The position numbers and the translations under genes were made by a program. Positions 1 through 64,000 of a stretch of DNA of 64,000 nt are shown in pieces. The number at the start of each line of letters is the position of its first letter. Within the stretch, counting starts at the first letter, position 1. The notes beneath the pieces are model-generated. The model had not been told where the DNA came from, searched no databases, and was given only the letters and a program-made list of their open reading frames with translations. The DNA lies in assembly GCA_003193925.1 (NCBI GenBank), contig PSPG01000006.1, forward strand, positions 33,095-97,094, written 5' to 3'. Origin of the DNA: Candidatus Thalassarchaeum betae (GTDB lineage Archaea; Thermoplasmatota; Poseidoniia; Poseidoniales; Thalassarchaeaceae).

Positions 1-275
1 ACATGACGACTCACAACATCCTCGTGGACACGGCTGGCGCCCTCTATCTCATCGACTTCGGACTAGCCCGTATCTCACCCGAGCTCGAGCACCTAGGGAT
101 CGACTTGCAAGTCCTGAACGAATGCCTCACTGCGAGTCATTCGGAGCATGAGGGGGCGGTACAGTCGATGGTTGACGGGTATCTTGCGGCAGACGCTGGC
201 GGTGCAGTCGCCAGCGCCGAGGAAGTCGTAGCCAGATTTAACGCAATCAGAGGCCGAGTCCGGTATCACGGGTAG
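1..275 (+). CDS. bud32: KEOPS kinase Bud32 (5'-truncated)
   Basis: DMTTHNIL..LYLIDFGLA kinase motifs; C-terminal RGRVRY tail typical of Bud32. Confidence 0.85.
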   Translation, partial: MTTHNILVDTAGALYLIDFGLARISPELEHLGIDLQVLNECLTASHSEHEGAVQSMVDGYLAADAGGAVASAEEVVARFNAIRGRVRYHG

Positions 276-283
276 GTGCGCGA

Positions 284-877
284 ATGAGGATACTGTTCGC
301 CACCGGAAACCCCCACAAGGTCGTCGAGGCGGTGCAGATGCTGTCTCCACTGGGCCACAGCGTTGAGCCGCTGCTCGTCGACGGCGAGATGCCCGATTTC
401 GTCGAGCCGCAGGCGGAGGGCCTGGAGGCCGTGGCATTCGCCAAGATCGAACAGGCTCGCATGATGATGCAGGGCACCGAGTTGGAAGGCTCGGCGATAA
501 TGGTCGAGGACTCGGGGCTGTTCATCGACTCGCTGGACGGCTTCCCGGGAGCGTATTCCTCCTTCGTCGAGGGAACCGTGGGACTCGACGGCATCCTCCG
601 GCTGCTCGAGGACGCTGGGGACCGCGGGGCCGAATACAGGGCTGTGGCGATAGTCGACTCCGAAGGCAGGACATGGCAGGCCAACGGGATCTGCAGGGGC
701 AGGATATCCAAGGAGATGCTCGGGAGCGGTGGTTTCGGCTACGATCCCATCTTCGTCCCAGATGAGGGTGACGGGCGCACTTGCGCGCAGATGAGCGCCG
801 AGGAAAAATCAGCCATCTCGCATCGCGGACAGGCCCTGAGGGGCCTCTCCGAGGTCCTCAGTTCTGCGTCAAGGTGA
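284..877 (+). CDS. rdgB: Non-canonical purine NTP pyrophosphatase (HAM1/RdgB)
   Basis: ATGNPHK, EDSGL, FPGAYS, GFGYDPIF, SHRGQA motifs. Confidence 0.95.
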   Translation: MRILFATGNPHKVVEAVQMLSPLGHSVEPLLVDGEMPDFVEPQAEGLEAVAFAKIEQARMMMQGTELEGSAIMVEDSGLFIDSLDGFPGAYSSFVEGTVGLDGILRLLEDAGDRGAEYRAVAIVDSEGRTWQANGICRGRISKEMLGSGGFGYDPIFVPDEGDGRTCAQMSAEEKSAISHRGQALRGLSEVLSSASR

Positions 878-909
878 AGACGGAGCGCTGTTGTGGGAGT
901 CCGATAGCC

Positions 910-1833
910 ATGGTGTCGCTGACCCGGCTCGTCCTCTGGACCGCGGTTCTGGTGGGCATTCCCCTGTTCCTCGTCCTGCAGGGTGAGGCTAGCCTGATGA
1001 CGCAAATCGCAGGCGGTGCTATACTTCTCGCCCTGATATCCATCCTGATGTTCTCAGGTCGCTCACCTGTCCCGAAGCCATCTCGAAAGAAGGACACTGT
1101 GGCAGTGGAGGAGTTCAAGGATGAGATCGAACTGCCGGCCCCGGTACTCGAGCTAGAGGGCGCCAGCGAGCGGCGCGAGGGGAAAATCCAGCGAAGCAGG
1201 GGCAGAGTGGCTCAGCCTGCTATACCACCGATGCCCGCCCCTCCAGCGATGCCTATGCCCCCCCCGGCCGAGGTAGCACCTGATGGCGAGGCATCATCGC
1301 TACCTCCGATGCCAGTGATGCCGGACGATGGCAGTCAGGTTGCAGCGCGCTACGTGGCGGCGTCGGACCCTCAGTCAGAGCTGGAGACGGAGATCGAGAC
1401 CTTCGTGGGACAGAGACGGGAGAGGCGCGCAGAGATACGCTCCAAGTTGGAGAGGAAGCGTCGGATGGTCCTAGCCGAGAGACGAGCAGCCAAGGTCAGA
1501 ATGTGGTCTGCGGTGGAGGACGGCGAGGACCTCGCTGCCATTCTCAAGGACCCGAATCACGGTCTGATAGTGCTGGAGGAGCCCGAGAGCCCCGATACGA
1601 GCAAGCCACAAGGAATCTCGTACGTCCGAATCGATGGGAGCCGCGTGCTGAAGCTCCGAATGCCTCTGGAGGTGCCAGAGAAGGAGCAGCCGGCCCCGCC
1701 TGAGCCCGAGATGCCAGAACTGCCTCCGCTCCCGCCGCCTGGGGGCATGCCGCCCCCGCCCGGATTGCCACCGATGCCCCCTCCACCTGGCATGCCGCCG
1801 ATGCCTCCTCCAGTCACTTCCGATGACGCATAG
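910..1833 (+). CDS. Membrane-anchored proline-rich hypothetical protein
   Basis: Two N-terminal TM-like segments, charged coiled-coil middle, poly-Pro PPPG/MPPP tracts; start moved to ATG 910. Confidence 0.7.
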   Translation: MVSLTRLVLWTAVLVGIPLFLVLQGEASLMTQIAGGAILLALISILMFSGRSPVPKPSRKKDTVAVEEFKDEIELPAPVLELEGASERREGKIQRSRGRVAQPAIPPMPAPPAMPMPPPAEVAPDGEASSLPPMPVMPDDGSQVAARYVAASDPQSELETEIETFVGQRRERRAEIRSKLERKRRMVLAERRAAKVRMWSAVEDGEDLAAILKDPNHGLIVLEEPESPDTSKPQGISYVRIDGSRVLKLRMPLEVPEKEQPAPPEPEMPELPPLPPPGGMPPPPGLPPMPPPPGMPPMPPPVTSDDA

Positions 1834-1877
1834 ACCGTCGACTGAATGTTGAAGCGCGAAACGACTCTGGGCGAGCC

Positions 1878-2714
1878 ATGAGCGACGAGGTCCTGCTGGT
1901 CGAGGACTTCGCAGTGGAGGACTGCAGCCCTGTGGGAGGCGTAATCGCGGTCTGGACGCTCAACCGCCCGGAGAAGCTCAACGCGCTGAACCGGCAGTCG
2001 CACATCGCGATCAAGGAGCAGTGCGCGCGCGTCGAGGCCGACGACTCGGTCCGCGCAGTGGTGATTCGCGGCGCCCCCCCTCCTCCGGCGCTCGAAGGCA
2101 AGCGCCCCAAGCCGGCCGCCTTCGCCGCTGGGGCCGACATCGCCGAGTTCGCGGGCAAGAACTCAGACGACGTTCGCGAGTTCTTCGGCAACAACGCCTG
2201 GGAGGCGATATGGGACCTCAGCAAGCCGACCATCGCCATGGTCGACGGATTCGCACTGGGAGGCGGCACCGAGCTGGCGCTGGCCTGTGACCTCAGAGTC
2301 GCCTCGACCCGAGCCAAGTTCGGACAGCCTGAGATTAATCTAGGGCTGATACCTGGCGGCGGGGGGACTCAGCGTCTGTGCAGGCTGCTGGGATACGGCA
2401 AGGCGATGGAGATGACCCTGACCGGGGAGATGGTCGGAGCAGAGGAGGCTCTGAGCATCGGACTGGTCAACAAGGTGGTCGAGCCGGATGATCTCGAGGC
2501 AGCTGCAATGGCGCTGGCCGAGAACATAGCTAGGAAATCACCTTACACAGTCAAGGTCGCCAAGCGCGCCGTCCGCGCGGCGCTCGATCTGCCGTTCACG
2601 GAGGGGGTGCTGGCCGAGCGCTCCGAGTTCGTGGCGCTTTTCGACACCGAGGACAAGGAAATCGGGGTTTCCGCCTTCTTGGAGCACAAGGACGCGGAAT
2701 GGGTCGGTCGCTAA
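1878..2714 (+). CDS. Enoyl-CoA hydratase/isomerase
   Basis: LNRPEKLNAL, FAAGADI, GFALGGGTELALACD, GQPEINLGLIPGGGGTQRL. Confidence 0.95.
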   Translation: MSDEVLLVEDFAVEDCSPVGGVIAVWTLNRPEKLNALNRQSHIAIKEQCARVEADDSVRAVVIRGAPPPPALEGKRPKPAAFAAGADIAEFAGKNSDDVREFFGNNAWEAIWDLSKPTIAMVDGFALGGGTELALACDLRVASTRAKFGQPEINLGLIPGGGGTQRLCRLLGYGKAMEMTLTGEMVGAEEALSIGLVNKVVEPDDLEAAAMALAENIARKSPYTVKVAKRAVRAALDLPFTEGVLAERSEFVALFDTEDKEIGVSAFLEHKDAEWVGR

Positions 2715-2759
2715 CCGAACCCCAGCAAGCGTCTTGGCCGAGTGGCATGCCCTGAGTCC

Positions 2760-3308
2760 ATGGCGGGCCGCGTGATAGTGCTGTGTGGACCGCCCGGATC
2801 GGGCAAGGGCGTAGTCGTCGAGTGCGCCACCGCGCGCGGCTTGGCAGTGCTCTCCCTCGGCGACGTAGTGCGCACGGAAATGGCCGAGAGAGGCCTTCCC
2901 GAGACGCCTGAGAACGTGGGACAGACGGCGCTTGCCATGCGCGAGGAGCACGGAGAGGTCATCGTGGTGGACCGACTGATGCCGAGACTTGCCGAGGCGA
3001 TGGAGTCCTCCGACGTCCTGATAGACGGAATGCGCCAGCCCGAGGAGCTGGAGCGGCTTCGTGAGCACATCGGGGATGTCACCATCGTCGCGCTGTCCGC
3101 ACCTGCCCAAACTAGGGCTGAGTGGCTGGCAGAACGAGGCCGCGGCGAGGATGGCGGGGACGAGGAGTTCTCCGTGCGCGAGGAGCGCGAGTGGGGCTGG
3201 GGCCTCGAGCACCTGATGTCGCAGGCCGATGCCATCATCCTCAACGAGGGCTCGGTGGAGGAGCTTGGCCAGAGAACTGACATGATCCTCGAGACACTGG
3301 GCTTCTAA
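2760..3308 (+). CDS. P-loop kinase, archaeal UPF0200 (dephospho-CoA kinase-like) family
   Basis: GPPGSGKG Walker A, SLGDVVR, IDGMR, ADAIILNEGS. Confidence 0.8.
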   Translation: MAGRVIVLCGPPGSGKGVVVECATARGLAVLSLGDVVRTEMAERGLPETPENVGQTALAMREEHGEVIVVDRLMPRLAEAMESSDVLIDGMRQPEELERLREHIGDVTIVALSAPAQTRAEWLAERGRGEDGGDEEFSVREEREWGWGLEHLMSQADAIILNEGSVEELGQRTDMILETLGF

Positions 3309-3893
3309 TCACTCGAATGCGTCCTCGACCATCCCGACGGGTTCGTCCTCGGCACTCGCATCCATCACGAGCCAAGCGGCTTCGCGTCCGTTCCGCATCA
3401 TCTCTTCCTGGATCTCGCGAATCCTGCCGAGATTCCCGAGATAGTGAGCAAGACCCCGATTGTTGTGCCTCTCACGCTTCATAATGAACTCCTGGTGCCT
3501 GTCCTCGTCCGCAACGTAGAGGACCACACCGCAAGCGACCCCACCGGTCGCTTTCCAGTCATCGAGAATCCAGGCGCCGGGAATCACATGCACTCCCTCG
3601 AGCAGCAGGTCGGAACCCTTCATACTGGCCCGCCTGACGACCGCTGCGACTCCCTCTGAGAGGACCTTGACTGTCTCGTGCCAATCTTGTACGACTCCCG
3701 AGCCCGCCGGTTCGAACGAGGAGCGGTGCAGAGCCGGCAGTTCGTCTGCGTCGAATTGGGTCCGCAGCGTCTCGCGAATGGTGTCGGTGGTCGCGATCTT
3801 GCTGAATTCCAACGATGCCGCAGCGCGTGCCGAGAGGGTGGATTTGCCTACCCCGCTACTCCCGGTGATGACCAGAAGCCGGGGCTTGCTCAT
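3309..3893 (-). CDS. 2-phosphoglycerate kinase-like P-loop protein
   Basis: GSSGVGKST, TDTIRE, LLEGVHVIPG, IREIQE motifs. Confidence 0.75.
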   Translation of the reverse strand: MSKPRLLVITGSSGVGKSTLSARAAASLEFSKIATTDTIRETLRTQFDADELPALHRSSFEPAGSGVVQDWHETVKVLSEGVAAVVRRASMKGSDLLLEGVHVIPGAWILDDWKATGGVACGVVLYVADEDRHQEFIMKRERHNNRGLAHYLGNLGRIREIQEEMMRNGREAAWLVMDASAEDEPVGMVEDAFE

Positions 3894-3902
3894 ATGTGAC
3901 CC

Positions 3903-5321
3903 TCAGCGCTGGATCGACTTGATTTCGAGGTACTCCTCGAGGCCGTGGACCCCTAGTTCGCGGCCGTTTCCCGAGAACTTGTAGCCGCCGAACGGCGCTG
4001 AGACGTTGAACGCGCCTCCGTTGATGCTGACTTGTCCGGTGCGCATCTGGCGAGCGACTCGCATCGCCCGCCCCTCGTCACCAGACCAGACTCCGCCCGA
4101 GAGCCCGTAGTCGGAGTCGTTCGCGAGGGCGATAGCCTCCTCCTCTGTCGAGTAGGTGGTTATCGAGAGAACAGGCCCGAAGATCTCCTCCCGGAAGATG
4201 GCCATCTCCGGCGTCACGTCGGCGAACACCGTCGGCTTGACGAAGTACCCCGAATCAAGGCCATCGGGCATGCCTTCGCCACCTGCGACCAGAGTAGCGC
4301 CCTCCTCGATGCCGCTGGCGATGTATGAGGTCACGCTCCTCTGCTGGCGCTTGGACACCATGGGGCCACAGCGTACCGATTCGTCGAGCGGGTCACCTAC
4401 GGTGTAGCGGACCATCTTACCCAATATCACGTCGACGACCTCGTCGCGCTTCGCATCGGGCACGAGTAGGCGAGTGAGCGCCGAGCACTCCTGCCCTGAG
4501 TTGTTGAAGCAGGCATAGATGGCCGAGCCAGCGGCTCTGCCGATGTCTGCGTCGTCGAGGATGATGTTGGCGCTCTTGCCGCCGAGTTCGAGGGTCACCC
4601 GCTTGACGCTGGGTGCAGCGAGCTCGCTGACGCGCACTCCAGCGCCGGTCGAGCCGGTGAAACTGACCATGTCGACGCCCGGGTGGCTGGATAGGACCTC
4701 CCCTATCTCTCGTCCGTGTCCCGAGACGAGGTTGAAGACGCCTGCAGGCAGGTCAATCTCATGCATGATGTCGGCCAAGGCGAAGGCGTTCAGGGGTGCT
4801 TCCTTGGACGGCTTGACTACCATTGTGCAGCCGGCTGCGATTGCCGGGGCGACCTTGCCGATTATCTGGTGGAGCGGGAAGTTCCACGGTGTGATCATCG
4901 CGACCACACCGACGGGCTCCTTGACGACGAGCGAGTTTCGGACCTCCTCCTCCCACTCAAAGCTCTCGAGTATCTTCGCGTACGAGCGTGAGACCACTCT
5001 AGGAGTCCCCACCATGGCCATCCTGCAGTAGTTGATGGGGGTGCCGACCTCTGCTGTGATGAGTTGCGACAGCTCCTCAGTCTGTTCTTTTATCGCCGTC
5101 GAGAGCTTGTTCAGATACTCCCCCCGCTCATCTATTGAGGTTCTGGACCAAGAGGGGAAAGCGGCTCGTGCGGCGGCCACCGCGACATCGATGTCAGCCG
5201 CCGAGCCGACCGACACCGAGCCGATCAACTGCTCATTGGCGGGATTGACGACCTCGATCGAGCCCTCGCCGTGCGGGGCGACCCATTCACCCCCGATGTA
5301 CAGGTGCTCCCGCGTGTGCAT
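3903..5321 (-). CDS. NAD(P)-dependent aldehyde dehydrogenase
   Basis: ITPWNFP, FTGST, LELGGKS, NSGQEC, EEIFGPV; start moved to ATG 5321. Confidence 0.95.
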   Translation of the reverse strand: MHTREHLYIGGEWVAPHGEGSIEVVNPANEQLIGSVSVGSAADIDVAVAAARAAFPSWSRTSIDERGEYLNKLSTAIKEQTEELSQLITAEVGTPINYCRMAMVGTPRVVSRSYAKILESFEWEEEVRNSLVVKEPVGVVAMITPWNFPLHQIIGKVAPAIAAGCTMVVKPSKEAPLNAFALADIMHEIDLPAGVFNLVSGHGREIGEVLSSHPGVDMVSFTGSTGAGVRVSELAAPSVKRVTLELGGKSANIILDDADIGRAAGSAIYACFNNSGQECSALTRLLVPDAKRDEVVDVILGKMVRYTVGDPLDESVRCGPMVSKRQQRSVTSYIASGIEEGATLVAGGEGMPDGLDSGYFVKPTVFADVTPEMAIFREEIFGPVLSITTYSTEEEAIALANDSDYGLSGGVWSGDEGRAMRVARQMRTGQVSINGGAFNVSAPFGGYKFSGNGRELGVHGLEEYLEIKSIQR

Positions 5322-5421
5322 GCACGCTCGACTGAGCGACGTCTTATGAGATTCATGTAATTCAAGAACAGCCCCCCCGTCTCGCGAGCATGGCCTTGAA
5401 GGTAGAGCGCCATGAGGTGGA

Positions 5422-5886
5422 GTGAGCGTGCCTCGCAGGCTCATCGTGATGCGCCACGCTGACAGCAGTCGCGACTACCCCAACATGAGCGACCACGACA
5501 GGCCCCTGAACGCGCGTGGACAGAGAGACGCTCCGCGGATGGCGGATGCGCTGTCCAAGAGGGACTGGCTGCCCCAACTGGTGTTGGTAAGCAGCGCCAG
5601 ACGCACTCTTGAGACACTGGAAGGAATGGCACCGCACATGGACGAGGCCAGGATTGACGTCAGGCCGGAGATCTACCATGCCGGCATCAGCACCCTGTTG
5701 ACCCAGTTGGGGGACATGCTGGGCGGCGGTACGACCATGATACTGGGCCATAACCCGGGCTCTGAGAATCTAATCAATCACCTGACAGGCGAGTGGCGCG
5801 AGATGCAGACTGCCGCAGCCGCGTTACTGGTCGAGACTTCAGACGGTTGGACGGTCGAGGAAGTCCTCAGGCCGAGGGAACTCTGA
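5422..5886 (+). CDS. sixA: SixA-like histidine phosphatase
   Basis: MRHADS, DHDRPL, SSARRT, GHNP. Confidence 0.85.
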   Translation: MSVPRRLIVMRHADSSRDYPNMSDHDRPLNARGQRDAPRMADALSKRDWLPQLVLVSSARRTLETLEGMAPHMDEARIDVRPEIYHAGISTLLTQLGDMLGGGTTMILGHNPGSENLINHLTGEWREMQTAAAALLVETSDGWTVEEVLRPREL

Positions 5887-5939
5887 GGCTTCGGACGCAG
5901 TTCGACAGATTGAAGGCGGAAACCCTCTGACTTGGTCTC

Positions 5940-6284
5940 ATGAAGGAGTACAGAATCTCGATGAATGACGAACCTGGCGCGCTCGCCGACCACTGTGAAG
6001 CCATAGCCGCTGCGGATGTGAACATACTCGCTGTGGTCGCCATTGGAGGCGACTCTGCATCGGCTGTCATCCTGACTGACAGCCCCGATGCGACCTCCGG
6101 TGCCCTCGATGACATGGGGGCGAATTACACCGTAGCTGACCTGAAGTCGATCAAGATGGATCACGAACCAGGGGCCTTGGCCTCGTTTACGAGGGGCATG
6201 GCCAGTTCAGGTGTCAATCTCAAGTCGCTGTATATCATGTCGATCGACGGCGACAGCGCTACCATCGGGTACACGACAGACTGA
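5940..6284 (+). CDS. Tandem ACT-domain protein
   Basis: Two DEPGALA/HEPGALA..VNI/VNL ACT repeats. Confidence 0.85.
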   Translation: MKEYRISMNDEPGALADHCEAIAAADVNILAVVAIGGDSASAVILTDSPDATSGALDDMGANYTVADLKSIKMDHEPGALASFTRGMASSGVNLKSLYIMSIDGDSATIGYTTD

Positions 6285-6293
6285 GACGAATTA

Positions 6294-6368
6294 GCGGGCA
6301 TGGTCTAGTGGTTATGACAGCAGGTTCCCAACCTGCTAACCCGGGTTCAACTCCCGGTGTCCGCACCA
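6294..6368 (+). tRNA. tRNA-Gly(CCC), CCA encoded
   Basis: GCGGGCA/TGTCCGC acceptor stem, anticodon arm GCAGG-TTCCCAA-CCTGC, GGTTCAACTCC T-arm. Confidence 0.95.
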
Positions 6369-6427
6369 TTCCGAACAACCCCGCCTTGAGCAACGCTAAT
6401 CCGCGATTCGCGATTCGCACGCACGCA

Positions 6428-6502
6428 GGGCCCGTGGGTTAGCTTGGCCTATACTTGGCGCTTCGGGGGCGTTAGACCCCAGTTCAAATCTGGGCGGGCC
6501 CA
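6428..6502 (+). tRNA. tRNA-Pro(CGG)
   Basis: GGGCCCG/CGGGCCC acceptor stem, loop TTCGGGG, GTTCAAATC T-loop. Confidence 0.93.
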
Positions 6503-6521
6503 CTCCTATAGCGTCTGATCT

Positions 6522-8105
6522 TCAGTGGACCAGCACACTGCCCTCATCGGAATGGACCAGAATCTCCCTCGTCGACAATCCGAGCATCTTCTTGGAAGCC
6601 AGCAGCCCGCTGTAGACCGCACCCATCACCCCATGAGACGTCGTCGAGGCGCCACAGTGGTACAGACGGTCGATCTCGGTCCTTATCGGGAAGCCGAACG
6701 GACCGATCTGCCTTGCCGACTTAGCGGTCCCGTAGAGGTTGCCGCGATGCGAGTTCACATAGTACTCGTTGGTCAGCGGGGTGCCCAACTCGCAGAGCAG
6801 CAGATGGTCGCGCAGCCCCGGTATCAGTGGCTCGAGCATGTCCAGCATCCTTTCGGTCAAGTCGCGCTTGAACTCTTCGTACTCCTCCGAACGTTCCTCG
6901 GTCAGGGTTCCGAACCACGGCCTGAAGGCGTCGTACGAGACGAAGGTGAAGGCCTCCATCGTGTGTACTCCCTGCTTCCTGTTCGAGGGGTCCTTGAGAG
7001 TGGTGACGGTCAGGAATGCTCCCCTTATCGGGCCTGCATTGCCCAGATCCTCCTCCTCGGCGTAGCGGTAGATGCCGTCGATGTCAGCCTCCTTGCAGAT
7101 CCAGTAGTTGCCCGAATCCAGCCCCATGGCCTCCAAGTCGAGGTCTGTGGCCATGAACAGACTCAGGCTGGAGACCGAGTACTCGGTTCTCCCCAGACGA
7201 CGTAGCAGCTTCCCAGACAGGTGCTCGTCTCCGATCAGGTTGTGGTAGGTGACATGTGCATCTGCGTTCGAGAGCACCATTTCAGCAAGGATCTCAGTGC
7301 CATCGGTCAGACGCACCCCCGTTGCCCGACAGCCATCCGGCCCATCTTCGAGTAGAATGCTCTCAACCTCGGTGCGCAGCCTGATCTCACCGCCCTTGGA
7401 CCTCAACCTGCGAATGAATGCCTTCGGGAAGGCACCGCCTCCCCCCTTGGGATACCAGCCCCCGTCCCAGTAGTGTGCATCGATGGCGATGTGCTGTGCA
7501 GCGGGAACGCGCTCCGGACTCATTCCATGGTCCCCGGAACGCGCCTCGAGTATGGTTATGAGGAACGGGTCACTGACGTACTTCCTGATTCTGCCTGATA
7601 TCGGCCGCAGCCCTGTGAGGGCTAGCCAGGGTGCGACAAAGAGAGTCTTCAGAGGGGCAAGCGGACCGCGCACCCTCCTGCTCCGACTCATCTCCTCATC
7701 GATTCGCTGCATGTAGCGGAAGTACCGCTCGATTCCCCTGCGCTCGTGGGGGAAGCGCTCGCAGAGCCTCTCCCTGAAGGCAGGCATCCCCTTGGGTATG
7801 TCGAAACGCTCCTCGCCGACGAGGACGTGGTCGTAGCCGTCAGGGTTCAGCTCGTAGAACTCCATGTCCCCCCCGACTCCTAGCCCCTCTAGGATGGCTC
7901 GCATATCGCCTCCCTCCTGCAGACCACCTAGGTAGTGTACACCGGGGCTGAAGCGATGCCCGTCGAGGGAGAAGGAATGCGTCCATCCTCCCGGCAGGTA
8001 GTGCTGTTCTAGCACGAGTACCCGCTTTCCCGAGTTGGCAAGAGCCACGGCCGCAGTCATACCACCGGCTCCCGAGCCGACCACTACGACGTCCCATCGC
8101 TCCAT
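6522..8105 (-). CDS. Phytoene desaturase/retinol saturase-family FAD oxidoreductase
   Basis: GSGAGG Rossmann motif, EQHYLPGG, YPKGG, TPLTNEYY, GVMGAVYSG. Confidence 0.88.
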   Translation of the reverse strand: MERWDVVVVGSGAGGMTAAVALANSGKRVLVLEQHYLPGGWTHSFSLDGHRFSPGVHYLGGLQEGGDMRAILEGLGVGGDMEFYELNPDGYDHVLVGEERFDIPKGMPAFRERLCERFPHERRGIERYFRYMQRIDEEMSRSRRVRGPLAPLKTLFVAPWLALTGLRPISGRIRKYVSDPFLITILEARSGDHGMSPERVPAAQHIAIDAHYWDGGWYPKGGGGAFPKAFIRRLRSKGGEIRLRTEVESILLEDGPDGCRATGVRLTDGTEILAEMVLSNADAHVTYHNLIGDEHLSGKLLRRLGRTEYSVSSLSLFMATDLDLEAMGLDSGNYWICKEADIDGIYRYAEEEDLGNAGPIRGAFLTVTTLKDPSNRKQGVHTMEAFTFVSYDAFRPWFGTLTEERSEEYEEFKRDLTERMLDMLEPLIPGLRDHLLLCELGTPLTNEYYVNSHRGNLYGTAKSARQIGPFGFPIRTEIDRLYHCGASTTSHGVMGAVYSGLLASKKMLGLSTREILVHSDEGSVLVH

Positions 8106-8137
8106 GCCGTTCTATGCTCCCCTCATTGGTCCAAACG

Positions 8138-9013
8138 TCATCGCTCGACCTTCTCGCCGCTGCTCCAGTCGTAGATTCCCTTGCCGGTCTTCTTGCCGAG
8201 GTCGCCCGCCTCGACCAGCCGGTCAAGCATCGGGTGAGGCCGGTACCTCTCGTCACCAAATGCGTCCGCGAGGTTGTTGAGGATGTCCCTGCGGATGTCC
8301 AGGCCGACGAGGTCGCCCAACTCCAGTGGCCCCATCGGATGCCTGTAGCCCAAGCGCATCGCGGTATCGATGTCGCTGGCCGAGGCGACTCCGTCAGCGA
8401 GCATACGCATCGCTTCGTTGCCGAGCACGACACCGAGTCGGCTACTCGCGAAACCGGGAACGTCACGCACTAGAATAGTCGTTTTGCCCATCGCAGAACC
8501 GATTGATTGTGCGGCTGCGATGGTGTCTTCTGACACAGCGTCGTGGCGCACCAGTTCGAGCAGTTCCATGAGCGGGACTGGATTGAAGAAGTGCATCCCG
8601 ATGACGCGCTCCGGGCAACCCGTCGCGCCGGCGATGTCCGAGATCGGCAGGCTTGAGGTGTTGGTGGCGAGCACCGCGTGACTCGGTGCGAGCCGCTCGA
8701 GCTCCGCGAAGATGCCCTGCTTGAGCTCCATGCTCTCGGGCACCGCCTCGATGACGAGATCAGCGCCGGCCACAGCCTCGGCCAGGTCGCTGGCCGCATG
8801 CAGGTTATCTGACCACTCGGCCTTCTGATCGGGTGTGGTCTTGCCTCGCTCGATGCCCTTGTCCCAGAAGGCATCGATCGCCGCCATTCCCTTGGCCAGT
8901 CCCTCGGGGAAGGCGTCGTACAGCCGCGTCTCCCATCCTGTCTGGGCACAGACTTGGGCTATCCCAGCGCCCATAGTGCCGGCGCCGAGGACGGCAACGG
9001 CCCGGACCTCCAC
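8138..9013 (-). CDS. 3-hydroxyacyl-CoA dehydrogenase (PaaH/Hbd-like)
   Basis: [42 protein letters not shown]. Confidence 0.95.
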
Positions 9014-9017
9014 TCAA

Positions 9018-9578
9018 TCACTCCCGGCCGTAGGCCGCGAGCGCGGCTTGGAACAGTCGCTGGCGTGGCACATCGTGCTCTAGGAAGCAGGTGAACGGCG
9101 CGACCTCCTTCAACAGCTCGATGGCGGTGACGTAGGCGCCGTAGACGAAGGGGTCTGCGACCTCGGTGGAGGGTATGTCGATGCCGAGTTTGGCCAGCCC
9201 CTTGCGGGAGTCCTCGTCCCAGATGGCGTAGGTGTGATGAGTGAAATGAAGATAGGCGGATAGCCTGCGGATGTCCGAGCGGGCCTTGTCGGTCAGGCTC
9301 TCTATGAGTAGGGTGTCAGGGTACCGGATCGCATACAGCGACAGCATGACCTCCCTCTGGGTCTCCTCGCGCCAGTCGCGCTTCTCCAGCCCCATCCAAT
9401 CGTCGATCATGTCGAGCATCTGAGGCGTGTACGGCCTGCGGATCCGATAGAGCAGCCCCTCATACGAGTTCGCATCCTGCTCCTCAGAGTGGTGATGCTC
9501 GTGGAAGTACTCAGTCAGGCGGTCGAAGAAGGGCCTGCAGCGCTCCTTGTCGAACGAGGTGAGGGCTATGTGCTGCAT
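9018..9578 (-). CDS. Hypothetical protein within the box-like operon
   Basis: 186-aa ORF tightly packed between boxB and the hydroxyacyl-CoA dehydrogenase gene. Confidence 0.7.
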   Translation of the reverse strand: MQHIALTSFDKERCRPFFDRLTEYFHEHHHSEEQDANSYEGLLYRIRRPYTPQMLDMIDDWMGLEKRDWREETQREVMLSLYAIRYPDTLLIESLTDKARSDIRRLSAYLHFTHHTYAIWDEDSRKGLAKLGIDIPSTEVADPFVYGAYVTAIELLKEVAPFTCFLEHDVPRQRLFQAALAAYGRE

Positions 9579-9597
9579 GGCGAGGACCCCGGGTGGT

Positions 9598-10740
9598 TCA
9601 CTCTCCCTTCCACTCTCGGTACTGGATCCATTCCTGTTGCATGTACTCGTTCACCAGGCGCTCCTCTTCCTCATCTGACGGCATGACCTCAATGAGGTAC
9701 TCCTCCCAAGCGGCCTCATCGCCCTCGAATGGCTCGCCGTGAACGGTATACCTCTGTCCGGCGTACTTGCCGATTTCACGGTTGAACCTGTCCGAGGGGA
9801 CGTAGAGGTCTGGCTCGCCCTTCTTGCGCACCTTGCTGATTCGCCGCATCTCGTCGCACAGCTCCTGGTAGTACAACTCGCGGCTGGCCTCGTTCAGGTG
9901 CTCCCTGTCCGCAGCCCCCTGCGCCTCGCGCTCGTCGTAGCGCCCCTTGATCCCGTATACATAGGCCCACTGGGCACTGGTCGATTCGTCCGTGCCGAAC
10001 AGGTCGAGGCCGGTGCTGGCCCACTTGTTGACGTACTTCTGGATTAGGGCGCACGGGATCGCTCCCTGCTTGACGATCCGGCGTAGGCCGTTCGCCCCCG
10101 TCCCGAGGTGGAACGACTCCTCCTTGAGCATCGGGCCCATGCTCGCTGCGAGAGGCTTGAACGAGGAAGTGCTGAGCATCTTCAGCTGGTACTTGCCGTC
10201 GCGGTCGATGAAGTGAGTGAACATGAAGAAGTCCAGCCAGTGGTCTATAGGCTCGTTGAACGAGCCTAGGACCCTGGTGCCCTCCTGTGCGTTGCGCTCG
10301 AGCAGCTTGGCAGCCTCACGGACGCCCCGCTCGCCGAAGAAGGTGCACAGCAGATAGGCCATCTGCCAGCCGTGGCGCTGCTCCTCGCACATGATGCGCA
10401 GCGCCGACTTACGGTCGTACTCGGTCGGGGCGGAAGCGAGAAGGTGGTTCTGCTGCTCGACTGAGGCGAACTCGGTGTCGCCCTGGACGCTGACCATGTT
10501 GATGATCGCGTCACGGATGGTCTGCTGGGGGATATGCATTCCACGCTCCCATTTGGGCTTGCCCTCGAAGTCCCCGAACTCGATCTGGCTGCCTGCGGTG
10601 TCCCAGTCGAACTTGATGTCGAAGCGGTAGTCGCCCAGCCACGATGGGTCGAAGCCGATTCTGGTTTGCCACTCGCTGAAATCCTGAATCCACACCTCGA
10701 AGTTCTGTGTGTAATCCTGCACAATCTCACCGTCGGCCAT
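9598..10740 (-). CDS. boxB: Benzoyl-CoA epoxidase subunit B-like di-iron oxygenase
   Basis: QGDTEFASVEQQ, EEQRHGW, FIDRDGKYQL, EESFH motifs match BoxB, including two ExxH di-iron motifs. Confidence 0.85.
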   Translation of the reverse strand: MADGEIVQDYTQNFEVWIQDFSEWQTRIGFDPSWLGDYRFDIKFDWDTAGSQIEFGDFEGKPKWERGMHIPQQTIRDAIINMVSVQGDTEFASVEQQNHLLASAPTEYDRKSALRIMCEEQRHGWQMAYLLCTFFGERGVREAAKLLERNAQEGTRVLGSFNEPIDHWLDFFMFTHFIDRDGKYQLKMLSTSSFKPLAASMGPMLKEESFHLGTGANGLRRIVKQGAIPCALIQKYVNKWASTGLDLFGTDESTSAQWAYVYGIKGRYDEREAQGAADREHLNEASRELYYQELCDEMRRISKVRKKGEPDLYVPSDRFNREIGKYAGQRYTVHGEPFEGDEAAWEEYLIEVMPSDEEEERLVNEYMQQEWIQYREWKGE

Positions 10741-10752
10741 GCACCAACGGCA

Positions 10753-10807
10753 CTGATAACAGGTATATCAAACGCTGTATCAGAGATTCGCACTCTTTAG
10801 AGTGCGA
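10753..10807. promoter_or_regulatory. Inverted repeats around the boxB promoter
   Basis: CTGATA..TATCAG (10753-10783) brackets an AT-rich box; TCGCACTCT-tt-AGAGTGCGA perfect IR (10788-10807). Confidence 0.45.
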
Positions 10808-10812
10808 TTCGC

Positions 10813-11670
10813 TCAATTACCCTCGAATTCGGGAACTTCCCTCTTGACGTAGGCCGCGATCCCCTTCTTCGCATCGCCGCTCTGGAACAGATCCGACTGC
10901 AGCTCCCTCTCGAGGGCCAGGTGGTACTCCAGCGGTATCTCCATACCGCTCTGGACGCTTCGCTTGATGTTCCCTATTGCCTTGCTGGCAGCGTAGGGCA
11001 GAGTGAACTGCCCGGCGTAGTCCATGACGTCCTGGCGAAACTCTTCGAGGCTGCCGGCCCAGACATCGTGGACGAGGGACATCTCCTTGGCTTCCTCGTA
11101 GGAGAACTTGCGACCGGTCACCATGATCTCCATCGCCTTCGCCTTGCCGACTAGTCGGGAGAGGCGTGCGGTGCCGCCGGTTCCGGCGAGCACGCCGAGG
11201 GAGACCTCGGGCAGGCCGACCTGACCAGAGTCCTTGCGGCCGATTCGGATGTCGGCGGCCATAGCGATCTCCAGACCGCCGCCGACCGCGTGGCCGTTGA
11301 GGGCGGCAATGACGAGCTTGGGAGTCTGCTCGAGCCTGCTGAGGGTCTCATTGGCATGCAGGCAGAAGAAGTACTTGAAGCCGGGAGTGACCGAGTCGAG
11401 CATGCTGATGCTGGCACCCGCAGAGAAGAACTTCTCGCCGTGCCCGGTCATCACTATCACGGTGACGTCATCGTCGAAGCGAGAGCGCAGCACAGCCTCG
11501 TCGATGTCCCTCATCATGGCGTGGGTGTAGAGGTTGACCGAGGTCTTGCCTTCGACCAGGGGCTCACCCTCTGAATCGGAGCATAGTTCGATGACGGCGA
11601 TTCCGTTGGCCGTCACTCCGTAGTTCACCAGGTTGTTCGGCATCGGCTCCAGTTCTGGCCAAGAGGTCAT
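10813..11670 (-). CDS. Crotonase-family enzyme, probable BoxC-like ring-opening hydrolase
   Basis: KFFSAGASI, FCLHANET, GHAVGGGLEIA, LPEVSLGVLAGTGGT; directly upstream of boxB. Confidence 0.8.
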   Translation of the reverse strand: MTSWPELEPMPNNLVNYGVTANGIAVIELCSDSEGEPLVEGKTSVNLYTHAMMRDIDEAVLRSRFDDDVTVIVMTGHGEKFFSAGASISMLDSVTPGFKYFFCLHANETLSRLEQTPKLVIAALNGHAVGGGLEIAMAADIRIGRKDSGQVGLPEVSLGVLAGTGGTARLSRLVGKAKAMEIMVTGRKFSYEEAKEMSLVHDVWAGSLEEFRQDVMDYAGQFTLPYAASKAIGNIKRSVQSGMEIPLEYHLALERELQSDLFQSGDAKKGIAAYVKREVPEFEGN

Positions 11671-11723
11671 GCTCGCGCCACCGAGGGCCGCCATATCAAT
11701 CAAACGGGCCCAGAGGACGCCTT

Positions 11724-12950
11724 CTAGGCGTCACTCTCGCCGAACGAGGTCTTGACCCCGCTCCTGCGGATCGCGTCCCACTGAGCACCGATTTCGACGG
11801 CGCGGACGCTGGGCTCCCAAATGTCACGGCTCAGCGACTTCCTGAACGGCATGCGGTACACGGTCCTCCCGTCGGCCAGCCGCTTGCGACGGAGCATCCC
11901 AAGTTTCACTATCGGCCAGAGCAGACTCCAGACGATTCCCGGCTTGTACAGCCACCTCATGAAGGCCAGACCGTCCCCCTTCTTCTCTTGGTCGCGCATC
12001 CAGTGGTTGGCTACCATCTTGAAGCCGCGGTCTCCGACCCGATTCATCAGGAAGCGATTGATCGCACTGGTCCTGACGAGAGGAACGAGGCGACCACGGA
12101 CCTCGGTCTCGTAGTCGCACTCGCCTAGGATCGACTTGGCGGCGAGCACGCCGCTGGTGATCGCGTATCTCATCCCGAAGCCCCACATGCAATCCTGCAG
12201 CCCGCCGGCCTCGCCGACGTAGTACCGCCCCTCATGGACGTACTTGTTCGGCTGCGCGAAGTCGCCCTTGCCGCCGACCCTCTTGATGGGTCTGCGGTTG
12301 AGCACGTAGCGCTGCTCGTACCAAGCGATGGTCTCGTTGAGGTAGCGGGAACTCTTACTCTGCTGGCGCCACAGGCACGTGCAGATCAGTCCGATGCCGT
12401 CGATGACGATGAGGTAGGTGTACGCCCCTGGTCCCAGTTTGTCGTTGAGCTGGAAGCTAACCTGGTTGGGATGGTCGGTGTGAAAGATCTCCCCGTACGC
12501 CACCGCGCTCGTCTCCTTCGGGCCTGCGGCGATGATATGGCAGTCCCCGGGCTCCCTCCGAGTGTCGTAGTGGATCTCGGCCCCCGCCTCCACCGCCATC
12601 CGCTTGAAGCCCTGGTCGATGCAGTGCTCGTCCGTCCCACGCTCGACGACGCGGAATGCGATTCCCTCGGTGTGGACATTGGTGATCACATCGTCCGGGT
12701 GTATTAGGTCGACACCGTTGAACGCGTCTGACTTGAATTCCTCCGGGTCGAAGCCCCACTCGCGCATCTCGTCGAAGAAGTCCCGCTCGCTGGTCCAGTT
12801 CTCGATTCCCTGGAAATCACCGTCGAACCGAGCTCCGCTGTCGCTGCGTATCTCGTGGACGTGAACTTCGTGGCCGGCCTTAGCCAGATAGGTGGCAGCG
12901 GCGAGGCCCGAGAGACCTCCGCCGAGGACGTGGATGGGCTCCTCACTCAC
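11724..12950 (-). CDS. FAD-dependent oxidoreductase, geranylgeranyl reductase-like
   Basis: GGGLSG Rossmann motif, VGEAGGLQD..GFGMRYAITSG; start at GTG 12950. Confidence 0.75.
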   Translation of the reverse strand: MSEEPIHVLGGGLSGLAAATYLAKAGHEVHVHEIRSDSGARFDGDFQGIENWTSERDFFDEMREWGFDPEEFKSDAFNGVDLIHPDDVITNVHTEGIAFRVVERGTDEHCIDQGFKRMAVEAGAEIHYDTRREPGDCHIIAAGPKETSAVAYGEIFHTDHPNQVSFQLNDKLGPGAYTYLIVIDGIGLICTCLWRQQSKSSRYLNETIAWYEQRYVLNRRPIKRVGGKGDFAQPNKYVHEGRYYVGEAGGLQDCMWGFGMRYAITSGVLAAKSILGECDYETEVRGRLVPLVRTSAINRFLMNRVGDRGFKMVANHWMRDQEKKGDGLAFMRWLYKPGIVWSLLWPIVKLGMLRRKRLADGRTVYRMPFRKSLSRDIWEPSVRAVEIGAQWDAIRRSGVKTSFGESDA

Positions 12951-12970
12951 GGTAATGCTACCGAACACCC

Positions 12971-13008
12971 CCGCTTGAACGGTTGGGTGTGCCGTCGCGT
13001 TCAAGCGG
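12971..13008. promoter_or_regulatory. Back-to-back divergent promoters forming an inverted repeat
   Basis: CCGCTTGAACG..CGTTCAAGCGG; each TTCAAG lies 28-29 nt upstream of a divergent start (12950 and 13028). Confidence 0.6.
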
Positions 13009-13027
13009 CGGACCCCGATGGCACGGC

Positions 13028-13450
13028 ATGCACCGCATACACGTGCGCATCGAGCCGGAGCGACTAGACCCGGAGGAGCTGCGCGAGCTGGTCGACTCGG
13101 ATGGCTGCGGCAGCGTGGTCACCTTCGTCGGGCTTACTCGTGGCGAGGACAACGGAGTGACCGTTGAGAGACTCGAGTTCGATGCTTGGGAGGAGCGCCT
13201 ACCAACGGTCCTCGAGGAACTCGCCGAGCAGGCATTCGGCCAGTTCGGCGTGAGTTCCGTGGTACTTGCTCACCGGACCGGCTCGGTCGGGCCAGGTGAG
13301 CCCATCGTGTGCATCCACGTCGGCTCGGCCCACCGAGCTGAGGGCTTCGAGGCCTGCAGTTGGCTCATTGACGAACTGAAGCGCCAGGCGCCGCTATGGA
13401 AGAAGGAGATCCGCGCCGACGGAGAGGTCTGGAAGGCAGGACTCGGCTGA
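13028..13450 (+). CDS. moaE: Molybdopterin synthase large subunit
   Basis: GSVVTFVG, HRTG, SAHR, IDELK..APLWKKE. Confidence 0.93.
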   Translation: MHRIHVRIEPERLDPEELRELVDSDGCGSVVTFVGLTRGEDNGVTVERLEFDAWEERLPTVLEELAEQAFGQFGVSSVVLAHRTGSVGPGEPIVCIHVGSAHRAEGFEACSWLIDELKRQAPLWKKEIRADGEVWKAGLG

Positions 13451-14797
13451 TCATCTCGCGTCCATGGCCCCGCTCACGCTGGCGACGGCCTCGGGCACGT
13501 TCGCCGCGATCCCCTCGACCATCATCCAGCCGTGTCCCTTCACGCCGTCGCCGACTAGACGGACTCCCTCCACGCCGATGTCCGAGGGCAGCTCAGCGCC
13601 TTGCGGGGCACGGTTGCACGGCCAGTTTCGGTGGTAGGTGTGCACGCACAACTCCTCACCGTGGTCGGCAAGCCAGGGAATCGCATCGTGGAGATCCTCG
13701 CGACCCTTGTCGATCTCGGACTTGACGCTCGGGTCGGGGACGTGCTGGTGTGTGATCATCATGTGCTTGCCCTCGGGGGCCAGACTCGGCTCTGAGAAGG
13801 TAGGGAGAACGTAACCACCGACCCTCTCGAGATTTGGCAGCATGGTGACGCCGCTGCTGCGATGCGGGATGTCGTCGTCCAGGGCGAACACGAATCCGAT
13901 TCCGCCGACCGCCTGAGTGTTGCGCACTTGCTCTCTGACTCCAGCGGCGACCTCGAAGTCGTCTGAGAGCGCCGCCAGAAGGTTCGGATGGCCGCCGTTG
14001 TGGATGATCGAGTCGGCGCCGACCCAGATCCCCTCTTGGCGCCCCCTGCGCCTCACACCTATGCAGAACCGATTGCCCTTGGTCGACTCCTCAGCGTCAC
14101 CGGGGAGTATCTCGGTCACCTCGTTGGAGAGTTTCACTCGAGCGCCATTCTCCCTTAGATCCGCGCGCAGACCGTTTATCACGCCCTTGCACCCGCCCTT
14201 GGGGACTGCTGGCCTGTCGCTCCAGAACGAGTTCTGCAGCATCTTGACGACGGTAGAGGCAGGCATCTGGTCGAATCTCAGGCTGATCGCGAAGTTGGCG
14301 AAGGCATCGGCAAAGTCGACGAACTCCTCGGAGAACCTCTTTGACATCCATGTTCTCCCATCCTCAGTCTCATCACCCCACGGGTGATTGGCACGCTTCA
14401 GCAGCAGCCTCGGGAGATTGAGGGTGTCCCTGACTGAGAACCAGGGGAGTATGCCGTATACCGAGTTCGCCTCCTGTAGCTTACCGTCTTTCATCCGGCA
14501 TGCGAACTTGGTGGTCGGGAGGAACTCCACCCCATGCCGACCGAGATCCAGACCTCCCGAGATTTTCTTGCCCAGCAGGAGTTTGGCGAAAGGACCCTTG
14601 CGACCGTGCGGGATCATGTGGACGGCGCCGGTGGGAATCTGGAAGCCGTCGTGGTCGTGCTGGGTGAACCTGCCACCGGCGAAGGACATCCTGTCGTACA
14701 CCGTGACATCGTACTTCTGTGTCTGCGCGAGGCAGGCTGCGGAGGCCAGTCCTCCGACGCCCGCGCCGATTACCACGGCCTTGGGCTTCTCGCTCAT
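13451..14797 (-). CDS. Phytoene dehydrogenase-like FAD oxidoreductase
   Basis: GAGVGG, GGRFT, TGAVHMIPHG, PKGGCK, VGDGVKG. Confidence 0.8.
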   Translation of the reverse strand: MSEKPKAVVIGAGVGGLASAACLAQTQKYDVTVYDRMSFAGGRFTQHDHDGFQIPTGAVHMIPHGRKGPFAKLLLGKKISGGLDLGRHGVEFLPTTKFACRMKDGKLQEANSVYGILPWFSVRDTLNLPRLLLKRANHPWGDETEDGRTWMSKRFSEEFVDFADAFANFAISLRFDQMPASTVVKMLQNSFWSDRPAVPKGGCKGVINGLRADLRENGARVKLSNEVTEILPGDAEESTKGNRFCIGVRRRGRQEGIWVGADSIIHNGGHPNLLAALSDDFEVAAGVREQVRNTQAVGGIGFVFALDDDIPHRSSGVTMLPNLERVGGYVLPTFSEPSLAPEGKHMMITHQHVPDPSVKSEIDKGREDLHDAIPWLADHGEELCVHTYHRNWPCNRAPQGAELPSDIGVEGVRLVGDGVKGHGWMMVEGIAANVPEAVASVSGAMDAR

Positions 14798-14806
14798 CGG
14801 GGCACC

Positions 14807-15067
14807 TCAGGAGTAGACGAGGGCACCGGTCGGACACCACAGCAGGCACCTCAAGCAGTCCGTGCAGTTATCGTCGATGACTTCGCACAGGCCCTCGACG
14901 ATCAGCGCATCGTCCTTGCATGCCATCAGGCAGTACGAGCAGCCCACGCAGAGCTCGTCGATGACCTGTAGTTTGACGCCTTCCTTGGCCGGTCTGTCGT
15001 GCGAGAGGCCCGAGACAAGTTCGGGCACCGTGCCCGGAGTCGCCTTCTTCCGGAACGCCTCGGCCAT
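14807..15067 (-). CDS. 2x[4Fe-4S] ferredoxin
   Basis: CVGCSYCLMAC and CTDCLRCLLWCP motifs. Confidence 0.88.
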   Translation of the reverse strand: MAEAFRKKATPGTVPELVSGLSHDRPAKEGVKLQVIDELCVGCSYCLMACKDDALIVEGLCEVIDDNCTDCLRCLLWCPTGALVYS

Positions 15068-15173
15068 GCAGGCCCATTTCGCCCTCCATATTTCAGTTCG
15101 ATGCAGTCCCGCCGCCGGTCTGAATAGGGATGATGCCCTCGGCGAGGTGCGCGCAAAGGCGGATGGTGCTGGT

Positions 15174-15632
15174 ATGGAGGAGTCCTGGACCGGAATCGTG
15201 GATGTCGGCTCGAAGCCGGTGGTTGCGCGCGAGGCCGTGGCCACGGGGCTGCTGGTGCTCTCGAACGAGGGCATCGACGTCGTCGCAAACGGGCGCTCGC
15301 CCAAGGGAGATGTCCGCGAGGCCTCAACGGTAGCAGTCATCCAGGCCGTCAAGGAGACCCCCCGCACTCTGCCTCACTGCCATCCCATACCTATCGAGGG
15401 CTGCACTGTCGACTGGAAGGTCGAGGACAACGGCCTGCGTTGCACCGTCTCGGTGCGTACCCACTGGACCACCGGCGTCGAGATGGAGGCGCTGTGCGGA
15501 GTCAATGCGGGCTTGTTGTGCGCTTGGGACATGCTCAAGCCGATCGAGAAGGACGCTGACGGGCAGTATCCCATCTCCAAGATCGAGGACGTCCGGGTCC
15601 TGCGTAAGAGCAAGGGCGACCCGCATGATTGA
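15174..15632 (+). CDS. moaC: Cyclic pyranopterin monophosphate synthase
   Basis: VDVGSK, KGDV, LPHCHPI, TGVEMEAL, WDMLK. Confidence 0.93.
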   Translation: MEESWTGIVDVGSKPVVAREAVATGLLVLSNEGIDVVANGRSPKGDVREASTVAVIQAVKETPRTLPHCHPIPIEGCTVDWKVEDNGLRCTVSVRTHWTTGVEMEALCGVNAGLLCAWDMLKPIEKDADGQYPISKIEDVRVLRKSKGDPHD

Positions 15633-15656
15633 ATGCTGAGGCTCACTCGGCCCACC

Positions 15657-16604
15657 ATGGCGACTATCGACCTCGCCGAGCACTTCCTGCAGGCCACTGA
15701 GGCGGCTGCCGTCGCAGCCTCTGCTTGGAAGGGCATGGGAGACCGGAAGGCCGCCGACGGCGCGGCGGTCGAGGCCATGCGCGCTGTGTTCGACAAGGTC
15801 CCTTTCGACGGCCGAGTCGCCATCGGAGAGGGCGAGCGCGACGATGCTCCGATGCTGTGGATTGGCGAGCCTCTGGGCTCGATGCAGGGCGAGCCCGACG
15901 CACCGAGGATAGACATCGCCGTGGACCCGCTCGAGTGCACCAACCACGTCGCCCTAGACCTGCCCAACGCGATGGCCGTGCTGGCAGCCGCCCCCCGCGG
16001 CTGCCTGCTGCACGCACCCGACTGCTACATGGACAAGATAGCCGGACCGGCTGCTGTGGCAGGCGAGGTCAGCCTTGAGGCCGACGTCTCCTACAACGTC
16101 GAGGCCGCCTGCGCCGCTCTCGACAAGCCTTCTTCCGAGCTGCGCATCGTCGTCATGGACAGGCCGCGGCACGAGCAGTTGATACGCGATCTGAAAGAGC
16201 ACGACGTTGACATCGTACTCATTGGCGACGGTGACATCGCAGCCGCTCTCGACTCCGCCGACCCCAACTCCGACATCGACATGCTGATGGGAATCGGGGC
16301 GGCCCCCGAGGGAGTCATCACCGCTACAGCGCTGAGGGGATTGGACGCACCGTTCGAGGGACGACTCGTGTTCAAGAACGATGGTCACAGAGAGCGCGCC
16401 GAGAGTATGATCGACGGAGACGTCGACAGGATATGGGGGCGCGATGAACTCTGCTCATCGGATGATTCGGTGTTCATCGGCTCGGGCGTGTGCACCGGGC
16501 GGACAAGGGGGGTGGAGATCTTGGACGACGGTCGCGCCTCTGTGCATTCAGAGATTATCGACGTGAACTCTGGCGAGCACACCTATGTATCCTCCGTGCG
16601 ATGA
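15657..16604 (+). CDS. glpX: Class II fructose-1,6-bisphosphatase
   Basis: ADGAAV, IGEGERDDAPML, DIAVDPLECT, DRPRH, DGDI, APEGVI. Confidence 0.93.
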   Translation: MATIDLAEHFLQATEAAAVAASAWKGMGDRKAADGAAVEAMRAVFDKVPFDGRVAIGEGERDDAPMLWIGEPLGSMQGEPDAPRIDIAVDPLECTNHVALDLPNAMAVLAAAPRGCLLHAPDCYMDKIAGPAAVAGEVSLEADVSYNVEAACAALDKPSSELRIVVMDRPRHEQLIRDLKEHDVDIVLIGDGDIAAALDSADPNSDIDMLMGIGAAPEGVITATALRGLDAPFEGRLVFKNDGHRERAESMIDGDVDRIWGRDELCSSDDSVFIGSGVCTGRTRGVEILDDGRASVHSEIIDVNSGEHTYVSSVR

Positions 16605-16645
16605 GTTCTTCTCCATCCACTTGCACGTTCGCATGAGGCACTACT

Positions 16646-17665
16646 GTGGACACCGGATTGCTTGAGAGGGCCGCTAGCGAACTCGTGGCTCCCGGCAAGG
16701 GCGTCCTAGCAGCGGATGAGAGCAACGGCACGATGTCGAAGCGTCTGGCCGCCGTGGGGGTGGAGCCCTCGGCCGAGACCCGGAGGTCATACCGGGCCAA
16801 CTTGCTTGCCACCGTCGGCTACGAGTCAGCTGTGGGAGGAGTGATACTGTTCGACGAGACCATGCGGCAGAGCATGGATGACGGGACTTCCATTCCAGAC
16901 GCCCTGATAGCCAGGGGGGTACACCCCGGAATCAAAGTCGACACCGGGGCCAAGGACCTCGCACACCGCCCCGGTGAGAAGATCACAGAGGGCCTCGACG
17001 GCCTGCGCGAGCGCTGCTCTGAGTACTTCCAGATGGGCGCTCGCTTCGCCAAGTGGCGGGCGGTGATCAAGATTGGCGACGGGATACCGAGCGCTGCTTG
17101 CCTCTCGACCAACGCCCACGCGCTCGCGCGCTACGCCTCAATCTGCCAGGAGCAGGGCCTCGTACCCATCATCGAGCCCGAGGTCCTGATGGAGGGCTCG
17201 CACGACGCCCAGCGCTGCTACGACGTGACCGCTGAAATCCTCGATGCTACCTTCGCAGCCTGCGACGAGCAGGGAGTGCACATACCCGGTGCACTCCTCA
17301 AGCCGAACATGATCATAGCGGGGAATGACTGTGCGAACCAGATTTCCCGTGAGGAAGTGGCGAGAATGTCAGTCGACTGCCTGACCAACCACGTTCCTCA
17401 CGACCTGCCGGGGGTCGTCTTCCTCTCAGGAGGGCAGTCGGACGAGGACGCCACGGCCCATCTCAACCTGATGAACCAGATAGGAGCCGGGCATCCCTGG
17501 CAACTCTCATACTCCTACGGCCGGGCGCTTCAGGCCCACGCTCTGAAGACTTGGGCTGAAGGAGGGGCCGACTCTTCGGCGGCCAGCCAAGACATGTTCG
17601 CACACAGGGCCAAGATGAACAGCCTCGCTCGAAGCGGTGACTGGAGCTTGGACCTCGAGGCCTAA
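16646..17665 (+). CDS. Class I fructose-bisphosphate aldolase (eukaryote-type Glycolytic family)
   Basis: GKGVLAADES, GIKVD, FAKWR, VPIIEPEV, LLKPNM, FLSGGQS, SYGRALQ. Confidence 0.95.
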   Translation: MDTGLLERAASELVAPGKGVLAADESNGTMSKRLAAVGVEPSAETRRSYRANLLATVGYESAVGGVILFDETMRQSMDDGTSIPDALIARGVHPGIKVDTGAKDLAHRPGEKITEGLDGLRERCSEYFQMGARFAKWRAVIKIGDGIPSAACLSTNAHALARYASICQEQGLVPIIEPEVLMEGSHDAQRCYDVTAEILDATFAACDEQGVHIPGALLKPNMIIAGNDCANQISREEVARMSVDCLTNHVPHDLPGVVFLSGGQSDEDATAHLNLMNQIGAGHPWQLSYSYGRALQAHALKTWAEGGADSSAASQDMFAHRAKMNSLARSGDWSLDLEA

Positions 17666-17917
17666 TCAGTTTTCGTCCAAGGCACCGGGCCTCAGTTGCC
17701 AAACGCATATCTCGTAGCGGCCGGAGAGCGCGCCGCCGCGCTTGGTTGTTGCGACCTTCATGATGTCCTTGTCCTTGGAGAGGACGTTGCCCAGTTGTTG
17801 GGGGGTGGTTCCGTGGCGCATCGTCGAGTTGACGTGCTCGAGTATCTCGGTGGTGTTCGCCTCTCCCCTCACATCCAGGAATTTCTTAATCTTCTGTCGT
17901 AGTCTTGTCGTCCTCAT
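17666..17917 (-). CDS. Small basic winged-helix protein (DUF3860-like)
   Basis: Basic 83 aa with NTTEILEH..QQLGNVLSKD..W pattern; family recalled, not searched. Confidence 0.7.
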   Translation of the reverse strand: MRTTRLRQKIKKFLDVRGEANTTEILEHVNSTMRHGTTPQQLGNVLSKDKDIMKVATTKRGGALSGRYEICVWQLRPGALDEN

Positions 17918-17931
17918 GGCATATCTCTCCT

Positions 17932-18198
17932 TCACTTCTTGTCGGGCTTCGCACGCTCATGGTGCCTAACCCACTTCTCGGTGGCCCACTCCGAGAGGGG
18001 GGGCGCGCTGCCGGTCATGCCGCTTCTGCGAACCGTGCCGATGCGAACGATCGAACTGTCAGACTCCAGAAGAGCCGCGACGTCAGCACCCTTGGCTTCG
18101 TCATCGTGGCGATTCAGCCAAACTGCGATTTCCGCTGTGTTGCGTGGCCGCTCTGAGAGGTAATTTCGGACAATTTCCCGGACTCTCTCCGCGCCCAT
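17932..18198 (-). CDS. Diverged paralog of the adjacent DUF3860-like protein
   Basis: RNTAEIAVWLN..VAALLESD..IVRIG..W aligns by eye with the neighbouring protein. Confidence 0.6.
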   Translation of the reverse strand: MGAERVREIVRNYLSERPRNTAEIAVWLNRHDDEAKGADVAALLESDSSIVRIGTVRRSGMTGSAPPLSEWATEKWVRHHERAKPDKK

Positions 18199-18282
18199 CT
18201 CTCCCCGCTCCAACACGATATCAGAACCGGCGACCGGTCCGATGGGCGTAGGGTGGCGGGCGCTGATATAACCGTTCTGCAC

Positions 18283-18456
18283 GAAATCACTCTTCTTCGT
18301 TACACATAGTTGCGAGAATATGGCGTGTTTTCAGGTCAGTAGTAGGTGTAGAAATGAAACTGGCACATTCTCTATAGGAAATATGTAATTAAATGTAACG
18401 AAATAGGATAATTTATTACATCGACCTTAGGTAGTTGTATTCGGAGGTGGTCAGTA
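18283..18456. promoter_or_regulatory. AT-rich divergent control region with TGTAA inverted repeats
   Basis: TTCGTTACA (18296)/TGTAACGAA (18394); ATGTAA (18383)/TTACAT (18416); RBS GGAGGTG before 18457. Confidence 0.5.
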
Positions 18457-21078
18457 ATGCCAAATGATACGCCTGAGGCCCAGAAACACGGTTCCGATAC
18501 CACACCGCGAAAAATCCGGAGCATGCATCGCAGGCGCCTCCTGAATCGTCTTACTGAAGGAGGCGGCACGGTCAGCGTCCTCGCACGCGAGGTCGGGCTC
18601 AGGGTCCCACACGCCTCAGCCGAACTAAGACGGATGAGAAACGATGGACTGGTCGCCAGCGACCTGTCTGCAGGAAGCCGTGGTGCAAGGATCCACCTGA
18701 CCGAATCGGGATGGGAGTCGGTGAGGGATGACGAGTTGGCCAGGGCCACCGAGGCCTTGCCTCTGCCGGATGACACCAGCATGTGCTGTCTGCTGGCTCG
18801 TGACGGACCCAACCTCCTGCTGGGTGTTATGGAGCCAACTGACTCCCCATTGCTGCTGATTCCGGACCGCCCTCCGAGCCCCGTCGGCGACGACTCGTCG
18901 TCCACCGGAAGCGATGGGGTACCTTGGAGTTGGGCCGTGCTGAGGGAGAGGAATCCGAGGTGGTTCGACCTCTCCTCAATGGAGGTGAAGCCTGCCCCCC
19001 CTCCCTCCTCTGATCCAGAGAGCATAGCGGCCTACGCAGGTGAACGGACAGTGATCGGGATTATCCGGGCTCGCCTGCTGGACTCGGAGCGACCCGTCGC
19101 AATAGCCCCTGGTCAGTGGTTCGGCACTCCGAGCTTCCGACCGGCGCCACCACTGCCCGAGAGCAGTTATCACAGGGGCCAGTGGGTGCTGGGCGCTTGT
19201 CACGAGCTCTCTCCGCATGTTCGACCCAAGGATCCGATTGCCGCAGTTATGGAGGAGAGACTGCCCCGCACAATGCTGCTGCGGACTGCGAGGGCCAACT
19301 CGCTGGTCATCGCCGACCTCGGCGGCCTCGACGCCGAGGGCGACGCCTATCCACTGTCCGCGCTCGATTTCTGGATTGAGCGGGCCCACCCGCGTCTGAC
19401 CGACGCCGAGCGACGCAAGCGGGTGCAGGCCCTGCGCGACCGAGTCAGCGCGACGCGCAGGGTGCGGACCGACGACTCGACCTGGCGTCGCTTCAGGAGG
19501 GACTGGGGCGAGTCGGTGTTCACCGACGACGAGGACGCCATTAGGATCCTCGACCTGAGGGGCTTGGGCGGCTCATCGGGCGAGGCGCTCGTGCGATGGG
19601 CGCTCAACGACGAGGAGCGCCCCCCGATGGTCCTCGAAGTCAGCGATGACCTGCCTGACGACCTGGTGTCTTCGATCATCTCCCACTCCAATCTGCGGCT
19701 GGCACTCCTCGAGAGGGACACCCCCGCATTCGCATCCCTCGACAGGCTGGTGGCCGACCCACTGAGGCCTCTGCCTTGGCTGCAACTCTCGACTAGGGGA
19801 GGCAGGATCCTGCCCATTCGCCTCATGGACCCGATGCAGACTCCAATGTTCATCGCCTTGGATGACCCTGCCCCGTCCCCATGGGCCTCCCTGGGCATCG
19901 AGCTGGATGAGCCGGCAGAACTGGACGAGGGCCACCTGTCGGTGATCAACTCGGCAATCTCGCAGCACCCGAACGGCAGCGAGGAGTGGGCCAATCAGAT
20001 GGAGGCCAGATACCCGATCGCCGCTTGGATTGCGTCACCCCCACGAACTAGATGGCCGCGGTGGCAGCGACTCCGGGACCGACTGAGTTCCGAATGGCTG
20101 GTCCTCATGGATCTCGACAACCTGCCATTGGAGAGGCTCTCGGAGGTCGCCGAGGAGGCTCCCGACTCGGTACTCGCCGAGTTTTCCAGCAAGTTGACTC
20201 TGAAGTTCAGGGAGGATTCGGAGACTGCCCTTCGAGCCAGACCGGCCACCGATCCCAAGGACGCGTCTCGCGGGGCGGCTTGGGTCGCAACCCAACTACT
20301 GTCAAACGCCCCCTGGCTGCCTGAGCACATGCACGCAGACCTCCTGCGTTGGTCACTCGAGGCATGGCTATCCCACCCTCCCCTGCACTCCCTGCAGGCT
20401 CTCGAGGGAGTCGCGTGGCTCTACTCCTCCGGCAGGAATGACGATGCCAGTTTCCGGCCGATACTCGAGGGGATACGCAGCAGGGGGCGGGAGATGCCGA
20501 AGGGTCACGACCTGAACACATGGGCCAGGCTCGTGGACAGGGTGCTCGAAGGGAGCGAACTCGATTTGGAGGAGTTGGAGAGGACCGCCAGCGTCCTCCC
20601 GACTGGATGGTGGGCACCAATCTCTCCTGAGATTCTAGTCATCCTCTTGAGGGAAGAGGAGTCCACTGACTGGCTCATCTTGAACCCACTTCCCTGGTGC
20701 GCGGCAGTCCTACGCCCCGTCGGTGAGGAGTGCCAGGCCCCCGGGTTGCGTTCCTACACGCACCCCGGATGCGACCCCGAGATCCACTCCTTGCTCATTC
20801 GCAGGCTCCGTGGGAGGCGCGAGCGCGAGGGCCTGCCCGACAGCGCTGCGCCCTTGCTCGACCTGATGGAGGCGCTCGACGCCATCAACGAAGGGAGGGC
20901 CCCCCGTCCAGGCAGGACCCATCCGCTCTCGGGATGGCTGGCTCAGCCTGTCGAGAAGTGGCCCAAGTTCTCCGCCAGCGTCGCATTGGACGGCGATGCT
21001 GAGATCGCCGAGAGACTGCTGCTCCGAAGCTCGGGTTATCACACAGGAATAGTCTCCTCCACTTCGATTTCGGGCTGA
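18457..21078 (+). CDS. Large hypothetical protein with N-terminal winged-HTH
   Basis: TVSVLAREVGL..HASAELRRM..GLV..IHLTESG wHTH, followed by ~780 aa Trp/Pro/Leu-rich unknown region. Confidence 0.75.
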   Translation: MPNDTPEAQKHGSDTTPRKIRSMHRRRLLNRLTEGGGTVSVLAREVGLRVPHASAELRRMRNDGLVASDLSAGSRGARIHLTESGWESVRDDELARATEALPLPDDTSMCCLLARDGPNLLLGVMEPTDSPLLLIPDRPPSPVGDDSSSTGSDGVPWSWAVLRERNPRWFDLSSMEVKPAPPPSSDPESIAAYAGERTVIGIIRARLLDSERPVAIAPGQWFGTPSFRPAPPLPESSYHRGQWVLGACHELSPHVRPKDPIAAVMEERLPRTMLLRTARANSLVIADLGGLDAEGDAYPLSALDFWIERAHPRLTDAERRKRVQALRDRVSATRRVRTDDSTWRRFRRDWGESVFTDDEDAIRILDLRGLGGSSGEALVRWALNDEERPPMVLEVSDDLPDDLVSSIISHSNLRLALLERDTPAFASLDRLVADPLRPLPWLQLSTRGGRILPIRLMDPMQTPMFIALDDPAPSPWASLGIELDEPAELDEGHLSVINSAISQHPNGSEEWANQMEARYPIAAWIASPPRTRWPRWQRLRDRLSSEWLVLMDLDNLPLERLSEVAEEAPDSVLAEFSSKLTLKFREDSETALRARPATDPKDASRGAAWVATQLLSNAPWLPEHMHADLLRWSLEAWLSHPPLHSLQALEGVAWLYSSGRNDDASFRPILEGIRSRGREMPKGHDLNTWARLVDRVLEGSELDLEELERTASVLPTGWWAPISPEILVILLREEESTDWLILNPLPWCAAVLRPVGEECQAPGLRSYTHPGCDPEIHSLLIRRLRGRREREGLPDSAAPLLDLMEALDAINEGRAPRPGRTHPLSGWLAQPVEKWPKFSASVALDGDAEIAERLLLRSSGYHTGIVSSTSISG

Positions 21079-21134
21079 AAGCCCGCAATATACCAACCGA
21101 GGGGTTCTTGACCACCTCCGGTGGCCGATGTACT

Positions 21135-21406
21135 CCCGAGCTGCAACACCGTGGCGACGAAGCCCCCCGCTGGAGGAATAGGATGAATCACGGTACCAAG
21201 TTCGGGTCGCCACTTGTCGAAGACCAGTGTGACCAGCTGCAATGGAATGATCACTGGAGCAAAGCAAGTGGCCGGATTGTGTTAGGTCCCCGGATGACCG
21301 GAAGGAATGAATCAAGGGACTACCCTACAATCCGACAGACGTCCCGGGGTGGGTCAGGCGCCTGAGCCAAGCTGTGAAGGCCGCCGTTACGCCCCGGGGC
21401 ACACAT
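21135..21406 (+). ncRNA. Four-hairpin box H/ACA pseudouridylation guide RNA
   Basis: Four consecutive stem-pocket-stem hairpins, each with an apical K-turn-like motif; ACA at 21335 and 21401; HP4 pocket complementary to recalled 23S helix 69. Confidence 0.85.
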
Positions 21407-21441
21407 TTCAACCCGGAGCAAGAAACGAGGTGGGAATTCGA

Positions 21442-22458
21442 ATGCACAGCGTCGGTCTGATCGGCGGCACATTCGACCGCTTCCATGCCGGCCACCTGTC
21501 CCTGCTCCAAAGCGGCCTCTCGGAATGCTCCTCGCTGGAGGTCTGGCTGACCTCCGATGCGGCAACCGGAACGAAGGATCCGCGCATCAATCCGTGGGAG
21601 ACTCGCGCCGGTGAGATGAGGGAAGCGCTCGGGCAGGATGCAGAAAGGGTCAGCATGCATGTCCTTGAGGACAACCACGGACCAGCTTCGACTCACACCG
21701 ACGCCTCCGCTATCGTCTGCACTGCAGAGACCCGTCCGGAGTGCGAGATAATCAATCGGATGAGGGGCGACAACGGGCTGGACGAACTGGCAATCATTGA
21801 GGCCGAGCACGTCCTCGCTTGGGACGGCGATCCGATTTCGAGCACGAGAATCAGGAACGGCGAGATCGACCGCGAGGGACTGCCTTGGATTCCGGACTCG
21901 GTCAGAGAGGGCAGAATAATACTGACTCCGGAGGTCGAGGCAGAGCTCAAGGAGCCGTTCGGCCTATTGGTGCCGGGCCCAGAGGACGACCCTTCCGTAG
22001 CCATGTCCGAGGTACTTGCCCATACTGAATGGGAGTGGGGCCCGATCATCGCCGTCGGGGATGTGACTGTCCGCGCATTGCAGGACCTCGGCCGTCCAGC
22101 TGACATCGCTCTGGTCGACGGGCGCACTAGGAGGGAGCCTTGGGAGGGCGCCGAGGGGCTCGATCCCTCGGCCTACGATGGGGTGTTGCATTGCGAGAGC
22201 CCCGCTGGCTCCCTCACCCCCTCCTTATTGGAAGCCTGCGAGCACGCCGTGTCCTCTTGGATGGAAAGCCGAGCGACCCATCTCATTGAAGTCGACGGCG
22301 AGGAGGACCTAGCTCCTCTGCTCCTGCATCCTCTCGCCCCGCTTGATTCGGTAGTGCTCTACGGCCAGCCTGGCAAAGGCGTCGTCGTCAGGTGGTGCAG
22401 CGAGGAAGCCAAGCAGCGCTGCCGCAGGCTGCTGAGCGGTTTTAAGCCGGCCGATTGA
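21442..22458 (+). CDS. coaD: Fused phosphopantetheine adenylyltransferase / GTP-dependent dephospho-CoA kinase (DUF359)
   Basis: GGTFDRFHAGH and ISSTRIRNGEID, then LKEPFG, VGDVT, DGEEDL, LYGQPGKG. Confidence 0.9.
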   Translation: MHSVGLIGGTFDRFHAGHLSLLQSGLSECSSLEVWLTSDAATGTKDPRINPWETRAGEMREALGQDAERVSMHVLEDNHGPASTHTDASAIVCTAETRPECEIINRMRGDNGLDELAIIEAEHVLAWDGDPISSTRIRNGEIDREGLPWIPDSVREGRIILTPEVEAELKEPFGLLVPGPEDDPSVAMSEVLAHTEWEWGPIIAVGDVTVRALQDLGRPADIALVDGRTRREPWEGAEGLDPSAYDGVLHCESPAGSLTPSLLEACEHAVSSWMESRATHLIEVDGEEDLAPLLLHPLAPLDSVVLYGQPGKGVVVRWCSEEAKQRCRRLLSGFKPAD

Positions 22459-22459
22459 G

Positions 22460-22999
22460 TCAGGACTCGGCATCGGCCATCGCGTGGATGCCGAAGCCGA
22501 ATGCGACGAACACGATCATCACAGCGTAGACGCCAGGGTCGACCCAGGTGGTGTTCACAGCACTCCAGTACAGGTAGAACGTCACGCCCAGCACGATGAG
22601 CCAGCTGGCCAGAGTCCTGCTCGCGCCTCCCTCGGAAGAGAACAGGCTGGAGACGACTGGACGCTGCGGGATGCCTCGGGCCCAGACCCCGACTCCACCG
22701 TCGACTGCCTTGCCCATGCCCATGCTGCCCAAGGCTAGCAGCGCTATCCCGAGCAGGCCGAAGACCGCATCGTCAAGTACGAAGGACGAACCATCGTGCG
22801 CGATGTATGATAAATCGACGCCGTGGTTACCGCCGATGAATCCGATCCACAGCACCTTGAATCCGGGGGAGTAGGCTCCGGATAACAGATTGACGACGGT
22901 CAGAGCAACGACCCAGACGCCGAGCACTATCGCAGCGCCCGATGCGGTGCCGCTGGGGCGGGTCAGAGCATCGCCCCACTCCGAATCTGCCATGGACAT
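22460..22999 (-). CDS. Hypothetical membrane protein
   Basis: About 4 hydrophobic segments; TTATAC box 29 nt upstream. Confidence 0.7.
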   Translation of the reverse strand: MSMADSEWGDALTRPSGTASGAAIVLGVWVVALTVVNLLSGAYSPGFKVLWIGFIGGNHGVDLSYIAHDGSSFVLDDAVFGLLGIALLALGSMGMGKAVDGGVGVWARGIPQRPVVSSLFSSEGGASRTLASWLIVLGVTFYLYWSAVNTTWVDPGVYAVMIVFVAFGFGIHAMADAES

Positions 23000-23054
23000 C
23001 GGGCCGGCGACCTTCCCTTTCGGTATAACGATTGTCTGAGGGCAGACGAGACTC

Positions 23055-24293
23055 TCAGAGTTGGCCCTGCAGGTTGTACCTGCCTAGAGCCGCCTCGCCG
23101 ATCAGCGGCTCGCTCTCACCCATTGTGCTGATGGCGTCTATCGCCTTGGGGATGGCCGAGTTGACCTGCTTGCTCCTGCCACCTCGGCCCTTGCTCACGT
23201 TCCTAGCCATAATCAGGCCGAGCGTGTCGAGTTCGTTCAGCAGGGAGGAGATTCTCCGGGGGGTCAGAGGCTCGAAGCCGATTTTCATGCACGCGTCCGC
23301 GTAAGTCCGGTAGATCTCGCCAGTCGAGATGTTTCTCAGGCCATTCTCCTCGTTCAACTTGATCGCAAACAGCACTAGCTTCTGATGCAATGGCAGCGTC
23401 TTCAGGACAGGCGTCACCTGGTCGTACTCCAGTTGGCTCTGCGCTAATCTCACATGTCTGGGGTCGACCTTCACCTGGGCCCTCTGCTCCGCCTTCTGAA
23501 CAGAGATGCGCAGAAGGTCGAGCGCCCTACGCGCGTCGCCATGTTCCTGGGCTGCCAAGGCCGCGCACAACTCGAGCACGCCTCCCTCCAACACGTCATC
23601 GCGCAGGCCGGTCTCGACGCGCTCGCTCAGGATGTCCTGTATCTCGGGGGCCCCGTATGGGTGGAAGACGAGGTCCTCCTGACTCAGTCTCGAACTGACC
23701 CTGGGGCCAAGTTGCTGAGTGAAGTTGAGGTCGTTGCTGATGCCGATGATGCAGCATCGGCCATTCCTCAGAACGGTGTTGAGGCTGGTGAGGTTGTACA
23801 GCAGGTCGTCGCCAGCGCGGGCGACAAGATTGTCGATCTCGTCGAGCACGATTATGTGGACTCCACCAGCCCTGTCCATCCTGTAGATCAGTGTCTCGAG
23901 GACCCTGTCGGTGGGCCAGCCAGTGAAGGGGATGGGTGTGTCCCCCCGCCTGGATAGTTGCGATGCGATGGTCTGGACCACGCGATACTTGGTGTCGACG
24001 TTGCGGCAGTTTATCTCGTAAGTCTGGACGGGCTGCCCCATCTCAACTCCCTTGTCGAGGAGTTGTCCGAGCACGAACCTCGTGACCACAGTCTTGCCCG
24101 ATCCGGGCACCCCGTAGAGCAGCATGTTAGAGGGGATGTGGCCGTTTAGGGCATCGACCAAATTTCTAACCAAGGACTCGATCTCGTGGTCGCGGTGGGG
24201 GAGGTTGGAAGGCTCGAAAGCGTGGTCGAAAGCCTTCCTGTCGATGAAGAGACTATCTTGCCCTAGGATTTTCTCGAAAATGTTTCCGTCCAT
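23055..24293 (-). CDS. cdc6: Orc1/Cdc6 replication initiator
   Basis: LPHRD, GVPGSGKT, VLDEID, GDARRALDLL, C-terminal wH domain with GRGGRS. Confidence 0.96.
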   Translation of the reverse strand: MDGNIFEKILGQDSLFIDRKAFDHAFEPSNLPHRDHEIESLVRNLVDALNGHIPSNMLLYGVPGSGKTVVTRFVLGQLLDKGVEMGQPVQTYEINCRNVDTKYRVVQTIASQLSRRGDTPIPFTGWPTDRVLETLIYRMDRAGGVHIIVLDEIDNLVARAGDDLLYNLTSLNTVLRNGRCCIIGISNDLNFTQQLGPRVSSRLSQEDLVFHPYGAPEIQDILSERVETGLRDDVLEGGVLELCAALAAQEHGDARRALDLLRISVQKAEQRAQVKVDPRHVRLAQSQLEYDQVTPVLKTLPLHQKLVLFAIKLNEENGLRNISTGEIYRTYADACMKIGFEPLTPRRISSLLNELDTLGLIMARNVSKGRGGRSKQVNSAIPKAIDAISTMGESEPLIGEAALGRYNLQGQL

Positions 24294-24694
24294 TTTCTTC
24301 CACCACGGGCCAAGGCGCGTCTCCTGCCTCCCATCTTACTCCACAGGAGTAGGTGCCGGCCAACGCGGATTCTCACCGAGGCCGTCAGAGGTAATAAGAC
24401 TGTCCGAGTTAATTCGTCGGCGACTTGAATTCTCTCTCTCTGAGAGGCCCCATATATATGAGTTGCCACCGACGCTACAGCCCTACTTAATTTACACTCA
24501 GTACATCGATTGTGCACATCTTTAAGCAGTGTGAAAAATACATCGTCTGCTTCGTTCCTAACCTCTCCTCGATCTGAATGGATTCACCTCCAATCACAGC
24601 TCGTCGCCACGGTCGGAGAGCCCTTCTGAGACGCCTCGATGCCACGCAATTCCATGGCTATGGTGGTGGCCAATATAAACTAAGATAATTTATC

Positions 24695-25510
24695 TCAAGA
24701 ATTAATATCTAGGGAAAAATTGCCATTCTCGTCGATAATCAGATTATCCCCGTCCTCGAGCTGGTGCACCGAACTTGGAAGTTCTGGCATCGGGAAACCA
24801 CCCTCGATGCCCACACCGCTGGCGTAGTTGTGGGTGACCAACACGAGGGCGTCCGGGTATCTCCGTGCAAACGAGATGACATCCGATGGGGTGTGGTGGT
24901 GAGGGCTCTGAACGAAGTCCGGAATGCCCATTTCGAGCAGGACGGCATCGGCTCTGGCGCTCCTCTGTTCTATTCCCTCGCACGGCCCCGAGTCGCCACA
25001 GTGTAGGAGGCGGAAGCCGCTCGAGTGGACCAACTCGTATCCGTGCGGGTCAGTCTCGGGCGTGTGGCAGACCGGGAACCTCTCATAGCTCCAGTCGGTA
25101 CCAGCCAGTTCTCCCGACTCCGACTCCGACCAGTTCGCCCGCTCATCGAGGGCGGCGTCCAAGCTGCCGGGGAATCCAGTCCTGCACAGCACGTCGAGGA
25201 TGTCTCTGCCCCCAGGCCTCAGATGCACACCGAGGGTTTTGGTGGCATCCGGATCGGAGACGTGCTGCCGCTCGAGCAGGAGAAAGGGGAACCCGAAGGT
25301 ATGGTCGGCGTGCCAGTGAGTGAACAGCAGATGCTCGATGTCGGCCGGGGAGACTCCTGCGCGTCGGAGTTGGACCAACACGGTAGGCGGCGCGTCTACC
25401 AGCACGCTACTATCCAGCAGGGCCAGCGCGTGCATGCGCCCCGGAGGGGAGAATGCGTTGCCGGTGCCGAGGAAGTCAATGCGCGCCACGAACCCCGATG
25501 AGGGCCCCAT
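24695..25510 (-). CDS. MBL-fold hydrolase (RNase Z-like)
   Basis: FLGTG, THWHADH, HCGDSG, HH, THN. Confidence 0.85.
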   Translation of the reverse strand: MGPSSGFVARIDFLGTGNAFSPPGRMHALALLDSSVLVDAPPTVLVQLRRAGVSPADIEHLLFTHWHADHTFGFPFLLLERQHVSDPDATKTLGVHLRPGGRDILDVLCRTGFPGSLDAALDERANWSESESGELAGTDWSYERFPVCHTPETDPHGYELVHSSGFRLLHCGDSGPCEGIEQRSARADAVLLEMGIPDFVQSPHHHTPSDVISFARRYPDALVLVTHNYASGVGIEGGFPMPELPSSVHQLEDGDNLIIDENGNFSLDINS

Positions 25511-25616
25511 GACTTGACCTCATCGCCTGCCTCGTCAGAACGGCGGCTGCCCCCGTTCAGCATTTCTTCATAAACAGGCCGTGTTTCGCAAGGCCCGAAG
25601 ACTTCGAGGCCTCGAT

Positions 25617-26897
25617 ATGCCAGACTGGAGTGTGAAGAATCCATACTCGTCAATACTCAGTGAGAACTTCGTTCTCAACAGCGAGGGATCACGTAAGGAG
25701 ACCCGCCATGTCGTCTTCGACTTGGGCGACTCCGGATTGGAGTACAAGGCCGGCGATGCCATCGCCGTGATTCCGAGATGCCCGCCCGAACTGGTCGATG
25801 AGATACTCTCCATGTGCAACTTCTCAGGGGACGAGAAGGTCGAGACCCACTTGGGGGCATGCAGCCTGCGGGAGGCACTCACAGACCGCTACGAGGTCCA
25901 TCGTGTTTCGAAGAAGTGGATCGGGGGCTTGGGACCACGACTGACCTCTGACACCGGGACGATAGGGATTCGGATCGTCAAGCGACAGCGCGTCTCGTCC
26001 GACGATGGCTCGCTGCTGATGGACTGGGAGGGCAGCGGAGTGGATGAAGACGTTCCCGAGGGGTACGCCGAGATAGGCTTTGCCAGCAATCCGGCCGAAG
26101 ACCTGTGGAACGAACTCACTGGAGACGCCAAGGCGATGGAGGACTACATCTGGTCGCGCGACTACATCGACGTCCTCGGGGACTTCGGCCACATTGGATT
26201 CACCCCGCAGGAATTGGTCGACGGCATGGACCGGATGAAACCACGACTCTACTCGATAGCGAGCAGTCCCGAGCACGAGCCGGGCACCGTGCACCTGACC
26301 GTTGCCACCGTGCGCTACAATCACCACGAGCGCGACCGAACCGGCCTATGTACTGGCTTCCTCGCCGAGCGCTGCGAGGTCGATGACACCGAAATCGGTG
26401 TGTTCATGTCGCCGACCCGCTCGTTCGTTTTGCCCGAGGACGGCTCCATCGACATCATCATGGTCGGCCCGGGCACGGGCATCGCTCCGTTCCGAGCTTT
26501 CCTCCAGCAGCGTGAGTTCGATGGCGCGACCGGGCGCAATTGGCTGTTTTTCGGAGACTGGACCGAGGGGGGCGAATACTACTACCGCAAGGAGATGGAG
26601 GCTTGGAAGGAGAACGGATTGCTCGACAGGCATGACCTAGCGTGGTCCCGCGCTGGTCCGGAGAAGGTCTACGTCCAGCACCTCATGAAGCAGCACGGCG
26701 AGGAGATCTGGAGCTGGCTCAGCGGCGGCGGCTACTTCTACGTCTGCGGCGACAAGAACTACATGGCCAAGGACGTGCATTCCACCCTCATCGAAATCTG
26801 CGCCGAGCACGGCGGCATGTCCGACGAGGAGGCGAAGGAGTTCGTCGAGACCGGCCTGATGAAGACCGAGAAGCGCTACCTGAGGGACGTCTACTGA
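25617..26897 (+). CDS. CysJ/CPR-like FAD-NADPH reductase lacking the flavodoxin domain
   Basis: KETRHV, PRLYSIASS, GPGTGIAPFR, KVYVQH, YVCGD, RYLRDVY; no N-terminal FMN domain. Confidence 0.88.
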   Translation: MPDWSVKNPYSSILSENFVLNSEGSRKETRHVVFDLGDSGLEYKAGDAIAVIPRCPPELVDEILSMCNFSGDEKVETHLGACSLREALTDRYEVHRVSKKWIGGLGPRLTSDTGTIGIRIVKRQRVSSDDGSLLMDWEGSGVDEDVPEGYAEIGFASNPAEDLWNELTGDAKAMEDYIWSRDYIDVLGDFGHIGFTPQELVDGMDRMKPRLYSIASSPEHEPGTVHLTVATVRYNHHERDRTGLCTGFLAERCEVDDTEIGVFMSPTRSFVLPEDGSIDIIMVGPGTGIAPFRAFLQQREFDGATGRNWLFFGDWTEGGEYYYRKEMEAWKENGLLDRHDLAWSRAGPEKVYVQHLMKQHGEEIWSWLSGGGYFYVCGDKNYMAKDVHSTLIEICAEHGGMSDEEAKEFVETGLMKTEKRYLRDVY

Positions 26898-26950
26898 CCC
26901 CGCCTCTGGCTCCGCATGACTCATACGACGCGCACGCAGGGGGCTTCACC

Positions 26951-28294
26951 ATGTTCCGGCGCGTTCTCATCGCGAACCGCGGCGAAATCGCGCTGCGGAT
27001 ACTGCGCTCTCTTCGCTCCCTCGGAATCGAGGCGGTTGTCGCTCACGGCCGCGATGACCGACTGACTCTGCCGGTCCGACTGGCTGACGAGGGCGTCTTC
27101 ATCGCCCGAGACGACCCCTTGGCCTCCTATCTGGACATCGAGGCGATCGTGGCCGCGGCCAAGGAGGTCGGGGCCGACGCCGTTCACCCGGGCTACGGAT
27201 TCCTAGCAGAGAACCCGACCTTCGCTGAGAGGCTGGCGGAGGAAGGCATCAAGTTCATCGGACCCAGCCCCGAGGTGCTACGACTCCTAGGTGACAAACT
27301 GGCGGCAAGAGATGCTATGGTCAAGGCCGGGTTACCGGTCGCTAAGGGCTCTGGCAAGCCGGTGTCCGAGCAGGCCGAAGCCAGCAGCGTGGCCGAGGAA
27401 ATCGGCTACCCGGTGATGATCAAGGCCGCGGCCGGCGGGGGCGGCATCGGCATACAGGTGGTGAACTCCGCTGACGAGTTCGAGGCCGCACTGAGGCTCT
27501 GCCAAGGCCGCGCGCTCTCGGCCTTCGGCGATGATAGGGTCTTCATAGAGAAGTTCATCGAAGGCGCCCAACACATCGAATTCCAAGTCTTGGGCGACGG
27601 CTCGGAGGCGGTGCACTTCGGCGAGAGGTTCTGCTCTATACAACGCCGCCACCAGAAGATCCTCGAGGAGGGCCCGTGGCTGTCCGACGAGATACGGCAG
27701 CAACTCGGTGCGAAGGTCGTCGCAGGAGCAGAGGCTGTCGGCTACGAGGGACTGGCGACATTCGAGTTCCTTCGAGACACCGAGGGCGAGTTCTACTTCC
27801 TCGAGGTCAATCCGAGGGTGCAGGTAGAGCACACGGTGACCGAGATGATCGCCGGCGTCGACCTCGTCTCGTTGGGAATACGCGTGGCCGCTGGGGAGTC
27901 ACTACCACTCTCCCAGGATGACATCAAGCTCAGCGGGCACGCCATTCAGGTGAGGATCAACGCGGAGAACCCGTTCACGCTCGAGCCATCGCCGGGCCGT
28001 CTCTGGGAGTGCCACTGGCCCGGCGGCCCGGGCGTGCGCGTGGACACGCACGCGCACACGGGGTACGACATGCCCCCCTCCTTCGACTCACTACTGGCCA
28101 AGCTGGTCGTGTGGGCGCCCACGCGCGAGGAGGCCATTGCCAAGATGGACGCAGCGCTGGGCGAGACCCTGATTATCGGAGTGGACACTCTGATACCCCT
28201 GCACCGGGCGATTCTGAACGAGACCGACTTCCGCAATAGAGAAGTGAACGTGGAATACCTCGACGGGCACCCAGGACTGCTGGACGGGAGGTGA
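26951..28294 (+). CDS. accC: Biotin carboxylase
   Basis: IANRGEIA, HPGYGFLAEN, CSIQRRHQK, EVNPRVQVEH, DSLLAK. Confidence 0.95.
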   Translation: MFRRVLIANRGEIALRILRSLRSLGIEAVVAHGRDDRLTLPVRLADEGVFIARDDPLASYLDIEAIVAAAKEVGADAVHPGYGFLAENPTFAERLAEEGIKFIGPSPEVLRLLGDKLAARDAMVKAGLPVAKGSGKPVSEQAEASSVAEEIGYPVMIKAAAGGGGIGIQVVNSADEFEAALRLCQGRALSAFGDDRVFIEKFIEGAQHIEFQVLGDGSEAVHFGERFCSIQRRHQKILEEGPWLSDEIRQQLGAKVVAGAEAVGYEGLATFEFLRDTEGEFYFLEVNPRVQVEHTVTEMIAGVDLVSLGIRVAAGESLPLSQDDIKLSGHAIQVRINAENPFTLEPSPGRLWECHWPGGPGVRVDTHAHTGYDMPPSFDSLLAKLVVWAPTREEAIAKMDAALGETLIIGVDTLIPLHRAILNETDFRNREVNVEYLDGHPGLLDGR

Positions 28295-28298
28295 GGCA

Positions 28299-29261
28299 GT
28301 GGAGATGGTGATCGTCGGAAGTATAGGTTTCGATGATATCGAGACTCCTGAGGCCAGCGGCTCCGATCTGCTCGGTGGGGCTGCCACTCACGCCGGCCTG
28401 TCATCTGTCTTCCATTTGCCGCTGCAACCGAGGAGGCCACCTAGGGTTGGCTTGGTCAGTGCGGTTGGAACCGACTTCCCGAGCGATGCTCAGATCATCC
28501 TCGAGGAAGCCGGACTCAACTTGGCAGGTGTGGTCCGCAGGGACGGCCGGACCTTCCGATGGGCCGGTCGATACGAGGGCTCGATGGAAGAGGTCCATAC
28601 GATATCTACCGATGTCAACGTGCTGGGGGACTTCAGCCCCGAGGTCCCCGCCGCCTGGAACGACCCCGAAGTCCTGTTCTGCGCCAACACGCACCCGCGT
28701 ACACAAGTCTCCGTGCTGGACCAGTGTCCCGGCGCGGCTGTGACCGCACTCGACTCCTTCATGCTGTGGATCGAGACCGAGTTCGAGGCCCTGTCAGAGG
28801 CCCTGCGCAAGGTCGACATCGCGATACTGAACGAGGAGGAGGTCTGTGCGATAGCAGGCGACGGAATCCTCTCTCGCGCCGTGGAAGCGGTTCGCTCCGG
28901 CGCCGCTCTGCACGGCGGCGAGGCCGCCGGACCAGGGCCCCGCAGCCTGATCGTCAAGCGTGGCGGGAGCGGCTCGGTCGCGCACCTTCCGTGCGGTACC
29001 ATCACCCTCCCTGCCTATCCCACCGAGGACATGGTCGACCCCACGGGGTGCGGCGACTCCTTCGCCGGCGCACTGCTGGCCAACATAGCCGGGCGCAAGG
29101 GCGCGTTGAACCAGCTCGACACGATGCGCAACGCGCTTGTGCATGCTACTGTGACGGCCTCGTTCACCGTCGAGGGGCTGGGTGCATCGGGGCTTTACGA
29201 ACTAGAGCGTGGGAGGTACCACGCTCGCGCTGACAAGTACCGACGAATGGTCGGGCTGTGA
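28299..29261 (+). CDS. PfkB-family carbohydrate/nucleoside kinase
   Basis: VGSIGFDDIETP, LNEEE, DPTGCGDSFAG. Confidence 0.92.
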   Translation: MEMVIVGSIGFDDIETPEASGSDLLGGAATHAGLSSVFHLPLQPRRPPRVGLVSAVGTDFPSDAQIILEEAGLNLAGVVRRDGRTFRWAGRYEGSMEEVHTISTDVNVLGDFSPEVPAAWNDPEVLFCANTHPRTQVSVLDQCPGAAVTALDSFMLWIETEFEALSEALRKVDIAILNEEEVCAIAGDGILSRAVEAVRSGAALHGGEAAGPGPRSLIVKRGGSGSVAHLPCGTITLPAYPTEDMVDPTGCGDSFAGALLANIAGRKGALNQLDTMRNALVHATVTASFTVEGLGASGLYELERGRYHARADKYRRMVGL

Positions 29262-30971
29262 TTACTCCAGCCTGCGGATTCCGGGCAGCGGATGCAGATC
29301 TCCTTTCGATGAGGTCCTCCTCAACTGCGAGAACCTCAGACCACCTGCTGGTGGGGGTAGCTCCGTGGGACCTCTCTCCTCCCCGCTCGACACCCTGTTG
29401 ACGACTTCACTCAGGGCGTCCTTGGCCGAATGGCTCTGTGCCCCCTGCATCTCCCTGACTCGCGCAGCCACGTCAGCTTGGTGGTCCTGGTCGCTGCGCA
29501 GACGGATGTGCTGTGAACTCTGGAAGCGAGCATCCGAGCTCGCGGTCCCGCCATCACCGTCACCATATTCGGAGGCATAGGAATGCACCCCCCTTCGAGC
29601 GGTTCTGGAAGCCGGGCGCAACAGGGCCTCAATCCAGCTGGGACTCGATTTTCGCATAGCCCTCTTGTTGGTCTTGACACGTCCGGTGCTCATGGAGCTC
29701 GCCAGCTTCGAGATGCCGGGAAACTCCTCGAGGCTGGCGGCGTCGAGGGCAGGCGGCGTAGGATTGCCGCCTTGGCCTAGAAGGGCCTGTCGGGCTCGGG
29801 CCTGCTTCACGACCCCCGCCCTGCATTCGTCTCTGACGGCATCTTGGGTCGGAGCGGGCAGGCCGGGTCCGAGGTAAGGTCCGGCAGGGGGTCCGAATCT
29901 GCTGTGGGCCCTCCTAATCAATTGGGAGCTGGTCGGCCTCCTCTGCACTGCCAGAGGGCCCGTGGCGTGGATGTAGGTGCTGGGTTCTGTGTAGGTCGGT
30001 GGGCTCGGCGTCGGGGTGCCCCTCGGCGGTGGAGTGGTCGGCGGCGAGTAGCTGGAAGGCGGTTCGGCATCAAAGATGCCGCCTTCGCCGAAGAGGTCCA
30101 TGGCCCCGGCCGCAGCCTCCCCGAGAGCCGAGTCGATCCTGCTGTCTGCGTCAGGCTTCTCGTTGTACCAGTCGGGTGCCTCCTCACGACCCCAGGCCCT
30201 CACATAGGCATCCGGGACGGCCTCCTGCGGAGGAGCCGACGGCTGGTAGGTCTGAGGCGAGTATGACGGCTCAGTAGCGACGCGCTCCTCGGCCTCCCGG
30301 GGAAACAACGGCTCTGTCGTGGCCTGAGGCGGCTCAGGTGCTGTGGTAGGCGCCGGAGCACCGAAATCGAAGGACATCAGCTCCTCCTCGATATCGGTCA
30401 TGAGCAGGTCATCCTCGGGTGCGGCCAAGAGCCCCCTGGGCTCTGGCAGATTTCCGCCCGCATCCCTGAAAGCAGGGTATGACGGCAGTTCGGCATCGAT
30501 GTGCTCGAGCCCCATCCTGGCCTCTTCCATCGAGCAGCCATGGCGGATTCGGTCGACCATCAGGCACAGTCTGAGCAGGACCCCCTCGCTGCCGGAGACG
30601 ATGTGCCTGTCACCGGCCTCGGTCTCGATGGCTAGGACCGAGGTGCGAGAGACCAGGTATCCGAGCAGCGTCAGCGCGCCTGCAGCTGTCGACACCATGG
30701 CGTATGGAGGGAGCATGACGCTTACCCCGAGGTAGATTGCTAGGAAGCCCAAGGGGACCAATCCTCCAGGGAGCATCGGGACCTTCATGTGGCGCATTCT
30801 GGATATCGACCCGAGCGTCAGTCTAATTCCGTGCCCATCGAATCTCTCCAGCGTCAGCTGACGCTTGGTGAGGACTGCGACGAACCTTCCTCCTGACCCG
30901 ACCAGATTCAGATTGCCGAACAGTTCCGACTTCTCATCATCCTGGTCGGGCTCACGCCCGACTGAGTGCAT
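29262..30971 (-). CDS. Hypothetical membrane-anchored protein with long disordered tail
   Basis: Two TM segments in the N-terminal third, then Pro/Ala/Glu-rich; start uncertain. Confidence 0.65.
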   Translation of the reverse strand: MHSVGREPDQDDEKSELFGNLNLVGSGGRFVAVLTKRQLTLERFDGHGIRLTLGSISRMRHMKVPMLPGGLVPLGFLAIYLGVSVMLPPYAMVSTAAGALTLLGYLVSRTSVLAIETEAGDRHIVSGSEGVLLRLCLMVDRIRHGCSMEEARMGLEHIDAELPSYPAFRDAGGNLPEPRGLLAAPEDDLLMTDIEEELMSFDFGAPAPTTAPEPPQATTEPLFPREAEERVATEPSYSPQTYQPSAPPQEAVPDAYVRAWGREEAPDWYNEKPDADSRIDSALGEAAAGAMDLFGEGGIFDAEPPSSYSPPTTPPPRGTPTPSPPTYTEPSTYIHATGPLAVQRRPTSSQLIRRAHSRFGPPAGPYLGPGLPAPTQDAVRDECRAGVVKQARARQALLGQGGNPTPPALDAASLEEFPGISKLASSMSTGRVKTNKRAMRKSSPSWIEALLRPASRTARRGVHSYASEYGDGDGGTASSDARFQSSQHIRLRSDQDHQADVAARVREMQGAQSHSAKDALSEVVNRVSSGEERGPTELPPPAGGLRFSQLRRTSSKGDLHPLPGIRRLE

Positions 30972-31090
30972 CCGGCAGTTTGAGCGACTCTGGTTGGCTA
31001 TAACTGCTCGGGGTGCTGAGAGTCCGCGCGTGCGCCTTACGCGCACACGAGCCGAACGCCGAATGCAGCAGTTTCAGGTTGTTTACGATC

Positions 31091-31540
31091 TCATCCCATT
31101 GCGTTACGGGCAGCCTGCGCCCTATCCCAGAGATCATTCTCCTCGTCTGTGGAAGGTGTGAATTGGGGAATCTCAGTGGGCCTCATCTCAGAGTCTACAG
31201 CACACATAAAGAAGAAGCCGGAGCAGATCTCCTCGCCCTCCCACTCGGAGCGTGAGAGTCGGCATGAAACCACATGCACGCCAGCCGTATGGGGCGAGGT
31301 CCAGACGACCCTCGCTGTAGTACGGATGACGTCGCCTTGGTAGGCCGGTCTGCGGAACTTCAGGGCGTCGATGGAGATGGTGACGAACTCGCTGTGGGCG
31401 AACTTGCTCGAGACCATACCAGCCGCGGTGTCCATGATCGACATCAGACGACCTCCGTACAGCGTGTTCATCGAGTTGGTGTCCCCGGGGAACACCTCGT
31501 TGAGCAGCACGACGGGCTTGAGGGAGTGAGGCTCACCCAT
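31091..31540 (-). CDS. Hotdog-fold acyl-CoA thioesterase
   Basis: VFPGDTN..LYGGRLMSIMD, FRRP, AVD motifs (YciA-like). Confidence 0.9.
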   Translation of the reverse strand: MGEPHSLKPVVLLNEVFPGDTNSMNTLYGGRLMSIMDTAAGMVSSKFAHSEFVTISIDALKFRRPAYQGDVIRTTARVVWTSPHTAGVHVVSCRLSRSEWEGEEICSGFFFMCAVDSEMRPTEIPQFTPSTDEENDLWDRAQAARNAMG

Positions 31541-31653
31541 GTCTCTCAGCCGACCTCGAGAGCCCATCCCCCTTCAATCTAACATTTCTGCAATCTTCCC
31601 CGAATCGGTTCTTCGACCGTTGTCTTCAACCGAAGGTGACCGTTCGGAGAGCC

Positions 31654-32451
31654 ATGGAAGTGCCTCTACTGCGGTGGAATCCAGCGATTCTGGAGGACCC
31701 GGACGGCGGACGCATCGTGCTGTGGCCGCATCTGCCATGCGTCCGGATGCCGAACTCCCTGCGATACAGGGACTCCTGGGACGGCCTGGCCCTTCTGTTC
31801 AGCCTGAGCGATCTGAGCGCTTGGAGGCATGATGAGGAGCAGGACAAGCAGAGCCCGGGCGTTCACATCGAGGCCGCTATAGCATCGGGAACCGTCCTAG
31901 GTCGGCTGATGAAGGACCTTCAGGAGCACGAGGTCGACGGGCCCAAGATTCCCGACCCGGAGCAGACCCGCCTGCTGCTGCACGCGGACAACGCCAGAGG
32001 CGGCATGCCTATCTACGCTATCGAGCCGGAACTGGATGACGAATCGTGGTTGAACTGGCTCGAGAGGAGCGCAGACGAGCAGTCGCGAGTCACCTCCCTG
32101 CTGTCCACTCTCACGACCTCTCGACGTTGGCGCAAGACCCTCTCCCTAGCGATACCGATGGTCGAGAGGTCCAAGGGGGTCGGCCCGGACTTGGGCGCCG
32201 CCGCAGCCTCGTGTGCAGCTTGGTGGATCGAGGAGCAAGGCGCCCTGACGCCGGAGATGCTCTCTGAGCGAAACCACCGCTTCGCGGCCCGTCTGCGGGG
32301 CGCACTCGCAGATTTGAGGAACAACAGGGTTGATGATGCTGTAGCACGGGACGCCACCCTGCTGACACCCGTCCATCAGGCATGGCTGCCCTCCTTGGAG
32401 GTCGCGGTCGGCACTTGGCCGGACGCGGAAACGATGCGGAAGGAGGGCTGA
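31654..32451 (+). CDS. Hypothetical protein
   Basis: Long ORF heading an operon with the TBP-like and TatD genes; TTCAAC box 29 nt upstream. Confidence 0.7.
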   Translation: MEVPLLRWNPAILEDPDGGRIVLWPHLPCVRMPNSLRYRDSWDGLALLFSLSDLSAWRHDEEQDKQSPGVHIEAAIASGTVLGRLMKDLQEHEVDGPKIPDPEQTRLLLHADNARGGMPIYAIEPELDDESWLNWLERSADEQSRVTSLLSTLTTSRRWRKTLSLAIPMVERSKGVGPDLGAAAASCAAWWIEEQGALTPEMLSERNHRFAARLRGALADLRNNRVDDAVARDATLLTPVHQAWLPSLEVAVGTWPDAETMRKEG

Positions 32452-32453
32452 TC

Positions 32454-32981
32454 ATGGAGGAGGGGGGAATCGTCATCGACGTCGAGACCCAGACCTTCAT
32501 GTTCACACCCTCTTCCCCGATCAACCACCAGGAGGCAGTGACTCTCGCAGGTGGCTCGGTCAGTGGCCCCTACGTCGTGGTCAGCCACGAGCAGCCGCGC
32601 GCCACCTTCGTCATCGAGCCGAGCGGCTCGGTGCTGGTCCACGGGATAGCCCGGGGCGAGGTCGCTAGGCTCGCCATCCAGGAACTCCTGTTAACTCTCG
32701 GGATGTCGGAGGAGAATCTGCGGATGGAGTCGGGAGACATGCTCATCAGATTCTCTATCGGACGAACTGTGCTACTCGATCTGGCCGCGGAGAGATTCGC
32801 GGACATCGAGATGGACGACCGCCTCGGGGCGCTGAGGATCACCGCGACTCTGCACAACTCGCAACTACTGATGTTCAACAACGGCCAAGGTGTCGTACTC
32901 GGGCAGTCCTCGAAGAAGATCGCCGAGATGGCCGTCCGACACTGGGCCGACTTGCTGGAGGAAGAGGGAGCCCTAGCGTGA
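32454..32981 (+). CDS. Highly diverged TATA-binding-protein-fold protein
   Basis: 175 aa with two direct repeats, PRATFVIEPSGSVLVHG..ARLAI and SQLLMFNNGQGVVLGQSS..AEMAV, resembling the TBP pattern PKxxxLIFxSGKxVxTGAKS. Confidence 0.7.
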   Translation: MEEGGIVIDVETQTFMFTPSSPINHQEAVTLAGGSVSGPYVVVSHEQPRATFVIEPSGSVLVHGIARGEVARLAIQELLLTLGMSEENLRMESGDMLIRFSIGRTVLLDLAAERFADIEMDDRLGALRITATLHNSQLLMFNNGQGVVLGQSSKKIAEMAVRHWADLLEEEGALA

Positions 32982-32985
32982 GAGC

Positions 32986-33879
32986 ATGATGTTGGTCGAC
33001 GGACGCTGGACCGGCCCCATCCTCGACCAGCACCTCCACCTCGACCGCTCCAACAGGTTCCTCGACGCAATCGCCGAGTTCACTCGAGTCGGCGGTACCG
33101 GTATCATGCTGGTTCACAAGCCCGCCTTCTCCGCTGCCGCTCTTCCGACAGACCTCGACGGCTACCGGGCTGCCTACGCAAATACGCTGAGCATGGCCGA
33201 CGAGGTCGGGGCCGAGTTCGGAATCGACGTCGGAGTCGTACTCGGCCCTCACCCCGTCGTATGGGCGCATCAGATTGAGCCGCTGGGCCTCGAGAGGTCG
33301 AGCGAGCTCCACCTCGAGGCCGTAGGGCTCGCTCTCGAGCATATCGAGGCCGGTGAAGCAGTCTGCCTGGGGGAGGTCGGAAGGCCTCACTATCCCGTCG
33401 ACGAGCAGACTTGGGCGGCTGCCAACGAGCTCCTAGTCGAGGTCATGTCGCTGGCCGCTGGGGCCGGCACTACGATCCAGCTGCATGTGGAGGACAACGG
33501 CGAGACCACCTGCAGGGAGCTCGCCGAGTTGTGCGACAAGGCCGGCCTGCCGAGGAACAGAGCGATCCGGCACTACGCCCCGGCCGACGTAAGCTCTGGC
33601 TTCACGCACGGACTCGCAGCTACTGTGAGTGTGGGCAGGCAGAGTGTCGAGAGGCTGGTCGCAACAGCGCGTTCAGCAGCAGCGCCCTGGGGGATGGAGA
33701 CCGACTTCCTCGATGATCCTCGACGACCCGGAGCGGTGCTCGGTCCCAAGACGGTCCCCAAGCGCACCCAGCAGTTGTGCGCTGCGCTGCTCTCAGCCGA
33801 CTGGAGCGAGGACGAGGTCAGTGACCTGATGACGGGCATCCACAGCGAGTGGCCAGCAGATCTGTACGCTACTCGCTAG
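32986..33879 (+). CDS. TatD-family metallohydrolase (archaeal type)
   Basis: DQHLHL, GPHP, GEVGRPHY, QLHVE, METDFLDDPRRPG. Confidence 0.9.
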   Translation: MMLVDGRWTGPILDQHLHLDRSNRFLDAIAEFTRVGGTGIMLVHKPAFSAAALPTDLDGYRAAYANTLSMADEVGAEFGIDVGVVLGPHPVVWAHQIEPLGLERSSELHLEAVGLALEHIEAGEAVCLGEVGRPHYPVDEQTWAAANELLVEVMSLAAGAGTTIQLHVEDNGETTCRELAELCDKAGLPRNRAIRHYAPADVSSGFTHGLAATVSVGRQSVERLVATARSAAAPWGMETDFLDDPRRPGAVLGPKTVPKRTQQLCAALLSADWSEDEVSDLMTGIHSEWPADLYATR

Positions 33880-34069
33880 GCCACCGTAACTCGGGCATGA
33901 ACATCATCACGGCACCCGTCACGAACAGTATCATGGTCAGGACGAAGCCTTGGAACTCGCCTATTGGGACCTCATACCCTAGTTCTGCTAGGCCCATCCT
34001 CCACATCGGCCCGTTGATCGGCAGGAACAGGAACATCACGACTACCCCCAACTTCTGACGGAGCAGCAC
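33869..34069 (-). CDS. Small two-TM membrane protein
   Basis: 66 aa hydrophobic ORF; TTCATC box 29 nt upstream. Confidence 0.6.
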   Translation of the reverse strand: MLLRQKLGVVVMFLFLPINGPMWRMGLAELGYEVPIGEFQGFVLTMILFVTGAVMMFMPELRWPSE

Positions 34070-34119
34070 GAACGAGCCACTTTGGGCCGGTTGATGAAGT
34101 GAACGGAGGTAGACATTAT

Positions 34120-34193
34120 TGGTGCGCCCGCCGGGATTTGAACCCGGGACTGGAGGTTGGAAGCCTCAGATGATACCCCTTCACCACAGGCGC
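34120..34193 (-). tRNA. tRNA-Gly(TCC), CCA encoded
   Basis: Reverse complement GCGCCTG..CTTCCAA..GGTTCAAATCC..GGGCGCACCA. Confidence 0.93.
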
Positions 34194-34248
34194 GGTGACC
34201 CGCCGACCTCAGGCTCCCACTAAACCGATTCGGTGGGGGAATAACGAC

Positions 34249-34315
34249 GAGTGAAGCATTCACGCGTCCCCCATCGCGGAGGGACGATGCCATCTCCGGC
34301 GGAGTGAAGCATTCA
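34249..34315. repeat. Duplicated 14-bp palindromic motif GAGTGAAGCATTCA
   Basis: Exact copies at 34249-34262 and 34302-34315; TGAA-N3-TTCA dyad. Confidence 0.75.
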
Positions 34316-34341
34316 AAGGGTGCCGTCAGAACGAGCGACCA

Positions 34342-36237
34342 ATGTTGCCGAACCCACGAGCTGGTACTGACCGGGGTATCGCAATCAGCAAGGATGGGTC
34401 TGACCTCGCTGATGAGAAGCAGGTTGTCGGCCGCAAGATATGGCGGGTAGTCCCTTATCTCAAGCGCTATTGGAGGCGAGCCGCGGGGGGCGTAGGAGCG
34501 AATGCCGCTGCTCGAGCCTTCGACCTAATTCCTTTCATCGCCATAGGCGCGGCCGCAGATTATTACCGCGATAAAACATTCACCGCCTCTACCATCGAGA
34601 GCCTGGTCACATCAGATATCCTCCCGTCATTCGGTCCGATAGAACCTGTCGAATTCGGCTTTGGTCTGCTGATTCTCGTCTCCTTCTCGTTTCTCGCTGT
34701 CTTCCAGGGCATTAGCGAGTACCTCTGGCAGTCCACCGCCTACATGGTACAGCACGACATCAGGATGGATGCGACGACGAGCCTGATGGCTATGGAGGCC
34801 TCCTACTTCGAGACCCGTCAGACGGGCAATCTGATGTCGGTGCTGTCGGCAGACATAGCTCAGTTGGAGGACATAGTATCCGATGCCAGCACCAGCATTA
34901 TACGCATCGCCATCACCTTCACCGCCGCGTTCGGTATCATGTACTGGATGTCCCCAACCCTGGCGCTCATCCTGTTCATCCCCTTGGTATTGGTCATACC
35001 AATGGTGGTCTGGTTCTCGACGAAGGTCCAGCGTCGCTACAGGAAGCAGCGCGAGAGCACTGGCGGTATAGTCGCCATTCTGGAGAACGTGCTCTCCGGA
35101 ATCACTGTCGTGCAGGCCTACAATGCAACCGACTTCGAGCGCTCTCGGGTAGAGAGAGAGAGCGGTAACTACCGAGATCAGGCGATACTCGCCGCCAACC
35201 TGCGCAACCGGTTCATTCCGGGGATCTATGTGGTCGCCGGCCTCTCGTTCGGTCTACTGGTCTCGGCCGGCGGCTGGCTCATGGAGTCGGGAGAGATAAC
35301 CGTCGGACAGTTCGTCACCTTCCTGCTGATTTCAACGCGCATGACAATGCCGATGTTTATCCTCGGAATGCTGCTGAACCAGCTCCAGCGCGGCGAGGCG
35401 GCTTCCAAGCGGGTGTTCGCGCTGATAGACCTCGAGCCGTCCATCTTCAACAAGCCCGATGCTATACCGCTCGATGGTCCCATCAGGTCGATCTCGTTCG
35501 ACGATGTCACCTTCGCCTACCCTACTTCCGAGGTCAATGTGCTGAATGAAATCTCATTCTCAGCATCGTTCGGAGATTTCCTCGGCGTGATGGGTCACAC
35601 CGGAGCAGGCAAGAGCACCATCCTCAAGCTGGTCGAGCGCTTCTACGAACCTCAGCAAGGCAGGGTCCTAATCAACGGCATCGACATCAACGAATACACC
35701 ATCGAATCGGTCAGGGACCGAGTCGGCTTCGTCTCCCAGGACCCCTTCATGTTCTTCGGCAGCGTCCGCGACAACGTCGCCTACGCGCGCGACGCCTCCG
35801 ACGAGGAGATTCAGCGGGCGCTGGAGACGGCAGGAGCTTGGGATTTCGTGTCTGAGATGGCCGAGGGCGTCGAGACAATGGTCGGTGACAGAGGGGTCAT
35901 GCTCTCGGGGGGGCAGCGCGCCCGCATCGCCCTCGCCCGCGCGCTGCTCAAGGACCCGGACCTGCTCATACTCGACGAGGCGGCGGCAGCCCTCGACGCG
36001 GAAACCGAGAAGCGCATTCAGCAGTCGCTGTTCGGCGCCTCCAACGGCGGCGAGCAGCGAATCACCATCGCTGTCGCCCACCGCCTCGCGACCATTCGCA
36101 ACGCCGACGAGATCATCGCGATGGTCGACGGCGCCATCGTCGAGCGAGGCACTCACAGGGAACTGATCGACAACGACAACGTCTACGCTTCTCAGTGGTT
36201 GATACAGACCGGTGAGCTCGGTGCGGCAGAGGCTTGA
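34342..36237 (+). CDS. ABC exporter, fused permease/ATPase (MsbA/MdlB-like)
   Basis: TM domain, GHTGAGKST, LSGGQ, LILDEA, IAVAHRL. Confidence 0.95.
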   Translation: MLPNPRAGTDRGIAISKDGSDLADEKQVVGRKIWRVVPYLKRYWRRAAGGVGANAAARAFDLIPFIAIGAAADYYRDKTFTASTIESLVTSDILPSFGPIEPVEFGFGLLILVSFSFLAVFQGISEYLWQSTAYMVQHDIRMDATTSLMAMEASYFETRQTGNLMSVLSADIAQLEDIVSDASTSIIRIAITFTAAFGIMYWMSPTLALILFIPLVLVIPMVVWFSTKVQRRYRKQRESTGGIVAILENVLSGITVVQAYNATDFERSRVERESGNYRDQAILAANLRNRFIPGIYVVAGLSFGLLVSAGGWLMESGEITVGQFVTFLLISTRMTMPMFILGMLLNQLQRGEAASKRVFALIDLEPSIFNKPDAIPLDGPIRSISFDDVTFAYPTSEVNVLNEISFSASFGDFLGVMGHTGAGKSTILKLVERFYEPQQGRVLINGIDINEYTIESVRDRVGFVSQDPFMFFGSVRDNVAYARDASDEEIQRALETAGAWDFVSEMAEGVETMVGDRGVMLSGGQRARIALARALLKDPDLLILDEAAAALDAETEKRIQQSLFGASNGGEQRITIAVAHRLATIRNADEIIAMVDGAIVERGTHRELIDNDNVYASQWLIQTGELGAAEA

Positions 36238-36239
36238 GC

Positions 36240-37328
36240 CTAGCCTCTGACACGGTCGTCTATCTGCAGGCCGGAATTGCCGATGAAAATGCGCCACCAG
36301 CCGCGCAGCACGCCCATTCCGTAGTTCCAATGCAGCGCGAAGGTAGCAATCGAGGAGAGGAAGACCGTCTTCGGAGTCCGGCAGGGAGAGCTCCCCTTGG
36401 CCGCCCCGTACCAGGCAATGAGGTTGTACAGAACGATCAGGCTGACCAGAGTATGGACTCCTGCGCGAGGCCAGCCCATCGGAACGGTCTCGTACGAGAT
36501 GTCCCAGAACTCGGGCCAGTTCAGGCCGCCATTGGCGAGCCCCCAGAAGAAGAACCCGAATGCCGCTATCACTATCGGAGGGAATAATGCCACCAGAGTG
36601 TGGCTCCAGGCGCGCAACTCGCGGTGCTCGTGACTCGCTAGAGTCCTGACCAGACCGTAGTTGCGAATCTGCCTCTTCACCCTTGAGAGGTCCCTGCGAC
36701 GGTGCCACATCACAGCTGTCCTGTCGGTCCACAGCCGGTGGCCGGCTTGCCGAATCAAGTGGTCGAGGATGACGTCCTCAGCACCGATGCATCCGGGCTG
36801 GAAGCCTCCGACCTCCTGCAGTACAGAGCGCCGGTATGCGGAGTTGACTCCGGGCAGCTGCTCGACCTCATCGAGTTTCCCCGCCCCTTGCCTGCCGTAG
36901 TTCGTTCCCACGGTGAAGATCGTGCTGCAGAAGCTGACGTCGATGATCTGCTGCTGCAGGGTGGAGTGCTCCGGCGGGGCGAAGTTGGGCCCACCGACTC
37001 CTGCCACCCCCGGCCTCTCGAACCAGCGGGCTAGGTTGGCGACCCACTCCTTTGGGACGATGACGTCGTCATCGGTGAACATCACCAAGTCAGATTCCGT
37101 CGCTTCGAGCGCGACGTTGCAGGCGTCCGCGCGAGTGCGTGAGGCGTCGTCGTCGATGAATCGGACTCCCCTTGACTCAGCCTGCTCTCGACCCGAATCG
37201 CTTCCTGGGCCGACTACCACTATTTCCAGCGGGCCATAGTAGGTCTGGGAGAGCAGCCCGTCGAGCGTGATACCCAGTTCCACCGCGTTTGCGACGCTCG
37301 GGACGATGACGCAGACTGAGCGGCTCAT
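36240..37328 (-). CDS. GT2 glycosyltransferase with C-terminal TM helices
   Basis: ACNVA, FTDDD, GGF..AED, HRRR. Confidence 0.9.
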   Translation of the reverse strand: MSRSVCVIVPSVANAVELGITLDGLLSQTYYGPLEIVVVGPGSDSGREQAESRGVRFIDDDASRTRADACNVALEATESDLVMFTDDDVIVPKEWVANLARWFERPGVAGVGGPNFAPPEHSTLQQQIIDVSFCSTIFTVGTNYGRQGAGKLDEVEQLPGVNSAYRRSVLQEVGGFQPGCIGAEDVILDHLIRQAGHRLWTDRTAVMWHRRRDLSRVKRQIRNYGLVRTLASHEHRELRAWSHTLVALFPPIVIAAFGFFFWGLANGGLNWPEFWDISYETVPMGWPRAGVHTLVSLIVLYNLIAWYGAAKGSSPCRTPKTVFLSSIATFALHWNYGMGVLRGWWRIFIGNSGLQIDDRVRG

Positions 37329-37366
37329 GGCCTGCCGGCCCCAGTTTGCCCCCTTGAGTTCACGGG

Positions 37367-38116
37367 TCACTCGTTAGAGACGCGTGGTGCTAGGAAGTAG
37401 GTCCAGTTGGCACCGCCGTCGTTACTGCTCCAGCTGAGGCAGAGCGGGTACTTGTCCTGAAACTGAATCTGGACATCCTGCGCGAAACCTCGATCGGCCA
37501 GTTTCCTAGTCAGCGGTTCGAGGAACTGCAGGGAGTAGGTCGACTGGGTCGGGGCAGCGCATTTCAGTTCGCTGAGCTCACCGGCCTCGAAGCGGACGTT
37601 CACACCCTCGCCAGCCTCGACGGTCACGCTGACACGCAACTCCTTGCTGTCGAGGCTGAGCTCGACCAACTCGCCGACGAACCTGGCTGCTCGGAGGGCC
37701 CGGGAGAGCTTCTCCGCGCCGATAGTGGCGCTGCAGTTGAAGTCCAATTGGGGCAACTTCGGGTCCTGAAGGGCCCCCGTGTCGAGACCACGCAGGATTC
37801 GGTGGACCGCCCCGACTCTCAGGTTGACTGCCCCGACCGCGTCGTCGTAGTCGATCTCGACGAGGTCGGAAGGTCCTGCCAGCGTCATCAGGTCCCTCAA
37901 CTTGCCGAGCTCGAGCCCGATCTCGACCGGCTCGACCTCGTAGGTCTCGAAGCATGCGTCTGAAATCGTGGCAGAGAGAAGGGCGACGTGCGAGCCGTCG
38001 ACGACCTTGATGCTGAGTCCCTTCTCGCCCCATGACATCTTGGCCTCATCGGTGAGGACCGAGAGCAGTTCGATGATCTCCCGCATAAGTTGGGTGTTCG
38101 CAGTAACTCTGAGCAC
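37367..38116 (-). CDS. pcn: DNA polymerase sliding clamp PCNA
   Basis: VDGSHVAL, STYSLQFL, YPL, YFLAPR. Confidence 0.92.
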   Translation of the reverse strand: MLRVTANTQLMREIIELLSVLTDEAKMSWGEKGLSIKVVDGSHVALLSATISDACFETYEVEPVEIGLELGKLRDLMTLAGPSDLVEIDYDDAVGAVNLRVGAVHRILRGLDTGALQDPKLPQLDFNCSATIGAEKLSRALRAARFVGELVELSLDSKELRVSVTVEAGEGVNVRFEAGELSELKCAAPTQSTYSLQFLEPLTRKLADRGFAQDVQIQFQDKYPLCLSWSSNDGGANWTYFLAPRVSNE

Positions 38117-38187
38117 GGACTCACCTCGGTACGTCGCTCCTGATACTTGGGGGTCTTTCATTCTTCGTAGGCGGCTCTACGGGATTG

Positions 38188-38568
38188 TCATTGGTACTCC
38201 CTAAAGTGCTTCGAGCAGTTCGAGCAGGTGCAGATCTTGGTCTCAGGCTCGTCGCTGGCCCTGGTCTGCTTCAGCTCGACGTAGATTTCGTTACAGTCGC
38301 ATTTGGGGCACCTGATTTCACCTACGCGCAGGGTGCCCCGCGCCACTTCCTCGGCGACGACCTCGGTGAGGTGCCTCAGGCTCTTTTCCGAGCCCGCGGC
38401 AGTGGCGTTGGACAAGTCGACGACCTCACCGGTCATCGGGTCTGTGAAGGTGCCTCCTGAGCCATCGATCCCAGAAAGGGGCCCCTCATACCCACATTTG
38501 TAATTCGGGCACTTGATGTCTCCATCGGGTCTTGGGAACGCCAAAGAACCGCATTCAGGACAAAACAT
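38188..38568 (-). CDS. tfs: Transcription elongation factor TFS
   Basis: FCPECGS N-terminal ribbon, CPKC..QTRASDEPET..CSNC. Confidence 0.93.
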   Translation of the reverse strand: MFCPECGSLAFPRPDGDIKCPNYKCGYEGPLSGIDGSGGTFTDPMTGEVVDLSNATAAGSEKSLRHLTEVVAEEVARGTLRVGEIRCPKCDCNEIYVELKQTRASDEPETKICTCSNCSKHFREYQ

Positions 38569-38738
38569 CTACTCACTAAGCCTAACCGGTTTTCCACCAC
38601 GCCGAACAAGGACAATCAAACCGTCTATTCAATTTATCCTTTCCTCGGCCAGCCTCGCAGCCCTGCAATCGCGTATCCCATTAACGCACTCTGCGAGCCG
38701 ACCGCACCGTTGAAGCGAGAAGGCGCCACGGGGGATTC

Positions 38739-39743
38739 GTGCGGATTCACTTCGATTGGAGACTCGCTCGAGCCATCGATTCCGACGGCAACGTCGTCGA
38801 TGAGCTGGACTGGTCTTCCAAGAGGTCTGTCGGAGCCCTGGCTGACAGGCTGGCCGAGCTCCAATCCGGCAGACTGAGCCCCGAGGCAAGGACTCTGGCC
38901 GAGAGATTCGCCGATGCCGAGGCAGATCATCTGGGGGCGATGTCCGATTCGGGCTGGCCCGAGCTGGATGAGGATGAGCAGGCACTGTTCTCCGAGGCCA
39001 CTGACAGGCTGGCTAGGAGGGGCGTTGCCGATGCCGCCGCAGATTTCGACAGGCGCCTCGATATGCTCTCGTCCGCGGCGAGCGAGCTCCGAGCATCTTG
39101 GACGACAAGCGAGGCGCGATGCGTGGAGTGGGCAGGACTCTTCCTAGCCGAGCTCGACCTTGACGGCCAGCGTCGTGAGATACCCTGCGCTGTGGCAGAG
39201 GCAGGCTCGATAGACGAAGCGGCTGAGGCGCTGGGAATCTCAGCTCCTGAGCATAAGCCATCGTCTGCAGAATGGGAGGCTCTGAGGGGTCACGCCAGAG
39301 GTGTGGTCGAACTCACCGGAAGGCTGGAAACTGCTGAGGACGCGACCCGGGAACTCGCTCGCGAATACGTCCCGACCCTCAGCAGGGTGGTGGGGCCCCT
39401 AGGCGCGGCTAAGATGATCGTCCTCGCAGGAGGCCGCGAGAGGCTTGCCCGGATGCCCAGCGGCAGCCTGCAGGTACTCGGTGCGAGTAGCGCGATGGCA
39501 GCGCACCGCAGGGGGGCCCCACCGCCGAAGCACTCACCGACACTCTTCTCCCTGCCGCAGATATCGAAGGCACCCCGCTGGGTCAGAGGAAAGATAGCTC
39601 GTTTCATGGCCGGCAAGTGCTCGATTGCAGTCCGGGTGGACCACTTTGATGGGGAACCGTGGGACGAGGAGCAGATAGCCGAGATCAATCGGGAGTGTGA
39701 GAATATCCGCAATCGTTTTCCGAAGCCCCCAAAGAGGGGGTGA
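38739..39743 (+). CDS. nop5: Box C/D RNP protein Nop5
   Basis: LARMPSGSLQVLGA, PPKH, RGKIAR..AVRVD. Confidence 0.9.
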   Translation: MRIHFDWRLARAIDSDGNVVDELDWSSKRSVGALADRLAELQSGRLSPEARTLAERFADAEADHLGAMSDSGWPELDEDEQALFSEATDRLARRGVADAAADFDRRLDMLSSAASELRASWTTSEARCVEWAGLFLAELDLDGQRREIPCAVAEAGSIDEAAEALGISAPEHKPSSAEWEALRGHARGVVELTGRLETAEDATRELAREYVPTLSRVVGPLGAAKMIVLAGGRERLARMPSGSLQVLGASSAMAAHRRGAPPPKHSPTLFSLPQISKAPRWVRGKIARFMAGKCSIAVRVDHFDGEPWDEEQIAEINRECENIRNRFPKPPKRG

Positions 39744-39747
39744 GCGA

Positions 39748-40458
39748 GTGCCTAGAAGGCCTGTGAAGCTGGGCTGGGGAGTCAGGCGCGAGGGCCGCTC
39801 GCTGTGGACTAGGAACGCTGTTCGCGGAATCTCAGTCAGAGGCGAGCGCCGCAAGAGGGACAGCCGCATTGAGTGGCGGGCATGGGACCCCACTCGCTCC
39901 AAGGTCGCGGCGGCGCTTCTGCTAACCGGAAACGACGCATCCGACATGCTTCCCGAGCCGGGCTCTACCTGCCTCTATCTGGGGGCTTCGACAGGTAGCA
40001 CCGTGAGCCACATTCACGATCACGTCTGCGGCGCGGGAAACCATCACGGAGGCCAAGTCGTAGCGGTCGAGATATCGCCTCGGATGATGCGCGATCTGAC
40101 AGCGCTCGCAAGCAAGAGGCCCGGCCTCGTCCCGGTCTTGGGTGATGCCCGAATCCCACATGCGGTAGCCCCCTACATCCGAAGCCAGGCCGACTGGATG
40201 CACCAGGATCTAAGCATCGCCGACCAGGCTCAGACCTTCGTCAAGATGGCCGGCGCCTTCCTCAAGCCGGGAGGCACAGGACTGCTCTCTCTGAAGGCTG
40301 CCAGCGAGCGGTCATCGGACGGCGACGACGACTCTAGGTTCGAGAAGGCCGCGAGAATCCTGGGGGAGTCGGAGCTCGAGGTCGTGGAGAGGATAGACCT
40401 TGCCGGACTAGAGGATCAGCACATCGTATTCCACGTTCTGTTGCCCGCAACTGACTAG
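39748..40458 (+). CDS. flpA: Fibrillarin-like 2'-O-methyltransferase
   Basis: WDPTRSKVAA, LYLGASTGSTVSH, AVEISPR, GDAR. Confidence 0.93.
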   Translation: MPRRPVKLGWGVRREGRSLWTRNAVRGISVRGERRKRDSRIEWRAWDPTRSKVAAALLLTGNDASDMLPEPGSTCLYLGASTGSTVSHIHDHVCGAGNHHGGQVVAVEISPRMMRDLTALASKRPGLVPVLGDARIPHAVAPYIRSQADWMHQDLSIADQAQTFVKMAGAFLKPGGTGLLSLKAASERSSDGDDDSRFEKAARILGESELEVVERIDLAGLEDQHIVFHVLLPATD

Positions 40459-40874
40459 CCGCCGAGGGTAAAACCGGCGCCGCCCAGCAAGACGGCGCCG
40501 AACAATACTCCACCCGCAATTATCAGGAGTGCGAGATAGTTCATCACAAGGCCGGCTATCGCCATCCCTCTGCCTTCACCACCCATCTCCTTCGCCTTGT
40601 TGATGCCCATGTGGCCGGTGACAATCCCAGCGATCATAGCGAATGGAATCAAGCATACGGTGAAGCACAGTCCCGACAGGACGATGCAGACCCAAGTCAC
40701 GATTCCCATGACCATTGAGATAGTCGCTACATCGTTGCTCTGGGGGATTTTCATCAGCGGTTGCACGTAGGCGCTGGCCTGACCCGAGGCGGCGTATGGG
40801 TTGGGTTCTGCAGACTCGTCCGAGCCAGCACTGGGGGTGCCCGAGAGCACCACTGTCTCCGGCTCTTCTTCCAC
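40455..40874 (-). CDS. DUF4190-like membrane protein
   Basis: ATISMVMGI..GIVTGHMG..GRGMAIAGLVMNY. Confidence 0.8.
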   Translation of the reverse strand: MEEEPETVVLSGTPSAGSDESAEPNPYAASGQASAYVQPLMKIPQSNDVATISMVMGIVTWVCIVLSGLCFTVCLIPFAMIAGIVTGHMGINKAKEMGGEGRGMAIAGLVMNYLALLIIAGGVLFGAVLLGGAGFTLGG

Positions 40875-40956
40875 GGCTCTCGGTATCGCACCGCCAATTG
40901 AAACTACCCCTGCGCCCCCGCGTCACAATGAAGGAGCCGCACAGACTCGGAACCCC

Positions 40957-41811
40957 GTGCCCGAGTATCCGGAGGTGTGTACGGTCCGACTCGGTCTCGA
41001 GAGGCACCTCGTCGGCAGACGAATCATCGACATCGAGCTTCGACGGCCTGACCTCCGCTTCCCCTTCCCCCCCGGGTTCGATCAGCTCCTGCGAGGCAGG
41101 GCGGTCCAGAGGATCGACCAACGCGGCAAGTACCTCCTGCTCAGACTCGATGAGGGCGAGTACACCTGGCTGAGCCACTTGGGAATGTCCGGCCGCTGGA
41201 CCCTGCTGGGAGCGGAAAGTGAGGATAGCGACGAGGGTCCGCACGACTGGGTCGTGGTGCACCTAGACAACGGCGAGCGAGCGGTCTATTCGGACCACCG
41301 CCGCTTCGGTTTCATGGACTTCTTCCCCACCGACGAGCAGGAGCAGCACGAGCTGCTCGCGCATCTGGGGCCAGACCCGACCCCTGACCATCTGACCCCG
41401 ATGGATCTGGCCGAGAGGCTCCGCGGCCGCAGGACTCCGATGAAGGCCGCGCTGCTCGACCAGAAGACGGTCGCGGGCCTTGGCAATATCTACGTCTGCG
41501 AGATCCTGCATCGCGCGGGAGTATCACCTCGCAGGTCGGCAGCGAATGTAGCGGGAAAGTCGGGGGTGACCAGACGAGTCGAGAGGATAACCGCCGCCAC
41601 GCACGACGTTATCACCGAGGCGATCGACGCCGGTGGTTCTAGCATCAGCGACTTCGTCGGCGTCGGCGGCGCCCTCGGTTACTTCACTCGTAGCCACCAG
41701 GTCTACGGCAGGGAGGGCGAGCCCTGCCTCACTGAGGGTTGCGATGCGACCATCCGGCGCTTCGTGCAGTCCGGGCGCTCGACCTTCTACTGCCCGGGCT
41801 GCCAGCGCTGA
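40957..41811 (+). CDS. mutM: Formamidopyrimidine-DNA glycosylase
   Basis: N-terminal PEYPEV, RGKYL, HLGMSG, GLGNIY, zinc finger GRSTFYCPGCQ. Confidence 0.95.
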   Translation: MPEYPEVCTVRLGLERHLVGRRIIDIELRRPDLRFPFPPGFDQLLRGRAVQRIDQRGKYLLLRLDEGEYTWLSHLGMSGRWTLLGAESEDSDEGPHDWVVVHLDNGERAVYSDHRRFGFMDFFPTDEQEQHELLAHLGPDPTPDHLTPMDLAERLRGRRTPMKAALLDQKTVAGLGNIYVCEILHRAGVSPRRSAANVAGKSGVTRRVERITAATHDVITEAIDAGGSSISDFVGVGGALGYFTRSHQVYGREGEPCLTEGCDATIRRFVQSGRSTFYCPGCQR

Positions 41812-41859
41812 ACTACCACCGATCTTCTTGGAACTCCCAGTCGTGGCTCATCGCATCGC

Positions 41860-44800
41860 CTACATGTTGCGCCGGAACTTTCCACCTGTCTCAAACAGTG
41901 CTTGGGTGACTTGTCCGACGGTGCAGTGCTCGACGATGTCCATCATCACCTCGAACAGGTTCCCGCCCTTGCGAGCGACCTGCTTGAGCCTCGCCAGACC
42001 TTCCTCGGCCTCGGCCGCGTGAGCCTCCTTAAACGCCTTGTTGCGTTCGATCACCATCTGCCTCTCGGCCTCGTCAGAGCGCGTGACATCGACGTCGAAG
42101 TCGTCGGCCGACATCACCGCCGACCCCTCGTCGACGTAAGTGTTGACGCCGATGATCGGTAGCTCGCCGGAGTGCTTGCGGTGCTCGTAGACCATCGACT
42201 CGTCCTGGATGCGGTTGCGCTGGTAGTTGACCTCCAGAGAGCCCAGCACGCCACCGCGGGCGTGCATCTCCTCGAAGATCCTCAGCACCTGCTCCTCGAC
42301 GTTGTCGGTCAGCCACCCGGCGATGTATGAGCCCTGCAGCGGGTTCTCGTTCTGCAGCCAGCCGTACTCCTTCGAGAGGATGAGCTGGATCGCCACAGCG
42401 TCGCGCACCGTGTCCTCGGTGGGGGTGCCGAAGGCCTCGTCACGGCTGTTGGTGTGCAGGCTGTTGGCGTTGTCCGCCAGTGCGTAGAGCGCCTGCAGGG
42501 TGGTGCGGTAGTCGTTCCATGTGAACTCCTGCGAGTGCAGGCTGCGCCCGCTCCCCTGGATGTGGTACTTGAGCTTCTGACCGCGCTCGTCGACCCGGTA
42601 GAGGTCGCGCATGGCAATCGCCCAGATTCGCCTACAGACGCGCCCAATCACTGCGTATTCGGGGTCCATCCCGTTGGAGAAGAACCAGCTGAAGTTGCGT
42701 AGGAACTTGTCTGCGTCGAGCCCGCGCGTGTTGAATAATTCGACGTAGGTCAGGCCGTTCGAGAGAGTGAGAGCGGCCTGCGATATCGGGTTGGCGCCCG
42801 CCTCGTCGATGTGGTAGCCGCTGATACTGACGAAGTAGTGGTTCCTGACCTCGTTCTCGACATAGAACTCCGCGACGTCCCCCATCATCCGCAATGCTGT
42901 GTCGAGGTTGAAGACCAGTGTGTTCTGACCCATCGCCTCCTTGAGTTGGTCCGCCTGGACGGTGCCCCTTACCGTGCTCAGCGTCCGCGCCCTGATCTCG
43001 GCCCGCTCGTCGTCGGACGGCTGTCTGCCGTTCTCCTCCTCGAACTTCGCCACCTGCTGTCGGATGGCCACGGTGAAGAAGGCGGCAAGGTGCCACCAGT
43101 AGTTGCCGTTGATGGTCTTGGAGACCGAGGTGTTGGCAGCACACAGGTCGAAGCCCTCAAACAGCTTCTCCATCTCTTCCACCGTGCTGATGCTAACGCC
43201 CGACTCGCAGACCTTGCCGAAGATGTCGAGCCTTTCCACCGGGTCGTGGCCGTACAGGCTGGGAGAGTCGAATGCGACCGAGATCCGGTTGAACGGCTGG
43301 CCCTGCGAGAGGAAGTGGTAGCGCTTGTTGGTGCGCTCGGCGCTGCCCTCGCCGGCGAACATGCGGACGGGCAGCTCGTCCTCGCGCCTGAACGGGAACA
43401 CTCCGCCAGTGTAGGGGAAAACTCCCGGCGCGTTCTCCTTGCGGATCCACTCGAGGCGCTCGCCCCAGTCCTCGGTGTCCGGGAGGGCGACCCTCGGGAG
43501 GTCGAGCCCCGAGAGGGTGGTCTTGGTGGTCTCGACCGAGATCTCCTCTCCTCTGACCGTGTAGGTCGCTCGGCCAGAGCGGTAAGCCTCTGCACGCTCA
43601 TCGAACTCCTCCAGCGCCAGCCACGCCTCATCGGAAACGGCAGCCCTCACGCTTGCAGCCTCCACATCCAGGTCGGATGCAGCGTCGTCCTTGCCGGACT
43701 TGCGCATCTGCCTTGACGCCGCTTCCAATTGCTGGACCAGCCTGACTTGGGATGACACCTCGGCGGTCCTGTCGTGGTAGCCTCGTACCGCGGCGGTGAC
43801 CTCAGCGAGGTAGCCCTGCCTCTCGGGAGGAATCGGGGCCGATTTGTGGGGTAACCCACCGGCATTGAGTCTGGGCTCGGAGGCAGCGAACTCGGTCCCC
43901 TGCCGGTCATTGAGCATCGTCGCAAGCCTTTGCCACAGCTGGTCCACGCCCGCGTTGGCGAACTGGCTGGCGATGGTCGGGATGACTGGGAGTGTGCTGT
44001 CTTCAGCATCCCACATCTCGCGGTTGCGCTTGAACTGCTTTCGAATCTCGGAGAGCGCGTCTTCGGAACCCCTTCGGTCGAACTTGTTGAGAACGACTAT
44101 GTCCGCGGCATCGAGCATCTCGAGCTTCTCGAGCTGGCTCGGAGCGCCGTACTCGCGAGTTGTGACGTACATCGATACGTCAGCGACCTCGGTGATGGCG
44201 TCGTCGCCCTGGCCGATGCCGCTGGTCTCAACCAGCACGAGGTCGAAGCCGACCGACTGGCAGGCCTCGATCGCTCTGCCGACGCAGTCAGCGATTTCCC
44301 TGCCGCTGGCGCGGCTTGCGAACGAGCGCATGAACAGGTGCTCGTCGGAAAGCGAGTTCATCCTGATCCTATCGCCCAGAAGCGCACCTCCGGTGCGCTT
44401 GCGTGTGGGGTCCGTTGCCAGCAGCGCGACCCTCTTGCCTGGATTGTCGCGCTGGACTCTCAGCATGATCTCGTCCATCAGGCTTGACTTGCCCGCACCT
44501 CCGGTCCCGGTCAGCCCGACTACCGGGCAAGCATCCTCCTCCGCGCACGAGCGCACGCGCTCGAGGGTCGAGGCAAACGTCCCCTCATCGCCGTTCTCGG
44601 CCAGAGTGAGCAGTCGAGCCACGGCGCCGTGGTCCGCAGCGGTGATGGGTCCGGTGAGCGAATCGAAGCGAGACTCGTCGAGCAGGTCGATTCCTAGAGC
44701 TGTGTCCATGGCGTCCTGCACCATGCCCACCAGCCCCATCTGGCGACCGTCGTCGGGCGAGTAGATGCGGGCGATTCCGCTATCTCCGAGTTGTTTGATC

Positions 44801-45156
44801 TCGTTCGGCAGTATCGTCCCCCCTCCACCTCCGAACAGGAAGACGTGGCCGAAGCCAGCTTCGTCGAGAATCTCCTTGGTGTGGGTGAACATCTCCACGG
44901 CACCGCCCTGATAGGACGTGATCGCAACGGCGTGAGCATCCTCCTGGATGGCCGCGCGTGCGACCTCGTCGGCCCCGCGGTCGTGCCCGAGATGGATGAC
45001 CTCGCAGCCCTGGCTCTGCAGGATCCTGCGAAAGATCCCTATGGCCACATCGTGACCATCGAAGATGGCCGCAGCAGTAACGACTCGCAGCGGCATGCGA
45101 CCGCCCGAGGCACGGGCGGAATCACCCGAAACGCCATCCTCAGCACCGCTAACCAT
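41860..45156 (-). CDS. icmF: Fused isobutyryl-CoA mutase / MeaB GTPase
   Basis: B12 domain FDGHD, GTGGAGKSS, GGALLGDRIRMN, RMFAGEG, ISGYHI, C-terminal RRNM. Confidence 0.92.
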   Translation of the reverse strand: MVSGAEDGVSGDSARASGGRMPLRVVTAAAIFDGHDVAIGIFRRILQSQGCEVIHLGHDRGADEVARAAIQEDAHAVAITSYQGGAVEMFTHTKEILDEAGFGHVFLFGGGGGTILPNEIKQLGDSGIARIYSPDDGRQMGLVGMVQDAMDTALGIDLLDESRFDSLTGPITAADHGAVARLLTLAENGDEGTFASTLERVRSCAEEDACPVVGLTGTGGAGKSSLMDEIMLRVQRDNPGKRVALLATDPTRKRTGGALLGDRIRMNSLSDEHLFMRSFASRASGREIADCVGRAIEACQSVGFDLVLVETSGIGQGDDAITEVADVSMYVTTREYGAPSQLEKLEMLDAADIVVLNKFDRRGSEDALSEIRKQFKRNREMWDAEDSTLPVIPTIASQFANAGVDQLWQRLATMLNDRQGTEFAASEPRLNAGGLPHKSAPIPPERQGYLAEVTAAVRGYHDRTAEVSSQVRLVQQLEAASRQMRKSGKDDAASDLDVEAASVRAAVSDEAWLALEEFDERAEAYRSGRATYTVRGEEISVETTKTTLSGLDLPRVALPDTEDWGERLEWIRKENAPGVFPYTGGVFPFRREDELPVRMFAGEGSAERTNKRYHFLSQGQPFNRISVAFDSPSLYGHDPVERLDIFGKVCESGVSISTVEEMEKLFEGFDLCAANTSVSKTINGNYWWHLAAFFTVAIRQQVAKFEEENGRQPSDDERAEIRARTLSTVRGTVQADQLKEAMGQNTLVFNLDTALRMMGDVAEFYVENEVRNHYFVSISGYHIDEAGANPISQAALTLSNGLTYVELFNTRGLDADKFLRNFSWFFSNGMDPEYAVIGRVCRRIWAIAMRDLYRVDERGQKLKYHIQGSGRSLHSQEFTWNDYRTTLQALYALADNANSLHTNSRDEAFGTPTEDTVRDAVAIQLILSKEYGWLQNENPLQGSYIAGWLTDNVEEQVLRIFEEMHARGGVLGSLEVNYQRNRIQDESMVYEHRKHSGELPIIGVNTYVDEGSAVMSADDFDVDVTRSDEAERQMVIERNKAFKEAHAAEAEEGLARLKQVARKGGNLFEVMMDIVEHCTVGQVTQALFETGGKFRRNM

Positions 45157-45269
45157 GCTAATTCGGACCCTGCGGGTCCACAAGAATGCGCCGCCCACTG
45201 ATAATAGGCCAATATCGACCTGTCCGGGACTTAGCTCAGGACCTTCGCCTGCCCTTTGCCATACTGTGA

Positions 45270-45902
45270 TCACAGGTAGCCGCCGAACAGAAGTCCGGCG
45301 AAGAAGAACATCAGCAGGCCCATCGCCGCATCGATCCTGTGCGCCTGCGAACGCAGCTTCGCAACCCCGTCACCGCGGGTCAGCACAGTGGCCACGGTCA
45401 CATACCAGGTGGAATCTATGGTCATGCCCAGAAGACCCATGCCAAGGAGAGTCTGCATTCCCATTTCAGCCTCGATGAAGGGGGCGTATAACGCTAGCAT
45501 CCAGGCTAAAATCTTCGGATTGAGGAGGGCTATTGCGAACCCCTGGGCGAAGCCCGCACGGCCTGAAGGGCCGTGTTCGTCATCAGGGGAATGCTCGTAC
45601 GGGCCCGAGAGAGCGTGCTTGAGGAACGTGTAGCCGAGCCAGACCAGCAGCGCCGTCCCGCCCCACCTGAGTATGACCACTGTGGAATCGTGAAGAGTTA
45701 GAGCGGTGGCGATACCAGCGGCGGCTAGGAAGGCGTAGATGCCGAAGCCGATGCCGTGACCTAACCCTGTCATCACGCCCTGCGTGCGACCTCCTACCAT
45801 GGTGTTGCGAAGTATCACAGCAAGACTCGGCCCGGGGCTCATCGCACCTAGAATGAACACGGTGGCCAGAGCCACCCAAGCCTCGGGTGTCAACGGGATC
45901 AC
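45270..45902 (-). CDS. LysE-family exporter
   Basis: SPGPS, LLNPK, multiple TM segments. Confidence 0.9.
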   Translation of the reverse strand: MIPLTPEAWVALATVFILGAMSPGPSLAVILRNTMVGGRTQGVMTGLGHGIGFGIYAFLAAAGIATALTLHDSTVVILRWGGTALLVWLGYTFLKHALSGPYEHSPDDEHGPSGRAGFAQGFAIALLNPKILAWMLALYAPFIEAEMGMQTLLGMGLLGMTIDSTWYVTVATVLTRGDGVAKLRSQAHRIDAAMGLLMFFFAGLLFGGYL

Positions 45903-45914
45903 CCGTTATGGCGA

Positions 45915-47711
45915 TCAGGCGTACATCGCTTCAATCTCATCAGCCCAGTTCTCGCGGATCTGCTTCCTGCGAATCTTCAGAGTGGGTGTCAGCTCACCAG
46001 CGTCTACGTTGAGGTCTCGAGGCAGCACGGTGAACTTCTTGATCTGCTCCGGGCTACTGAACTTCTGATTCAGTTCGGCTACAGCAGCCTCGAGTTGCTT
46101 ATGCGTCTCGCTTCCGACCGCTGTGTACTCGGACAGGTCGTGGCCCAGTTCGGCCAGCCTAGCGAGCTGCTCCCCGGGGTCCTTCGGGACCTCGGTCGCT
46201 CCGTCGAGGCCGTGCACGTCACGCAGAATCGCGCCAACGTCCAGCGTAAACAGGGCGCTGCAGAACTTGCGGTTATCGCCGATGAGCATGCACTGCGAGA
46301 CCACCGGGATGCCCTTCATCGTCTCCTCGATCACCAGCGGAGCTATGTTCTTGCCAGCCGAAGAGACGTATATCTCCTTGATTCTGCCAGTGATGTAGAC
46401 ATAGCCGTCCGAGTCGATGCGGCCGAGGTCGCCGGACTTGAGCCAGCCGTCCTCGGTCATCGTCTCAGAGGTGGCCTCTGGGTCGCGGTAGTATCCGGCC
46501 ATCACGTGCCGGCCGTTGAACTGGATCTCGCCCTCGCCGTTCTCGTTGGCATCGCCAATCCTCAGTTCGGTCCCCTCCATCGGCTTGCCGACGCTGCCGA
46601 TCTTGTTGTTGCCGTCGTAGTTCAGCGTGGCTCCCGCAGTGGTCTCGGTCATGCCATAGCCCTCGTAGAGCGGGATCCCCAGCTTTTGGAAGAGGTTCAG
46701 GATGTCGGGATTGATCGGCGCTGCGCCGGTGATGGCGTATTTGGTGTTGGAGAAACCGATCGCCGCCCTCGCCTTCTTCCTGATGATGCCACCGAGCACT
46801 GGTACCCTGAGGAGCTTGAGCTTGCTGCCGAGGCCCGCCATGAGGTTCGAGTAGACCTTCTCGTAGATTCTCGGGACTCCGATGAACAGGTGGGGCTGGA
46901 CCTCCTTGCAGTAGTCTATCGAGTGCAGCGGGTTGTCGACCACGCGCATGTGCATGGCATCGCGGATCCAGATGTGGTTGTCGGCTAGCTGTCCAAAGAC
47001 ATGGGCACAGGGCAGCCACGAGACGTAACCGTCGCCCTGGTTGTAGCGAGTGACTTGCTGGACGCTCCAGATCTCGAACTCGAAGTTGTCATGGGTCAGA
47101 ACGACTCCCTTCGGGTTACCAGTGGTACCGGACGTGTAGATCAGGGCCGCGGTGTCCGAGGGCTTGATGCTCGAGATGCGGTCCGTGACCGCTGAGTCCG
47201 GCATCCCGGCCCCCTTCGACATGAAGTCGGACCACGACATCGCCTTGGGGTGGTCGATCATCTCGACGCCGTCCAACACCACTGCGACCTCGACCTTGTG
47301 CAGGTCATCGAGGACACTGAGGAGCCTGTTGCTGCACTTCTTGTCCGCATCGCCGCCGTCCATCGGGTTGTGCCCCACGAAGACCACCTTGGAGTCGGAG
47401 TTGCCGACGACCCAGTTCACCTCGTCGGGCGAGCAGGTGTGGTAGACGCCGACTGCGGAGCCGTTGCACATGTTGGCCGCGGCGTAGGCCGCGTACCACT
47501 CCATCCGGTTGTACGAGTAGATGCTCAGCTTGTCGTCGATCTGGAAGCCCAGGGCGAGCAGCGACTTGGACACTCCCATAGCGGTGCCGCAGAACTCGGA
47601 CCAGGTCATGTTGACCCAGTTCCCGGACGGGCCCTTCCAGGATATCGCGTTCTCGTTGGCGTATTTCTCGGCGTTTGAAAGCAGGTACTGAGGCGTGGTC
47701 ATCGCTGACAT
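45915..47711 (-). CDS. Long-chain fatty-acid-CoA ligase
   Basis: YTSGTTGNPKG, GYGMTET, SGDLG, GRIKE, LTPTLKIRR. Confidence 0.95.
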   Translation of the reverse strand: MSAMTTPQYLLSNAEKYANENAISWKGPSGNWVNMTWSEFCGTAMGVSKSLLALGFQIDDKLSIYSYNRMEWYAAYAAANMCNGSAVGVYHTCSPDEVNWVVGNSDSKVVFVGHNPMDGGDADKKCSNRLLSVLDDLHKVEVAVVLDGVEMIDHPKAMSWSDFMSKGAGMPDSAVTDRISSIKPSDTAALIYTSGTTGNPKGVVLTHDNFEFEIWSVQQVTRYNQGDGYVSWLPCAHVFGQLADNHIWIRDAMHMRVVDNPLHSIDYCKEVQPHLFIGVPRIYEKVYSNLMAGLGSKLKLLRVPVLGGIIRKKARAAIGFSNTKYAITGAAPINPDILNLFQKLGIPLYEGYGMTETTAGATLNYDGNNKIGSVGKPMEGTELRIGDANENGEGEIQFNGRHVMAGYYRDPEATSETMTEDGWLKSGDLGRIDSDGYVYITGRIKEIYVSSAGKNIAPLVIEETMKGIPVVSQCMLIGDNRKFCSALFTLDVGAILRDVHGLDGATEVPKDPGEQLARLAELGHDLSEYTAVGSETHKQLEAAVAELNQKFSSPEQIKKFTVLPRDLNVDAGELTPTLKIRRKQIRENWADEIEAMYA

Positions 47712-47777
47712 GCCTCAGGACAGAACATTTGCCGACTTAATTGTTTACTAGCCCCAGAGAGGCTATCTCTCGAAGGC

Positions 47778-48512
47778 TCAGGGCAGCACTGCTCTAACAT
47801 TGGCACGCCAGTCCGCGCCACCGTTCCGATTAGCCAGTGGCGAGGCTGGCGAGGGGTGCCAGCAGCCGACGATCTCGACGGCGGTGCCTGCGAGCGCAGC
47901 CCTCGCCCGGGCCTCGGCGAACTTGCCAACGCCAATCACCCGCTCCGCGCCGAGGACTCCGACCACCTCCAGCAGGTGCTCGTCACAGCGCTCGAGCAGG
48001 GCCTGTGCTGTCGTCCCGGCGACCTTGTCCGGCGTGATGTTGGCTGCTCGGGGGCCCGAGAACAGCATCAATGGGCAGTGGTTGACGAGGAACACGTGCT
48101 CGAATATCGAGTCGGCAGTGCCGTAGTACTCAGCCAGAACCCCCCATAGGCGAGTTCCAGAGACCTCCTCGCGCGGGTGAGCGAGCCCGTTCACGGGCCT
48201 CAGAGGATGTGGATCCCGGGGCTGTCCGACCTCCAGCCCGCTGATTCCCAGCAGTTCGCGCACTACAGTGGTGGCAGCGAAAGGTATCCCCATCTGCCCC
48301 ATGCCGTGAGGCCCCGGGTTCATTCCCAGAAGTAGGGTCTTGGCTCCCCTGCCGCCGCCGCGCCGGATGAAGGCCTCGTGCGGCGCCCAAGCGTACTCGA
48401 GTGGGTTGTAGACGCTATCGACCGTGCCTTCTGCTACGAGTGCGTCCCCGAGCGGTCCGACGTCATCGCGCAGGCTCACAGCAGCACGAATCAACTGCTC
48501 TACGACCATCAT
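47778..48512 (-). CDS. Family-3 (SMUG1-type) uracil-DNA glycosylase
   Basis: YNPLEYA, GMNPGPHGM..PF, EVSG, NHCP, HPSP. Confidence 0.9.
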   Translation of the reverse strand: MMVVEQLIRAAVSLRDDVGPLGDALVAEGTVDSVYNPLEYAWAPHEAFIRRGGGRGAKTLLLGMNPGPHGMGQMGIPFAATTVVRELLGISGLEVGQPRDPHPLRPVNGLAHPREEVSGTRLWGVLAEYYGTADSIFEHVFLVNHCPLMLFSGPRAANITPDKVAGTTAQALLERCDEHLLEVVGVLGAERVIGVGKFAEARARAALAGTAVEIVGCWHPSPASPLANRNGGADWRANVRAVLP

Positions 48513-48516
48513 AACA

Positions 48517-48981
48517 CTACTGCTTGACATCGGCGACCGTGGCCCCGGAGAGCCTGAGCAGCTCATCGGGGGTGATGGGGAAGACGGTCTGGGCGGTGCC
48601 ACCTGCTCCCCAGACCAGTTCGTACTGCATCAGGTCCTCGTCCAGAAGCACGAAGACGGGCTTGGGATGACCGAATGGAGGGACTCCCCCGATCTGGTAG
48701 CCTGTGGCCTCGAGGACGTACTCCGGGGCCGCCATCCCCGGCTTGTACCCGATCGCCCGCTTCAACTTGCGTTTGCGGTCCACCCGATTGGCACCCGAGG
48801 TGATGACGATGACCGCGCCCTCCTGCCCGGCGAAGACGATCGATTTGGCGATGTGGGCGACGTCGCAGCCGAGCTGGTCCGCGGCGTCCTGGGAGGTCCG
48901 GGTGCCCTCGGCGTAGAGCCGGGCCTCAGGCGAGTACCCGAGCTTCTGGCATTCAGACAGCCACAGCTCGTGCCCGTCCAT
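48517..48981 (-). CDS. YbaK/EbsC aminoacyl-tRNA editing domain protein
   Basis: IAKSIVF, TGYQIGGVPPFGH, AGG. Confidence 0.92.
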   Translation of the reverse strand: MDGHELWLSECQKLGYSPEARLYAEGTRTSQDAADQLGCDVAHIAKSIVFAGQEGAVIVITSGANRVDRKRKLKRAIGYKPGMAAPEYVLEATGYQIGGVPPFGHPKPVFVLLDEDLMQYELVWGAGGTAQTVFPITPDELLRLSGATVADVKQ

Positions 48982-49053
48982 GACCTGCCATCGAGCCACC
49001 CGACTTCATCGTTAGGGGAGTGTAATTGAAGCGAGAAACCCCGTCGCCGCGGC

Positions 49054-49794
49054 ATGGAGTGGCTGTACGAAGGCAGCACTGTGCGCAAGACCCTGCAGGC
49101 GGCTATCGCCATCCAACTCGTCACGCTCGTCACGTGCTACGCAATCTGGGTCTACCAAGGGTGTGACCCGTTCATGCCCTTCATCTCCGACACCGACACC
49201 AACCCGGTTTCAGGAGTGCCCTTCACCATCGGCTTCAGCGTCAGCGGTCTGCTGATGGCTCTGCTCAGCTGGCAGGTGTTTCACCTCAGGTCCGACTGGA
49301 TCGCCACTAACTCCGGGGCTTCGCGCCTAGGGCTTCTGAACGCATCCTCGGCAGTCGCAGCCTTCTTCGCCGGGGTATGCACCATCTGGATTGCCTTCAC
49401 TCCGTGGAACGAGCAACTGGCCCTGCACCTCTTCCAAGCCAAGCTCATTTTCGGGGGATTCGTGCTCTGGGCCATACTGTCTACAGTGCTGGCCAGCGAG
49501 ATGGCGTCCTTGGATGCGAGATTCGAGGAAGTATACAGGCCTCGACGTCTCAGGACCGCCTTCGTGGTCGTCTGCGCTTCCCTGATGGGGCTCAGCGTGT
49601 TGCAGTACACCGGAGCATCCTTCCTCGCCTCCGCCAGCTTCGAGAGCTACCTCGAGATGGTCGAGCTCTGCACCGACCTCTCAATTCCTGAGATGTCGAG
49701 GGCGGCCCTGTTCGAGTGGGCAATGGTGCTTGGGCTAATCGCAGTGGTCGAGACCGGCCTTCACGAGGTCTCACTGCTGACATCGGACGAGTGA
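49054..49794 (+). CDS. Frag1/DRAM/Sfk1-like membrane protein
   Basis: PFISDT motif, about 6 TM helices, H in TM4, FEW near the C-terminus. Confidence 0.65.
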   Translation: MEWLYEGSTVRKTLQAAIAIQLVTLVTCYAIWVYQGCDPFMPFISDTDTNPVSGVPFTIGFSVSGLLMALLSWQVFHLRSDWIATNSGASRLGLLNASSAVAAFFAGVCTIWIAFTPWNEQLALHLFQAKLIFGGFVLWAILSTVLASEMASLDARFEEVYRPRRLRTAFVVVCASLMGLSVLQYTGASFLASASFESYLEMVELCTDLSIPEMSRAALFEWAMVLGLIAVVETGLHEVSLLTSDE

Positions 49795-49849
49795 TTGCTG
49801 CCTAGTGCCTATGCAATGTTCATGACCATAACACAGCGCGGGGTGGGCC

Positions 49850-51292
49850 ATGTGGTGGCCGATCGGGCCCTATGGCACGATGATGGCAGTGATCCTGCTT
49901 TCGACGATCCCGCTGCGGAACTTCCTCACCCGTGACGAGCCCGAGAAGCGCCTCGCGCTCTCGGAGCTGCCCGACGAGATCCGCACCAAGGGATACCGCT
50001 GGATCATAGCACTCTACGTGGTCATGTACCTCTACAAATTTTTCATCGATCACCACAACGAGCCCATCAAGGCGAGGGTCGGGGGCTACACGCACTGGAT
50101 CCACGGGTTCGAGGGCGACTTCACTCTCTGGGCGCAGGAGGCCTTCAGAAACGACCTGCTGACAGACATCCTGTCGTTCCACTACCTGTTCGTGTACCTG
50201 TTCATAATCTGGTTCTCCCCGATGTACTTCATCCTCGTTCGCGACCACGTCATGGCAGACAAGGCGGCCCTGAACTACCTCGTCATCTACCTCCTCGCCG
50301 TCCCCCTCTACCTCTTCTTCAACGTCGAGGTGACCTCCTCCTACATCCCCGGGATGGACGCGCTTTTCTACCACGACAGCTGGTATCTCGGGTTCATCAC
50401 CGACAACGACCCTACTGACAACGGAATCCCCAGCCTGCACTTCGGGCTGCCCATCGGGCTGCTAATCATCCACAGGCTGCACTGCCGCGAGCAAGGCATC
50501 GACATCCGCGAGTGGCGACATCGGGAGTTCGACCTCTTCGTACTAGCTAACTGCGTGATCTACATCTTCTCGATTCAATACCTCGGCGTACACTGGATCC
50601 TCGACATCATCCCGGGGGTCATCCTAGCCGTCGTATGCGCGCTCTTCGTCCACAAGTGGCAGCCCCGCATACGCGCGCGGCCTGAGAACGGGTGGAAGTC
50701 CCTCATCCCCGAGAAGCGCTCGTTGACCACGGCCGTGGTGTTTGCACTTCTTTGCACCTCTGCGCTGGCTATGGTGGCAGTGGATGGCTCGGGCACGGAC
50801 GAGGACATCCCGACCATGCGGATGGGCCCTGGTGACGTGAACATCGACACCGTAGAGATCCACAGCCTATGGGACCCGGTTGGCGTGGAGGTGCGCAATG
50901 TCGGCGAAGCTCCTGTCCACGTGATCATACTCGAGCGCAGTCTAGTGGTCCCCCATACTGACAATGGAGAGGTAGACTGGGATTCGGTGGTGGCGGGTTC
51001 TGCCCTTGACCCGGACTTCCAAGGCGTGGTCCTCGGTGCCGGCGAGTCCTGGGAGACCGAGGTCATGACGCCGTCAATATTCGACACAAAACTGATCCTC
51101 TGCAGAGTAGCCGGAATCGAGGATGGAGTGGGCGAGCTGCGCATCACCATGCACTACGTGGACGACGAACTCCTGTGGAGCGCCCTGCTATCGTCCCTGC
51201 CGGCCTTCCTGGTCACCGGGCTCGTCATCGACGATAGGTTGCGCCGCTCAGAGGAAGTAGTGGGCGAACAGCCCGCCGATGTACAGGCCTGA
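49850..51292 (+). CDS. PAP2-family (AUR1/IPC-synthase-like) membrane phosphotransferase with extracellular domain
   Basis: IPSLH and YLGVHWILD motifs, multiple TM segments. Confidence 0.8.
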   Translation: MWWPIGPYGTMMAVILLSTIPLRNFLTRDEPEKRLALSELPDEIRTKGYRWIIALYVVMYLYKFFIDHHNEPIKARVGGYTHWIHGFEGDFTLWAQEAFRNDLLTDILSFHYLFVYLFIIWFSPMYFILVRDHVMADKAALNYLVIYLLAVPLYLFFNVEVTSSYIPGMDALFYHDSWYLGFITDNDPTDNGIPSLHFGLPIGLLIIHRLHCREQGIDIREWRHREFDLFVLANCVIYIFSIQYLGVHWILDIIPGVILAVVCALFVHKWQPRIRARPENGWKSLIPEKRSLTTAVVFALLCTSALAMVAVDGSGTDEDIPTMRMGPGDVNIDTVEIHSLWDPVGVEVRNVGEAPVHVIILERSLVVPHTDNGEVDWDSVVAGSALDPDFQGVVLGAGESWETEVMTPSIFDTKLILCRVAGIEDGVGELRITMHYVDDELLWSALLSSLPAFLVTGLVIDDRLRRSEEVVGEQPADVQA

Positions 51293-51655
51293 GACTGCGC
51301 CCAGTCCCAACCAGGTACCGATCCGGAACGCCGGGTAGTTGTACTTCCAGACATAGGCAGACTGGAACAGCCAGAAGAGGATCACCGGGACGAACCAGAC
51401 GAAGAAAATCAGTTGCGGCAGGAAGGCGACGAGCATCCCGACGTTGACCCCCGCGATCAGCTCCATGCTGCCCCCGATCTGCTTGGGAGCGTAGTAGAGC
51501 AGCATGCTCGCGAGAACCAGTCCTGCGAACGGAGTGCCCAGTTCCCAGTCGAACAGCATCGGCACCCCGTCGACTATCTGAGTGATACAGGCGAGGGCGA
51601 ATCCGAGCAGGCTCGGTAGCACTACGGGCCACAGCGGCGGCTCCTCCCACTTCAC
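51248..51655 (-). CDS. Hypothetical membrane protein
   Basis: About 4 TM segments; start uncertain. Confidence 0.6.
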   Translation of the reverse strand: MKWEEPPLWPVVLPSLLGFALACITQIVDGVPMLFDWELGTPFAGLVLASMLLYYAPKQIGGSMELIAGVNVGMLVAFLPQLIFFVWFVPVILFWLFQSAYVWKYNYPAFRIGTWLGLGAVSGLYIGGLFAHYFL

Positions 51656-51738
51656 AGCGATGCGGCTATTGCACCCCCAAATGAAGGCTGCGAGGTACTC
51701 CGGAAGGTTTTCTTTAGATTTCTTCACCTCGGGATAAC

Positions 51739-52644
51739 ATGGCAAAGGGAGGAATCGTGCTTGGATGCCTTGCACCCCACCCTCCTCATGTGGTGTACGC
51801 GGAGAGCCCCCCCCAGAATGAGCCGTTCGCTGAGGGCGGCTGGGAGACCCTGCGCTGGGGCTACCACAGACTGGCCCGCAAGCTGAAGGGCATAGACTAC
51901 GACTGCATCGTCGTCCTAACCCCGCACTGGCAGACCTACGTGGGAACCCACTTCCTCGGTCTCGAGCGCTTCAAGAACATCAGTGTCGACCCGGTCTTCC
52001 CCAATCTGTTCAGGTTCCACCACGACATACAGGTCGACGTCGAACTGGCTGAGGCGATGCACGATTCGGCTGCCGAGTCGGGAATCATCACCAAGATGAT
52101 GCGCAACCCGGACTTCAGGGTGGACTACGGCACCATAGTCAGCTGCCACATGCTCAATCCAGACTGGGACAAGCCGATTGTCACAATCAGCTCCAACAGG
52201 TCCACGCACTACTACAGTAACGAGGTGATGAACGAGCAGGCAGCCGCACTGGGCGAGGCCGCGATGAAGGCGATCGAGGCCAGCGGCAAGAAGGTCGTCC
52301 TCGTCGCCAGCCACTCGCTGTCGCACCGCCACTTCGTGACCGAGGCCCCACTGCCCGAGGACATGAGCAGAGAGCACATCTACAATCACAGCCAGTACGT
52401 CTGGGACATGAAACTCGTGCAGATGATGCGCGAGGGCAAGATGAGGGAGGTCATCGACATCCTGCCCGAGATGATCGAGCAGACCATGGCCGAGGCAGAG
52501 GGCGGCGGACTCAGCTGGATGATGGCTGCGATGGGCTACCCCGACTACCCTGCTGAGATCTACGGCTACCAGTCCGTCATCGGCACGGGAAACGCCATCG
52601 CGGCATGGGACCCGAATGCTGCGACGCGCGAATTGGTTCTCTGA
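51739..52644 (+). CDS. amnB: 2-aminophenol 1,6-dioxygenase beta subunit-like (LigB class)
   Basis: APHPPHVVYAESPPQNEP..GGWE.LRW, PHW, FRVDYGT, SHSLSHRH match AmnB/CnbCb. Confidence 0.88.
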   Translation: MAKGGIVLGCLAPHPPHVVYAESPPQNEPFAEGGWETLRWGYHRLARKLKGIDYDCIVVLTPHWQTYVGTHFLGLERFKNISVDPVFPNLFRFHHDIQVDVELAEAMHDSAAESGIITKMMRNPDFRVDYGTIVSCHMLNPDWDKPIVTISSNRSTHYYSNEVMNEQAAALGEAAMKAIEASGKKVVLVASHSLSHRHFVTEAPLPEDMSREHIYNHSQYVWDMKLVQMMREGKMREVIDILPEMIEQTMAEAEGGGLSWMMAAMGYPDYPAEIYGYQSVIGTGNAIAAWDPNAATRELVL

Positions 52645-52653
52645 GGTGATCGA

Positions 52654-53580
52654 ATGAGCGAGGAGCCTGACATCGTACTCGGATTCTACGTGCCCCCGCA
52701 CCCTCACCCGCTGCTTGCGCACGAGCAGAACGAGGGCTGGGGCAGGTTGCGCGAGGCCTTCGACACATGCCGCCAGAGAATCGAGGAGAGTGGGGCCGAC
52801 CTGATGCTGATCTACTCGACCGTCTGGCCCAGCATCGTCGGTCACCAGATCCAGGCACACCCGAAGCCGGTGTTCACTCATGTCGACGACGACTTCCACT
52901 TCCTCGGAAGCATGCCGTACGAATTCAGCATGGACTCCGAGTACGCTGAGAAGTTCAAGGACGCGTGCGAGGCGCGTGGCCTGCACGCGCGCACCGTGGC
53001 CTACGACGGCTTCCCAATCGACACCGGCTCGGTGGTCGCACTCAAACTGCTCAACCCCGACAACCGCATCCCGGCGTGCATAGTCTCCAGCAACGTCTAC
53101 TCCAATCGGGCCGAGCAGATAGTCCTGGGCAAGGCGGCCCGCGACGCGATGTCCGAGTTGGGCAAGAAGGTCGTAGTGGTGGTGGTGGCGAGCCTGTCAA
53201 ACCGCATGTTCACCGAGCACATAGACCCTGCCGATGATAGGATCCACAGCGCCAAGGACGACGAGTGGAACCGCAAGATCCTCGAGTTCTTCGCCGACGG
53301 CAGGCTGGAGGACATCAGCCAGCTGAGCCGCGACATCCACGGTCAGATCAGGGTCAACAAGGTAGTCGCCTACAAGCCTGCGTGGTGGATGGCCGCCACT
53401 ATGGGGCAGCACAACAACTACACCGGCGAGGTGCTGGCCTACGAGGCCCTGCACGGAGCCGGCGGGGCGGTGATACAACTCACCCCCGCCAAGGGCGGTG
53501 TGGGCGACAAGGAGTTCGATGAGGACGATGTGGAGTACTACCACGGCGACCGCAGCGTGCTGGACAAGGGGATGCTGTGA
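52654..53580 (+). CDS. amnA: 2-aminophenol 1,6-dioxygenase alpha subunit-like
   Basis: Same fold as AmnB; YSTVW replaces PHW; YDGFPIDTG; adjacent to the beta gene. Confidence 0.8.
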   Translation: MSEEPDIVLGFYVPPHPHPLLAHEQNEGWGRLREAFDTCRQRIEESGADLMLIYSTVWPSIVGHQIQAHPKPVFTHVDDDFHFLGSMPYEFSMDSEYAEKFKDACEARGLHARTVAYDGFPIDTGSVVALKLLNPDNRIPACIVSSNVYSNRAEQIVLGKAARDAMSELGKKVVVVVVASLSNRMFTEHIDPADDRIHSAKDDEWNRKILEFFADGRLEDISQLSRDIHGQIRVNKVVAYKPAWWMAATMGQHNNYTGEVLAYEALHGAGGAVIQLTPAKGGVGDKEFDEDDVEYYHGDRSVLDKGML

Positions 53581-54191
53581 TGCCTCGCGACAAGCATCCG
53601 GAGCCTGATGAAGAGGATAGCATCGTCGAGGAGATTTACGACGAGATCGGCGAGAGCGTGATAGGCAAGGGCGCCGAGGTCATCGGGGCAGCCGCCGGTC
53701 TGGTTGTCGGAGGCCCTTTGGGGGCTTTGATAGGAGGGGTCGCCGGCAAGAGAGCCGCGAGCAAGCTGTTGGGCGACGACGGGCCGTTCATCACCGAGGA
53801 AGGCCCCTCTGCAGTGGGTGCGTACCCGCACTTGTACAAGGCCGGCAAACTGCTGTTTCTCAGCGGCATGGGACCGCGCACCCCCGACACCAACGAGATT
53901 CCCGGAGGGCCCGTCAGAGACGCTGATGGCAACCCGCTGGACTACGACATCCAAGCCCAGACTCACTCGGTCATCAACAACGTCCGCGTGATCCTCGAAG
54001 CGCATGGATCAAGCTTGGAGGACGTGGTCGACGTGCTGGTCTTCCTCGTCGATATGGAGCGCGATTTCCCCGGCTACAACGAGGTCTACTCGCACTACTT
54101 CGCAGACATCCTGCCGGCGCGCACCACCGTGGCAGTGGAGGCTCTGCCCACTGCCATAGCCATCGAGCTGAAGGTCATCGCCAAGGCCTAG
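53577..54191 (+). CDS. RidA-family protein, probable 2-aminomuconate deaminase, with N-terminal glycine-zipper extension
   Basis: VGAYPH, FLSGMGPR, PARTTV, IELKVIA; overlaps the amnA stop codon. Confidence 0.85.
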   Translation: MMPRDKHPEPDEEDSIVEEIYDEIGESVIGKGAEVIGAAAGLVVGGPLGALIGGVAGKRAASKLLGDDGPFITEEGPSAVGAYPHLYKAGKLLFLSGMGPRTPDTNEIPGGPVRDADGNPLDYDIQAQTHSVINNVRVILEAHGSSLEDVVDVLVFLVDMERDFPGYNEVYSHYFADILPARTTVAVEALPTAIAIELKVIAKA

Positions 54192-55216
54192 TCACCTATC
54201 CATTCGATGTCCTCGGATGCGCACCAGGTCGGTGCGGTCAGCGGGTTGCAGCGGCTGGGCGTGCCGTTGGGTATGGCTATCCAGTAGTCCATCCCCTCGA
54301 CAGGCCCGGGATAGTCCGTCGAGATGCTGTGCGCGCCGGACGCGAGAGCGGCCTCGAAGCGCGCGGTGTCGTTGTTGTCGGCCTCCCCGCCGCCGCTATC
54401 GGCCCGGGTGCGGACGATGTAGCCCTCGCTGACCAGCCGGGCGATGTCCTCGCCGCTGCCTACGGGATCGGTCAGCGAGAAGATGGACGCCTCGCTGCTC
54501 CCCTCAGGGGACAGCGTGAACATCAGTGCACCGACGAGTCCGGGGTGCTCTTCGAGGTAGAGGTCGCGCATATCTCCGCCTGCGAGCAGGACGAAGATCG
54601 CCTTGCCCCGGCTCTCCTCGAGCAGCGGCCAGCCGTCGTTGAGAATTCCCTCGCTGAGGGTAGGCCACTCGCCGCGCACGTCATCGGGGGTGATGGTGAG
54701 GTTGCGCGGCCAGAACTCGGCGATTTCGTCCTCGATGTCCTGCAGCAGGCCCGAGAGCTCCACGGTGGTGGTGATGTCGACCGCCTGCTCGGGCCAGTCC
54801 TTGGGTTCGACCCAGATCATCAACGGGTGGTGCTGGTCGTTGGCCTCAGACCAGGCCAGCAGGGTGCTCAGGCAGTCCTCGAAGGTCGGACAGGTGGTGC
54901 CCGAATCGTACTGGTTGTGGTAGACCCGCAGACCCTCGCGCACGTCCCACCAGACATCGATCTCGAACTGCCTGACGCCTAGGTCAGCGGCCTGGACGTC
55001 CAGCGGCTCGTGGGTGTAGACGTATTCACGGGTCGGCGAGACCAGCGGCTCGATGTGGTACGAGTTGTGGGTCCCCTCCATCTGGATGTGGTTGAGTCTC
55101 AGCGGCTCTTTCTCCTCGTCCTCACCGAACAGGCCCCCGCTGCCGCCGAGGCCGAAGCACCCGCTCAGCGGAGCCGCCATCAGCATGACTGCCAGTATGC
55201 CGTTCAAGAGCCTCAT
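54188..55216 (-). CDS. Secreted/lipoprotein PI-PLC-like phosphodiesterase
   Basis: Signal peptide with LSGC, GTHNSYH, GVRQFEID, VRTRAD, ISTDYP. Confidence 0.82.
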   Translation of the reverse strand: MRLLNGILAVMLMAAPLSGCFGLGGSGGLFGEDEEKEPLRLNHIQMEGTHNSYHIEPLVSPTREYVYTHEPLDVQAADLGVRQFEIDVWWDVREGLRVYHNQYDSGTTCPTFEDCLSTLLAWSEANDQHHPLMIWVEPKDWPEQAVDITTTVELSGLLQDIEDEIAEFWPRNLTITPDDVRGEWPTLSEGILNDGWPLLEESRGKAIFVLLAGGDMRDLYLEEHPGLVGALMFTLSPEGSSEASIFSLTDPVGSGEDIARLVSEGYIVRTRADSGGGEADNNDTARFEAALASGAHSISTDYPGPVEGMDYWIAIPNGTPSRCNPLTAPTWCASEDIEWIGD

Positions 55217-55296
55217 TTTCAATCTCCCAGAGGGAGCGTCGACAAAGAAGGATTCGGCGGGAGAACCTTCAACAACGGCCGAGATTCGGCTAAACC

Positions 55297-56949
55297 ATGA
55301 GGCCATTAGATCCGAAAGACCTCGTTGGCATCGTCCTTACGCCCATGGAAATCGTTTCCGACACACTGGAGCGCAAGTTGGGGCTCTTCTCGGTGGTCAT
55401 CATCTCGCTGTCGGCGATGATAGGCAGCGGACTTTTCGTCCTTCCGTCTCTGGCCTACGCGATGGTCGGAGGAGGGGTCTGGCTGGCCTTCGTACTCGCA
55501 GCGCTCGTAGTTATCCCCGGGGCGATGAGCCAGAGCGAGCTGGCCTCGGCCATGCCGACCTCGGGGGGATCCTTCGTCTTCATCGAGCGAACCTTCGGGC
55601 CCATGATCGGGACCATGGCCGGCCTCGGACTTTGGGCCTCCTTCCTGCTCAAGGCCGCCTTCGCGCTAATCGGCTTCTCCGCCTATCTGATGTTCGTACA
55701 GGGGGATCTGGGGACCGATATCACCGCCATTCAGGCGGCCCTCGGCATGCTGGCTCTCATCGCCATCATCAACATCCTCGGCATGAAGAGGATAAAGTCC
55801 ATCCAGACGCCTATCGTCGCCCTGACTATCCTCATGCTGGTCGGCCTGACCATCTGGGCGATCGCCAGCGGTGAGGCAGACTACTCGAGGGCCCGGCCTG
55901 TGCTGCAGACCACGAGCGACTGGACGATGATGGGGGAGACCACCGCCTTCGTGCTCATCTCCTACGCTGGAGTGGCCAAAGTAGCGGCTATAGGCGGGGA
56001 GATCAAGGATCCCGGCAGGAACCTGCCCGGGGGCATCATGACCTCCCTCGCAATAGGCGCAGTGCTCTATGCCGCCCTCGTCGCGACCATGGTGGCCGTA
56101 ATCCCAGACGAGGCATTCTACGGCGCGGATGGACATGCCATAGAGGACCCGGTCCGCGCCTTCGCCGAAGCGATAGGCGGGCACTATGTGGCCCTCTTCG
56201 CCGCGGTGGTTGCGGTCCTGACCATGACATCGATGGCTCTGGCGGGCATCCTCGCTGCCTCGCGCTACCTGTTCGCTATGTCCCGGGACAGCCTGCTGCC
56301 TCAATCCCTGGAGGATCTGCACCCCAAGTACGACACACCCCACATCGCGATTGGCCTCACCGCACTGGCAATGGCCACAGCACTCGTCACCATAGACGTC
56401 CACCAAGTCGCCGAGTACGCCTCGGGCTTCCAGATCATGGTGTACGTCCTGATGTGCCTGTCCGTCCTTGTCCTGAGGAAGGCCTCGCCCTCGCATGCAT
56501 GGTACCTGCCCGAGTATGACGCTCCTTTCCGCCCCTTGCTGCAGTTATTCGGAATCGTGTCAGGAGTGACCCTTCTCTGGTTCATGGGCTCCGAGGCCCT
56601 GATTGGTGCGGTTTCCGCGGCCGCCCTCGGAGCGCTGATCTACCAGATCTACGGCAAGAGGCACCTCAGCCACAAGATCTCGCCGTGGGAGACTTTCAGG
56701 TTGATGTCCTCCGACCCCTACCGGGCCGAGTCCCGCCGACGCTCCGCCGCCTTCTTCTCGGCGGACACCTGGGGCAACAATCTGCTGACTCTCAGGCAGT
56801 TCACTTCCTGCGTCGAGGCTCTGGGCATGGAATACGAGGACCCAGACACGCTGCGCGATTACTTCCACGCAGCCGACGAGAACGGTGACGGCCTGATTCA
56901 CATAGACCAGTTCCTGATGGCTCTCGAAGCAATGGCTTCCGAGGACTGA
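55297..56949 (+). CDS. APC-family amino-acid permease with C-terminal EF-hand pair
   Basis: MIGSGLF, ELASAMP.SGG, EIKDP, SRYLFAMSRD; C-terminal DENGDGLIHIDQF. Confidence 0.9.
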   Translation: MRPLDPKDLVGIVLTPMEIVSDTLERKLGLFSVVIISLSAMIGSGLFVLPSLAYAMVGGGVWLAFVLAALVVIPGAMSQSELASAMPTSGGSFVFIERTFGPMIGTMAGLGLWASFLLKAAFALIGFSAYLMFVQGDLGTDITAIQAALGMLALIAIINILGMKRIKSIQTPIVALTILMLVGLTIWAIASGEADYSRARPVLQTTSDWTMMGETTAFVLISYAGVAKVAAIGGEIKDPGRNLPGGIMTSLAIGAVLYAALVATMVAVIPDEAFYGADGHAIEDPVRAFAEAIGGHYVALFAAVVAVLTMTSMALAGILAASRYLFAMSRDSLLPQSLEDLHPKYDTPHIAIGLTALAMATALVTIDVHQVAEYASGFQIMVYVLMCLSVLVLRKASPSHAWYLPEYDAPFRPLLQLFGIVSGVTLLWFMGSEALIGAVSAAALGALIYQIYGKRHLSHKISPWETFRLMSSDPYRAESRRRSAAFFSADTWGNNLLTLRQFTSCVEALGMEYEDPDTLRDYFHAADENGDGLIHIDQFLMALEAMASED

Positions 56950-56961
56950 GAACGCAGGCGT

Positions 56962-57822
56962 GTGGTTGAAGGCGTCAATCGCGCTCGGTACACTCCCGGA
57001 GGGAGTGCCACGGTTTCCAGTCGAGCGAAGAAGGTCACCACCCAGACGCTTCAGAAGATGAAGCAGGCTGGCGAGAAGATCGCCATGCTGACATCGTACG
57101 ACTACTCGCTGGCACGCCTCGTCGACGGCGCTGGAATCGACGTCATCCTAGTTGGCGACTCTGCCTCCAATGTGATGGCCGGAAACGAGACCACGGTGCC
57201 GATCACCCTCGACCAGATGATCTACCACGCCCAGTGTGTGGTAAATGGGGTCGACAGGGCCCTAGTCGTCGTCGATATGCCGTTCGGCTCCTACCAAGGC
57301 GACTCCAAGACCGCGCTCGACTCGGCGATCCGCATCATGAAGGAGTCCGGAGGCCACGCGGTGAAGCTCGAGGGCGGCTCCGAGGTCTGCGAATCGGTCG
57401 AGCGGATCGTCAACGCGGGAATCCCCGTGATGGGACACCTCGGGCTGACGCCGCAGTCGATCTACAAGTTCGGCACCTACACCGTCCGGGCCAAGGAGGA
57501 CGCCGAGGCTGCCAAGCTGATGGAGGACGCCAAGGCGCTCGAGGAGGCGGGCTGCTTCTCGGTGGTCCTCGAGAAGATACCCGCTGAGCTGGCCAAGCAG
57601 GCCAGCGAGTCGCTGAACATCCCGACCATCGGCATTGGAGCCGGCGCTGATTGCGACGGGCAGGTCCTCGTGCTGCACGACATGCTCGGCATCACCAAGG
57701 ACTTCTCACCGAGGTTCCTGAGGAGGTACGCCGAGATCGGCGACACGGTCGAGGCCGCTGTAAAGCGGTACGTCGAGGACGTCCGCAGCGTAGAATTCCC
57801 GAACGAGGAAGAGAGGTACTGA
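56962..57822 (+). CDS. panB: Ketopantoate hydroxymethyltransferase
   Basis: [38 protein letters not shown]; start uncertain. Confidence 0.95.
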
Positions 57823-57887
57823 GCAGGGGCGCGCCGCGCCGCCCCCAACATTCATGGACGCCCGCATCTGGATGAGGAAGGACTGTC

Positions 57888-58847
57888 ATGAGCGAGTTGT
57901 GGGTCGAACGCCATCGTCCGCGCACCGTGGGCGACATCAAGGGCCAGCGGGCGGTGGTCGACCGGCTCAAGGCGTACGCCGAGATGCGCACCTTCCCGCA
58001 CCTGCTGTTCGCCGGCCCAGCGGGCACTGGCAAGACCACAGCGGCCCTCGCTCTGGCCCGCGACATCTTCGGCGATGAGGACTACAGGACCAGCCTGCTG
58101 GAGATGAACGCCAGCGACGAGAGGAAACTCGAGTCGATCCGCACCAAGGTCAAGCAGTTCGCCAGAACCGCCCCGGTCCCGGGTACCACTTTCAAGATCA
58201 TCTTCCTCGACGAGGCTGACGCCCTCACCCCAGACGCACAGGGGGCGCTGCGCCGCATCATGGAGCAGAACTCCGAGACCTGCAGGTTCATCCTCACGTG
58301 CAACTACTCGTCGAAGATCATCGAGCCGATCCAGTCGCGCTGCGCGGTCTTCCGCTTCCGGCCTCTGGCCGATGACCAGGCCCTCGAGATGATCCAGTCG
58401 GTGGCCGCCGCCGAGGGCATCAACCTCGACGCCGAGGCCGCCGATGCCATCGTCCACGTCAGCCTGGGCGATTTGCGCAAGGCGATTACCTCGCTGCAGG
58501 TGGCAGCCTCGCTCGATGCCAACGTGACCCGTGAACTGGTCTACGAGACCACCGCCACCGCACCCCCGGAGGAGCTGCACGGATTCATCCTCGCCTGCAA
58601 GGAGGACGGCTTCCAGCCGGCTCGCCGCAGGCTGAAGGAGCTGCTCGACAGGTTCGGGCTGGCCGGCACCGACCTCGTCAACCAGATGCACCGCGAGCTC
58701 GGCTCTGTGGCCTTCCTCGACGAGGCCCAGAAACTGGCGGTGACCGAGACGATGGCAGAGTGCGACTTCCGCATGGTCGAGGGCGGCGGCGAGGCCCTGC
58801 AGCTAGATGCGATGACAGCGAGGCTCTGCTCGCTCATCGGCAACTAG
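57888..58847 (+). CDS. rfcS: Replication factor C small subunit
   Basis: WVERHRP, GPAGTGKTT, NASDER, LDEAD, QSRC; no intein. Confidence 0.96.
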   Translation: MSELWVERHRPRTVGDIKGQRAVVDRLKAYAEMRTFPHLLFAGPAGTGKTTAALALARDIFGDEDYRTSLLEMNASDERKLESIRTKVKQFARTAPVPGTTFKIIFLDEADALTPDAQGALRRIMEQNSETCRFILTCNYSSKIIEPIQSRCAVFRFRPLADDQALEMIQSVAAAEGINLDAEAADAIVHVSLGDLRKAITSLQVAASLDANVTRELVYETTATAPPEELHGFILACKEDGFQPARRRLKELLDRFGLAGTDLVNQMHRELGSVAFLDEAQKLAVTETMAECDFRMVEGGGEALQLDAMTARLCSLIGN

Positions 58848-59782
58848 GCGACCTGGGTGATGACGAGCCTGTAGTTCGCAGTCCAGACGTTCTGCTCCCA
58901 TGGGTCGCCGACCTCGCTCAGCGTGACCCTGACCTCGTACTCGCCCGGGCCGAGCTCGCCGAGGTCCCAGGCGAGCCCGATGTCCTCCGAGCGAGGCGCG
59001 ATCTTGGGTCCCATCTGAGCGCTGGTGAGGGTGTTCTTCGCATACCCGCGGGTCCAATTCCCATCTACTGCGCTGTAGTCGGCCAGGGCATCAGTCAGAC
59101 TCCCCACGACCGCGCTGCCGTCGGTCAGGTCTCCAATGACCGATCCTTCGGAGTCCTTGAGCAACTCCCCGTGATACCACACGCTAGCCACTATGGTAGC
59201 GTTCTCGGCATCGACGTTGTCACGCACGGCCATCCCGAGCACGATCTCCACAGTGTCCTGGTTCAGTCCCACAGTGTAGGTGCCCTTGCTCCACGAGGCG
59301 CTCTCGACGCCATCGGTGGCCTCGATGTCGAGGCCGCTTGCTATGGCTGGAGCGGCGATGTCGCCCATAGGCGGGTTGACGAGCATGAAGGAGAGCGCGA
59401 GCCAGGTGAAGACGTACAGGAAGCAGGCTCGGAACCAGTTGCTGAAGGTGAACAGGTCGTAGTACTTGCTGGGCATCAGGACCTTGTGCAGGGGGGGCAC
59501 GGTGACCGCGAGCAGCACGGGCAGCAGCCACAGCACCCTCTCGGGCTCGGTGAGCGTGGGCATGAACGAGTAGCGCATGAAGACGCAGACGGCCAGTCCG
59601 TAGACGATGACGAGCCACATAGAGTAGGCCTCGGCCTTCTCCTTGAGGGCGTGCTCGGCCGGGTTGAACGGCTCGATCAATCGGCTCTCCTTCTCCTTCT
59701 GCTTGTCGTCATCGCTTTTCTTGCTGCGCCGCTTGCCACCGGAGTAGGCGCTCGTGCGCATCGCGCTGTCGACATCGACCAT
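58844..59782 (-). CDS. Hypothetical membrane protein with extracellular beta-rich domain
   Basis: Three TM segments, then NPP.GDIAAP and a beta-rich C-terminus. Confidence 0.7.
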   Translation of the reverse strand: MVDVDSAMRTSAYSGGKRRSKKSDDDKQKEKESRLIEPFNPAEHALKEKAEAYSMWLVIVYGLAVCVFMRYSFMPTLTEPERVLWLLPVLLAVTVPPLHKVLMPSKYYDLFTFSNWFRACFLYVFTWLALSFMLVNPPMGDIAAPAIASGLDIEATDGVESASWSKGTYTVGLNQDTVEIVLGMAVRDNVDAENATIVASVWYHGELLKDSEGSVIGDLTDGSAVVGSLTDALADYSAVDGNWTRGYAKNTLTSAQMGPKIAPRSEDIGLAWDLGELGPGEYEVRVTLSEVGDPWEQNVWTANYRLVITQVA

Positions 59783-59902
59783 GGAATCCAGTCATCGGCG
59801 GGAGCGCGGCGCAAATCAACCCTGCGCGTGCTCACTGTGGTACGTCTGCGACATTTCCGCGGTACGAACGCTCAAATGGTCACCGGTGGTCGAAGGTGCA
59901 TT

Positions 59903-60055
59903 GCCGAGGTGGCGTAGTTGGTAGCGCGTCGGACTCATAGGGTAACATTCAGCGGGGACTCGCTCCCTGCAGATGCATCGATGAGCGCAACAGCCTAACT
60001 GAAGATTGTCTGAGACATCCGAAGGTCGAGGGTTCAAGTCCCTCTCTCGGCACCA
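59903..60055 (+). tRNA. Elongator tRNA-Met(CAT) with 77-nt intron (59940-60016)
   Basis: GCCGAGG/TCTCGGC acceptor stem; BHB with CTCA/TGAG helix and TAG/ACA bulges at 37/38; CCA encoded. Confidence 0.9.
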
Positions 60056-60062
60056 AATTATC

Positions 60063-60371
60063 CTAAGTGCCAATCAATTGGTAATCATCACTCAGCGGAG
60101 TGGCTCCCGTCTCGGTCAGGATGAGTTTCCCGTCCTCGAAGCGATTGAAGGTCAATACGGCCTCTGAGGTCGAGCCGTTGGCGAAGTGTGCGATTCCGTG
60201 CTCGATGCCGATCTCGTCATTCTCGAACAGGATGCGATGGTTCTCCATGGTCACGCCACCACTGCCTGCGATGGCGATGAAGTCGCTCTTGCCCATCACC
60301 ATTCCACCAACGTGTGGGATGAACCGGTAGTCCTCATGGACCAGGGGCTCCAGTGCTGCCTTGTGGTCCAT
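60063..60371 (-). CDS. Small SnoaL/NTF2-like protein
   Basis: LVHEDYRF..RILFENDE..DGKLI..ETGAT pattern. Confidence 0.6.
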   Translation of the reverse strand: MDHKAALEPLVHEDYRFIPHVGGMVMGKSDFIAIAGSGGVTMENHRILFENDEIGIEHGIAHFANGSTSEAVLTFNRFEDGKLILTETGATPLSDDYQLIGT

Positions 60372-60489
60372 GGCCGATGAGTGGAGAGGGGGGGCATAAA
60401 CCCCGTGTCCGATTCGAGCATTCCTACTCAGCGTCAAGTTCCACGCCAAAGGCGTGTGATTCATTGAGTAGTGGGCCGACGCACCGGCC

Positions 60490-61836
60490 ATGGTGGATTG
60501 GCCGGACCCGGGAACCCCGGTGAAGTTGACCGTCAAGACCTGGTCGGGCTTGGCCGAGCACCTCGGCCTCGCACTGCCGCCCGCCGGTCCGAAACTGGTG
60601 ACCATGAAACTGGCCAACGGCTACAACATCTCGTTCCCCCACTCCTACGTCGAATCGGTCGAGGAGATCGACGAGGTCCCTACTACCGAGGAGGAGCCCG
60701 AGCCTGAGATTGAGCAGGACGACTCGCTGCCCCTCGTGCACCTGATCCACACCGGCGGCACCATCGCCAGCAAGGTCGACTACAGGACCGGTGCGGTCAG
60801 TGCGAGGTTCACCCCCAATGAGCTGCTGGACGCGGTGCCCGAGCTGCTCAGCGTCGCCCGCATCCGCGCTGTCAACCTCGGCAGCATGTGGTCCGACGAC
60901 ATGCGCCCGCGCCACTGGAACAGGATGCTGCAGGCCACCAGCGAGGCGTTTGCCGAGGGCGCTGTTGGGGTGGTCATCACCCACGGCACCGACACCCTGC
61001 ACATCTCCGCGGCAGCGATGTCCTACGGCTGGGCCGGGCGGGGCGGCAGGCCGCCGGGAAGGATCGTGCTGACCGGCTCGCAGCGCTCGCCCGACAGGGG
61101 CTCCTCGGATGCCGCCGAGAACCTGATCGCAGCCGTCCACTGGGCGGCCAACGGGCCCGAGCCCACCGGCTACCGCGACTCCTCTGTGGTCATCCTGCAC
61201 GCCGGCTCATCGGACGGCAGCTGCTCCGTTCTGCCAGGATGCGCGACCCGCAAGTACCACTCGTCGAGGAGGGACGCGTTCAAGCCGATCAACCAGGAAC
61301 CGCTCGCCCACGTCAAGCTCGGCCCGGACGGGCCCTCCATAGAGATGGGCGATGCTGTGGCCTTCGACGCGAGGCCCGAGGCCATCGCCCCTATGATGTT
61401 CGACGAGTCGACCCGAATCGCCCAGTTCATCGCCGACGCCCACCTGCAGCCCGACATCGTCGAGGCGGCCATCGACGCTGACTACGACGCCCTGCTGTTC
61501 CACGGCACCGGACTGGGACACCTGCCGATAGCCGACCCGCAGAACGACAGCCCGGAGAACACCCGACTGCGAATCATGCTGGCCGACCACTGCGCCGCAG
61601 GCGGCGTCGTGGTCGTTGTTACTCAGGCCATCCACGGCCCGGTCCACATGGACGTCTACGACAAGGGCCGCGACCAGCAGGAGATGGGCATCATCGGGCA
61701 CGGCTCGCTGTGCCCGCCGTCCTCAGCGCTGGTCAAGCTGCACCACCTGCTCTCGAGGGACGAGGGAAGGGGCGCAGTCGGGGAGGGTTGGGAGCAGGAT
61801 CTGCTCGGCGAGAACCCGCCCGACGCCCTGTCCTGA
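60490..61836 (+). CDS. gatD: Glu-tRNA(Gln) amidotransferase subunit D
   Basis: KLANGYNI, TGGTIASKVDYRTGAV, HGTDT, GSQRSPDRGSSD, HSSRRDAF. Confidence 0.95.
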   Translation: MVDWPDPGTPVKLTVKTWSGLAEHLGLALPPAGPKLVTMKLANGYNISFPHSYVESVEEIDEVPTTEEEPEPEIEQDDSLPLVHLIHTGGTIASKVDYRTGAVSARFTPNELLDAVPELLSVARIRAVNLGSMWSDDMRPRHWNRMLQATSEAFAEGAVGVVITHGTDTLHISAAAMSYGWAGRGGRPPGRIVLTGSQRSPDRGSSDAAENLIAAVHWAANGPEPTGYRDSSVVILHAGSSDGSCSVLPGCATRKYHSSRRDAFKPINQEPLAHVKLGPDGPSIEMGDAVAFDARPEAIAPMMFDESTRIAQFIADAHLQPDIVEAAIDADYDALLFHGTGLGHLPIADPQNDSPENTRLRIMLADHCAAGGVVVVVTQAIHGPVHMDVYDKGRDQQEMGIIGHGSLCPPSSALVKLHHLLSRDEGRGAVGEGWEQDLLGENPPDALS

Positions 61837-61884
61837 GGATTCTTGGCCGTCTTGCTGATGAACCGGCTTGCACTTGGCTGAGCC

Positions 61885-63435
61885 ATGCCGGGCTCCACGC
61901 GCAGCGACGAACTCGACGCCCTGAGGCAGGATGCGCAGAGCCCGGGCGACAGGGCCAGCCTCAGGGAGCTGCGCAAGTCGGGCCGCCAGACGGCCCGCGA
62001 GCGCATCAACTCGCTGCTGGACCCCGACTCCTTCGTCGAGGTAGACGCATTCGTCCAGCACCGCGCCAGCGAGCACAACATGCACCTCCACCGACCCCTG
62101 GGAGACGGCGTGGTCGCAGGCCACGGCATGCTCGACGGCAGGCGGGTGGTGTGCTTCGCCCAGGACTACTCGGTGTTCGCCGGGACGATGGGGGAGATGC
62201 ACGCGAGGAAGATAGTCAAGGTCGCCGAGTTCGCCGAGAAGTCGCAACTGCCGATGATAGGGATCTGGGACGGCGACGGCCAGCGCGTCGAGGAGGGAGT
62301 CACGTCCTTGGGCGCGACGGGCAACCTGCTTGACATCATGGTGGCGTGCTCGGGCAGAATCCCCGTCATCTCAATCATACTGGGCACCGTATCGGGCGTC
62401 AGCGCCCTTGCCGCGGGCCTGTCCGACTTCGTGATTCTGGGGGCCGAGCACGGTCAGATGTTCATGCGCAGCCCGTACATGATCCCAGAGATAGTCGAGG
62501 GCGAGTTGGACGAGGCGAGCCTCGGCGGAGCCGAGCAGCACGCCAGTCGAAGCGGCATCGCGTGCCTGGTGGCCGAGGATGAGGGCGACGCCATCGACAT
62601 AGCCGCGGAGATCCTCTCCTACCTGCCTGACCACACCCTGGCCGAGCCCGTCAAGGTGCCCAGCGGTGACAAGTGGGACAGGAAGTGCAAGGGACTCGCC
62701 AAGACGGTGCCATCGGACTCCAACCTGCCCTACGACATGCGTGAGGTGATCGCCGAGGTGGTCGACGAGGGCAGGTTCCTCGAGCTGTTCCCGGGATACG
62801 CCGAGAACATCGTCATCGGCTTCGCCCGCCTCGATGGCCAGTCGGTCGGGATCGTCGGCAACCAGCCCAAGGTCCTAGCAGGCTGTCTGGACATCGATGC
62901 CTCGGTCAAGGCCGCCCGCTTCATCCGCACCTGTGACGTGTTCAACGTGCCAGTCGTCACCTTCGTCGACGTGCCTGGCTTCCTGCCCGGGACGGTGCAG
63001 GAGTGGGGAGGCATCATCCGGCATGGGGCCAAGCTGCTGTTCGCCTACGCCGAGGCCACCGTGCCGAAGCTGGCGGTGGTCACCCGCAAGGCCTACGGGG
63101 GAGCCTACCTGGCGATGAGCTGCAAGCACCTCGGCACGGACTACAACGTCGCTTGGCCGGCAAGCGAACTCGCCGTCATGGGGGCTGATGGGGCGGTGAA
63201 CATCATCCACAGGAAGGAGCTCTCCGAGGCCGAGGACCGCGAGTCGGTGCACGGCGAGTTGGTTGAGGAGTACCAGCGCAAGTTCGGCGACCCCTACGCG
63301 GCCGCCCGCAGCGGCTGGCTGGACGACGTGATCGAGCCCGCCGAGACCCGCAAGAAGCTGATCCAGGCGCTGCGTCCGCTGATGAGCAAGCGAGAGTGGG
63401 TGCCGCCGAAGAAGCACGGAAACATTCCTCTGTGA
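61885..63435 (+). CDS. pccB: Acyl-CoA carboxylase carboxyltransferase beta subunit
   Basis: TARERI, GDGVV, GNQP, DVPGFLPG, RKAYGGAY, KKHGNIPL. Confidence 0.93.
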   Translation: MPGSTRSDELDALRQDAQSPGDRASLRELRKSGRQTARERINSLLDPDSFVEVDAFVQHRASEHNMHLHRPLGDGVVAGHGMLDGRRVVCFAQDYSVFAGTMGEMHARKIVKVAEFAEKSQLPMIGIWDGDGQRVEEGVTSLGATGNLLDIMVACSGRIPVISIILGTVSGVSALAAGLSDFVILGAEHGQMFMRSPYMIPEIVEGELDEASLGGAEQHASRSGIACLVAEDEGDAIDIAAEILSYLPDHTLAEPVKVPSGDKWDRKCKGLAKTVPSDSNLPYDMREVIAEVVDEGRFLELFPGYAENIVIGFARLDGQSVGIVGNQPKVLAGCLDIDASVKAARFIRTCDVFNVPVVTFVDVPGFLPGTVQEWGGIIRHGAKLLFAYAEATVPKLAVVTRKAYGGAYLAMSCKHLGTDYNVAWPASELAVMGADGAVNIIHRKELSEAEDRESVHGELVEEYQRKFGDPYAAARSGWLDDVIEPAETRKKLIQALRPLMSKREWVPPKKHGNIPL

Positions 63436-63479
63436 GGAGTGTGGGAAAGCCTCAAACGCCCCCATTTGACCCCCGAATC

Positions 63480-64000
63480 ATGAGCAACAGGCTTCTCTCT
63501 GCCGCAATCTGCTTACTAATGCTGACTTCGATGGCCCCCACAGTCACCGCTGTAGGACCCCCCGACTCCGTGATTTGGGGAATTTCGTATGACTGGACGA
63601 ACTATGAGAACGACATCGAGGAAATGACAGGAATAGACACCAATGCCGTCAACGAGGACCTCGAGGCAGCCGCTGATTACGCGGGCTTCTTGCTGGAGAG
63701 CGATCAGGTCGTGAGCGGCATGACTGAATTCTTCATCGAGTCCTGGGACGATGACGAGCCAGTCGAGATTACCGACGCCAGTGGCGTCACCCACGAGGTC
63801 ACCAAGAGGATGACGGAACTGACAGTCCGGCACGGCATCCTCGGAGACATGGGCTTCACTGCTGCTTGGACCGATGAGAATGAGAGCATCGACATCTGGA
63901 TGAGCGCCTCTATGGAAGAGTTGTTCGTGATTGATGCGGCGTACATCGAGTATGTCGACGAGGATCTCATGGTCTATGGCGGCGACTTGGAGATGAGCGG
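63480..64000 (+). CDS. Acidic secreted/surface protein (3'-truncated, absent from ORF track)
   Basis: MSNRLLSAAICLLMLTSMAPTVTA signal peptide, open frame to window end, CTCAAA box 29 nt upstream. Confidence 0.75.
   Translation, partial: MSNRLLSAAICLLMLTSMAPTVTAVGPPDSVIWGISYDWTNYENDIEEMTGIDTNAVNEDLEAAADYAGFLLESDQVVSGMTEFFIESWDDDEPVEITDASGVTHEVTKRMTELTVRHGILGDMGFTAAWTDENESIDIWMSASMEELFVIDAAYIEYVDEDLMVYGGDLEMS

Follow-up and report, generated by a model that had tools for sequence, protein, structure and literature searches.

A predicted four-hairpin box H/ACA guide RNA gene upstream of coaD-DUF359 in Poseidoniales archaea

The intergenic gap and its four hairpins

The window analysed here is a stretch of 64,000 nucleotides from Candidatus Thalassarchaeum betae (contig PSPG01000006.1). 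One of its intergenic gaps is accounted for by no open reading frame, as a preliminary description made from the letters alone had claimed: the neighbouring ORFs stop at 21078 and begin at 21442. On the plus strand of this gap four abutting hairpins span 21135-21403, each built of a lower stem, a pocket, an upper stem and a tandem G.A kink-turn (K-turn) signature. The stems, pockets and boxes quoted in the preliminary description are all present where it had placed them. The coaD-DUF359 gene follows on the same strand; as in three named relatives, its start lies 36-43 nt downstream of the RNA end. The features are listed below; the ends of the transcript are those that we infer for it.

21096..21111 (+): conserved upstream motif ACCGAGGGGTTCTTGA, at about -39 to -24 from HP1
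21135..21406 (+): whole predicted transcript, ~270 nt, four H/ACA-type hairpins (covariance model R1, 316.6 bits)
21135..21206 (+): HP1, the extra hairpin, without an ANA box; CCCGAGCT/AGTTCGGG; lower stem 21135-42/21199-206
21143-47 and 21195-98 (+): HP1 pocket, GCAAC/ACCA; upper stem 21148-54/21188-94
21156-57 and 21185-86 (+): K-turn G.A dinucleotides of HP1
21209..21272 (+): HP2, matching Pab40 motif 1, without an ANA box; GCCACTTG/CAAGTGGC; lower stem 21209-16/21265-72
21217-23 and 21258-64 (+): HP2 pocket, TCGAAGA/AGCAAAG; upper stem 21224-29/21252-57 plus U.U
21231-32 and 21246-50 (+): K-turn of HP2, GA and AAUGA; apical stem of 2-3 bp
21273..21337 (+): HP3 with its ACA (21335-37), matching Pab40 motif 2; lower stem 21273-81/21326-34
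21285-89 and 21321-25 (+): invariant GGUCC and 3' guide UACCC of HP3; K-turn GA 21296-97, AAUGA 21306-10
21341..21403 (+): HP4 with its ACA (21401-03), matching Pab40 motif 3; lower stem 21341-49/21392-400
21350-56 and 21386-90 (+): HP4 pocket, UGGGUCA/GUUAC; upper stem 21357-63/21378-85 with one bulged C
21364-65 and 21373-77 (+): K-turn of HP4, GA and UGUGA

We folded 21125-21415 (+) with RNAfold, the first check that the preliminary description had proposed. The program returns the same four hairpins at -117.2 kcal/mol, versus -100.5 +/- 5.5 kcal/mol for shuffled sequences (z = -3.0), and none of the 200 shuffles equals the real energy. The fold is strand-specific: the minus strand gives z = -0.3, with 66/200 shuffles equally good.

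The distance from the upper stem to the ACA box is 14 nt in HP3 (21321-21334) and 15 nt in HP4 (21386-21400), which is the canonical spacing; counting on the sequence confirms both of the values first described. The boxes are conserved in 51/52 (HP3) and 50/52 (HP4) sequences, and an ANA box in the HP1 or HP2 junction is found in 0/52 sequences as aligned. In HP1 only 12 nt, a non-canonical spacing, separate the upper stem from the end of the lower stem, and TC follows; HP2 abuts HP3, which begins 15 nt past the HP2 upper stem. Neither hairpin therefore has an ANA box, and their guide activity is consequently less certain. As a whole the RNA qualifies as H/ACA via HP3 and HP4, HP1 and HP2 being atypical units.

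All four hairpins carry the K-turn signature of a 5' GA and a 3' (N)NUGA, and it is invariant in 52/52 sequences, which bears out the GA/AG K-turn-like motifs that had been described for every hairpin. In archaeal H/ACA RNAs helix H2, between the pocket and the K-turn, measures 5-6 bp according to an earlier survey (PMC2377435). The pocket-to-G.A distance in HP2 and HP4 is 6-7 stacked layers, the register of Pab40 motifs 1 and 3 in the Rfam alignment; it amounts to 7-8 layers in HP1 and, only if the GUC/GAC base pairs open, to 7 in HP3.

Upstream of the hairpins, most of 52 loci from across the order have a motif related to ACCGAGGGGTTCTTGA at an equal distance from the RNA, and the pattern CCGANGNNTTC[AT]T occurs nine times in the 1.48-Mb genome. 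The motif looks promoter-like and may be a BRE/TATA-type element. On the other side, T-rich tracts lie 3' of the second ACA in most relatives.

Conservation, distribution and signs of expression

Covariation in relatives was the second check that had been proposed, and it is present. RNAalifold recovers all four hairpins, with 26/70 pairs compensated; the curated structure, applied to 21 sequences of three families, has 91.1% paired cells, and both sides have changed in 40/73 pairs. Not one shuffle out of 500 equals the real alignment in any of these measures, and controls in which the structure was slid along the alignment have 33-48% of cells paired. Pairs changed on both sides make up 6/8 of the lower and 4/7 of the upper stem in HP1, and 5/8 and 5/6, respectively, in HP2. 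In HP3, 8/9 pairs of the lower stem covary and GUCCC/GGGAC never does; in HP4, 5/7 pairs of the upper stem covary. The stems vary, but across 52 sequences, 50 of them distinct, neither the pocket bases nor any of the eight K-turn GA dinucleotides change. This holds in HP1 for GCAAC, ACC and both GA dinucleotides (52/52 sequences), in HP2 for CGAAG and GCA, and in HP4 for GGGTCA and GTT.

Covariance model R1 finds one full-length copy in 147/151 sampled genomes, representing 22/22 genera of the order, which the named relatives identify as Poseidoniales. HP1 is found in 9/9 inspected members of the order and in 0/11 of those inspected from sister families. Within the class, these families carry the three-hairpin form only, with ACA, AUA or AAA after the first hairpin. 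HP1 therefore appears to be an addition specific to the order Poseidoniales (Marine Group II).

We also considered a free-standing ancestor of HP1 in the sister families. The pattern GCAAC..GA..TGA..ACCA matched 12/43 and 1/2 genomes, at a frequency close to that of the reversed-pattern control, and in the listed matches complementary stems are missing; this pattern search identified no HP1 ancestor. Separately, a hand-written K-turn plus ANA descriptor run over the whole genome returned five loci versus one in the reversed control. It missed the positive controls HP3 and HP4 and is therefore uninformative on other H/ACA RNAs of the genome.

The genome encodes proteins of the H/ACA machinery: Nop10 (43.2 bits), Cbf5 (a DKCLD domain within a 328-aa frame) and L7Ae (Ribosomal_L7Ae, 72.5 bits). 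A profile search of the genome with the Pfam Gar1 domain found no match. Residues 1-89 encoded by the frame at G000 C18:87295 are a Gar1-fold candidate; their predicted structure (pLDDT 85) has 2ey4_D and 2hvy_B as best PDB matches, with a TM of 0.83.

Metatranscriptome contigs from four RNA libraries of four studies cover parts of 21096-21504, and the high-depth ones are limited to 21156-21397. In library X1 the word depth is 120-366 over 21158-21382 versus 2.6 for the contig of the adjacent gene; in library X3 it is 369 over 21237-21397. These contigs come from relatives 90-99% alike, carry neither ends nor strand and leave some parts uncovered, for example 21135-21155 in X1 and X2. We take their depth as a hint of expression.

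Taken together, the gap very probably contains a genuine small RNA gene of this Marine Group II archaeon that had escaped annotation, and its product most likely directs Cbf5 to the uridines of the 23S core that are to become pseudouridine. The archaeal box H/ACA guide RNA of the preliminary description is thus supported at the sequence level by the fold, the invariant pockets, the K-turns and the ACA boxes, as well as by the match to HgcG and the helix 69 complementarity discussed below. We consider it probable, and hold this view with good confidence, that 21135-21406 (+) encodes one stable ~270-nt box H/ACA pseudouridylation guide sRNA with four guide hairpins, of which HP2-HP4 are orthologs of the Pab40-type motifs and HP1 is specific to the order.

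Predicted rRNA targets, mode of action and alternatives

The LSU numbering used for the targets is a composite. The HP1 and HP3 targets lie in a part of the 23S rRNA that is missing from the genome's own assembly, and this part was taken from another genome of the genus, which shares 97.6% identity over the overlap. In the genome's own 16S the 3' end and 16 nt of a conserved stretch are missing, and so a same-genus SSU was used. The predicted targets are the following.

HP4: own LSU U1954 in the helix 69 loop, GUAAC[UA]UGACCC, 5+6 pairs; equivalent to P. abyssi 2016; 3/300 shuffles as good
HP2: own LSU U2528, UUGC[UA]CUUCGA, 4+6 Watson-Crick pairs; equivalent to P. abyssi Psi2588; 1/300 shuffles as good
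HP1, best target: LSU U2638, GGU[UU]GUUGC, 3+5 bp; equivalent to P. abyssi U2698; 28/300 shuffles as good
HP3, ambiguous: LSU U2618, GGGUU[UA]GACC; equivalent to P. abyssi U2678, which is Psi in haloarchaea
HP3, alternative: U2586 on the A-loop side, GGGGUUG[UU]C; equivalent to P. abyssi 2646

From the HP4 pocket the preliminary description had predicted the target GUAAC-U-N-UGACCC, and the genome's own 23S helix 69, GGGGGTAAC-T-A-TGACCCTC, reads exactly so. The HP4 and HP2 targets are the best sites in ~4.4 kb of rRNA, with 11 and 10 pairs. The HP2 target emerges when the pocket top is allowed to shift; a scan confined to pairing that begins right at the nominal upper stem does not find it. 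The pairing of every pocket with rRNA, which had also been proposed as a check, gives a divided result: statistically clear targets are those of HP4 and HP2 only, the HP1 pairing is short, and the two HP3 candidates are statistically indistinct, with 246/300 and 267/300 shuffles equally good. The best pairing model for HP3 leaves three guide bases (GAC) unpaired at the junction. We rejected the SSU sequence GGGUAG[UC]CUAG as an HP3 target: the 5' guide bases required for it differ among family members, and guides with CAACC lose the 9-nt complementarity.

All four target sequences are identical between the LSUs of two families. P. abyssi positions 2016, 2588, 2678 and 2698 are offset from the composite-LSU sites by a near-constant 62, 60, 60 and 60. 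A single ~270-nt gene of abundant, uncultured archaea leads to the prediction of four specific pseudouridines, located in helix 69 and the peptidyl-transferase region of their ribosome.

The structure, its conservation, the rRNA complementarity and the protein genes are observed; protein binding and pseudouridine formation are inferred, and may be pictured as follows. L7Ae would sit on the kink-turn of each upper stem, with Nop10-Cbf5(-Gar1) docked beside it. The two strands of the pocket would pair with the 23S rRNA sequences flanking an unpaired U-N, placing the U in the active site of Cbf5. HP3 and HP4 would act as canonical units, anchored by ACA; in HP1 and HP2 the K-turn/L7Ae-Nop10 contact and the lower stem, or perhaps stacking on the following hairpin, would have to take the place of the anchor. 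The strongest form of this proposal is that the Poseidoniales RNA comprises four active modules with two ACA anchors, HP1 and HP2 positioning Cbf5 by a K-turn/L7Ae-Nop10 ruler and by end-to-end stacking of lower stems across junctions of 0-2 nt. We put it forward tentatively, as a possibility that has somewhat more against it than for it. If true, the order would have a natural, conserved way of assembling H/ACA RNPs independently of ACA, and its RNP would be the first archaeal one of this type with four units.

A different division of labour is conceivable, though we judge it unlikely: the RNA would be a genuine H/ACA sRNA in which only HP3 and HP4 are catalytic, while HP1 and HP2 serve as L7Ae scaffolds or as folding chaperones for 23S domain V. 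The snR30/U17 RNA, in which the H/ACA architecture is used for rRNA processing and not for modification, offers an analogy for such non-catalytic hairpins. The absence of ANA after HP1 and HP2 in 52/52 sequences as aligned is in keeping with a scaffold role, as are the mere eight guide pairs and the non-canonical spacing of HP1. In the same direction points the two-stem-loop guide sR-h45 of Haloferax volcanii, in which the internal ANA is reported to be necessary for the 5' stem-loop in vivo (PMC7075261). Against this stand the HP1 and HP2 pockets, which vary no more than the HP3 and HP4 pockets do, and the HP2 pocket in particular, which is collinear with Pab40 motif 1 and fits the equivalent of P. 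abyssi Psi2588 with 10 Watson-Crick pairs around a canonical unpaired U-A. Moreover, the same report describes a single stem-loop guide that is functional without an ACA box in vivo and in vitro (PMC7075261).

Much less probable, to the point of being barely credible, is that the hairpins form a cis-acting leader of coaD-DUF359, for example L7Ae-bound K-turn operators controlling translation, and not a guide acting in trans. In favour of a leader, the gene lies on the same strand and begins 36-43 nt past the RNA end, both here and in three named relatives. The conserved ACA boxes, the bipartite rRNA complementarity and the collinearity with Pab40 would however have no role in one; the hairpin contigs of library X1 stand at 46-140 times the word depth of the gene contig, most relatives show T-rich sequence past the second ACA, and copies in sister and other families were found via the RNA alone. 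Finally, a chance structure in a GC-rich intergenic spacer has the high GC (~0.60) and nothing else in its favour, is opposed by a z of -3.0 on one strand only, and is already refuted by covariation above 500/500 shuffles and all slid controls and by full-length matches in 147/151 genomes, which leaves it a negligible probability.

Relation to known guide RNAs

The closest known relative of the predicted guide RNA is HgcG (RF00064, Pab40) in Rfam. The model matches 21210-21399 with 33.0 bits (E 2.2e-7) over model positions 58-268, collinear with three hairpins, HP2 being aligned to positions 58-123; Pab160 also matches HP4, with 21.9 bits. An Rfam scan at the gathering threshold gives no match, HgcG scoring 33 versus the required 77 bits, and under stricter filters HgcG gave two weak matches among 121 genomes of the order, missing the genome of the window itself. 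The RNA described here fills a gap in annotation because the curated threshold of Rfam misses the gene. It is homologous to HgcG in the order of its motifs and in its targets, but too diverged and rearranged for the curated model.

In Pab40/Pf7/Pho40 of Thermococcales and Afu4 of Archaeoglobus, motifs 1, 2 and 3 align in order with HP2, HP3 and HP4. The published targets of the three motifs are P. abyssi 2588, the equivalent of 2678 (for Pf7/Afu4) and 2016, and position 2588 is experimentally Psi (PMC2377435). A terminal ACA and K-turn or K-loop motifs are common to the Pab40-type and the Poseidoniales RNA. Whereas the Pab40-type RNA has three motifs, the Poseidoniales RNA adds a fourth hairpin at its 5' end, where the first 57 positions of the HgcG model are unstructured, AT-rich upstream sequence and do not form a hairpin; the ACA that follows Pab40 motif 1 is deleted in the Poseidoniales RNA, leaving a gap in the HgcG alignment. 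Judged by its sequence, the RNA is an ortholog of the known three-motif Pab40/Afu4 RNA plus one hairpin, rather than a new family.

H. volcanii sR-h45 likewise serves a domain V site and helix 69 from one RNA: its stem-loops act independently and guide Psi2605 in domain V and Psi1940/1942 in helix 69 (PMC7075261). HP3 and HP4 are comparable, as a prediction. Unlike the Poseidoniales RNA, sR-h45 is made up of two stem-loops with a linker of 56 nt, and its 5' stem-loop depends on an H-box-like AUA. Its helix 69 pocket leaves UNUN unpaired and yields two Psi; in HP4 the second U pairs with the guide, and therefore one Psi is predicted.

For HP1 the functional analog would be motif 2 of Pab35 in Pyrococcus, which guides P. 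abyssi 23S Psi2549 and Psi2697 (PMC2377435) and thus acts next to the U2698 equivalent predicted for HP1. Pab35 motif 2 belongs to a separate RNA and is described with an ANA box, which HP1 lacks, and the Rfam search detected no homology between the two (no HgcF match). H/ACA-like sRNAs of Pyrobaculum without an ACA box provide a precedent for anchor-free guides, working or proposed (PMC7075261, PMC4652768). These are described as single hairpins with no lower stem, whereas HP1 and HP2 keep a covarying lower stem of 8 bp and belong to a multi-hairpin RNA.

In the literature, archaeal H/ACA RNAs are described with one to three motifs and an ANA box on each (PMC2377435, PMC7075261). Our searches of the searchable literature found nothing in print on guide RNAs of Marine Group II archaea, the one title returned being seemingly unrelated, and those for four-hairpin or four-stem-loop H/ACA RNAs returned only eukaryotic or tRNA papers. 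Human scaRNA13 is a tandem H/ACA RNA that also has four hairpins on one RNA, with four protein sets; it is a eukaryotic RNA of two complete hairpin-H-hairpin-ACA domains without K-turns, and its sequence is unrelated to the Poseidoniales RNA (PMC9458449).

The addition of a fourth motif and the absence of two ANA boxes, stable in 147 genomes of the order, amount to a natural experiment for the H/ACA field, and make the dispensability of the ANA anchor inside multi-hairpin guides and the packing of neighbouring RNPs testable. Set beside the known systems, the kind of RNA, a three-hairpin guide, is familiar; what appears to be new is its fourth hairpin and the two hairpins without ANA boxes.

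Locus, fold and signature elements

The RNA of four hairpins (HP1 to HP4; window 21135-21406, plus strand) occupies a gap which, as the preliminary description held, is not explained by any ORF: it is bounded by the stop codon of an 873-aa ORF (18457-21078, plus strand) and the ATG at 21442 of the next gene. The downstream gene (21442-22458, plus strand) encodes a protein in which a cytidylyltransferase-like domain (residues 6-139) is fused to DUF359 (residues 212-334); a longer ORF-finder frame starting at 21307, which overlaps HP3 and HP4, is probably not its true start. The upstream ORF has no Pfam family at E ≤ 0.001.

RNAfold returns all four abutting hairpins with the stems and pockets (two-sided guide loops) that had been proposed. 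The minimum free energy of the plus strand over 21125-21415 is -117.2 kcal/mol, as compared to -100.5 ± 5.5 for dinucleotide shuffles (z -3.0, 0/200 as good); the minus-strand fold is unremarkable (z -0.3, 66/200 shuffles as good). Every upper stem carries a K-turn/K-loop signature, 5' GA opposite 3' (N)NUGA, in line with the GA/AG K-turn-like motif originally described for each hairpin. The ACA boxes follow HP3 and HP4 at the claimed distances below the upper stems.

Signature elements of the RNA, located in the sequence
21156-57/21185-86, plus strand: K-turn G.A pairs of HP1
21231-32/21249-50, plus strand: K-turn G.A pairs of HP2
21296-97/21309-10, plus strand: K-turn G.A pairs of HP3
21364-65/21376-77, plus strand: K-turn G.A pairs of HP4
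21335-37, plus strand: ACA after HP3, 14 nt spacing
21401-03, plus strand: ACA after HP4, 15 nt spacing

Both HP3 and HP4 have the canonical form of an archaeal H/ACA unit. The geometry of HP2 is canonical as well, 15 nt separating its upper stem from the end of its lower stem, but the place of the ACA is occupied by the first bases of HP3. In HP1 this distance is 12 nt, with no box. No ACA directly follows HP1 (TC instead) or HP2 (which abuts HP3) in the window sequence. According to the available part of PMC7075261, a guide with one stem-loop can do without its ACA when the targets are typical, in vivo or in vitro.

Conservation and covariation in the Poseidoniales

With BLASTN the region is matched at 87-95% identity in 18 of 20 same-genus genomes, at ~70% identity in all four other genera of the own family, and in none of 16 genomes of the order's two other families; copies in these were reached via sub-threshold Rfam matches. 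In the alignment the stems vary with compensation and the pockets are invariant. All four hairpins also come out of RNAalifold, where 26 of 70 pairs are compensated. When the 73 pairs of a curated structure are counted over 21 sequences from all three families, 91.1% of cells are paired and 40 pairs change on both sides; 0/500 shuffles reach any of five measures, and slid-partner controls are 33-48% paired.

A covariance model of the whole RNA was the check that the preliminary description had suggested, and the model, R1, has a full-length match, and no more than one, in 147 of the 151 genomes sampled from the order, spanning all 22 sampled genera (71/74 in the own family, f1, 2/2 in f2 and 73/74 in f3). 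R1 was given 57 loci, 52 of which matched (50 distinct), the other five being chance pattern matches elsewhere in those genomes. Invariant in the 52 aligned sequences are GCAAC, CGAAG, GGTCC and GGGTCA, as are the K-turn GA dinucleotides, all eight of them, and the ACA is conserved after HP3 in 51 and after HP4 in 50. No ANA triplet is found, as aligned with model-fitted boundaries, in the HP1-HP2 junction (2-6 nt; 0/52) or in the HP2-HP3 junction (empty in 33, 1-5 nt in 19; 0/52). In two Candidatus Thalassarchaeum betae MAGs and one 'Thermoplasmatota archaeon' MAG the downstream protein is 72-84% identical, and the RNA, at 255-310 bits, lies 36-43 nt upstream of its gene. Ca. Thalassarchaeum betae is classed by NCBI taxonomy in the Poseidoniales, Thalassarchaeaceae.

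Predicted rRNA targets, signs of transcription and candidate protein partners

The own 23S (contig C11, minus strand) breaks off near model position 2663 of 2987, so the 3' part of the LSU was taken from a same-genus genome (97.6% identical over a 1.7-kb overlap). The own 16S reaches about position 1320 of 1478, and 16 nt are missing from a conserved stretch of it; we therefore scanned a complete same-genus SSU for targets. The own copy (contig C9, 97159-98434) is truncated by the end of its contig and, relative to the same-genus 16S, misses 10 more nt close to the 5' end; its gaps are probably a MAG assembly artefact.

Pairing each pocket with rRNA, as had been proposed, gave top sites for HP4 and HP2. 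The own helix 69 reads GGGGGUAAC-U-A-UGACCCUC, just as predicted, and forms 5+6 bp with the HP4 pocket around the unpaired U-A (3/300 shuffles equal). The HP2 pocket forms 4+6 Watson-Crick pairs with the own LSU at U2528 (UUGC-U-A-CUUCGA; composite numbering; 1/300 shuffles equal). This count treats the pocket-top A.A as an extension of the upper stem; the 3' pocket-top base is A in 19, C in two and U in one of 22 relatives and is therefore not a guide base. The pairing of HP1 is short: U2638 (GGU-U-U-GUUGC, 3+5 bp; 28/300 shuffles equal) is the sole place where it reaches 3+3 pairs or more. Statistically clear targets are thus confined to HP4 and HP2; HP3 has no statistically distinct rRNA site in the scan (246 and 267 of 300 shuffles equal).

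The invariant GGUC and (U/A)ACCC of HP3 fit GGGUU-U-A-GACC at U2618, and this model agrees with both rulers published in PMC2377435: an upper stem of seven layers below the G.A has the 5' duplex flush against it, and lower stem plus 3' duplex measure 14 nt above the ACA. Its cost is three unpaired junction guide bases (GAC), which in the free RNA pair with GUC in a stem that never covaries. The alternative, judged by inspection, is nearby U2586 (GGGGUUG-U-U-C), with almost no 5' duplex; the CAACCCC 3' guide of most lineages pairs with it over 7 bp, and the window HP3 over 6 bp with one mismatch. The targets of all four hairpins are identical between the LSUs of f1 (own plus G011) and f3: those in domain V in six f3 genomes, and that in helix 69 in four, plus two more by a first regular expression. 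Pocket invariance matches target invariance, and with targets identical across the compared LSUs there is no guide-target covariation to read.

Among 24 listed public runs, 20 hold part of the stretch, 15 of these being on record as RNA. We compared four runs from four studies, all as assembled contigs of relatives 90-99% alike. Word depths in library X1 are 366, 182 and 120 for the contigs over 21158-21382, as compared to 2.6 on the contig of the adjacent gene; the depth is 369 over 21237-21397 in X3 and 7.4 over 21156-21393 in X2. Adapter sequence immediately follows 21382 (X1) and 21397 (X3). These contigs of relatives, which carry no strand, ends or size, hint at an abundant small RNA. Upstream of HP1, at a distance of ~24-39 nt, most of the 52 loci, in all three families, carry a motif like ACCGAGGGGTTCTTGA (21096-21111), a putative promoter element from which the RNA would begin close to HP1. 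Nine copies of the pattern CCGANGNNTTC[AT]T / ACCGAnGnnTTC(A/T)T exist in the genome, 21096-21111 included, and it is possibly a lineage-specific promoter element; some copies sit a few tens of nt ahead of an ATG. T-rich tracts lie 3' of the second ACA in most relatives.

Besides Nop10 and L7Ae, the own genome encodes a 328-aa frame with a Cbf5-type DKCLD domain; Pfam Gar1 goes undetected in this genome. Across the order no genome of 41 exceeds the Gar1 cut-off, with weak sub-threshold matches in 19, which pointed the way to a frame of at least 285 aa outside the window (own genome, C18:87295-88149). Its first 89 residues were modelled with an alignment of four sequences as input (pLDDT 85, pTM 0.72); about 80 of them fold like Gar1, and Gar1 chains of H/ACA RNP structures are the best 14 PDB matches listed (2ey4_D: E 4e-4, TM 0.83); the sequence-profile match to 2hvy_B is not significant (E 1.2). 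RG-rich repeats and then three RanBP2-type zinc ribbons follow, and the frame may encode an archaeal Gar1 that bears a eukaryote-like RG-rich tail plus zinc ribbons.

Relation to HgcG/Pab40 and probable origin of the four-hairpin form

At gathering score, Rfam returns no family in the whole window except four tRNAs. One tRNA match (59903-60052, plus strand) spans 150 nt for a 71-position model, which implies a tRNA gene with an ~80-nt intron. In a permissive scan HgcG (RF00064; Pab40) matches 21210-21399 with a score of 33 bits (E 2.2e-7), as compared to a gathering score of 77, and Pab160 matches HP4 at 21.9 bits. HP2, HP3 and HP4 align collinearly to the three hairpins of Thermococcales Pab40; unlike the window RNA, which shows a deletion there, Pab40 has an ACA after its first hairpin. 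Model positions 1-57 of HgcG are unstructured AT-rich upstream sequence, and Pab40 is therefore without an HP1 counterpart.

Shorter R1 matches occur in two sister families of the class (28/43 and 2/2 genomes). We retrieved and aligned 20 loci, nine from the order and 11 from sister families. HP1 with its GCAAC/ACCA pocket is present in 9/9 order loci and absent in 11/11 sister-family loci, where the upstream part is unrelated and has no K-turn signature; all 11 carry ACA, AUA or AAA after the first of three hairpins. In the small AT-rich genomes of the sister families, AT-rich, TATA-like sequence precedes the RNA. The simplest history starts from an ancestral RNA of three motifs, with gain of a 5' hairpin in the ancestor of the order and loss of the first internal ANA by erosion.

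The available part of PMC2377435 assigns Pab40 motif 1 to P. abyssi 23S Psi2588, motif 3 to position 2016 (stem-loop 69), and motif 2 of Pf7 and Afu4 to the equivalent of U2678, a position that in haloarchaea, fly and mouse is a pseudouridine; this last target had earlier been proposed to lie at the equivalent of 2647. In the same source Pab35 motif 2 targets Psi2697, and 2698 is often modified in eukaryotes. Our four predicted sites are offset from P. abyssi 2016, 2588, 2678 and 2698 by 62, 60, 60 and 60, and we infer their equivalence from this near-constant numbering offset; U2586 is offset by 60 from 2646.

Fold, covariation, HgcG homology and rRNA pairing all support the H/ACA interpretation, and the RNA is very probably an H/ACA guide. 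The reading as a whole, with HP2 to HP4 active and HP1 a probable guide, is likely; that all four hairpins would make pseudouridine is an even call. Archaeal H/ACA RNAs have one to three motifs in the available parts of PMC7075261 and PMC2377435; against this, four hairpins, two of them box-less, kept order-wide represent a new form within a known kind of RNA. Our search of the literature outside subscription journals and supplements found no published four-hairpin archaeal H/ACA RNA; its only four-hairpin example is the eukaryotic scaRNA13. The window RNA represents Pab40/Afu4 in the Poseidoniales, as an ortholog to which a 5' hairpin has been added.
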